A DNA stretch of 28,213 nucleotides, from the NCBI GenBank assembly GCA_041746575.1, contig JBGTGT010000134.1:1-28213 (forward strand). The letters run 5' to 3'. Of the stretch, positions 1 through 28,213 are shown piece by piece (position 1 is the first letter of the stretch; each line of letters opens with the position of its first letter). The stretch comes from Microcystaceae cyanobacterium (GTDB lineage: Bacteria; Cyanobacteriota; Cyanobacteriia; Cyanobacteriales; Microcystaceae). The notes beneath the pieces are model-generated. The model searched no databases. It saw only the letters and a program-made list of their open reading frames with translations, and was not told the DNA's origin. The translations under genes were made by a program, and so were the position numbers.

Positions 1-138
1 GAATCTATGGGCAATTACAAGGGATTTAGCCATTAATCTGTACCGAGAAGCGGGTTTTACGAATATGGCGCAAGCACAACGATTATGCAGTTATGGACTA
101 AAGCAGATTTTGGTACTTTTTAGAATGAAATAGCCCTG
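1..138 (+). mobile_element. 3' end of ISAs1-family insertion sequence (transposase C-terminus 2..133 plus right terminal repeat)
   Basis: Frame from base 2 reads NLWAITRDLAINLYREAGFTNMAQAQRLCSYGLKQILVLFRMK* (stop 131-133), typical of cyanobacterial ISAs1 transposase C-termini; followed at once by CCCTG (134-138), the usual ISAs1 end. Confidence 0.8.
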
Positions 139-165
139 CCCAGCGTGATGAAAGAAGGGTAATAT

Positions 166-1401
166 TCAATCGCCAAGAGATTGTCCTGCTATCCATCCCG
201 TTGTCCAAGCATTTTGAAAGTTAAATCCGCCTGTTATTCCATCAATATCCAAAATTTCTCCGGCAAAAAATAAGCCAGAACACACCTTACTTTCCATCGT
301 TTTAAAGTTAATTTCTTTTAAGTTAACCCCTCCACACGTCACAAATTCTTCTTTAAAAATACCTTTACCCACAATCTTATATTGTCCTTGGATACATTCT
401 TGAATTAATAAATTAATCTGTTTATTAGAAATTTCTGACCAAGTTAAGTCTGGATTAATATCCAAAAATCCAACGAAGGATTGCCATAACCTCTTGGGTA
501 AATTGACAGGAAAAAATCCTTTAATTTGTCGTTTAGGATATTGGGTTTTAATAGATAAAAACGCCTGTTTCAAACGCTCATAATTATACTCAGGAAGCCA
601 ATTAATTCGTAACGGTAATTGATAGTGATTATCGTGTAAAATTTTGGCACCCCATGCCGATAACTTGAGAACTGCAGGTCCACTGATTCCCCAATGGGTA
701 ATTAAAAGCGATCCCGTTTGTTTTAATTTGTTTTTGTCTTGACTTAATAAAGTTAGTGTCACGTTATCTACACTAATTCCTGCTAAATTTTGTAGTCTTT
801 TATCCTTAATTGTAAAAGTAAATAAAGAAGGAACAGGCGAAATAATCGTATGACCTAAAATTTGAGCAAAGTGATATCCTAAAGGGTGACTTCCTGTGGC
901 AATCAAAAGGCGATCGCATTTGAGAAATTCTCCTGATTTCAAGGTTAAGATAAATTGATTTTCTACTTTTTCAACACTTTGAACGCGACAATTGAGCCTT
1001 AAATTGACGCCCGCTTCTTCTGCTGAATTCATTAAACAATTAACAATCGATTCAGAGTTATCAGTAACAGGAAATATGCGGCCATCTGTTTCGGTTTTTA
1101 ATTTAATGCCTTGAGACTCAAACCACTGAATGGTATCTTGAGGTTGAAAGCGGGTAAAGGCACTTTTTAGGGCTTTATTTCCCCTTGGATAGGCTTGAAT
1201 CAGTTGGGAAGGTTCAAAACAATGATGGGTAACATTACATCTTCCTCCGCCTGAAATTCGGACTTTGCTTAAAGGGACTTTTCCTGCCTCTAGGAGCATA
1301 ACATTGTTATTGGGATTGGCTAATTTTGTGGTAATAGCCGCAAAAAATCCGGCCGCACCGCCTCCTATAATAATAATTGTTAAAGTCTCATTTAACGACA
1401 T
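166..1401 (-). CDS. HI0933/BaiN/YhiN-family NAD(P)/FAD-dependent flavoprotein
   Basis: GGGAAG FAD motif, KVRISGGGRCNVT, VTCGGV and GEILDIDGITGGFNFQNAW signature motifs. Confidence 0.92.
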   Translation of the reverse strand: MSLNETLTIIIIGGGAAGFFAAITTKLANPNNNVMLLEAGKVPLSKVRISGGGRCNVTHHCFEPSQLIQAYPRGNKALKSAFTRFQPQDTIQWFESQGIKLKTETDGRIFPVTDNSESIVNCLMNSAEEAGVNLRLNCRVQSVEKVENQFILTLKSGEFLKCDRLLIATGSHPLGYHFAQILGHTIISPVPSLFTFTIKDKRLQNLAGISVDNVTLTLLSQDKNKLKQTGSLLITHWGISGPAVLKLSAWGAKILHDNHYQLPLRINWLPEYNYERLKQAFLSIKTQYPKRQIKGFFPVNLPKRLWQSFVGFLDINPDLTWSEISNKQINLLIQECIQGQYKIVGKGIFKEEFVTCGGVNLKEINFKTMESKVCSGLFFAGEILDIDGITGGFNFQNAWTTGWIAGQSLGD

Positions 1402-1474
1402 ATCTCTTTGGTAATTGTTTTAATGGGAACTGAGCAGAATAAATTCTCAATTTCACTTTAAATACTTTTTCATT

Positions 1475-2749
1475 TTATGGGATCTCTTTTAATCGTTTTC
1501 GCTTAGGAATAATATCAGAGGGAACACCCCAATAAGCGGCTGCTTGTCCCATATTATAAGATAAATAAGCGCGCTCCATTGCGTCTAAGGTTAAAATGTC
1601 TAAGGTACTCGGCTCAATATCAAGCTGATTCAAAATTTCTGCGCCTAATAATTTAGCAAATAAGGGAATTACTGCGTTACCAATTTCTCTGAATCCGTGC
1701 CAGATTGTATTGTGAAACTGAAACCAATCGGGAAACGTATGGAGTCTGGCGGCTTCTCTGACGGTGATACATCTAGGAAGATTATAATGAATCGGACGAG
1801 GAGCAGTATAAGCACCTTTATCACTCGCTGTCCCTGCTCTTAACGTATTACATAAACCCTCAGGTGCAAGTTTTAAGAAACGACTCTTTTTTTCTACTGT
1901 ACCTAGTTCAGTTTCCAAAAATCGCTCAATAGATTTCGGCGTATGTTTTGAACCCAAATGACCATAAACAAATCCATTTGTTTTTCGAGTATGACATAAA
2001 GAATAATAGCCACAGGGATAAATATCAAAATTCAGTCTAAAGCCTTGATAATTTAGTTTTTGACTCTCTATTCCCTGATCTCCATCGGTAAAAGCAGGGA
2101 ATGTTTCTAGATCAGAAATTGCTTCACTGACAGAATTAAATTTTGACAAAGAAGTTGATACACGAGCAAGATTGAAAGTATGAGTCTCCAGAGGATAGCC
2201 TACCTTTTTAACATCCTTTCTTGAGCCAATCATAATCAGTCTTTTGCGTTTTTGGGGCGCACCAAAGAAGGAAGCATCTAAAATCTTAATGGGTTGCTCA
2301 ACCGTATATCCGATCTGATCCAACTTAGCGACTAATTCGGTTAAAAACGATTTATGTTTACCCAAAACTATCCCCGGTACATTTTCAAAGATAAAATATT
2401 TAGGTTGTAAATCTTTAATTATTCTCAGATATTCAAAAACAAGGGAATTTCGAGGATCGTCTCGTTGTCGTTTACCTATCTGTGAGAATCCTTGACAGGG
2501 AGGTCCTCCGGCAATTAAGTCAATTTCGGCTTTAAATCCTTTAGCTTTGATGGCGTTAATTAAATCTTGGCTATCTAACAATCGAATATCTTGACAAATA
2601 CTCACACTATAGGGAAAATTAAGATGATGTACCAGTGCATGAATTGGATCAATTTCGACTGCCGCCGCAATATTAAAACCGGCCGCCTCAAGTCCAAGAG
2701 ACATTCCGCCGCACCCTGCAAACAAATCAATCGCAATGGGTCTATTCAT
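1475..2749 (-). CDS. C5 cytosine DNA methyltransferase, orphan, probably the CGATCG (HIP1-associated; M.Ssp6803I/DmtC-like) enzyme
   Basis: Motifs I DLFAGCGG, IV GGPPCQGFS, VI ENVPG, VIII PQKRKR, IX TVREAARLHTFPD, X IGNAV; N-terminus resembles Synechocystis Slr0214 as recalled; no adjacent endonuclease; start 2749 or 2755. Confidence 0.9.
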   Translation of the reverse strand: MNRPIAIDLFAGCGGMSLGLEAAGFNIAAAVEIDPIHALVHHLNFPYSVSICQDIRLLDSQDLINAIKAKGFKAEIDLIAGGPPCQGFSQIGKRQRDDPRNSLVFEYLRIIKDLQPKYFIFENVPGIVLGKHKSFLTELVAKLDQIGYTVEQPIKILDASFFGAPQKRKRLIMIGSRKDVKKVGYPLETHTFNLARVSTSLSKFNSVSEAISDLETFPAFTDGDQGIESQKLNYQGFRLNFDIYPCGYYSLCHTRKTNGFVYGHLGSKHTPKSIERFLETELGTVEKKSRFLKLAPEGLCNTLRAGTASDKGAYTAPRPIHYNLPRCITVREAARLHTFPDWFQFHNTIWHGFREIGNAVIPLFAKLLGAEILNQLDIEPSTLDILTLDAMERAYLSYNMGQAAAYWGVPSDIIPKRKRLKEIP

Positions 2750-2979
2750 GTACAATCAATCATCGATTATCTGAGCTTATTTATAGATTAACATAAAGCA
2801 GAAAATTGAGTGATCGCCTACAAATTGTCAGTTCAAATTTTGACTTAAACATGATATTTTGTAAACAGAATATCGCCCCCAACGTTAACCCCAAATATCC
2901 ATGAGCGATATATCTTCTTAACCTCTTTCCCTTTTTTAATTTTTTAATGAACGTTATTTTTGCCCAACTCCGAATAAAA

Positions 2980-3537
2980 ATGAGAATTTATAGAAATCGC
3001 TTAATTAAAACCCTAAATGGTCAACAAACGCGTCCCACTTCAGCGAAAGTCCGAGAAGCTTTATTTAATATCTGGCAGGGAGAAATTCTTAACTGCTGTT
3101 GGTTGGATTTGTGCGCCGGAAGTGGCTCGATGTCCGCCGAAGCATTATGCCGTGGGGCAAATCAAGTGGTTGCTATTGAGCAAAATAGTAAAGCCTGTGT
3201 AATTATTCGAGAAAATTTATCTAATATGGCTCAAAATAATCAAAATTATCGAATTTTAAAAGGAAATGTCTTAACCCGCCTTAAACAGTTAGAAGGAGAA
3301 ACCTTTAGTCGTATCTATTTTGATCCGCCCTATGATAGCCCACTTTATGACCCCGTCTTAGCGGTGATCGCTTCTCAAGGTCTTCTATCACTTAACGGAG
3401 AAATCGCCGTAGAACATGACCCGAAAAGAGGGTTATCTGATGATATTCTAGGGTTAGCCCTCTGTCGCTACAAAGTTTATGGTCATACTGCCCTAACGTT
3501 TTATCATCATGCTCAAAAGGAAGACAACGTGGGATAA
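2980..3537 (+). CDS. rsmD: 16S rRNA m2G966 methyltransferase RsmD
   Basis: TRPTSAKVREALFNI, WLDLCAGSGS, YFDPPY, C-terminal YGHTALTFY; start moved to ATG 2980 (MRIY) to match cyanobacterial homologs. Confidence 0.92.
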   Translation: MRIYRNRLIKTLNGQQTRPTSAKVREALFNIWQGEILNCCWLDLCAGSGSMSAEALCRGANQVVAIEQNSKACVIIRENLSNMAQNNQNYRILKGNVLTRLKQLEGETFSRIYFDPPYDSPLYDPVLAVIASQGLLSLNGEIAVEHDPKRGLSDDILGLALCRYKVYGHTALTFYHHAQKEDNVG

Positions 3538-3564
3538 TAAAAAAGCATTGCTTGATACAAATCC

Positions 3565-4365
3565 ATGACTTCAGTTTCCCAATGTTTCAAAAACCGACGA
3601 GATCGCCACCAATGCGCCCTCATTCCCTTCATTACCGCAGGAGATCCCGACTTAGAGACCACTGCTAAGGTACTACACTGCTTAGACCAAGCCGGAGCAG
3701 ATATAATCGAAGTAGGAGTCCCCTATTCTGACCCCTTGGCCGATGGGCCAGTTATTCAAGCGGCGGCAACCCGTGCCTTACAAAAGGATGTTACGCTTGA
3801 AAAGGTGCTTGATGTAGTTAAATCGAGCCAAAATACTTTAAAAGCTCCAATTATTCTCTTCACTTACTATAATCCCATCTTTCATCGGGGCGTAGAGGCT
3901 TTTTTGGACCAAGTCGCTACAGCAGGGGTCAAAGGATTAGTCGTCCCTGATTTACCCTTAGAAGAAGCAGAAATCTTGCTCAAACCAGCATCAGAAAGAG
4001 GAATTGAAGTCACACTACTGGTCGCACCTACTAGCCCCTTTGAACGCATCCAAGCTATTGCAGAAAAATCTCAAGGGTTTATCTATCTGGTGAGTGTAAC
4101 TGGAGTGACAGGAATGCGATCGCAAGTGCAAAATCGAGTCGAAGACCTCTTAAAGCAACTCCGTCAGGCAACCGATAAACCCATCGGCGTAGGTTTTGGT
4201 ATTTCTGACGCCCAACAGGCTTTGAAGGTCAAAAATTGGGGTGCAGATGCCGTAATTGTGGGAAGTGCCATCGTCCAACGGCTGGCAGAAGAAAAGCCCG
4301 AAGACCGATTAAAATCAGTAGAAGCCTTTTTTCACACCCTTAAAGACGCGATTAACCCCGCATGA
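3565..4365 (+). CDS. trpA: Tryptophan synthase alpha chain
   Basis: [45 protein letters not shown]. Confidence 0.98.
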
Positions 4366-4413
4366 CAATAAAATGCAATTAATGATTAAAAATTCGACGT
4401 ATTAACTTTAAAC

Positions 4414-5076
4414 ATGACTATTACCCCGGAATCTGTTCAACCACTGCTTAATTCTGACGACTACGGCGATCGCCTCGTTGGAGTGAATCAATTGCGTCAA
4501 CTGAATCCCGCCGTTGCTTTCGATTTGATTCAACCGCTATTAACAGATAAAAACGCCAGAGTTCGCTATGCCGCCGTCAGTCAGCTAGACACCCTCGGAA
4601 AACAAGATTTAGAGAAAACCCTCGAATTATTACTGAATTGTATTGCTACGGACTCCGAACAAGACGTCAAAGCGGCCGCCGCCGATGTGATTGGGGCGTT
4701 AAAATTGACTCAAGCTTACGAAACGATTGAAAGTCTTTATTATCAAACCTCCGATTGGATTATTCAGGTGAGTATCGTAGCGGCTTTGGGGGAAATGGGA
4801 GATCCCAGAGGGTTTAATCTCTTAAATGATGCGCTCAAATCTGAGAATAGTCTTGTTAGAACCTCTGCTATTAACGCATTAGGAGAATTAGGGAATCCAG
4901 AAGCGATTCCTTTGTTGATTCCCTTTGCTAAAGACGAAGATTGGCAAATTCGCCTAAGAGTTGCCCAAGCCCTTGGCAATTTGGATGGGGAGGAAGCAAA
5001 GGCAGTTCTCAATGAATTATCCTCAGATTCGATGGAATTAGTGGCCCAACAGGCTCAGTATCAACTCAATTCATGA
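4414..5076 (+). CDS. nblB: HEAT/PBS-lyase repeat protein NblB (phycobilisome degradation)
   Basis: Repeated VRxAAxxALG HEAT units; N-terminus MTITPESVQPLLNSDDYGDRL matches the NblB family. Confidence 0.82.
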   Translation: MTITPESVQPLLNSDDYGDRLVGVNQLRQLNPAVAFDLIQPLLTDKNARVRYAAVSQLDTLGKQDLEKTLELLLNCIATDSEQDVKAAAADVIGALKLTQAYETIESLYYQTSDWIIQVSIVAALGEMGDPRGFNLLNDALKSENSLVRTSAINALGELGNPEAIPLLIPFAKDEDWQIRLRVAQALGNLDGEEAKAVLNELSSDSMELVAQQAQYQLNS

Positions 5077-5537
5077 TTTTCTCTATCGTGCGCTTGATGC
5101 GACAGATTAGCGATCGCCGTAAGGCGGGTTAGTTATGAACAAAAAACATGATCAATTAAATGCGCTACTTTTTCCAAGTTTCAAGCGGATTTGAACACAC
5201 TTTGACAAACATTTATGTAGGGTTATTATCCAAATAATCCGCTAAATTCTTTCATCGCAATTCTTGGATTTGGATGATTGATAAACGGCTATAGTAACTC
5301 TCTTTCATCAGACTGGGGAGAGTAAAATGAAGAAAAGAGGTAAAAGTTGACTTCTATCTACTAAAAAATATTAATTATTGTTAAGACCATAAAACTCTAA
5401 ATGCTTGAAGAAATAGCTTGTACTTTGCCCAAAATATTCCTGTCAAAATGAGGCTTGTCAGTAAGTTGAGAGAGGTAAAGAGATTGGGGACAGGGTGGAG
5501 GTTAAATTTAATAACTAAAAGTAAAAGAATAACAATG

Positions 5538-5642
5538 TCAAGTCAAACCAATTCCCGTTAAAATACCCAAAGAAGTCATCAAAAATTCAACAAAATCAAG
5601 AATTTCTAACCAAATCGCCAAAATGAAAAGAGCCAGTTTCAT
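5538..5642 (-). CDS. Putative 34-aa hydrophobic small protein (in-frame upstream ATGs at 5660 and 5672)
   Basis: MKLALFILAIWLEILDFVEFLMTSLGILTGIGLT*; GGAGG about 11 nt upstream of ATG 5642. Confidence 0.35.
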   Translation of the reverse strand: MKLALFILAIWLEILDFVEFLMTSLGILTGIGLT

Positions 5643-5685
5643 AATAACGCAATCCTCCATCAAGGAATCCATAACTACTTAAATT

Positions 5686-5857
5686 ACGTGAGTTCGACAT
5701 TTAATTTTTTTGTGCAGGGGGTACGGGGGAGGCACTCCGTCCCCCGTTGGGGGGTTTGGGGGGCTAGTCCCCCAATCAAGAATTTGTTTTTTTTCTTTAC
5801 TAATCCAAATTAGAATAGACAAAAGGATTAAGATAATTGCCCTCGTCGAACTCACGT
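5686..5857. mobile_element. MITE copy 1 (IS982-like ends), 172 bp
   Basis: 13-bp terminal inverted repeats ACGTGAGTTCGAC...GTCGAACTCACGT; flanking 6-bp direct repeat TAAATT (5680-5685 and 5858-5863); closely similar inverted copy at 14341-14546. Confidence 0.9.
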
Positions 5858-5924
5858 TAAATTGAACTACCTTACTGTAATTTAATTTTCCATAGAAAAA
5901 GAGAAAAGAATAACAGAAGAGGGA

Positions 5925-5948
5925 CAAAAAAGCGAGAGATTTTCGCTT
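5925..5948 (-). terminator. Intrinsic terminator of nblR, overlapping its stop codon
   Basis: Minus strand AAGCGA-aaatctc-TCGCTT followed by a T run. Confidence 0.6.
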
Positions 5949-6639
5949 AGGATTCCCGCAAAACGTAACCTACGCCTCTAACAGTGTGAATTAAGCGTTT
6001 ATTGCCTTCAGATTCTAATTTCAAGCGGAGATAGCGGATATAAACCTCAATGACGTTAGATTCTCCCTGAAAATCATAGCCCCAAACATTTTCTAAAATT
6101 TGTTCCCTTGTCAACACTTGGCGTGGATTGGACATTAAATATTTTAATAACTCAAACTCTTTCATCGTTAAGCCAATTTTTTGCCCATTAAGCAAGAGAT
6201 GACGCGTGCTAAGATCAAGGATTAGGTCGTCAAATTGAATTTGTTCAATGGGTATCTCAGAAGGGTGCAAATAGAAGCGAATTAAACGCAAAAGAGCTTC
6301 AGAATGCTCAGATTTCGTGAAGTAATCGTCTGCCCCCGCTTCTAAACAGGCCACGCGTTCTTCAAGACTATCTGAAGTCACCCGCATTAAAATATAAACT
6401 CGATAGCCCTGATCTCGCAATTGATGACAAAAATGAGCCGCCGCCTCCGAATTCTGGGTGCAATCTATAATGATTAAAGCCGGTTGTAAATGTTCAAATT
6501 CATCCTCTGCTTTTTGAATATCCGAGACAAGGATAGGCGTATAACCTAAATCTTTTAAATCTCCACTGGCACGCTGACTAAAATCGCTCTCCGTTTGCAC
6601 AAGAAGAATGTAAGGATTCATAATTAACGCCTCCGTCAT
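5947..6639 (-). CDS. nblR: OmpR-family atypical response regulator NblR
   Basis: Winged-helix LTMKEFELLKYLM...TREQILENVWGYDFQGESNVIEVYIRYLRLK...TVRGVGYVLRE and ERVACLEAGADDY match NblR; start moved to 6639, just after the lptC stop. Confidence 0.85.
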   Translation of the reverse strand: MTEALIMNPYILLVQTESDFSQRASGDLKDLGYTPILVSDIQKAEDEFEHLQPALIIIDCTQNSEAAAHFCHQLRDQGYRVYILMRVTSDSLEERVACLEAGADDYFTKSEHSEALLRLIRFYLHPSEIPIEQIQFDDLILDLSTRHLLLNGQKIGLTMKEFELLKYLMSNPRQVLTREQILENVWGYDFQGESNVIEVYIRYLRLKLESEGNKRLIHTVRGVGYVLRES

Positions 6640-6640
6640 C

Positions 6641-7840
6641 TTAGTATTCTTCTGGGAAGATTTCAGTGAGAACGCGATCGTTGGGATTTCCTTTGACAAC
6701 GATATCGGTAATTTTTTGATCTTTAATAAAGCCGATCGCTTGGATTCCGGTGAGGTTGAAAGGGGGTTGCGTTTGCTCGTAAATGACGTTACCGTTCGCC
6801 ACTAGCCTGTCCTCAACGATATTCCAGTTTAAAGTGTCTGAATAGAGGTTTGCTCCGTCTTTAGGACTATGCCCTCGTACACCGCCGTGAAGGTAAATAT
6901 TTTGCTTCTCAAGATTAGCATATCCTTTGTTGGCTGTTAACGTAACCGCTTCTTGATTATGGCGTAATTGCAAAGGATCATTAGTGGATAGGGTGCGATC
7001 TTGATATTTCCAATAAAGCACATGGCTGGCGATTTGAAGGGGAGGATCGGTGGAACGATATTCAATATTTTTCTGGAGGGAAACCAGCTTTTGCTCTAGG
7101 CTCCAATAAGCTTTTTGTCCTTTAACTTGATCTGTGACGGTTTTTCCCTCAAAACGGCTAAAATTCACAGGTGAATTGCTAATGACCTGTTTTTGCGGAA
7201 CTCGCCAGATCACTTGTTCTGTTTTGAGCTGTACTTGAGGATCACGATGGGTGGCGGTAATATTGCCTTCTAAGGTTAATTGTTGCTGACGGGTATTGTA
7301 TTGAGCTTGATTAGCTGAAGCATCTAATTCGGGATTACTGCCCTTAATCGGCCGTTTCACCAACAATAAACTGGCTGAAGGTTGCCATTCTACTTCTTCT
7401 GAACGGATCACCATTTTATTACGGGGATCAACCGCCACAATATTTTCTTGAAGAATAATGTTGTCCCCTTCTTTGCTAATTTGCCCTTTATTGGCACTAA
7501 TTTGGAGAACCACTTGACCATCCTCAAAAAGATTGCCTGTAATATCTCTAAGATGGGCAATCTCTTGATCAGCCGTATATTTCGCCTCGACTACTTGGAT
7601 TTTCCAGAGAATTTCCCCTTTAATGTTGGATTGTTCTAGGGTAGCATTATTGAGGGTGAGGCGACTCTCTAAATCGGGTGTCGTCGTCGGACTTGGGGTT
7701 GGAGCAGAAGAGGAAGAGGGCAAGGATTGACAGGCCGCTAGGCTTAAAAGGAGAACGATAGACAGACCTTTGAGTCGTTTTTGTATCGTCTCGCTAGATT
7801 CAAGCCAAGCAATCTGAAATAATCGCTGAATGGGTGTCAT
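6641..7840 (-). CDS. lptC: LPS export periplasmic protein LptC (long cyanobacterial form), lipoprotein
   Basis: Lipobox-like LSLAAC, repeated beta-jellyroll segments, familiar metG-NYN-lptC gene order. Confidence 0.8.
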   Translation of the reverse strand: MTPIQRLFQIAWLESSETIQKRLKGLSIVLLLSLAACQSLPSSSSAPTPSPTTTPDLESRLTLNNATLEQSNIKGEILWKIQVVEAKYTADQEIAHLRDITGNLFEDGQVVLQISANKGQISKEGDNIILQENIVAVDPRNKMVIRSEEVEWQPSASLLLVKRPIKGSNPELDASANQAQYNTRQQQLTLEGNITATHRDPQVQLKTEQVIWRVPQKQVISNSPVNFSRFEGKTVTDQVKGQKAYWSLEQKLVSLQKNIEYRSTDPPLQIASHVLYWKYQDRTLSTNDPLQLRHNQEAVTLTANKGYANLEKQNIYLHGGVRGHSPKDGANLYSDTLNWNIVEDRLVANGNVIYEQTQPPFNLTGIQAIGFIKDQKITDIVVKGNPNDRVLTEIFPEEY

Positions 7841-7849
7841 AGGGGAAAG

Positions 7850-8455
7850 TCAACTGGATTTGTTCTGATCGATCATACTCAAATCGGCAAAGTTGCTGTA
7901 GCTTAAACCGGCTTTATGATTCTTTTGAATATCTTCCTTAATTTGATCAAGGTCAATATAGCGATCAGAAACATTAATAAGACTATCACTGGTCATGGAT
8001 CGTAAGCTAACCACCTCAATACGCGCACCCCGATAACTGACTGCATCGGCGGCATAGGCTAAATCCCCATCCCCACTGACAATCACAGCAGTATCATAAG
8101 ATCCGACTAATGCCATTAGATCTACAGCGATTTCTACGTCTAAATTGGCTTTTTTTGAGCCATCAGGCAATTGAACCAAATCTTTGGTAATCACTCGATA
8201 ACCATTGCGCCGCATCCACAATAAAAATCCTTGTTGCTTTTCGTTGGTGCGATCTACCCCCGTATAGAAAAAAGCCCTCAATAAGCGAGATCCTGCCGTT
8301 AAACGATGGAGGAGCTTGGTGTAGTCAATTTCGATACCCAGTTGTAAAGCGGCGTAGAATAGATTAGAACCATCGATAAAAATGGCTACCCTTCCCCGAT
8401 TTTCCAGTATCTGATCGGGGGTAAAGAGTGCGTCACTATCGTAATCATCAAACAT
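7850..8455 (-). CDS. NYN-domain LabA/DUF88-family protein (LalA-like)
   Basis: IFIDGSNLFY, KANLDVEIAVD, VSGDGDL acidic NYN motifs. Confidence 0.9.
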   Translation of the reverse strand: MFDDYDSDALFTPDQILENRGRVAIFIDGSNLFYAALQLGIEIDYTKLLHRLTAGSRLLRAFFYTGVDRTNEKQQGFLLWMRRNGYRVITKDLVQLPDGSKKANLDVEIAVDLMALVGSYDTAVIVSGDGDLAYAADAVSYRGARIEVVSLRSMTSDSLINVSDRYIDLDQIKEDIQKNHKAGLSYSNFADLSMIDQNKSS

Positions 8456-8566
8456 TGTTAAATCCTCGTTGTTAATAGGTTAGGAAAAAAAGGGATATGT
8501 AAGCGTTTTTATGAATTGGGTTAAAATTCAACGGTAAACTTTTGGGACTTGTTTTTCAGTCAATCT

Positions 8567-10177
8567 TTAGGAAGATTCAGCAACAGACGGCAGTTCCAAT
8601 TTCAGAAAAATCGGCTCAGGTTTGCCGAGAGGGGGGTTAACCGGAAGTTTTCCCCATTGACTGTGTATGGGAAAGGGAGCTTGATTGATAAGTGCTTCAG
8701 AATCATTAAAGTTTACCGCAAATCCTAAATATTGATAAATTTTATGGCTTAGATTGGGAATAATGGGAGATAGCAGATAAGCGCACAAACGGACAGATTC
8801 AAGGACAGAATATAAAATCTGCTCAACTTCTGTCTGTTTTCCCTGTTTATGTAAACTCCAAGGCGCACTTTCATCAATATACTTGTTACTCATGCTCACA
8901 AGGGTTAAAATCTCCTCGCATCCCAAACTTAATTGTAGATGCTGATAGGCTTGACTAACCCTTTGTCCTAAAGATTCTCCCACCGTTTTTAGGGGATGAT
9001 CTAGGGGCAATGTTTCCGCTGTTACGTTGATCTTTCCCTCTACACAATATTTATTAAACATCCCCAAGGTACGGCTTAATAAATTGCCTAAATCATTGGC
9101 TAAATCAGCGTTAAGAATATTCACAAAGCGGGTTTCATTGAAATCTCCGTCTCGACCTAATTCGATCTCTTTGAGGAAATAATAGCGCACGGCATCCGAG
9201 CCATAGCGTTCTACTAAGTCCAAGGGATCAAGGGTATTGCCTAAACTTTTACCCATTTTTAGACCCTCTTTTGTCAGGAAACCATGACCAAAGACCTGAT
9301 GGGGTAAAGTGACACCTGCCGACATTAACATAGCCGGCCAGTAAATGGCATGAAAGCGCAAGATATCTTTACCAATGAGGTGCAAATTGATAGGCCACCA
9401 TCGGGAAAGCGCATTTTCTAGGGTGGGTTCTTGATCGGCTTCTAATAAGGCGGTAACGTAGCCTAAGAGGGCATCAAACCACACGTAAATGGTCTGTTTG
9501 GGATCTTGCGGTATGGGAAATCCCCAAGATACGTTTAGACGTGAAATGGAAAAATCTTGTAATCCTCGCTGAACAAAGTTTAAGACTTCATGTTTACGGC
9601 TGGCGGGTTGGATGAAATTGGGATTTTCTGTATAAAAGGTTTCTAACGCGGTTTGATATTGGGATAAGCGAAAAAAGTAGTTTTCTTCATCGCGCCATTC
9701 GGCTTTTTTATTCCGATGAATGGCACAGCAACCGTCTTCTAATAATTCCCGTTCTTCTTTAAATTCTTCACAGCTAACACAGTACCAGCCTTTTTGTTGC
9801 GCCAGATAAATATCCCCCTTTTGCCAAACTCGTTCAAAAAATTCTTGTACAATGGCATGATGGCGGGGATCAGTGGTACGACTAAAGCGATCATATTGAA
9901 TATTTAATTTTTGCCAAAGGGCTTTGAAATGACCGACAATTTCATCACAATGGCTTTGGGGATCTCGTTGCTTTTCTTCGGCAGTGCGTTGAATCTTTTG
10001 ACCGTGTTCGTCTGTTCCGGTAATTAAAAGAACGGCATGGCCTTGTAGGCGATGAAAACGAGCGATCGCATCGGCAACCATTGTCGTATAAGCACTACCG
10101 ACATGGGGAACATCATTGACATAGTAAAGGGGGGTTGTTAAAGAAAATTGACGAGAATTTGAAGAAAAATGGGTCAT
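8567..10177 (-). CDS. metG: Methionyl-tRNA synthetase (short form)
   Basis: TTPLYYVNDVPHVGSAY (HIGH), TGTDEHGQKI, CVSC knuckle, YVWFDAL, KMGKS (KMSKS). Confidence 0.98.
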   Translation of the reverse strand: MTHFSSNSRQFSLTTPLYYVNDVPHVGSAYTTMVADAIARFHRLQGHAVLLITGTDEHGQKIQRTAEEKQRDPQSHCDEIVGHFKALWQKLNIQYDRFSRTTDPRHHAIVQEFFERVWQKGDIYLAQQKGWYCVSCEEFKEERELLEDGCCAIHRNKKAEWRDEENYFFRLSQYQTALETFYTENPNFIQPASRKHEVLNFVQRGLQDFSISRLNVSWGFPIPQDPKQTIYVWFDALLGYVTALLEADQEPTLENALSRWWPINLHLIGKDILRFHAIYWPAMLMSAGVTLPHQVFGHGFLTKEGLKMGKSLGNTLDPLDLVERYGSDAVRYYFLKEIELGRDGDFNETRFVNILNADLANDLGNLLSRTLGMFNKYCVEGKINVTAETLPLDHPLKTVGESLGQRVSQAYQHLQLSLGCEEILTLVSMSNKYIDESAPWSLHKQGKQTEVEQILYSVLESVRLCAYLLSPIIPNLSHKIYQYLGFAVNFNDSEALINQAPFPIHSQWGKLPVNPPLGKPEPIFLKLELPSVAESS

Positions 10178-10344
10178 ATATAAGGTTTATTTTAGAAAAG
10201 CTGCACCTTTAAAATGAAACAGACGGGTGCAAGCCAACAAACAATTATTGTAAAAGTATTGTAAAAGATTATTCTGTTTTTATATATTCTATTCATAGCA
10301 AACTTTTGCCCAATAAAACTATAAAAAGATCATTAAAGATAAAA

Positions 10345-11469
10345 TCATTCTCGAGATAGATGTAATAAGTCCTTTAATTTATACTGTAAAGCCGCTTGAC
10401 TAAATTGGGCGAGGGTTTTTTGGCGTAACCATTCTCCTTTACATCGAGGATCGTTGCCTTGCAGAATTTCAAGACAAGCTTTGGCGACAGCTTGGGGATC
10501 GCGGTGGGGAACCTGCCAGCCCAGTTTGCCATCCTGCAGGGGGTCAGCAGAGCCATCTCCCGCTCCCGCTAAAACGGGAATTCCGCAGGCCATCGCCTCT
10601 AAATAAACGATGCCAAATCCTTCTTGAGAGGGCATAATATAGGCATCAGACAGACGATAATGGGCAACTAAATCTTCTGTCGGAACAAATCCTGCAAAAA
10701 TAACTCGATCTGCTACCCCCAAATCCTTTGCTAACTGTAATAGTCGCGGTTGATCATCCCCGCGTCCGATGACTAAATATTTGACATCGGGAAAATCCTG
10801 TAAAATACGGGGTAAAGCGCGAATCGTCACATCAACGCCTTTGTATATATCCCCAGACCATAATCTTGCCACCGTCATCAAGACTTTATTCTCGCCGATG
10901 CTATATTTTGTCAGTAACTCAGGCGGTTTTGCGCCGGGGGTAAATTGATGTTCGTTGACGACGCAGGGTAATATTTCGACTTTTTTCGGAGAAATTTGGT
11001 TAGATTCGCAGAGTTTATCGCGACTATGACGGCTGATTGTCCAAATTTGATCTGCTTTTTGTAGAGACTGTTTTTTTGGCAGGGATAAGGGTTGCCAGAC
11101 TTCTTTGCCGTAAGTCAATACTGTGTAGGGAACGTTCAGAGGCTGACAAAGAAAACGAACGAGGGGAGCTAAATTAATATGACCACAGAATACTCGTTGC
11201 GGACGATGGTTGAGCAGGGTGTTTAGTAAGGCAAATGTTAACTTGATTCGCCCTTGCCAAGGAGGAAGGGTTTTGAGGTAATGAAATTGTAAATTTTTGG
11301 TTTCAAAGGGGTTATCACATCCGACTTCATCTCTGAGTAAGAAAATTTGAGCTTTCAAAGAAGTTTGATCCGGTAAAGTCGAATAAGCTCGAAAAATATC
11401 CTTAACATAGGATTGGATTCCTCCTTCTTGTGAAAAAATCTCTAGAAATGTAAAAATATGGGACTTCAT
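10345..11469 (-). CDS. Family 4 glycosyltransferase
   Basis: YKGVD and EGFGIVYLEAMACG GT-B motifs; likely start MKSHIF at 11469. Confidence 0.9.
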   Translation of the reverse strand: MKSHIFTFLEIFSQEGGIQSYVKDIFRAYSTLPDQTSLKAQIFLLRDEVGCDNPFETKNLQFHYLKTLPPWQGRIKLTFALLNTLLNHRPQRVFCGHINLAPLVRFLCQPLNVPYTVLTYGKEVWQPLSLPKKQSLQKADQIWTISRHSRDKLCESNQISPKKVEILPCVVNEHQFTPGAKPPELLTKYSIGENKVLMTVARLWSGDIYKGVDVTIRALPRILQDFPDVKYLVIGRGDDQPRLLQLAKDLGVADRVIFAGFVPTEDLVAHYRLSDAYIMPSQEGFGIVYLEAMACGIPVLAGAGDGSADPLQDGKLGWQVPHRDPQAVAKACLEILQGNDPRCKGEWLRQKTLAQFSQAALQYKLKDLLHLSRE

Positions 11470-11707
11470 AAGTTGATAGGTTATATGAATAAAAAAGCGG
11501 TTAAAAAGGTGAATCATTAATAAAAATTATTAACTTACTGTAAACTATACACCATCGCTGAAGGCCGCCTGAGAATTCGGTTTTGATGATTTAATGGGTC
11601 TTAAAGCGTTAAATAAATTAAATTTTATATCCTAAGTGAGTTACTGAAGGGAGCAATTTCTGCTATAAATACTGATCAGCTTACTGCACAATACTCATTT
11701 TTTTAAG

Positions 11708-12070
11708 ATGAACATTACGGGCTATCTACACACGGCAATTTTAGTGTCTGATTTAGAGAAAGCAGCCTATTTTTATGGTTATGTTTTAGGCTTAACGCTG
11801 GTAAATCGTCCCTTAAATTTTCCGGGTCTTTGGTATCAAATTAACGAGATACAAATTCATGTGATGGTACATAGTAATGCTCAAAAAAAGCTATGTAATG
11901 CTCAAAAATGGGGACGAAATCCTCACATTGCTCTCTGTGTTGAAGATTTAGACGTCGCGATCGCTCGTTTAAAATCTTACCATTGCCCGATTCAAATGAG
12001 TGCATCCGGAAGACCTGCTTTCTTTACGCAAGACCTTGATGGCAATATCATTGAAATTAACCAAGCTTAA
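11708..12070 (+). CDS. VOC/glyoxalase-family protein
   Basis: LHTAILVSDLEKAAYFY, HIAL, DLDGNIIE. Confidence 0.9.
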   Translation: MNITGYLHTAILVSDLEKAAYFYGYVLGLTLVNRPLNFPGLWYQINEIQIHVMVHSNAQKKLCNAQKWGRNPHIALCVEDLDVAIARLKSYHCPIQMSASGRPAFFTQDLDGNIIEINQA

Positions 12071-12097
12071 ACTTTATTTTATTAAGGTGTTTTTACA

Positions 12098-13168
12098 TTG
12101 AAAAAAAACAATCAACGATGGCGATTAATCAAAGTGATGACCCATAAATATTGGCATCGCACGCAGCGTCGTTTAGCTAAGTATTGGAATATCAATAGCG
12201 GGGAGTGGTCTTGGTTAAATGATCAACCGATGCCTGTTGCGGCAATCAATCGTCATTTATGGCGACTATCTGTTCCTTCTTTTAGTTTTCATTTACTTTT
12301 AGGTCTTTCTGGCATTATTGCGACATTTGGTCTCTTAGCAAACAGTGTAGCCATTATTATCGGGGCGATGATTATTGCACCTCTAATGGGGCCAATTATT
12401 GGTATTGCCTATGCGATGACGATAGGAAATCGTCGCTTACTCCGTCGTTCGAGTCTAACGTTAGGCACAGGGGTACTTTTAACGGTTTTCCTGTCTTGGA
12501 TGATTTGCCATATCAGTGGCTTAAAATCAGGCAATTCTGAGATTTTAGCGCGAGCAAACCCGACATTAATTGATTTGGGGGTAGCGTTAGCGGCGGGAGC
12601 GGCAGGTGCTTTTGCTAATTCTCGTCGTCATATTGCGGATGCCTTACCCGGTGTGGCCATTGCCGTTGCCCTCGCGCCTCCCTTAAGCGTGACGGGAATT
12701 GCCTTATGTTGGGGAGAACGATCATTATTTACGGGGTCATTATTGCTTTTTACCACTAATCTTATTAGTATTATTTTTAGCGGTGGTTTAGTCTTTCTTT
12801 TGCAACGATATGGCAAGATTAAAAAGGCACAACATGGGTTATTGGTTTCTGTTCTGACTTTAATGACGTTGGGTATCCCATTAGGAATTCAGATGAAAAA
12901 CTTAATTATCCAAGAACAAGTGCGTCAAAGTATTCGTCAGTTAATTGATAATCAAAATATTGTTTCTTTTAAAGGGAAGATCTATTCAATCAAGGTTAAA
13001 ACCCAAGAGGATCAATTGTTAGTTAATGTAGAAATTGCCACCCAAGCCAATAGTATTAATGTCTCAAAAGCCAATTATATTCGAGAATTATTAACTCAAG
13101 AATTCCAACAACCTGTAAGATTAGAATTAACGATTATTCCTGTAGAAGTTATTAGAAGTAATCCTTAA
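12098..13168 (+). CDS. DUF389/TIGR00341-family membrane protein
   Basis: IATFGLLANSVAIIIGAMIIAPLMGPI and LPGVAIAVALAPPL; several TM segments; start uncertain. Confidence 0.88.
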   Translation: MKKNNQRWRLIKVMTHKYWHRTQRRLAKYWNINSGEWSWLNDQPMPVAAINRHLWRLSVPSFSFHLLLGLSGIIATFGLLANSVAIIIGAMIIAPLMGPIIGIAYAMTIGNRRLLRRSSLTLGTGVLLTVFLSWMICHISGLKSGNSEILARANPTLIDLGVALAAGAAGAFANSRRHIADALPGVAIAVALAPPLSVTGIALCWGERSLFTGSLLLFTTNLISIIFSGGLVFLLQRYGKIKKAQHGLLVSVLTLMTLGIPLGIQMKNLIIQEQVRQSIRQLIDNQNIVSFKGKIYSIKVKTQEDQLLVNVEIATQANSINVSKANYIRELLTQEFQQPVRLELTIIPVEVIRSNP

Positions 13169-13215
13169 AAAAACGGATTGATAGGAAATTATACTCTTTT
13201 AATAAAATAAATAGA

Positions 13216-13842
13216 TTAAAGTTTCAAATTTTTAAATAATTGTTTAGCTTTATTTAAGTCTTTATTTCCAGGCGAATGTTCTACGCCACTCGATAAATCA
13301 ATGCCGTCAGGTTGTACTGCTTTTAGCGCATCAATCACATTATCGGGGGTTAATCCTCCCGCTAAAAACCAAGGTAAGGAAAAGGTTAATCGAGATAGAA
13401 TGTCTTGCTCAATTCTTTGTCCTGTTCCTCCTAATTGTAGAGGATGATAGGCATCCAGCAACAATGTATCGACATAAGAATGATAAAGAGTAATTTGTGC
13501 TAAAGATTCAATATTTTTGAGACGAAAGGCTTTAATTAATTCAATATTGGGTAAAGTTTGTTTAATTTCTTGGCAGACTTCAGGGGATTCTTCTCCGTGT
13601 AATTGAACACCCGTTAACCCTGTATTCTGTACGATTTGCTTAATTTTATCGGGTTGTGAATGGGCAAAAACACCAATCTTTTCTGTTTTTTGCGGAAGTT
13701 TTGCGATAATTTTGCTGATTTTTTCTGGGGGAACATAACGCGGCGAAGAAGGTACACAGATAAATCCTAGAGCAGTTGCTCCTAAATCGGCGAGCGCTTG
13801 ACCTTGTTCAACTTGTGTAATCCCACAAATTTTAATGCGCAT
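13216..13842 (-). CDS. trpF: Phosphoribosylanthranilate isomerase
   Basis: KICGIT, QLHGEE, LLDA, GGTG, LAGGLTPDNV, DLSSGVE. Confidence 0.97.
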   Translation of the reverse strand: MRIKICGITQVEQGQALADLGATALGFICVPSSPRYVPPEKISKIIAKLPQKTEKIGVFAHSQPDKIKQIVQNTGLTGVQLHGEESPEVCQEIKQTLPNIELIKAFRLKNIESLAQITLYHSYVDTLLLDAYHPLQLGGTGQRIEQDILSRLTFSLPWFLAGGLTPDNVIDALKAVQPDGIDLSSGVEHSPGNKDLNKAKQLFKNLKL

Positions 13843-13852
13843 TTGTCAGATA

Positions 13853-13912
13853 ATTAAGAAGTGTTAAGTCTTTCAATGAATTGTTATTAAGATTCAAAGA
13901 GATCCCTATAAT
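13853..13912 (+). promoter_or_regulatory. psaK promoter: HLR1-like (RpaB) direct repeat and TATAAT -10
   Basis: ATTAAGAA-GT-GTTAAGTC (13853-13870) lies about -66 to -49 from the start expected after TATAAT (13907-13912). Confidence 0.55.
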
Positions 13913-13954
13913 AACTCTAGTTTGCATCCATTTACCGCAATCTAGGAGAAATTT

Positions 13955-14230
13955 ATGTTATCCAATATCCTGATTTTAGCAGAAACGGCAACCCGTACTA
14001 CGGTTCCTTGGAATTTATCGGTGGGAATTATCATGATTTTTGCCAATCTATTTGCGATTGTTATTGGTTATTTTGCCATTCAACAAACAGGCAAAGGACC
14101 GAGTCTTCCCTTCCCACAATTAGCATCAAAAAAAAGCTTTGGTCTTCCTGAATTATTAGCAACCACAAGCTTAGGTCATATTTTAGGAGCAGGGATCATC
14201 TTAGGATTAGCTAATGCAGGGGTTTTATAA
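13955..14230 (+). CDS. psaK: Photosystem I subunit PsaK
   Basis: Two TM helices; FGLPELLATTSLGHILGAGIILGLANAGVL; AGGAG RBS. Confidence 0.96.
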   Translation: MLSNILILAETATRTTVPWNLSVGIIMIFANLFAIVIGYFAIQQTGKGPSLPFPQLASKKSFGLPELLATTSLGHILGAGIILGLANAGVL

Positions 14231-14282
14231 TTTCCTCTCAAAAGGAAGCATCCTATCAGTTTACTGTTTTGATTTCAGACAT

Positions 14283-14314
14283 TCCCCTTAACCTAAAATG
14301 AAGGGGATTTTTTT
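14283..14314 (+). terminator. Intrinsic terminator after psaK
   Basis: TCCCCTT-11 nt-AAGGGGA followed by T7. Confidence 0.7.
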
Positions 14315-14340
14315 ATATCAGAAAGATTGATCCTATTTTA

Positions 14341-14546
14341 ACGTGAGTTCGACGAGGGCAATTATCTTAATTCTTTTGTCTATTCTAATTGGGATTAGGA
14401 AAGAAAAACGAATTCTTGATTGGGGGACTAGCCCCCCAAACCCCCCGACGGGGGACGGAGTGCCTCCCCCGTACCCCCTGCACAAAATAAATGAAAAAAA
14501 ATTAAATAAAGAAGGCTCGTAGATTTTTTGAAGGTCGAACTCACGT
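14341..14546. mobile_element. MITE copy 2 (IS982-like ends), 206 bp, inverted relative to copy 1
   Basis: Same 13-bp TIRs; flanking 7-bp direct repeat TATTTTA (14334-14340 and 14547-14553); shared GC hairpin core. Confidence 0.9.
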
Positions 14547-14607
14547 TATTTTAACTTGAAGAAACAGAATTAATCTTTTAAAATTCGTTATAATCTCATC
14601 ATTAAAT

Positions 14608-15825
14608 CTAAGGGGTGGGTAACGGTTGACCTTGTTTTTGTTGATTCACCTCTTGGATTTTAGTTACAAAATAATCTTCTTCATAGCTAATGGCACGAGC
14701 CAGTTCTAATCCTTTAGAAAAGGCAACTAAAGCAGCGTCATATTGATTATTATTCTGATAAATTAAACCAATTCGCTCATAGGTTTTCATCAGTCCATAA
14801 TAATTGTAAGACGCTCGTTCGACTTTAATCAGTTCTTGATAAATTTGTAAAGCAAAATCATTCTGCTCGGTTTTTTCGTATAGGCTTCCTAATCTTTTCA
14901 AAGCTTCTCCTGCCGCTCCAAATTGCTCCAGTGTCCAAGCTAAAGAAAAGGCTTCTTGATAATTTTGACTGGCAGATTCTAATTGATCGAGGACTTCGTA
15001 ATCCATTGCAATGGAAATTTTTAGGTTAGGAATTAAGTTAATTTTTTTATCCTTTAAGTAACTTTCTGCTAACTCTTCTTTGATTTTAATACTATTCTCG
15101 GGTTGAGCTGCTTCGGTATAAATTTTAGCTAATTGTTGCAAGTAAATACCTTCATCATAAGTATTTTTTTCTGCTTGCGCTTGCTCTAATAATTGCTCAT
15201 AAATGATCGCCGCCTTGGGATAGTCAAATTTTGCTAAATAGAGTTTTCCTAATGCTTTTAAACTGGTTTCTTCTGCTGCCGTCTGTTGAGAAACTTGAGC
15301 ATTTTTCAAGATTTGTTCTTCGATAACAATTGCGCGATCAATTTCTCGTAAATTCTGATAGGCAACGGCTAAAGCGGCTAATAATTCAGGGGTTAAAGTC
15401 TTATTTTGGCTATTTTCTCGCTGAATATTCATCAGTCGTTGGGTAATAATTTGAACGTTTTCTGTTTGTCCTTTATCCCAAGCAATTCCTCCAATTCTGC
15501 CTAACGCTTTTACTTCTTCTAATGTACTTAATTTTCGCCATAATCTGAGTTCTTTATACCAAATTTCCCATGCTTGTTCATTATTACCTTGATCTAATTG
15601 AGTTTGTGCTTCTATCGTCATCTCTGCTAATCTTTCTCTTAATAATCGTTGTTCAAAAGGGGTCATCGGACGATCAATGACCGGAATACGAGGATCGTAA
15701 GTTGGTAATTCTAGAGGATTTGGCGGAAATTCGTCTTCTTGAGCAAAAACAGGAGGATTTTTTAGATCTGAAACTTCCAAGATGCTGAGAGCAATCAAAA
15801 TTACGAAAGGAGATAAGCGTTTCAT
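14608..15825 (-). CDS. Exported tetratricopeptide-repeat protein
   Basis: Signal-like MKRLSPFVILIALSIL...VFAQ; repeated LGxLY...AxxxYQxAL helices. Confidence 0.82.
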   Translation of the reverse strand: MKRLSPFVILIALSILEVSDLKNPPVFAQEDEFPPNPLELPTYDPRIPVIDRPMTPFEQRLLRERLAEMTIEAQTQLDQGNNEQAWEIWYKELRLWRKLSTLEEVKALGRIGGIAWDKGQTENVQIITQRLMNIQRENSQNKTLTPELLAALAVAYQNLREIDRAIVIEEQILKNAQVSQQTAAEETSLKALGKLYLAKFDYPKAAIIYEQLLEQAQAEKNTYDEGIYLQQLAKIYTEAAQPENSIKIKEELAESYLKDKKINLIPNLKISIAMDYEVLDQLESASQNYQEAFSLAWTLEQFGAAGEALKRLGSLYEKTEQNDFALQIYQELIKVERASYNYYGLMKTYERIGLIYQNNNQYDAALVAFSKGLELARAISYEEDYFVTKIQEVNQQKQGQPLPTP

Positions 15826-15935
15826 TGTGTTTAAATTGAGCCAATCGTTCACTATTTTACAAGAGACGATCTCAAAAGCGATTTTGGACAACGAGAGACA
15901 AAAAATGTTAAGGTTTGAACCAAGGATTTGAGGAA

Positions 15936-17090
15936 ATGAGGGTGAGTAAAAAGCTAAGAGTCTGGGTGAGTCTTTTTCTAATAATAATAATCACAGCTTG
16001 GAATAGTCCTTTAATCGCTATTGCCGATGATCGCTTATTTTTGAACTTGTCTCTCGAATTTTTAGGAGAGTACCAACTGCCGAAACAGGATTTTGAGCAG
16101 ACAGGAGTGGGGGGATTATCTGCGATCGCCTATGATCAAAAAAGAGACTGTTTTTATGCTCTATCCGATGACCGTTCCCTCAAGAATCCTGCGCGCTTTT
16201 ATACCCTTAAAATGTCTCTTAAACCCTCTATTGCGGGAGATATTACCCTAGATCGCGTCACGGTGGAAAAGGTGACGTTTTTTAGAGATAAGGACGGTAA
16301 TCTTTATTCTCCTTATGCCATTGATCCGGAAGGTTTAGCCTTTTCTCCTAGAGACACACTTTTTATTTCGACGGAAGGAAACGTAAAAAAACAAATTGAT
16401 CCTTTTATTGCTGAATTTAACTTAGAAACGGGGCGATTCATCCAAACTGTTCCGCTACCGAAACGGTTTCTTTTTCACCCCTCAGATCAGTCTCTTAACG
16501 GCGTTCGAGAAAATAGAGGTTTTGAAGCGTTAACCATCGGTAAAACGAGTATTTTAAGGGATGATCCCTTCCGTCTTTTTGCTTCTCCAGAATATTCTCT
16601 TTCCCAAGATATTCCCACGACTTCTGACAAAAAATCTCCTTTGCGATGGCTTCATTATGTAATTAATCCCATCGGGGAACCTGTGTTAATCTCAGAACAG
16701 GTTTATCTATTAGAACCTGCCCCCTTGGGAACGTTACTGTACGGTCTAAGCGAATTGGTCACCCTGCCAAAGGAAGGCTATTGGTTGAGTTTAGAACGAA
16801 TTTTTGGCGTTTTTGGCTTTCAGGCGAAAATTTTTCAAGTCGTGACAGCAGATGCTACTGATACCTCTCGCATTTTAAAATTTCAGGGTGATTTATCAAG
16901 GATTAAACCGTTATACAAAAAATTGTTGCTGAATTTACCTCAAAAAGGCATCGAAATTGATAATTTAGAAGGAATGACCATTGGACCTATTCTACCGGAT
17001 GGTAGTCCTAGCTTAGTGTTGGTCAGTGATAATAATTTTAAAGCGGAAGAAATTACCCAATTTTTGTTATTTCGTTTAAAAAAAGGATAA
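15936..17090 (+). CDS. Esterase-like activity of phytase (Phytase-like) family secreted protein
   Basis: Signal peptide, GGLSAIAYD, ALSDD, DPEG, NRGFEAL, DNLEG, VSDNNF. Confidence 0.9.
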   Translation: MRVSKKLRVWVSLFLIIIITAWNSPLIAIADDRLFLNLSLEFLGEYQLPKQDFEQTGVGGLSAIAYDQKRDCFYALSDDRSLKNPARFYTLKMSLKPSIAGDITLDRVTVEKVTFFRDKDGNLYSPYAIDPEGLAFSPRDTLFISTEGNVKKQIDPFIAEFNLETGRFIQTVPLPKRFLFHPSDQSLNGVRENRGFEALTIGKTSILRDDPFRLFASPEYSLSQDIPTTSDKKSPLRWLHYVINPIGEPVLISEQVYLLEPAPLGTLLYGLSELVTLPKEGYWLSLERIFGVFGFQAKIFQVVTADATDTSRILKFQGDLSRIKPLYKKLLLNLPQKGIEIDNLEGMTIGPILPDGSPSLVLVSDNNFKAEEITQFLLFRLKKG

Positions 17091-17104
17091 ATTTAAATAA
17101 AATA

Positions 17105-18100
17105 ATGATAGAAATGCCAATAAATTTGAATTCGTCTTTATCCCTTTCGCCGATGGGATGTGGCACGTGGGCATGGGGCAATCAACTGCTTTGGGATTAT
17201 GACCCCAATATGGATGACGCTTTGCAACAGGTGTTTAATCTTGCCGTGGCAAATGGGGTAACCTTGTTTGATACGGGAGACTCTTATGGCACAGGGAAGT
17301 TAAAAGGGCGCAGTGAAAGTCTTTTAGGACAATTTTTGCGAGAATATCAGGGAACAAACCAAGATAAGGTCTGTTTAGCCACCAAGTTAGCGGCTTATCC
17401 TTGGCGATTAACGGCAAATTCCATGATCTCTGCTTGGCAGAAATCTAGCGAAAGACTGGGTAAAAATGTAGATTTAGTCCAAATGCACTGGTCAACCGCC
17501 AATTATGCTCCTTGGCAAGAGAAATCTCTCTTAAACGGTTTAGTAAGGCTTTATGAACAGGGGAAAGTAAAAGGAGTTGGCTTATCGAATTACGGTACAA
17601 AAAGACTAAAGAAAGTCTACCAATCTTTTGCGGATAGGGGGGTACCGATTGCCACCTTACAAGTGCAGTATTCTCTCTTATCTACCTATCCGGTGACAGA
17701 GTTAGGCTTGAAAAACGTTTGTGATGAGCTAGGAATTCAATTAATTGCTTATAGTCCCTTAGCCCTCGGTTTATTAACAGGGAAATATGGTGAAGGAAAG
17801 CCTTTTCCCAAAGGGTTAAGAGGGTTTTTATTTAAACCATTTTTTCCGAAAATTAATCCTTTATTATCTTGTTTAGAAGCCATTGCCCAAGAAAGAGAGA
17901 AAACCTTAGCCCAAATCGCTTTAAATTGGTGTATGGTAAAAGGCACCATTCCGATTCCGGGGGCGAAAAATAAGGAACAAATGAGAGAGAATATAGGGGC
18001 ATTAGGATGGCGACTGAGTGAAGGAGAAGTTAAAGAATTAGATAATTTTGCTCAACGCTCTGAAAAGAAAATGATTCAAAATATCTTTCAAACGAGGTAA
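17105..18100 (+). CDS. Aldo/keto reductase
   Basis: GCGTWAWG, FDTGDSYG, ATK, QMHW, GLSN, AYSPLALG, IPGAK. Confidence 0.93.
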   Translation: MIEMPINLNSSLSLSPMGCGTWAWGNQLLWDYDPNMDDALQQVFNLAVANGVTLFDTGDSYGTGKLKGRSESLLGQFLREYQGTNQDKVCLATKLAAYPWRLTANSMISAWQKSSERLGKNVDLVQMHWSTANYAPWQEKSLLNGLVRLYEQGKVKGVGLSNYGTKRLKKVYQSFADRGVPIATLQVQYSLLSTYPVTELGLKNVCDELGIQLIAYSPLALGLLTGKYGEGKPFPKGLRGFLFKPFFPKINPLLSCLEAIAQEREKTLAQIALNWCMVKGTIPIPGAKNKEQMRENIGALGWRLSEGEVKELDNFAQRSEKKMIQNIFQTR

Positions 18101-18161
18101 TCATAAACTGAAGTGGGGATCATTCGAGAGGAACGCTATACTGAGTTGACGCTAAGGTTTT

Positions 18162-18590
18162 TTATTCCCAAAAATCTTGATTGAGAAGGTCATCTAAAGA
18201 TCGGGTAAATTGCCATGTATCAGAAAAATCAGTGTTTTTATATTCTGGGCGCAATTTTTTGAGACATTGATTATAGTCATTTTGTAAGCTAGGAGACGTC
18301 TCAATTAAGTCTTCAATTTCAGGGCGAATATGACGAACGGTTCTTTCCCAACCTTTGTATTCAAGGGGCATATCCACATAGCAACGTTTCATAAGATACT
18401 CTACTAATGCCCGAATTTGCCCTTTAAAGGCGTTCCTTTGCGCTTTTCCCAAGGAGTCTATCTCCTCAATTAAGTTGACAATATCTAATTGTTGAAAATC
18501 TCCATTTTGTAAGTGGGTAATCGTTTCTGCTGTCCATTTTAAAAAGTCGTCGTCGTACAATGATTTTGTGGATATTAACGCTTGTACCAT
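18162..18590 (-). CDS. DUF29-family protein
   Basis: LYDDDFLKW...LQNGDFQQLDIVNLIEEIDSLG, SPSL, C-terminal DFW. Confidence 0.9.
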   Translation of the reverse strand: MVQALISTKSLYDDDFLKWTAETITHLQNGDFQQLDIVNLIEEIDSLGKAQRNAFKGQIRALVEYLMKRCYVDMPLEYKGWERTVRHIRPEIEDLIETSPSLQNDYNQCLKKLRPEYKNTDFSDTWQFTRSLDDLLNQDFWE

Positions 18591-18990
18591 GAACTCGCTA
18601 TCCTCAGTCGTAAGGTTTTGTTTGCTGTCAACTTTTTGGATTTATAATAATATTTTTTTAACTTTAATCAGGTCTTAACTTTCTTCTCTTTTTTTAAAAG
18701 CTGAGTATAAAGACACAATATTCCCATTTTATCATTGTTCATAACATGATACAGAACGCTGAAACCCTTGTCAATCCGTTAGCAAAAAAGGAAAAAATTG
18801 AGTCCAATTCTTAAGCAAATCTAAAGATTTAGTCACTTTCATATCAAATTTTAATAGTATCAATGATTGTGTGTATAAATAAAACTAATTATTAATTGAC
18901 TTCCTTACTTCTTGTCTCTCCTCACTGTCCTGTCCTGTCATTTCCCCTCAAATTCCTGTAATATGTTTAGTGGAGATAGAGATCAATTCT

Positions 18991-19860
18991 ATGAAAATTA
19001 TTACGAATTTGTTTAAAACAGAAAAAAATACAGAAACGATAGCCAAACCTGCCAAAAAGAATCCAACAGGCTTACCCAGTCTCTCAAAACGCCGTCAGGG
19101 CATCAGCATCAAAACCCGACCAGAAATTGAGATCATGCGACAAGCAGGGCGTATTGTGGCTACTGTTCTTAAAGAAATCTCAGAAATAACCGAACCCGGC
19201 ATGACCACTGCTGATCTAGACGCTTATGCCGAAAAACGCATCCGAGAGATGGGGGCAACTCCCAGCTTCAAAGGGTATCATGGTTTTCCGGGATCAATCT
19301 GTGCCAGTGTCAACAATGAAGTGGTGCATGGGATTCCTAATCCGAAGAAGAAATTAAAAGCAGGGGATGTCTTGAAAGTGGATACAGGAGCTTATTATCA
19401 AGGATTTCACGGAGATTCTTGTATTACCATCCCCATTTGCACTGTTTCGTCCAAAGCCGCCCGTTTGATTGAAATTGCCGAAGAAGCGATGTATCAAGGT
19501 ATTAAGCAGGTAAAAGCCGGAAATACCCTCCTAGATATCGCCGGCGCAATCGAAGATTATGCCCGAAAACACAAATTTTCGGTGGTAGAAGACTACACGG
19601 GTCATGGAGTGGGGAGAAATCTGCATGAAGAACCCGCCGTCTTTAATTTTCGGACGAACCAACTGCCAAATGTCAAATTACGCGAAGGTATGACCTTAGC
19701 CATTGAACCCATTTTAAACGGAGGCTCAAAACACACCCGTACCCTTAGAGATCGCTGGACAGTCGTAACCCTTGATCGCGCCCTATCTGCCCAATTTGAG
19801 CATACTGTCCTCGTCACAAAAACAGGATACGAAATCTTAACCGATCGCACGGTGGTTTAA
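18991..19860 (+). CDS. map: Type I methionine aminopeptidase
   Basis: [42 protein letters not shown]; start 18991 (ATG) or 18970 (GTG). Confidence 0.96.
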
Positions 19861-19880
19861 AAGAAAACCCTTCCTAACCT

Positions 19881-21359
19881 ATGAAAGCCCTTATGGTGGT
19901 GGGAACAACCTCCCACGCAGGAAAATCCTTTATCACAACGGCCATTTGTCGAATTTTGGCACGACAAGGCTGGCACGTCACCCCCTTTAAAGGACAAAAT
20001 ATGGCACTCAACGCCTATGTTACTCAGACGGGGGGAGAAATGGGCTATGCACAAGCCGTACAAGCGTGGGCGGCGGGAATTCTCCCTAAAGTAGAAATGA
20101 ACCCAATTTTGCTAAAACCACAGGGAAATACGACCTCTCAGGTTATTATGCTGGGAAAAGCGGTGGGGGTAACCACTGCCGTCGACTATTATCAAAACTA
20201 CTTTGAATCAGGTTGGAATGCCATTACCGAATCGTTAGAAACTTTGGGGTTAGAATATGACTTTATCGTGGCTGAAGGGGCAGGAAGTCCGGCTGAAATC
20301 AATCTAAAACATCGAGATTTAACCAATATGCGCATTGCCCATCATCTTAATGCGCCGACCTTGCTCGTGGTGGATATTGATCGCGGGGGCGCATTTGCCC
20401 ATGTGGTGGGAACGTTAGCGTTGCTAGAACCAGAAGAACGGGCGTTAATTAAAGGCATTGTTATCAATAAATTTCGCGGACAGCGATCGCTGTTGGATAG
20501 TGGAATTGAATGGTTAGAAAATTATTGCAAAATACCCGTTTTAGGGGTTATTCCTTGGACAGATCAGGTTTTTCCAGCAGAAGACTCTTTAAGTCTGCTT
20601 GAACGTCCATCCCGTAAAGAAACGTCGGAGTTAAATATTGCTGTAATTCGTTTACCGAGAATTGCGAATTTTACGGACTTTGATGCCTTAGAAGCAGAAA
20701 AAACGGTATTTTTGCGCTATGTTGATTTAAAAGAGCGGTTAGGTTACCCTGATGCGGTGATTCTTCCGGGTTCAAAAACCACCGTGATTGATCTCGATCA
20801 ACTACACCGCAGTGGAATGGCGGAACAAATTAAAGCTTATGTGGCGGCAGGAGGCGTAATTTTGGGAATTTGCGGCGGATTTCAGATGTTAGGGCAATGG
20901 GTTCAAGATCCAGAAGGTTTAGAAAGTCCGATGCTCGAACAAGTCGGCTTAAATCTCTTACCCGTTTCAACTGAAATTACCCTCCAAAAGACCGCCCGTC
21001 AACGACAAGTGGTTTCCCTTTATCCTCAGTCAGGTTTGCCGGTTAGTGGCTACGAAATTCACCAAGGATTAACCCATCTAAAGGGATCCTTAGACAATGC
21101 CTACCACTTTCTTTTTGAAGATCCCTCTTTGGGAATGGTTTCTTCAGATCAACTGGTATGGGGATGTTATCTACATGGTTTGTTTGACAATGGGGCATGG
21201 CGACGCACTTGGTTAAATTATCTCCGCCAGAGACGAGGAATTTCTGCGTTACCAACGGGAATTGCGAATTATCGAGAACAGCGAGAGGTGAATTTAGATG
21301 CAATGGCAGATTTTGTGGCGAACTATTTAGATTTAAATTTATTACTAGAAGGAGAATAG
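19881..21359 (+). CDS. cobQ: Cobyric acid synthase
   Basis: GTTSHAGKS, PFKGQNMALN, EGAGSPAEINL, GICGGFQMLG, YLHG. Confidence 0.97.
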   Translation: MKALMVVGTTSHAGKSFITTAICRILARQGWHVTPFKGQNMALNAYVTQTGGEMGYAQAVQAWAAGILPKVEMNPILLKPQGNTTSQVIMLGKAVGVTTAVDYYQNYFESGWNAITESLETLGLEYDFIVAEGAGSPAEINLKHRDLTNMRIAHHLNAPTLLVVDIDRGGAFAHVVGTLALLEPEERALIKGIVINKFRGQRSLLDSGIEWLENYCKIPVLGVIPWTDQVFPAEDSLSLLERPSRKETSELNIAVIRLPRIANFTDFDALEAEKTVFLRYVDLKERLGYPDAVILPGSKTTVIDLDQLHRSGMAEQIKAYVAAGGVILGICGGFQMLGQWVQDPEGLESPMLEQVGLNLLPVSTEITLQKTARQRQVVSLYPQSGLPVSGYEIHQGLTHLKGSLDNAYHFLFEDPSLGMVSSDQLVWGCYLHGLFDNGAWRRTWLNYLRQRRGISALPTGIANYREQREVNLDAMADFVANYLDLNLLLEGE

Positions 21360-21364
21360 GGAAA

Positions 21365-21604
21365 ATGGCTGTTAACGTTCATTTTTTGCCCGATGAGGTT
21401 ACCATTGAAGCAGAAGCAGGTGAACCGATGTTAACGGTGGCAGAACGGGCAGGGGTTTATATCCCCACAGGTTGCTTAATGGGGTCTTGCCATGCTTGTG
21501 AAGTGGAATTAAATGGAGAAGTAGAGGTCTGTGCTTGTATTAGTGCAATTCCCGATGGCATTGACGATTTGACCATTAATTTATACGCTGATCCTTTGTG
21601 GTAG
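21365..21604 (+). CDS. Small 2Fe-2S ferredoxin-like protein (79 aa)
   Basis: MAVNVHF...GCLMGSCHAC...VCAC; GGAG upstream; the longer ORF start at 21197 lies inside cobQ. Confidence 0.88.
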   Translation: MAVNVHFLPDEVTIEAEAGEPMLTVAERAGVYIPTGCLMGSCHACEVELNGEVEVCACISAIPDGIDDLTINLYADPLW

Positions 21605-21649
21605 TATGACTTAATTGAGAGAAACAGATGAAAAATTAATTTTTGGTGA

Positions 21650-22087
21650 TCAATTACCGATTTTGTTTATTTTAACTTGACGCCCCTCAATCCCCAAATT
21701 GATCAATTTAATTAACCAATAAGATGACGGCTTGATTAACAATCTTTCAGGCCATTCTATCGCTGTAATGCCTAATTCTACCTCAATTCCTTGCCAATAA
21801 TTCTCTAAATATAATTCTGCTGTTTCTTCAGGTTGTAAACGATATAAATCCAGATGATAAAGAGGAATTCGTCCTTCTAAATATTCATTAATTAATGTAA
21901 AAGTTGGACTCACAATCGGCTCATTGATCCCCAATCCAGCTCCAATTCCCTGTACTAGCGTCGTTTTTCCTACTCCTAAATCTCCTTGTAATAACATTAC
22001 CGTTCCTGCCGGTAAGGTTGCACCGAATTCTTTGCCTAAATGATAAGTCGCTTCTCGATTGGGTAAATTAATTAAGTCATTATTCAT
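21650..22087 (-). CDS. tsaE: tRNA threonylcarbamoyladenosine biosynthesis ATPase TsaE
   Basis: GDLGVGKTT, VSPTFTL, HLDLYRL, IEW. Confidence 0.96.
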   Translation of the reverse strand: MNNDLINLPNREATYHLGKEFGATLPAGTVMLLQGDLGVGKTTLVQGIGAGLGINEPIVSPTFTLINEYLEGRIPLYHLDLYRLQPEETAELYLENYWQGIEVELGITAIEWPERLLIKPSSYWLIKLINLGIEGRQVKINKIGN

Positions 22088-22265
22088 AATTTAGATAATT
22101 TGTCCCCTTTTTTAAAATGAGGATGACTATTTTTTACAGTCATTTTTAATTAACTTTAAAAGAATTGATAGAGCGTTTTTCTTTCGTCATAAGGTACATC
22201 TCAAAATTATCCCCGATTCCCGAAAACCAAAGACTTCGTATCTCGTCTATCAGAGAACTGCTATA

Positions 22266-23633
22266 TTACTTCCCACTGTACCAACGGAATAACACCCGAG
22301 CCAACTTATCAGAATCATGGCGCACTTTTCCGGACTGTTCTTGCATAACGTTAGCCATTACTAAATGGTAGCCCATTTTCGAGATACCTTCTCTATCTAA
22401 ATAAACAGGATGGCAATTTTCCTCTGCATAACGCTTTAAGGCAACTTCAGACGGTTGTTTTTTCTGAGCTAAAACCGTATCAAAAACAGGCAATTCACAG
22501 GCTTTTTCAATAGCCTGAAGGTGATCAGCTACCGTATAACCCGTGGTTTCTCCTTCTTGGGTCATAATATTGCAAACGTAAATACGAGGCACTTTCGCAC
22601 GACTTAAAGCTTCTCTAATCTCCGGCACAAGCAAATTAGGGATGACACTGGTGTACAAACTTCCCGGCCCAATAATGATATAATCAGCTTCTTGAATAGC
22701 ACGAATGGCGGCGGGTAAAGCAGGAGGGGTGGCAGGACAACAGCCAATGCGGTGAATTTTGCCGTTTGCCTCCGTAATATGAGATTCCCCCTCAATAATG
22801 CGTCCATCCTCTAATTCTGCCCATAAACGGACATCACTCAACGTTGCCGGTAATACTTTTCCTCGAATCGCTAAAACTTTGGAACTGGCAGCGATCGCTC
22901 GTTCTAAATCTCCCGTAATATCCGTCATCGCCGTCAGAAACAAGTTGCCAAAACTATGTCCGCTTAAGCCATCCCCTGCCTGAAAGCGATATTGAAATAA
23001 TTCAGTCAATAATTTCTCTTCATCCGCTAAAGCGGCGATACAGTTACGAATGTCCCCCGGTGGCAATACTCCAATTTCCCGTCGTAAACGTCCTGATGAC
23101 CCTCCATCATCTGCAACGGTAACAATTGCCGTAATATTGGCACTATAATGCTTTAATCCCCGTAAAAGAGTAGATAGCCCCGTTCCTCCGCCAATGGCAA
23201 CAATTTTAGGCCCTTTATTCAAACGGCGATGGGCTATAATGATATCAACAATCTCTTCGTCACCCCCTGAAAAAGGTTCAGTAATAGATTCTACAGCTCG
23301 ACTTTGCCCCCATAGAACTAAAAATAAACCAAAAAGAATAACCAAAGGTCCTGAAATGTAGCTGGGGACGAGACGGGTAATCCACTCAAGAATTTGACTG
23401 ATAAAGTCAATGATGCGATTAATCGGCGTTAATTTAACCCAAATTGCTAAACCTAAAAGGAAAAGAATTAACCCACCTGCGCTAATCAACAACCAACGTT
23501 TAACCAATAATCCGGGAGATAACCATTTAAACCAGTGATTGACTCGATTATACCGAGGTTGGCCTAGATTTTGTTTTTTTTGCGGTTCAGATGGCTTTTT
23601 TTTCAAGGGGATTTTGGGGGGACGAGGAGACAT
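22266..23633 (-). CDS. yvcK: YvcK/CofD-like gluconeogenesis factor with N-terminal TM segments
   Basis: [42 protein letters not shown]. Confidence 0.92.
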
Positions 23634-23720
23634 GGATTAACCAACACTAAGCAGTTGTTACTATTTATTGCATTGTAGAATAGTTTATCAGTGACCCGTT
23701 ACAAGCAATATAAAGAATTG

Positions 23721-23749
23721 TTGCAATGTCTTGATCAATGTGCTATCGT
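23721..23749 (+). promoter_or_regulatory. Sigma70-type promoter candidate
   Basis: TTGCAA-17 nt-TATCGT. Confidence 0.4.
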
Positions 23750-24158
23750 ATGCAGAGGAGCTTATGAAACTATTGCTCATTACAAAGGAGAGAAATTCTC
23801 TATGTTCCAGTATCAACTCAATCTATTAATCTCTTCGCCCTTGATTGGGTCTGTGAACTAAAGGTTTGGAGGCTTTAAAAAACAGCATAACTATCTGCTA
23901 GGAAATAGCTTAATGTTGCCTTGCCCTACTAGCAGGGTCTCTAGATAGACATCAGGTTATAACTGTTTATTCCTGACTCTCTATCTCAACATGCTTCGCT
24001 ATTTATCCAACGATTGACCTGGGTTAAAATTTTCTTCTTTGTCAGAGAAATTGTAATCCGATACCCACTGTCAATTATTCACAAATTCATTTCATTTATG
24101 TGAGTGGGCTTGCATCTACTTAGGCATAACCCCTTATTCGCAAGTCAGAGGAGGCTTT

Positions 24159-24968
24159 ATGTCAAAATTTCAGGGAAAAACAGCCCTTATTACGGGCGCA
24201 TCTCGTGGCATTGGTCAAGCGATCGCGTTTGAATTAGCCCAACAAGGAATCCGTCGTCTTATTTTGGTAGCAAGAGACCAAAACCGTTTGAATCAAGTAG
24301 CGGCAGATTTGGCTCCTTTATCGGTCGATGTCGTTGTTCTGCCCTTAGATTTAACCGATTTTAAGACCGTTGCCAGTCAACTCAATCAGGTATGGCGAGA
24401 TCAAGGTCCAATTGATATTCTCGTCAATTGCGCCGGGGTGGCCTATCAAGCTCCCTTTCTGCAAAGTAAGCTGAATCAGGTCTATGACGAAATTTCCCTA
24501 AATTTACTGGGAATGTACACGGTTACTCGTCTAATTGCCCGACGCATGGCTACCCGTCGTCAAGGAACAATTGTTAACGTTTCCAGCTTAATGGGGAAAG
24601 TCGCCGCCCCCACCATGGCTACCTATTCAGCGACAAAATTTGCCATTTTAGGCTTTACACAAGCGTTAAGAGGAGAATTAGCTCCTTATAATGTTCAGGT
24701 TGTCTCGTTGCTTCCCTCTTTAACCGATACGGATATGGGAAAAAGCGTTCAAGCCTTCCGTTGGGTTCGCACGATGACCCCCCGTCACGTTGCTCAAGCA
24801 TTAAGCAAGGGACTGAGTCATAACGCATCCGAAATCGTGGTGGGTTGGCAAAGTCGTCTGGCAATTTGGGGACAAAAGCTCGTTCCTTGGTTGGTGGAGA
24901 AATTCGTTGCTTGGGCTTCTCCGTTAAAGCCTATGTCTTTAGATTCCGCAAAACGAGCGACTACCTAG
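24159..24968 (+). CDS. Short-chain dehydrogenase/reductase
   Basis: TGASRGIG, NCAG, NVSS, YSATK; GGAGG RBS. Confidence 0.94.
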   Translation: MSKFQGKTALITGASRGIGQAIAFELAQQGIRRLILVARDQNRLNQVAADLAPLSVDVVVLPLDLTDFKTVASQLNQVWRDQGPIDILVNCAGVAYQAPFLQSKLNQVYDEISLNLLGMYTVTRLIARRMATRRQGTIVNVSSLMGKVAAPTMATYSATKFAILGFTQALRGELAPYNVQVVSLLPSLTDTDMGKSVQAFRWVRTMTPRHVAQALSKGLSHNASEIVVGWQSRLAIWGQKLVPWLVEKFVAWASPLKPMSLDSAKRATT

Positions 24969-24977
24969 TATAAAAAT

Positions 24978-25016
24978 AGATTTGGGGTGCTAAAGATGAC
25001 TCCCGCACCCTAATCT
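24978..25016. terminator. Probable bidirectional terminator between convergent SDR and trcR
   Basis: AGATTTGGGGTGC...GCACCCTAATCT stem with A-rich and T-rich flanks. Confidence 0.55.
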
Positions 25017-25027
25017 CTTTCAATCGA

Positions 25028-25366
25028 TTAGCTTTCTAAGCTACCGACACTAACCGGAACTAAATCACCGTGAATCGTTAAAGCTAACAGCATTTTGTCA
25101 TCTTGTTGAATTAATTTGCCCGTTAAGACACAACTCTCATCCTTGCGAGCCGTCGCCTCAATTGTAGCGCGAATGTCAGCAGGGGAAAATTGAGGACGAT
25201 AATCCCCCGATTTTTGCTGAACGTAATTCCAAAGAATATCTCGAATCAAGGCTTGATATCCTTGGGTTCCTGCCAGCTTTTTCAACTTATCTTTCAAAGA
25301 TTTTTCTAAACGAATGCTAGTAACCTCCATTTCGGTGGTTGGCTTACGAGTGAGTGTCCGCATCAT
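25028..25366 (-). CDS. trcR: Ribbon-helix-helix repressor, TrcR (All0854)-like
   Basis: RHH-like MEVTSIRLEKSLKDKLKKLA...YQALIRDILWNYV; divergent from HNH and alr0857-like genes, as recalled for Anabaena PCC 7120 all0854/alr0856/alr0857; GGAG RBS. Confidence 0.78.
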   Translation of the reverse strand: MMRTLTRKPTTEMEVTSIRLEKSLKDKLKKLAGTQGYQALIRDILWNYVQQKSGDYRPQFSPADIRATIEATARKDESCVLTGKLIQQDDKMLLALTIHGDLVPVSVGSLES

Positions 25367-25387
25367 GATTTTTTCTCCAAAAAGAAG

Positions 25388-25416
25388 TAGACAAAATAAT
25401 ACTACCGGTGTAATAT
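25388..25416 (+). promoter_or_regulatory. Sigma70 promoter overlapped by a palindromic TrcR-type operator
   Basis: TAGACA (25388-93)-17 nt-TAATAT (25411-16); inverted repeat ATACTAC-CGGT-GTAATAT (25399-25416, one mismatch). Confidence 0.7.
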
Positions 25417-25446
25417 TAGAAAAGCGTTTAATGATAGATTACTTCT

Positions 25447-25474
25447 ATTTTACTTCAACGATGATACGTTTCAA
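25447..25474 (-). promoter_or_regulatory. Candidate trcR promoter
   Basis: Minus strand TTGAAA-16 nt-TAAAAT. Confidence 0.45.
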
Positions 25475-25748
25475 CCCCCTTATGAAATTTATTTCTCACT
25501 TTTGTCCATTGAGTGGACCAGAGGGAGGAGTTTGTCGATTTTATTTAGGGTTAGCGAACAGAAATTGTGTTGAAGGATTATCAGAAGTGTCCTTTATTAT
25601 TGATTTCTATCGAGATAGTCAGTGGATGACAGGGAAGTCCATGGAGATAGCCCTCCCTACATCTCTCATCCTCGTCGGCGGGAGGTACAGGTTCAAACCC
25701 ACTGTACCAATAACATAAGCTTAAATTTGATTTAAATTGGCTCATGAC

Positions 25749-25777
25749 CCGCTTCTTATCTTGAAAGCGGTTTTTTT
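25749..25777 (+). terminator. Intrinsic terminator or attenuator upstream of the HNH gene
   Basis: CCGCTT-cttatcttga-AAGCGG followed by T7. Confidence 0.75.
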
Positions 25778-25803
25778 ATGGCAATTTTGCTGAGGTGGTT
25801 TTT

Positions 25804-26322
25804 GTGAAACAGCCAATTGACCTTTTTCAACCCCTAATTACGGTTTTTTTCCACAATTATTTGCCCTTAAGTCGGGTGATTTTACGGCGCGGCATTTTGC
25901 TGTTAGTAACCGGAAAAGCTGAACCTCTAGATTTTAATTGCTCTGTAGAGTGGGAAATTCATTCTGCTTATTATATTTTGATTGTTTTTAGCCAAATTCG
26001 TTTATCTTATTCCTCTTCTGAGCAAATATGGCAATTTCCGTCCGTGAAGCGTCGAGAAGTGCTAAGTCGGGACAAATATCGCTGTCAATACTGTGGTAGT
26101 CCCCATCGGTTAACCCTAGATCAAGTGATTTCTCGCTCTGAAGGCGGAAAACAGACTTGGGACAATGTGGTAGTAGCTTGTGCAGACTGTAACGGAAGTC
26201 AAGGGGATCCTACCCCGCAGCAAGAGGGAATGAAGCTAAAAACAGCACTTAAAGCTCCAATTAATCCTTGTCTTGCCTTTGCCGAACAGTTTTGGCAATT
26301 TTCATCTATTGACGGTGTTTAG
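25804..26322 (+). CDS. HNH endonuclease family protein (Alr0856-like, McrA-type) with substituted catalytic His
   Basis: RREVLSRDKYRCQYCG...LTLDQVISRSEGG...WDNVVVACADCN; GAGG upstream of GTG 25804 (alternative start 25795). Confidence 0.85.
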   Translation: MKQPIDLFQPLITVFFHNYLPLSRVILRRGILLLVTGKAEPLDFNCSVEWEIHSAYYILIVFSQIRLSYSSSEQIWQFPSVKRREVLSRDKYRCQYCGSPHRLTLDQVISRSEGGKQTWDNVVVACADCNGSQGDPTPQQEGMKLKTALKAPINPCLAFAEQFWQFSSIDGV

Positions 26323-26340
26323 CTAGAGGAGAGAACCTGA

Positions 26341-26730
26341 ATGTTAAAATTAACTTATACGGAAACAGGATTGTCTTTGGAAATCTTGGAACAACCATTA
26401 GAAATTTGGGTTAATACTTGGGTTTTATTAACTCTACGGTCCGGGACTGCGCTTTGGGTTGAACCCACCACTGCAACCTTTATTTTACCTATCGATTTGC
26501 CCCATATAGGCGAGTTACTAAATATTGTCCATGAAGAAATTGAAACAAGTCTTGAACTCTATCTCGGTGATGAAGAAGGAATTGAGGTCAATTTAGACGG
26601 AACGTGGTTATCCTCGAATGCAAATGCAGAAGAAGGGGTTTTTGTCTGTGGATTTAGCGATCGCACAGAAGCCTGTCTATACCGATTATGGCAAGCCTCA
26701 GAGCACTCTGCTTCGGTTTTAAATGAATAA
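26341..26730 (+). CDS. Alr0857-family hypothetical protein
   Basis: MLKLTYTE..LE.L...LE.WV...LxLRxG....EPTTATF.LP.DLP...GTW...EEGVFV...DRTE..LYRLWQ pattern, as recalled; GAGGAG RBS. Confidence 0.75.
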   Translation: MLKLTYTETGLSLEILEQPLEIWVNTWVLLTLRSGTALWVEPTTATFILPIDLPHIGELLNIVHEEIETSLELYLGDEEGIEVNLDGTWLSSNANAEEGVFVCGFSDRTEACLYRLWQASEHSASVLNE

Positions 26731-26739
26731 GAAAGTTTA

Positions 26740-26765
26740 AGGGGCAATCTGCCTCTTTTTCTTTT
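26740..26765 (+). terminator. Terminator after the alr0857-like gene
   Basis: AGGGGCA-atc-TGCCTCT followed by T-rich tract. Confidence 0.5.
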
Positions 26766-26905
26766 GTACGAACAAGATTTTAACCCTTAAAGATGGCAAT
26801 TTTCAAAGCGTTGATTGGGAAAATCTGATCAGATCATTGAGTTAAAGGATATGGGCAAAGTAAAGAAGCGAGCATTTATCAGTAATTTGACCATTTTTCT
26901 AACCA
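26761..26905 (+). pseudogene. DUF29 pseudogene fragment
   Basis: LYEQDFN / frameshift / LKDGNFQSVDWENLI / 5-bp GATCA duplication / IELKDMGKVKKRAFISNLTIFL. Confidence 0.75.
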
Positions 26906-27346
26906 TTGATAATTAACTGGTTCGATTAATGGTTATTTTTTTTTAGTTCTGACATGACTGTATGGGTACGGGTACTTATTTTTAATCCTCTAGCTGTGTC
27001 TCTAATTCCACTACTATTGGTTGACATTTCTGGAATTTTCTTTTTGACTTCTTTTCAGCATCCATTATATGTATAATCCCGAATAAAGTTACGGTAGAGA
27101 CATTCCTCATTTCGGCAAAGATATCTTTGTTTCCCTTCTTCTAATTTTCCATTCTTGATAATATCAGTGAAATGGCAATGGGGGCATTCAACAGCGATCC
27201 AGACAGTCATCTAAAAGTCAGCTTGAGTTCTTCATCTCCTATTTTAACAATAAACCAACTTATTGATCATACCCCTCCCACAGATTCGCTACACCACCCA
27301 AGCGTGACAAGTTGATAACATTGTTTAATTTTTACACAACACTACA
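26890..27346 (-). mobile_element. Truncated IS1-family relic (insA pseudogene 27210-26926, A9 slippage tract, start of insB)
   Basis: MTVWIAVECPHCH..IIKNGK...KQRYLCRNEEC...YTYNGC*KEVK...SGIRDTARGLKIS...ELKK; internal TGA at 27055-57; putative left end GTAGTGTTGTGTAAA near 27345. Confidence 0.85.
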
Positions 27347-27365
27347 AATGTTACTCTTTCTAGGG

Positions 27366-28073
27366 TTAACCACCGAAGACAACTGCGTCGGGAATTTCGT
27401 AACGTTCCTTACCAATACGAATCATAAAGAGATCCCCTTCTTTTGATGCGCTGAACTCACCAGGATCTGCTTGACTGACATCCGCCCCGATCGCCTTACC
27501 ATTCTTAAAGAAGATCACGCGACTACGGCCATCAGATTTCTTGACGGTTACATTCGCCGTACCATTGCCTTGACGAGTAACACCAAACGGACAAGGTCCT
27601 GTCGGTTGTCCATTTCCCATCGAACAGGGGATATTACCTGTAGCATGATAGTTTGTGCCAGGGACTTTGGCATCGCCTTGAGTGTTGCCAACAACAGTGA
27701 TTTTCAGGCGGTAGTTAGCGACTTCATTGTCACGTGCAGCATTCCGATACAGAAAAACTTGTATTAAATAATCGCCTGTGGAGGGAAGCGTCCCTTCAAA
27801 AACGTTGTCGTTCTGTTCCCCAATTGCCATCGCCGCGTCCTTGCCGGGAATTTTGCCGGGGGCGAAGATATTGAAATAGTTGCTGCCGTTATCGCTATTT
27901 AAGCTAACAGCCATCGTTTGTCCAGCATTGGCTCGGATCAGGTAATGAACCGTTTGTTCTCCCTTGATCTTGCCTTGAATAGTTGTGCCTGATGTGCCTG
28001 ATTGAAATTGCACCCTTTCCTTGCGAACTTCGCTGAGGGCAGGAGTCGGCAGGGTGATAGGGGTGGTAATTAG
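27366..28073 (-). pseudogene. PliG-like (g-type lysozyme inhibitor) two-domain exported protein, 5' end removed by IS701 insertion
   Basis: VQF..G.....GKIKG....Y...A.AGQ...LP.TGDY...V...RNAAR......Y.L.I matches the PliG pattern; upstream in-frame LITTPITLPTPALS-EVRK looks like a signal-peptide remnant ending at the IS. Confidence 0.65.
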
Positions 28074-28213
28074 GCTCTACAGTTGTAGATAGAAATTAGG
28101 GGGCTTGGGCACGTTTGCAGTAGTGATAATAGCGAGCTACAGCCTGATGGGTTCTGCGCCAAAATGACCAATGCAAGATCGACTCTAAAGACCAGATGCG
28201 GGGAAACAGTAAT
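28074..28213 (-). mobile_element. 3' end of IS701-family element (transposase C-terminus, stop at 28096-28098)
   Basis: LLFPRIWSLESILHWSFWRRTHQAVARYYHYCKRAQAP* followed by ATCTACAACTGTAG, then host CTAA; boundary uncertain by about 6 bp. Confidence 0.82.

Follow-up and report, generated by a model that had tools for sequence, protein, structure and literature searches.

Layout of the locus and the TrcR repressor

The window (the whole stretch of 28,213 nucleotides that was analysed) holds a gene for a TrcR-like RHH repressor and, divergent from it, an operon in which a promoter overlapped by an operator is followed by a leader with a reading frame of its own, an intrinsic terminator, an HNH gene, a gene of the alr0857 family and a closing terminator-like hairpin (Table 1). 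Both terminators and the operator-overlapped promoter had been proposed in the initial annotation, and all were found. The layout agrees with the trcR/asr0855-alr0856-alr0857 locus of Anabaena sp. PCC 7120 as given in the available text of Wang et al. 2023 (PMC10272220), with which it shares gene order, the divergent promoter, the operator motif, the length and key residues of TrcR, the length of the leader ORF and the alr0857 family. Given the Anabaena regulon data in that text, this locus has already been published together with its first layer of control; what is described here is a known locus that appears to carry an undescribed, well-conserved candidate attenuator. The window differs from Anabaena in that its HNH gene is decayed and in that neither a tRNA array nor rtcB was found. 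Within the 99.8%-complete assembly there was no rtcB/RtcB match and no tRNA array, with at most two tRNA genes listed per contig, a count to be read with the proviso that arrays can go unassembled.

Table 1. Positions of genes, predicted signals and RNA elements in the window
Feature	Position	Strand	Basis or remark
Probable trcR ortholog, RHH repressor	25028..25366	-	111 aa from second ATG 25363 (probable start)
Predicted operon promoter, -35 TAGACA, 17 nt, -10 TAATAT	25388..25416	+	promoter scan
Putative TrcR operator over promoter and -10 box	25399-25416; core TGTAATAT at 25409-25416	+	motif match
Leader ORF, asr0855-like, 85 aa	ATG 25461..25718, stop 25716-25718	+	other in-frame ATGs 25431, 25482
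Candidate antiterminator strand A, within leader ORF	25677..25682	+	partner 25748-25753
Hairpin P1, 7 bp, last leader codons	25684..25708	+	folding
Hairpin P2, leader stop to terminator	25714..25746	+	sequence variable, folding enriched
Intrinsic terminator, seven-U run	25749..25777; stem-loop 25749-25770	+	folding; not listed by consensus scan
alr0856-like HNH gene, 172 aa	GTG 25804..26322; ORF open from 25795	+	Pfam HNH
alr0857-family gene, 129 aa	26341..26730	+	NCBIfam
Operon-closing terminator-like hairpin, U-rich tail	26739..26767	+	consensus scan (26739-26757)

To follow the locus across cyanobacteria, 106 loci were fetched around alr0857 homologs, a set that includes repeats of the same genome. 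The genes for TrcR, HNH and Alr0857 lay in the same order as in the window in 88 of these, bearing out the synteny that had been put forward as a check, and in nine trcR was present and HNH absent. Sampled across the phylum, the alr0857 family occurred in 64 of 251 genomes.

The RHH gene of the window is probably a TrcR ortholog, as had been claimed. Translated from its second ATG, it has the same length (336 nt) as is listed for all0854, and its Leu44 and Ala72 align with positions mutated in the TrcR paper, as described in the available text (PMC10272220). Identity to full-length matches was 62–86%, and a match was present in 31 of 41 genomes; the Pfam RHH_1 match was weak and below cut-off (E 0.059). 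For TrcR a dN/dS of 0.19 was obtained, but one odd pair (L042/L044, with a locus beginning at its contig end) inflates this value, which was set aside. The putative operator, read from sequence, is identical to the published TrcR motif (PMC10272220, available text) at 13 of 18 positions, and the motif is kept in relatives. Promoter-like sites in the region occurred at chance level (7 found and 6.2 expected). A genome-wide scan with the operator pattern, run with no control, gave 11 matches, on which no weight is placed.

In Anabaena, according to the available text of PMC10272220, TrcR represses the divergent promoter region and falls under chloramphenicol, deletion of trcR raises asr0855 9.2-fold, alr0856 7.2-fold and alr0857 8.5-fold, and the genes listed as raised by chloramphenicol include asr0855 and alr0857. 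These data uphold the description of the operon as a translation-stress unit. The same source gives RNA-seq values (units not stated here) for asr0855, alr0856 and alr0857 of 23, 97 and 47 in the wild type and of 215, 701 and 397 in the trcR mutant; short RNAs are often lost in RNA-seq, which is a caveat on the low asr0855 values. The proposal of an abundant leader RNA made with lower amounts of the downstream products is at odds with these numbers, in which asr0855 does not exceed alr0856 or alr0857.

The leader: reading frame and alternative RNA structures

The spacer of about 350 nt had been described as a structured, non-coding leader. The structure stood, as the window leader RNA folds better than its shuffles (z -3.5) and its 5′ portion shows folding across loci (median z -2.2), but the non-coding part did not, since an ORF in a conserved frame lies inside. 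The 106 loci were reduced to 93 distinct ones by removing three that were too short, five with a low motif score (L014, L015, L024, L025 and L052) and five duplicates. Upstream of the motif, 180 nt or more were open in the motif's own frame in 91 of the 93, and in the other two frames in 0 and 2; the chance of such an open frame is about 0.016 per locus, and because kin are not independent, counts of loci overstate significance. A first ATG or GTG, chosen frame-blind 28–50 nt after the -10 box, was present in 85 loci and shared the motif's frame in 79, and these in-frame starts were spread over 24 different lengths; a Shine-Dalgarno-like word preceded just 3 of the 79. At the other end, the stop lay 12 codons past the motif in 77 of 93 loci, the 78 stops at that position comprising 48 TAA, 25 TAG and 5 TGA, with Pro before the stop in 81 of 93 and Val-Pro conserved there. 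Five further loci stop 5–7 codons past the motif, still beyond strand A, and in the two exceptions to the open frame (L010 and L073), as well as in L124, a long ORF passes through strand A in a different frame. A long ORF thus runs over the motif in every examined locus with a true motif. Against translation stand the indels in nucleotide alignments of the ORF region, of which only 21 of 48 were multiples of three (5 of 48 in linker and flank), and the rarity of Shine-Dalgarno-like words. An internal start behind the GGAG of the 5′ hairpin was also considered and was rejected because its ATG, judged by eye, is not conserved. In Nostoc sp. T09 the annotation of the ORF is that of a hypothetical protein of 82 aa (WP_086689049.1), and by position and length the ORF appears to correspond to asr0855 (83 aa). 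From the frame and its conserved ends we infer that the leader ORF is translated.

The peptide itself seems to matter little. The leader had a dN/dS of 0.69, summed over 18 pairs, compared with 0.12 in HNH and 0.10 in Alr0857. The peptide ranges from 69 to 115 aa (median 80 codons) and has 13 columns conserved at 60% or more, seven of them in its tail. Within the motif, the Ser codon is AGC in 88 of 88 loci and the Gly codon GGG in 89 of 91; this fixation at synonymous sites points to constraint at the level of RNA. Attenuators of the trpL and TnaC types depend on an amino acid or on an arrest peptide. Neither type fits here: a test for sensing codons found no enriched residue in the leader peptides, the C-terminal peptide is frame-shifted or cut in several lineages, and the SGRYR...VP tail was discounted as an arrest peptide in view of the varying frame and length. 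The Val-Pro codons before the stop are explained by pairing in P1. Translation of the ORF would serve timing, not the supply of a product.

For analysis of the RNA, nascent and full-length leaders were folded. Strand A is a copy of the terminator 3′ arm and the complement of its 5′ arm, and the helix of strand A with the 5′ arm closes a three-way junction around P1 and P2; mutually exclusive terminator and antiterminator structures were thus found in the leader in silico. In nascent RNA lacking the 3′ arm, strand A paired with the 5′ arm in 91 of 93 loci, 72 of which also formed P1. Under a stricter cut, the 5′ arm was sequestered in 89 of 93 loci versus 45 of 465 shuffles. Masking strand A as if by a ribosome reduced this to 4 of 93; a mask at the usual stop, which ignores sterics, left 83 of 93 sequestered, so that masking does not fix the direction of the switch. 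Compared with its shuffles, P2 was stabler in 85 of 93 loci. At equilibrium in full-length RNA, the antiterminator won in 4 of 92 loci, rising to 11 of 92 with the stop mask, and the median energy gap was 8.2 kcal/mol; for the window it was -1.3, the two states being nearly equal (-24.8 and -23.5 kcal/mol). As the terminator wins at equilibrium in most loci, a switch would have to be kinetic.

Covariation was assessed in an alignment of 59 of the 93 loci. The terminator with P1 gave 23 cells with compensatory change, a value reached in none of 500 shuffles, and the antiterminator with P1 gave 14, reached in 4 of 500. Position 2 of strand A is C in 91 of 91 loci, whereas the terminator 3′ arm has T there in 12, again a sign of constraint on the RNA. 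The core of the helix between strand A and the terminator is near-invariant, and its variable outer pairs did not exceed shuffled pairings (220 against 210.4 ± 6.3, a level reached in 155 of 2000 shuffles); support for this helix therefore comes mostly from invariance. RNAalifold, applied to 45 full leaders truncated ahead of the 3′ arm, gave the antiterminator as the sole consensus helix, and hence no conserved global fold was detected. The leader was kept at seven loci lacking HNH (L009, L011, L017, L114, L115, L120 and L129). The exact pattern of the element was matched in 31 of 251 genomes, and in ten matches inspected it sat between trcR and the operon. One second match, in genome G093, falls inside a helicase ORF.

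The HNH and Alr0857 proteins

The HNH ORF of the window matches Pfam HNH (E 8.7e-11). The annotation had called the protein His-less, and in the window copy Gln indeed replaces the catalytic His of the Asp-His pair (codon 26122-26124), with the Zn-binding Cys and conserved Asn residues kept, so that this copy departs from what an active beta-beta-alpha-metal nuclease would have; as a description of the family the term does not hold, since the catalytic column of 83 distinct full-length copies has 82 His and a single Gln, that of the window. Loss of the His is a matter of decay in this copy and does not characterise the family. The window HNH departs from the family at 20 of 87 conserved columns, the median of the other copies being 1; for the window TrcR and Alr0857 the departures were 4 of 62 and 3 of 38. 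HNH remnants of 60–66 aa were present in seven loci. These repeated remnants and losses, together with the departures in the window, indicate that the gene is dispensable and decays repeatedly, and that Alr0857 is likely the working output in this genome. An intact HNH paralog with a similar N-terminus is encoded in the same genome at G000:C123:68376-68873, and neither an operator nor a leader was noted ahead of it. A link between HNH genes and tRNA arrays had also been put forward; the case in the literature is all8564, a different gene from alr0856.

An intact HNH homolog was modelled (mean pLDDT 81, pTM 0.55). Its HNH domain was closest to those of compact Cas9 (9k32, Z 9.6, rmsd 2.6, 77 aligned). 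Residues 10–75 of the model aligned to PLMP domains, namely IsrB 8dmb (Z 5.5, rmsd 2.7, 51 aa) and IscB 9k2z (Z 5.2) and 9k30 (Z 5.1), the alignments overall having Z 5.1–5.5 and rmsd 2.1–2.7 over 45–51 residues. No PLMP/RRXRR match was found in the HNH protein at the sequence level, nor a literal PLMP motif. A PLMP-like N-terminus followed by HNH would correspond to the layout of IshB, which has PLMP and HNH in about 180 aa and no RuvC (PMC10734217, PMC11610941, available text). With modest Z values, no sequence-level match and a leader that outlives loss of HNH, we treat this link as a lead only; if borne out, it would connect a host stress gene with the IscB/Cas9 lineage.

The 129-aa protein was confirmed as a member of NCBIfam alr0857 (NF045647) with 138.7 bits against a cut-off of 75. 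A search of the literature for asr0855 and alr0855-0857 returned the TrcR paper and gene lists only, and in what was found no function is reported for Alr0856 or Alr0857, in keeping with the initial annotation. The fold search suggested for Alr0857 did not deliver an assignment: the model was confident (pLDDT 86), but there was no PDB sequence match and, against solved structures, no Foldseek match at E 0.001, the best VIA Z being 3.8. This absence does not show a new fold. Searches with PADLOC and PHROGs added nothing of use for this protein. Alr0857 also occurs in fusions, preceded by a PIN-like domain in P0120 (E 1.5e-4) and by TRADD-N with pentapeptide repeats in P0118, and WapI (PF24716) is an Atlas neighbour in 16% and 48% of two clusters, with scores of 0.92 and 0.90, which we regard as a lead. 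The fusions and Atlas neighbours hint that Alr0857 may be a nuclease-associated adaptor or inhibitor.

Control of the operon and alternative explanations

The observations can be arranged into a model with two layers of control. In the outer layer, shown in Anabaena and presumed to operate here, TrcR would repress the divergent promoter and drop under translation stress. In the inner layer, the 5′ transcript would be a long leader ORF translated for timing and not for its peptide. Strand A would pair with the terminator 5′ arm, closing the junction before the 3′ arm is transcribed. A ribosome keeping pace would cover strand A and the junction, so that the stabler terminator forms and transcription ends; with a ribosome lagging or stalled upstream, the junction would form and the polymerase would continue into HNH and alr0857. 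That a translation-linked switch of some kind exists at the leader we consider probable from the sequence comparisons. The fuller proposal, in which such a switch acts atop TrcR repression and a lagging ribosome gives read-through, could equally be right or wrong. Coupling of ribosome and polymerase in cyanobacteria is predicted to be possibly loose. The level of asr0855 below those of the downstream genes (PMC10272220, available text) argues against an abundant terminated RNA and weakens the case for strong default termination.

The same elements could work with the opposite logic, a ribosome at the leader stop melting P1, freeing more of strand A and allowing a longer antiterminator, so that read-through would depend on translation being completed or stalling at the end of the leader, and untranslated RNA terminates. 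The gain in antiterminator wins under the stop mask is in line with this, as is conservation of the stop position and of the Val-Pro before it, and in B. subtilis bmrB read-through fell when leader translation was blocked, according to the available text of PMC4191407; on account of that result the direction cannot be read from geometry. The Val-Pro codons are, however, already accounted for by P1, and several lineages stop 3–7 codons past the motif without Val-Pro, where a terminating ribosome would cover strand A. We judge the opposite logic unlikely. An explanation that dispenses with ribosome sensing takes asr0855 as an ordinary, fast-evolving small protein, with a leaky constitutive terminator setting stoichiometry and strand A tuning the leak. 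It would suit the annotation of the ORF as a protein, the columns conserved in the peptide, a dN/dS below 1 and the similar shift of all three genes without TrcR (PMC10272220, available text), but it sits poorly with the variation in peptide length, the changeable C-terminal frame and the conserved codons fixed at synonymous sites, and we hold it to be rather improbable.

A different role for the terminated leader would be as an RNA partner of the PLMP-HNH protein, resembling omega-RNA, with Alr0856 binding its hairpins either as feedback or as a domesticated RNA-protein nuclease. The structural alignments to IsrB/IscB PLMP and compact Cas9 and the folded 5′ part of the leader speak for it. 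The OMEGA proteins IshB, IscB and IsrB (PMC10734217, PMC11610941, PMC9581776, available text) would offer further likenesses in a length of about 172–180 aa and a PLMP-like fold with HNH and no RuvC. In OMEGA nucleases a structured RNA with 3′ hairpins lies directly upstream, as here, and the PLMP of IsrB binds the 3′ tandem hairpins of the omega-RNA just upstream of its gene (PMC9581776, available text). In contrast to OMEGA systems with their IS200/605 element context, the present genes have a fixed chromosomal neighbourhood and a host repressor, and the upstream RNA is an ORF with no omega-RNA/HEARO match. A Z near 5 may moreover reflect a common arrangement, Rfam matching and consensus folding gave nothing for the leader, the seven HNH-less loci retain it, the paralog at G000:C123:68376-68873 has a similar N-terminus with no operator or leader noted upstream, and the open frame would need a separate explanation. 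The partner role thus appears distinctly improbable. A long shot of the same order is a combined scheme in which a peptide-independent timer of 70–115 codons, sensing ribosome pace and ending in the three-way-junction antiterminator, would gate an IshB-like, domesticated PLMP-HNH protein. The PLMP domain of this protein would bind these hairpins, forming a feedback loop or an RNA-protein nuclease for translation stress, with Alr0857 as adaptor or inhibitor.

The initial annotation had favoured an RNA that is abundant, non-coding and tRNA-like and that both downstream proteins might bind or process. The leader is folded, shows in this genome a T-loop-like word within P1 and has a terminator at its end, as such an RNA might, but the P1 loop is unconserved, no cloverleaf or T-arm was seen, and ARAGORN and Rfam found nothing in the leader, one further search giving four matches at chance level. 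The conserved frame and the modest level of asr0855 also oppose it. In place of an RNA handled by both proteins there appears to be an ORF with a switch, which persists where HNH is gone; we give the tRNA-like reading hardly any credence.

For the preferred reading, in which ribosome progress through the leader would set read-through, a literature search joining cyanobacteria, transcription attenuation, leader peptide, antiterminator and ribosome found nothing. The available text of the TrcR paper (PMC10272220) leaves the mechanism of translation-stress sensing open and gives the three genes as TrcR targets only, describing no terminator, antiterminator or role of the leader. A leader that reads the ribosome would, if real, be a second sensor beside trcR, testable in the model strain by a few point mutations, and a peptide-independent timer would probe ribosome-polymerase coupling in cyanobacteria. 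The nearest parallel is the ribosome-mediated transcription attenuator of the B. subtilis bmrB-bmrCD operon (Reilman et al. 2014, PMC4191407, available text), which likewise has a translated leader ORF (with a GTG start), a weaker antiterminator, a repressor on the promoter and induction by ribosome-targeting stress, leader translation being presumed in our case; there, slowing of the ribosome by antibiotics is proposed to let the weaker antiterminator form. In bmrB the leader ORF contains the terminator and the output is a drug pump, whereas here the ORF is longer and ends about 30 nt before the terminator within the three-way junction, and the output is HNH and Alr0857. An upstream ORF that senses general translation stress is also found in E. 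coli toiL-topAI-yjhQ (Baniulyte and Wade 2025, PMC12121999, available text), where the mechanism is occlusion of the ribosome-binding site with Rho-dependent termination instead of switching at an intrinsic terminator.

Reduction of the HNH gene and an intact paralog

At eight loci in related cyanobacteria (L049, L053, L055, L057, L089, L092, L083 and L128), alr0856 has shrunk to a remnant of about 60–80 aa, although alr0857, the terminator and the leader are all intact. The HNH copy at the Nostoc locus L093 retains its His, yet departs from the conserved columns at 23 positions, and is a second copy undergoing decay. The genome of the window also encodes an intact 165-aa paralog of the window's HNH gene (36% identity), in which the Asp-His pair is present and the N-terminus resembles that of the window's gene. 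Neither operator nor leader was noted upstream of this paralog, which may stand in for the decayed HNH copy of the window.

Coordinates of HNH copies and of other genes in the window
Feature	Location	Strand	Remark
alr0856 short remnant	L049, L053, L055, L057, L089, L092: about 2800-3000 or equivalent
Nostoc HNH copy	L093:2415-2984
Intact HNH paralog	G000:C123:68376-68873
Short-chain dehydrogenase gene	window 24159-24968	+	converges on trcR
215-aa ORF	window 27366-28013	-
Probable DNA cytosine methyltransferase	window 1475-2755	-

Incomplete modules and additional alr0857 copies

Because the conserved operator and leader motif are absent beside trcR in two genomes of the window's own genus (L015 and L134), and the trcR and alr0857 matches of genome G001 both contain a stop, the module appears to be undergoing loss in this genus. 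At L135 (genome G039), an operator-bearing trcR accompanies a leader-like ORF extending to an SGR motif, and neither HNH nor alr0857 was found within the stretch examined; this locus may be a module remnant or a leader serving another output.

Second alr0857 copies occur in some genomes (L107, L108, L110 and L111) without trcR, HNH or leader motif. The Alr0857 domain is also fused to the C-terminal side of a PIN-like domain (P0120), of TRADD-N with pentapeptide repeats (P0118) and of a membrane-anchored region (P0194).

Other genes in the window

The short-chain dehydrogenase gene had no match in the other 25 loci compared and therefore lies outside the module. The 215-aa ORF gave zero Pfam or NCBIfam matches at E 0.1; its product looks like a secreted beta-rich protein. 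The methyltransferase assignment, a probable one, was made from sequence motifs.

Follow-up and report, generated by a model that had tools for sequence, protein, structure and literature searches.

A conserved cyanobacterial leader reading frame with a candidate ribosome-read terminator switch ahead of HNH and alr0857-family genes

Transcription attenuators that are set by a translating ribosome are a known kind of regulator. The bmrB leader of Bacillus is an antibiotic-sensing leader-peptide attenuator, and in the Bacillus leaders of yxjB/tlrB and vmlR the position of the ribosome selects either the terminator or the antiterminator. These leaders are characterized by short peptides, drug-specific stall sites, and NusG pauses. 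The whiB7/wblC leaders of mycobacteria and streptomycetes belong to a translation-stress response and have a long uORF upstream of an intrinsic terminator, the uORF varying in both length and sequence. According to the passages of PMC10274678 on their mechanism, efficient translation leads to termination, and slowed translation leads to the antiterminator.

The leader described here, from a Microcystaceae cyanobacterium, resembles whiB7/wblC in the long, variable uORF before an intrinsic terminator and in its link to translation stress, and it resembles the Bacillus attenuators in that ribosome position is predicted to choose between the two folds. In contrast to whiB7/wblC, its promoter is also under a repressor (TrcR), its output consists of HNH, alr0857, and tRNA arrays, the predicted antiterminator is a three-way junction, and the stop codon follows the antiterminator strand by about 30 nt. 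No amino acid stands out as enriched in the cyanobacterial leader peptide (Ala 6.6%), and a sequence relation to whiB7/wblC is not to be expected. Compared to the Bacillus attenuators, the frame is long (50-110 codons), the peptide is free to vary, and the TTNTTT motif of NusG pausing is not conserved (10/103 copies).

The Anabaena PCC 7120 counterparts are asr0855-alr0856-alr0857 and the leader of all8564, whose orthology is based on gene order and promoter. The annotation gives asr0855 as a protein of 83 aa, and both PMC10272220 and PMC8421152 treat it as hypothetical. The parts of PMC10272220 on the regulon give asr0855, alr0856, alr0857, and all8564 as TrcR-repressed, the first three rising 7-9-fold without TrcR. 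Anabaena RNA-seq values change from wild type to trcR deletion from 23 to 215 (asr0855), 97 to 701 (alr0856), and 47 to 397 (alr0857), and chloramphenicol induction is recorded for asr0855, alr0857, and all8564. Published accounts carry asr0855, alr0856, or alr0857 as list entries, and PMC2821919 also names one or more of them. The main text of PMC10272220 contains 0 occurrences of “attenuat,” “terminator,” and “leader,” and the trn operon paper PMC8421152 contains 0 of “attenuat.”

The contig stretch studied, called the window here, is 28,213 nt long and comes from contig JBGTGT010000134.1. It harbors, on the reverse strand, a 112-aa gene (25028..25366), the putative homolog of the translational-stress repressor gene trcR, which was recognized as an open frame with conserved synteny and is divergent from the leader. 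Its relatives are 70-86% identical, and profile scans gave no Pfam or NCBIfam match, and the name trcR is therefore taken from synteny and the common operator instead of a profile. The other side of the leader is occupied by an HNH gene and, behind it, a gene of the alr0857 family, which reproduces the order all0854 (trcR)-asr0855-alr0856-alr0857 of Anabaena PCC 7120. A putative sigma-70-type promoter on the forward strand (25388..25416) combines a -35 element TAGACA (25388-93) with a -10 element TAATAT (25411-16), from which transcription would start near 25423. The same layout is found in P(all8564), located at L195 2133-2204 (NC_003273.1), and this promoter was mapped by 5′-RACE according to the corresponding part of PMC8421152. 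The -10 box is overlapped by a near-palindrome (25399..25416) that matches the TrcR motif footprinted in PMC10272220 and is thus a putative operator that would place the leader in the TrcR regulon of this organism. A TrcR-box-like match also lies upstream of 38 of 42 leader copies found independently by an RNA model.

Homologs were collected from the best 80 of 434 trcR loci and from 61 alr0857-centered loci. Under a strict pattern, 97 of the 142 loci contain the element, 93 of them distinct; 12 of the 45 misses carry it on looser inspection, and the remaining ones include trcR loci without HNH or alr0857 as well as second copies of alr0857. The patterns contain both strands of the antiterminator helix, so that pairing counts among these loci are partly given by construction; strand-pairing counts over 103 copies leave out L010 and L053. 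A covariance model built from 61 homologs finds matches in 70 of 151 genomes from the class and at a single place in the window genome (second match E 0.35). No match to the leader was obtained in phages, and no variant occurs in the element among the DNA contigs of sequencing runs X1 and X4, which are possibly the source of the window DNA. Rfam holds no family that reaches the gathering score, the best E of 0.47 being at chance level. The element is real and widespread, and it is undescribed in Rfam and in the open-licence literature searched.

The stretch singled out in an earlier note as an unannotated, tRNA-like RNA is best read as the final part of a conserved leader frame, not as a tRNA look-alike. 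The whole stretch lies in an open frame (25314-25718) that the note had missed. Within it, the predicted leader ORF, the asr0855 homolog, spans 85 codons on the forward strand (25461..25718) and ends in ...GGRYRFKPTVPIT-stop, with the TAA (25716-18) at the base of a second hairpin. The ATG at 25461 is the putative start, judged by position in homologs, with 25431 and 25482 as alternatives. Among the homologs, the frame that runs through GCGGG is open for at least 60 codons upstream in 87/93, compared to 3 and 5 for the other two frames. The stop falls exactly at codon +12 past GCGGG in 62/93 (TAA 35, TAG 17, TGA 10), and the longest frame ends between GCGGG and the terminator in 90/93. The distance from a conserved GTG start to GCGGG is a multiple of three in 31/31 cases that cover seven different lengths. 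The RNA model is blind to the upstream frame, which makes the 42 copies that it found independent of any selection for that frame; it is open for at least 50 codons in 42/42 of them (37 read by script, and five rows that were anchored 4 nt late read from the third column). Six homologs cross GCGGG in another frame and yet stop 16-35 nt after it.

The peptide itself is far less constrained than the neighboring proteins. Leader dN/dS is 0.64-0.84 in four clades, compared to 0.03-0.20 for trcR, HNH, and alr0857, with a lower value of 0.41 over codons 1-33 in Nostocales, and the peptide cannot be aligned across clades. Leader dS is about half that of the same three genes, a sign of constraint at the RNA level. 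The frame is kept while the peptide drifts and off-frame copies still stop, and therefore it appears to be translation across this spot that is preserved rather than a product. A conserved stall peptide or run of control codons was not found among the homologs, in which the peptide is near neutral and the frame shifts. At the frame end, the first codon is AGC in 93, CGC in 6, and GGC in 1 of 103 copies, the third codon is AGG in 65/103, and GGAGG is present in 60/103.

Two candidate features of this end were rejected. R-x-R is a macrolide-type stall motif, which the “RYR” of the peptide recalls; its codons vary, and six homologs read the site in another frame. Reinitiation at GGAGG was discarded because no conserved start lies downstream of it. 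Further upstream, the leader ORF contains a long 5′ hairpin (25481..25540, forward strand; z -3.1 in the window, below -2 in 32/59 homologs, and -3.2 for the whole leader of the window), possibly a pause site or a ribosome brake.

The frame ends inside a set of strands that are predicted to fold in two mutually exclusive ways. An antiterminator strand, GGCGGG (25677..25682, forward), which the earlier note had also overlooked, is predicted by the lowest-energy fold to pair with CCCGCT (25748-53) in the 5′ arm of the terminator. This GCGGG:CCCGC helix would close a three-way junction whose inner arms are hairpin 1 (25684..25708, forward), with a free loop sequence, and hairpin 2 (25714..25746, forward), which is variable among homologs with poorly aligning columns. 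The predicted intrinsic terminator (25749..25777, forward) is formed by CCGCTT (25749-54) and AAGCGG (25765-70) with a 10-nt loop, which is why it escaped a pattern scan, and is followed by seven T residues (25771-77). The strong terminator claimed before HNH is present at the level of sequence, with a 6-bp stem that is shorter than in most homologs. A U-tract of at least five T in the 8 nt after the stem occurs in 96/103 copies. At the level of sequence, an intrinsic terminator of GC stem and U-tract therefore separates the uORF from the regulated gene, and the conserved uORF overlaps the antiterminator strand.

Folding predicts both states. The antiterminator has a probability above 0.5 in 91/93 nascent RNAs that lack the 3′ arm of the terminator and above 0.9 in 85/99 homologs, and the terminator exceeds 0.5 in 91/93 full RNAs. 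As a control, 42 terminator-like hairpins of this genome were folded in the same manner; 14 exceed 0.5 and five exceed 0.9, one of the five being this element. Another member of this control set, a terminator-like hairpin near 16255 of the window (forward), has a predicted competing strand upstream of it at 0.98. The central G of the terminator's 5′ arm finds a Watson–Crick partner in the antiterminator strand in 100/103 copies, compared to 80/103 for the 3′ arm of the terminator itself.

The covariation among homologous spacers that the earlier note had called for is present in hairpin 1 and the terminator, where both sides change in 9/17 pairs (6/7 in hairpin 1), a level reached in 0/500 shuffles and inflated by relatedness; slid controls are near 50% paired. 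The antiterminator helix is 93% paired and shows no covariation because it is nearly invariant (299 and 62 of 500 shuffles as high). When a ribosome is mimicked by masking, the antiterminator stays intact in 82/99 folds with the ribosome at the stop codon, the bulk of the ribosome lying outside the model, and is left in 0/99 with the ribosome over GCGGG.

Most of the sequence features from which the tRNA-like reading was built do exist. The block 25615-25710 is locally rich in GC (0.53, compared to 0.35 upstream and 0.40 in the window), and GGATGA (25624-29)/TCATCC (25666-71), AGGGA (25631-35)/TCCCT (25654-58), and GAGAT (25644-48)/ATCTC (25661-65) were located as described, as was the stem GGTACAG (25684-90)/CTGTACC (25702-08) that forms hairpin 1. 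The supposed T-loop cap has its sequence, but the loop is 11 nt long (GTTCAAACCCA), and a “T-loop” requires one G-C pair plus a CA bulge. ACCA is found at 25706-09, but its ACC is paired within the stem and there is no free 3′ end. The note had rightly seen no D-arm or anticodon arm, and an acceptor arm is absent as well. The GGATGA/TCATCC fold is not a family feature: the 100 nt before the antiterminator strand give a median z of -0.14, with 6/59 below -2.

An RNA of the tRNA-mimic or Y-RNA-like kind ending at ACCA is accordingly a very improbable reading and is largely refuted. GTTCAAAC and ACCA do occur in the window copy, and rtcB and tRNA arrays belong to the TrcR regulon. However, a TTCRANY motif lies near the hairpin in 1/93 homologs, that one being the window, ACCA occurs in 19/93, and the region is an open frame under selection. 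The search with ARAGORN that had been proposed gave no tRNA or tmRNA, and the proposed search of Rfam was equally without a match. The likeness to bacterial Y RNAs (YrlA) and tRNA mimics is limited to an octamer that resembles a T-loop by chance and ACCA in the window copy; the element here is coding, and a conserved T-loop, an acceptor stem, a free CCA, and an Rfam match are all absent. The tRNA-like features of the hairpin are due to chance. The attenuator that the note had listed as a further option is the one that gains support.

The remaining suggestion, that a tRNA array has decayed and left this remnant, does not hold for the hairpin itself and is right in one respect: in many cyanobacteria the same leader heads tRNA L-arrays, and the array is missing in this genome. 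Among 20 extra model matches that were fetched, 13 have 7-21 tRNA genes on the same strand just downstream, and the arrays behind such extra copies usually follow an HNH gene; at least two tRNA genes lie within 3 kb in 10/37 trcR loci. The copy on pCC7120delta (NC_003273.1, L195 2217-2494) scores 61 bits with the covariance model. It heads the Anabaena trn operon, lying between the mapped promoter P(all8564) and all8564. Its 72-codon frame is absent from the gene table of the record, and 24 tRNA genes follow downstream. The Anabaena trn array also has a promoter of its own, as stated in the section of PMC8421152 concerned, and therefore direct control by the switch would extend to HNH, and its control of the array would be partial at most. 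In the window and the draft genome (134 contigs), no tRNA array was found downstream of HNH/alr0857; the genome has 36 scattered tRNAs.

Several further copies stand out among the loci examined. Five genomes (G080, G385, G393, G305, and G319; loci L176-L180, L184, L186-L191, and L193) carry 3-5 leader modules each, most with tRNA arrays and some with their own divergent trcR paralog. At L191 3224-4405, an extra copy without HNH or alr0857 match is followed about 1.2 kb downstream by a 393-aa ORF whose start resembles RtcB. An ARAGORN tRNA with the anticodon CTA inside an L-array (L185 3362-3433) may be degenerate or suppressor-like.

The HNH-family gene behind the leader (25795..26322, forward; alr0856/all8564 homolog, Pfam HNH/HNH_5) has its likelier start at GTG 25804, 8 nt after GAGG. 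Its HNH motif (window 26080-26200) reads LTLDQVIS, in which the catalytic His is replaced by Gln (DH to DQ), a change found in 1/77 homologs, and the Pro after it is replaced by Ser. The nuclease is therefore likely inactive in the window genome. The missing array and the HNH without its catalytic His, the two differences from Anabaena PCC 7120, suggest that the module may be decaying in this genome while the leader is still intact.

The alr0857-family gene (26341..26730, forward) scores above the cut-off of NCBIfam NF045647. The structure of Alr0857 is modeled with a pLDDT of 90 from an alignment and 34 from a single sequence, and the model has no Foldseek match at E 0.001 and no clear solved match (best Z 5.0). 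The language-model neighbors of Alr0857 in the Atlas include WapI immunity-type clusters. A nuclease-inhibitor pair of HNH and Alr0857 is a weak lead from these neighbors, although loci that have lost HNH often retain alr0857. The leader element persists without HNH too.

Taken together, the leader is probably a ribosome-read switch. With somewhat less assurance, it is considered a uORF-controlled transcription attenuator that opens when translation slows, a direction adopted from the whiB7 analogy and the known chloramphenicol induction of the regulon. Ribosomes that cross GCGGG would keep this strand single-stranded and melt hairpins 1 and 2, and with GCGGG occupied the terminator would form and end transcription ahead of HNH and alr0857. 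When ribosomes are slowed in the first 60-70 codons, the antiterminator junction, which could form before the 3′ arm of the terminator is made, would fold, and the polymerase would read through. Such a switch that reads translation would be a second layer beneath repression by TrcR.

Some of the published expression data, the masked folds, and the lack of a conserved pause motif count against this model. The leader asr0855 of Anabaena does not exceed its downstream genes in abundance, and the published tables show no drop after the terminator. Unless the short RNA is unstable or lost, a substantial share of transcription reads through even in the absence of drug. In the sections of PMC9938897 on a direct-RNA microarray, erythromycin raises asr0855 2.5-fold and all8564 as well, and alr0856/alr0857 are outside the 21 listed features. 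Loss of the short RNA, leakiness, and the bulk of the ribosome could explain these contrary results. The published tables, which show no regulation-specific drop, would also fit a small-protein gene, with asr0855 as a protein gene or dual-function RNA before an ordinary leaky terminator or 3′ stabilizer that sets a fixed ratio, and with GCGGG lacking any switching role. The annotation as an 83-aa protein, the dN/dS of the first 33 codons in Nostocales, and the antiterminator helix without covariation speak for this explanation. It is nonetheless unlikely, as the peptide is near neutral overall, unalignable across clades, and able to shift frame, GCGGG is conserved more strongly than the 3′ arm of the terminator itself, and an ordinary terminator would not retain a single sequence from one order to another.

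The good expression of the downstream genes without drug would also fit a switch with a local trigger or of opposite sign, in which a ribosome held at the frame end by hairpin 1, GGAGG, or the AGG codon covers GCGGG, so that stalling shuts the operon and read-through is the default. The masked folds, in which the antiterminator is lost solely under a ribosome that covers GCGGG, and the frequency of GGAGG and AGG fit this as well. However, roughly 85% of the frame precedes GCGGG, and general inhibitors would be expected to stall ribosomes there first, elongation inhibitors induce the regulon rather than repress it, and other sequences stand in place of AGG and GGAGG in about 40% of the homologs, which makes this version quite unlikely. 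A protein or nuclease that switches the junction, for example HNH or Alr0857 in autoregulation, with the frame only protecting the RNA or timing its folding, would account for the synonymous constraint and the long 5′ hairpin across the leader. The strong sequence conservation could then be a binding site, and the element persists where HNH is lost. Such a role for the junction is improbable: the stop position is tied to it in 90/93 homologs, and no RNA-binding fold was found for Alr0857, whose model has no clear structural match.

The uORF-controlled attenuator would bear on a question that PMC10272220, in the passage concerned, states as open, namely how translational stress is sensed upstream of TrcR. 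In Synechococcus only 22% of transcription units end at intrinsic terminators, as given in the relevant part of PMC12642595. A broader interpretation is tentative and falls somewhat short of an even chance: a phylum-wide, mobile “ribosome-speed gauge,” composed of a sequence-free leader of 50-110 codons and a three-way-junction antiterminator, may travel with tRNA L-arrays and open a module of HNH, alr0857, and spare tRNAs when translation is slow, for example during tRNA shortage. If true, this gauge would be the first family of leader-peptide transcription attenuators described in the Rho-less cyanobacteria and would provide the direct sensor that is missing from the TrcR model. The combination of a conserved switch, a known promoter, and a genetically tractable strain makes it testable whether ribosomes can control termination in cyanobacteria and whether a translation sensor belongs to the tRNA L-arrays themselves. 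If the attenuator is confirmed, asr0855 and many annotated homologs would be relabeled as regulatory leaders, not proteins.
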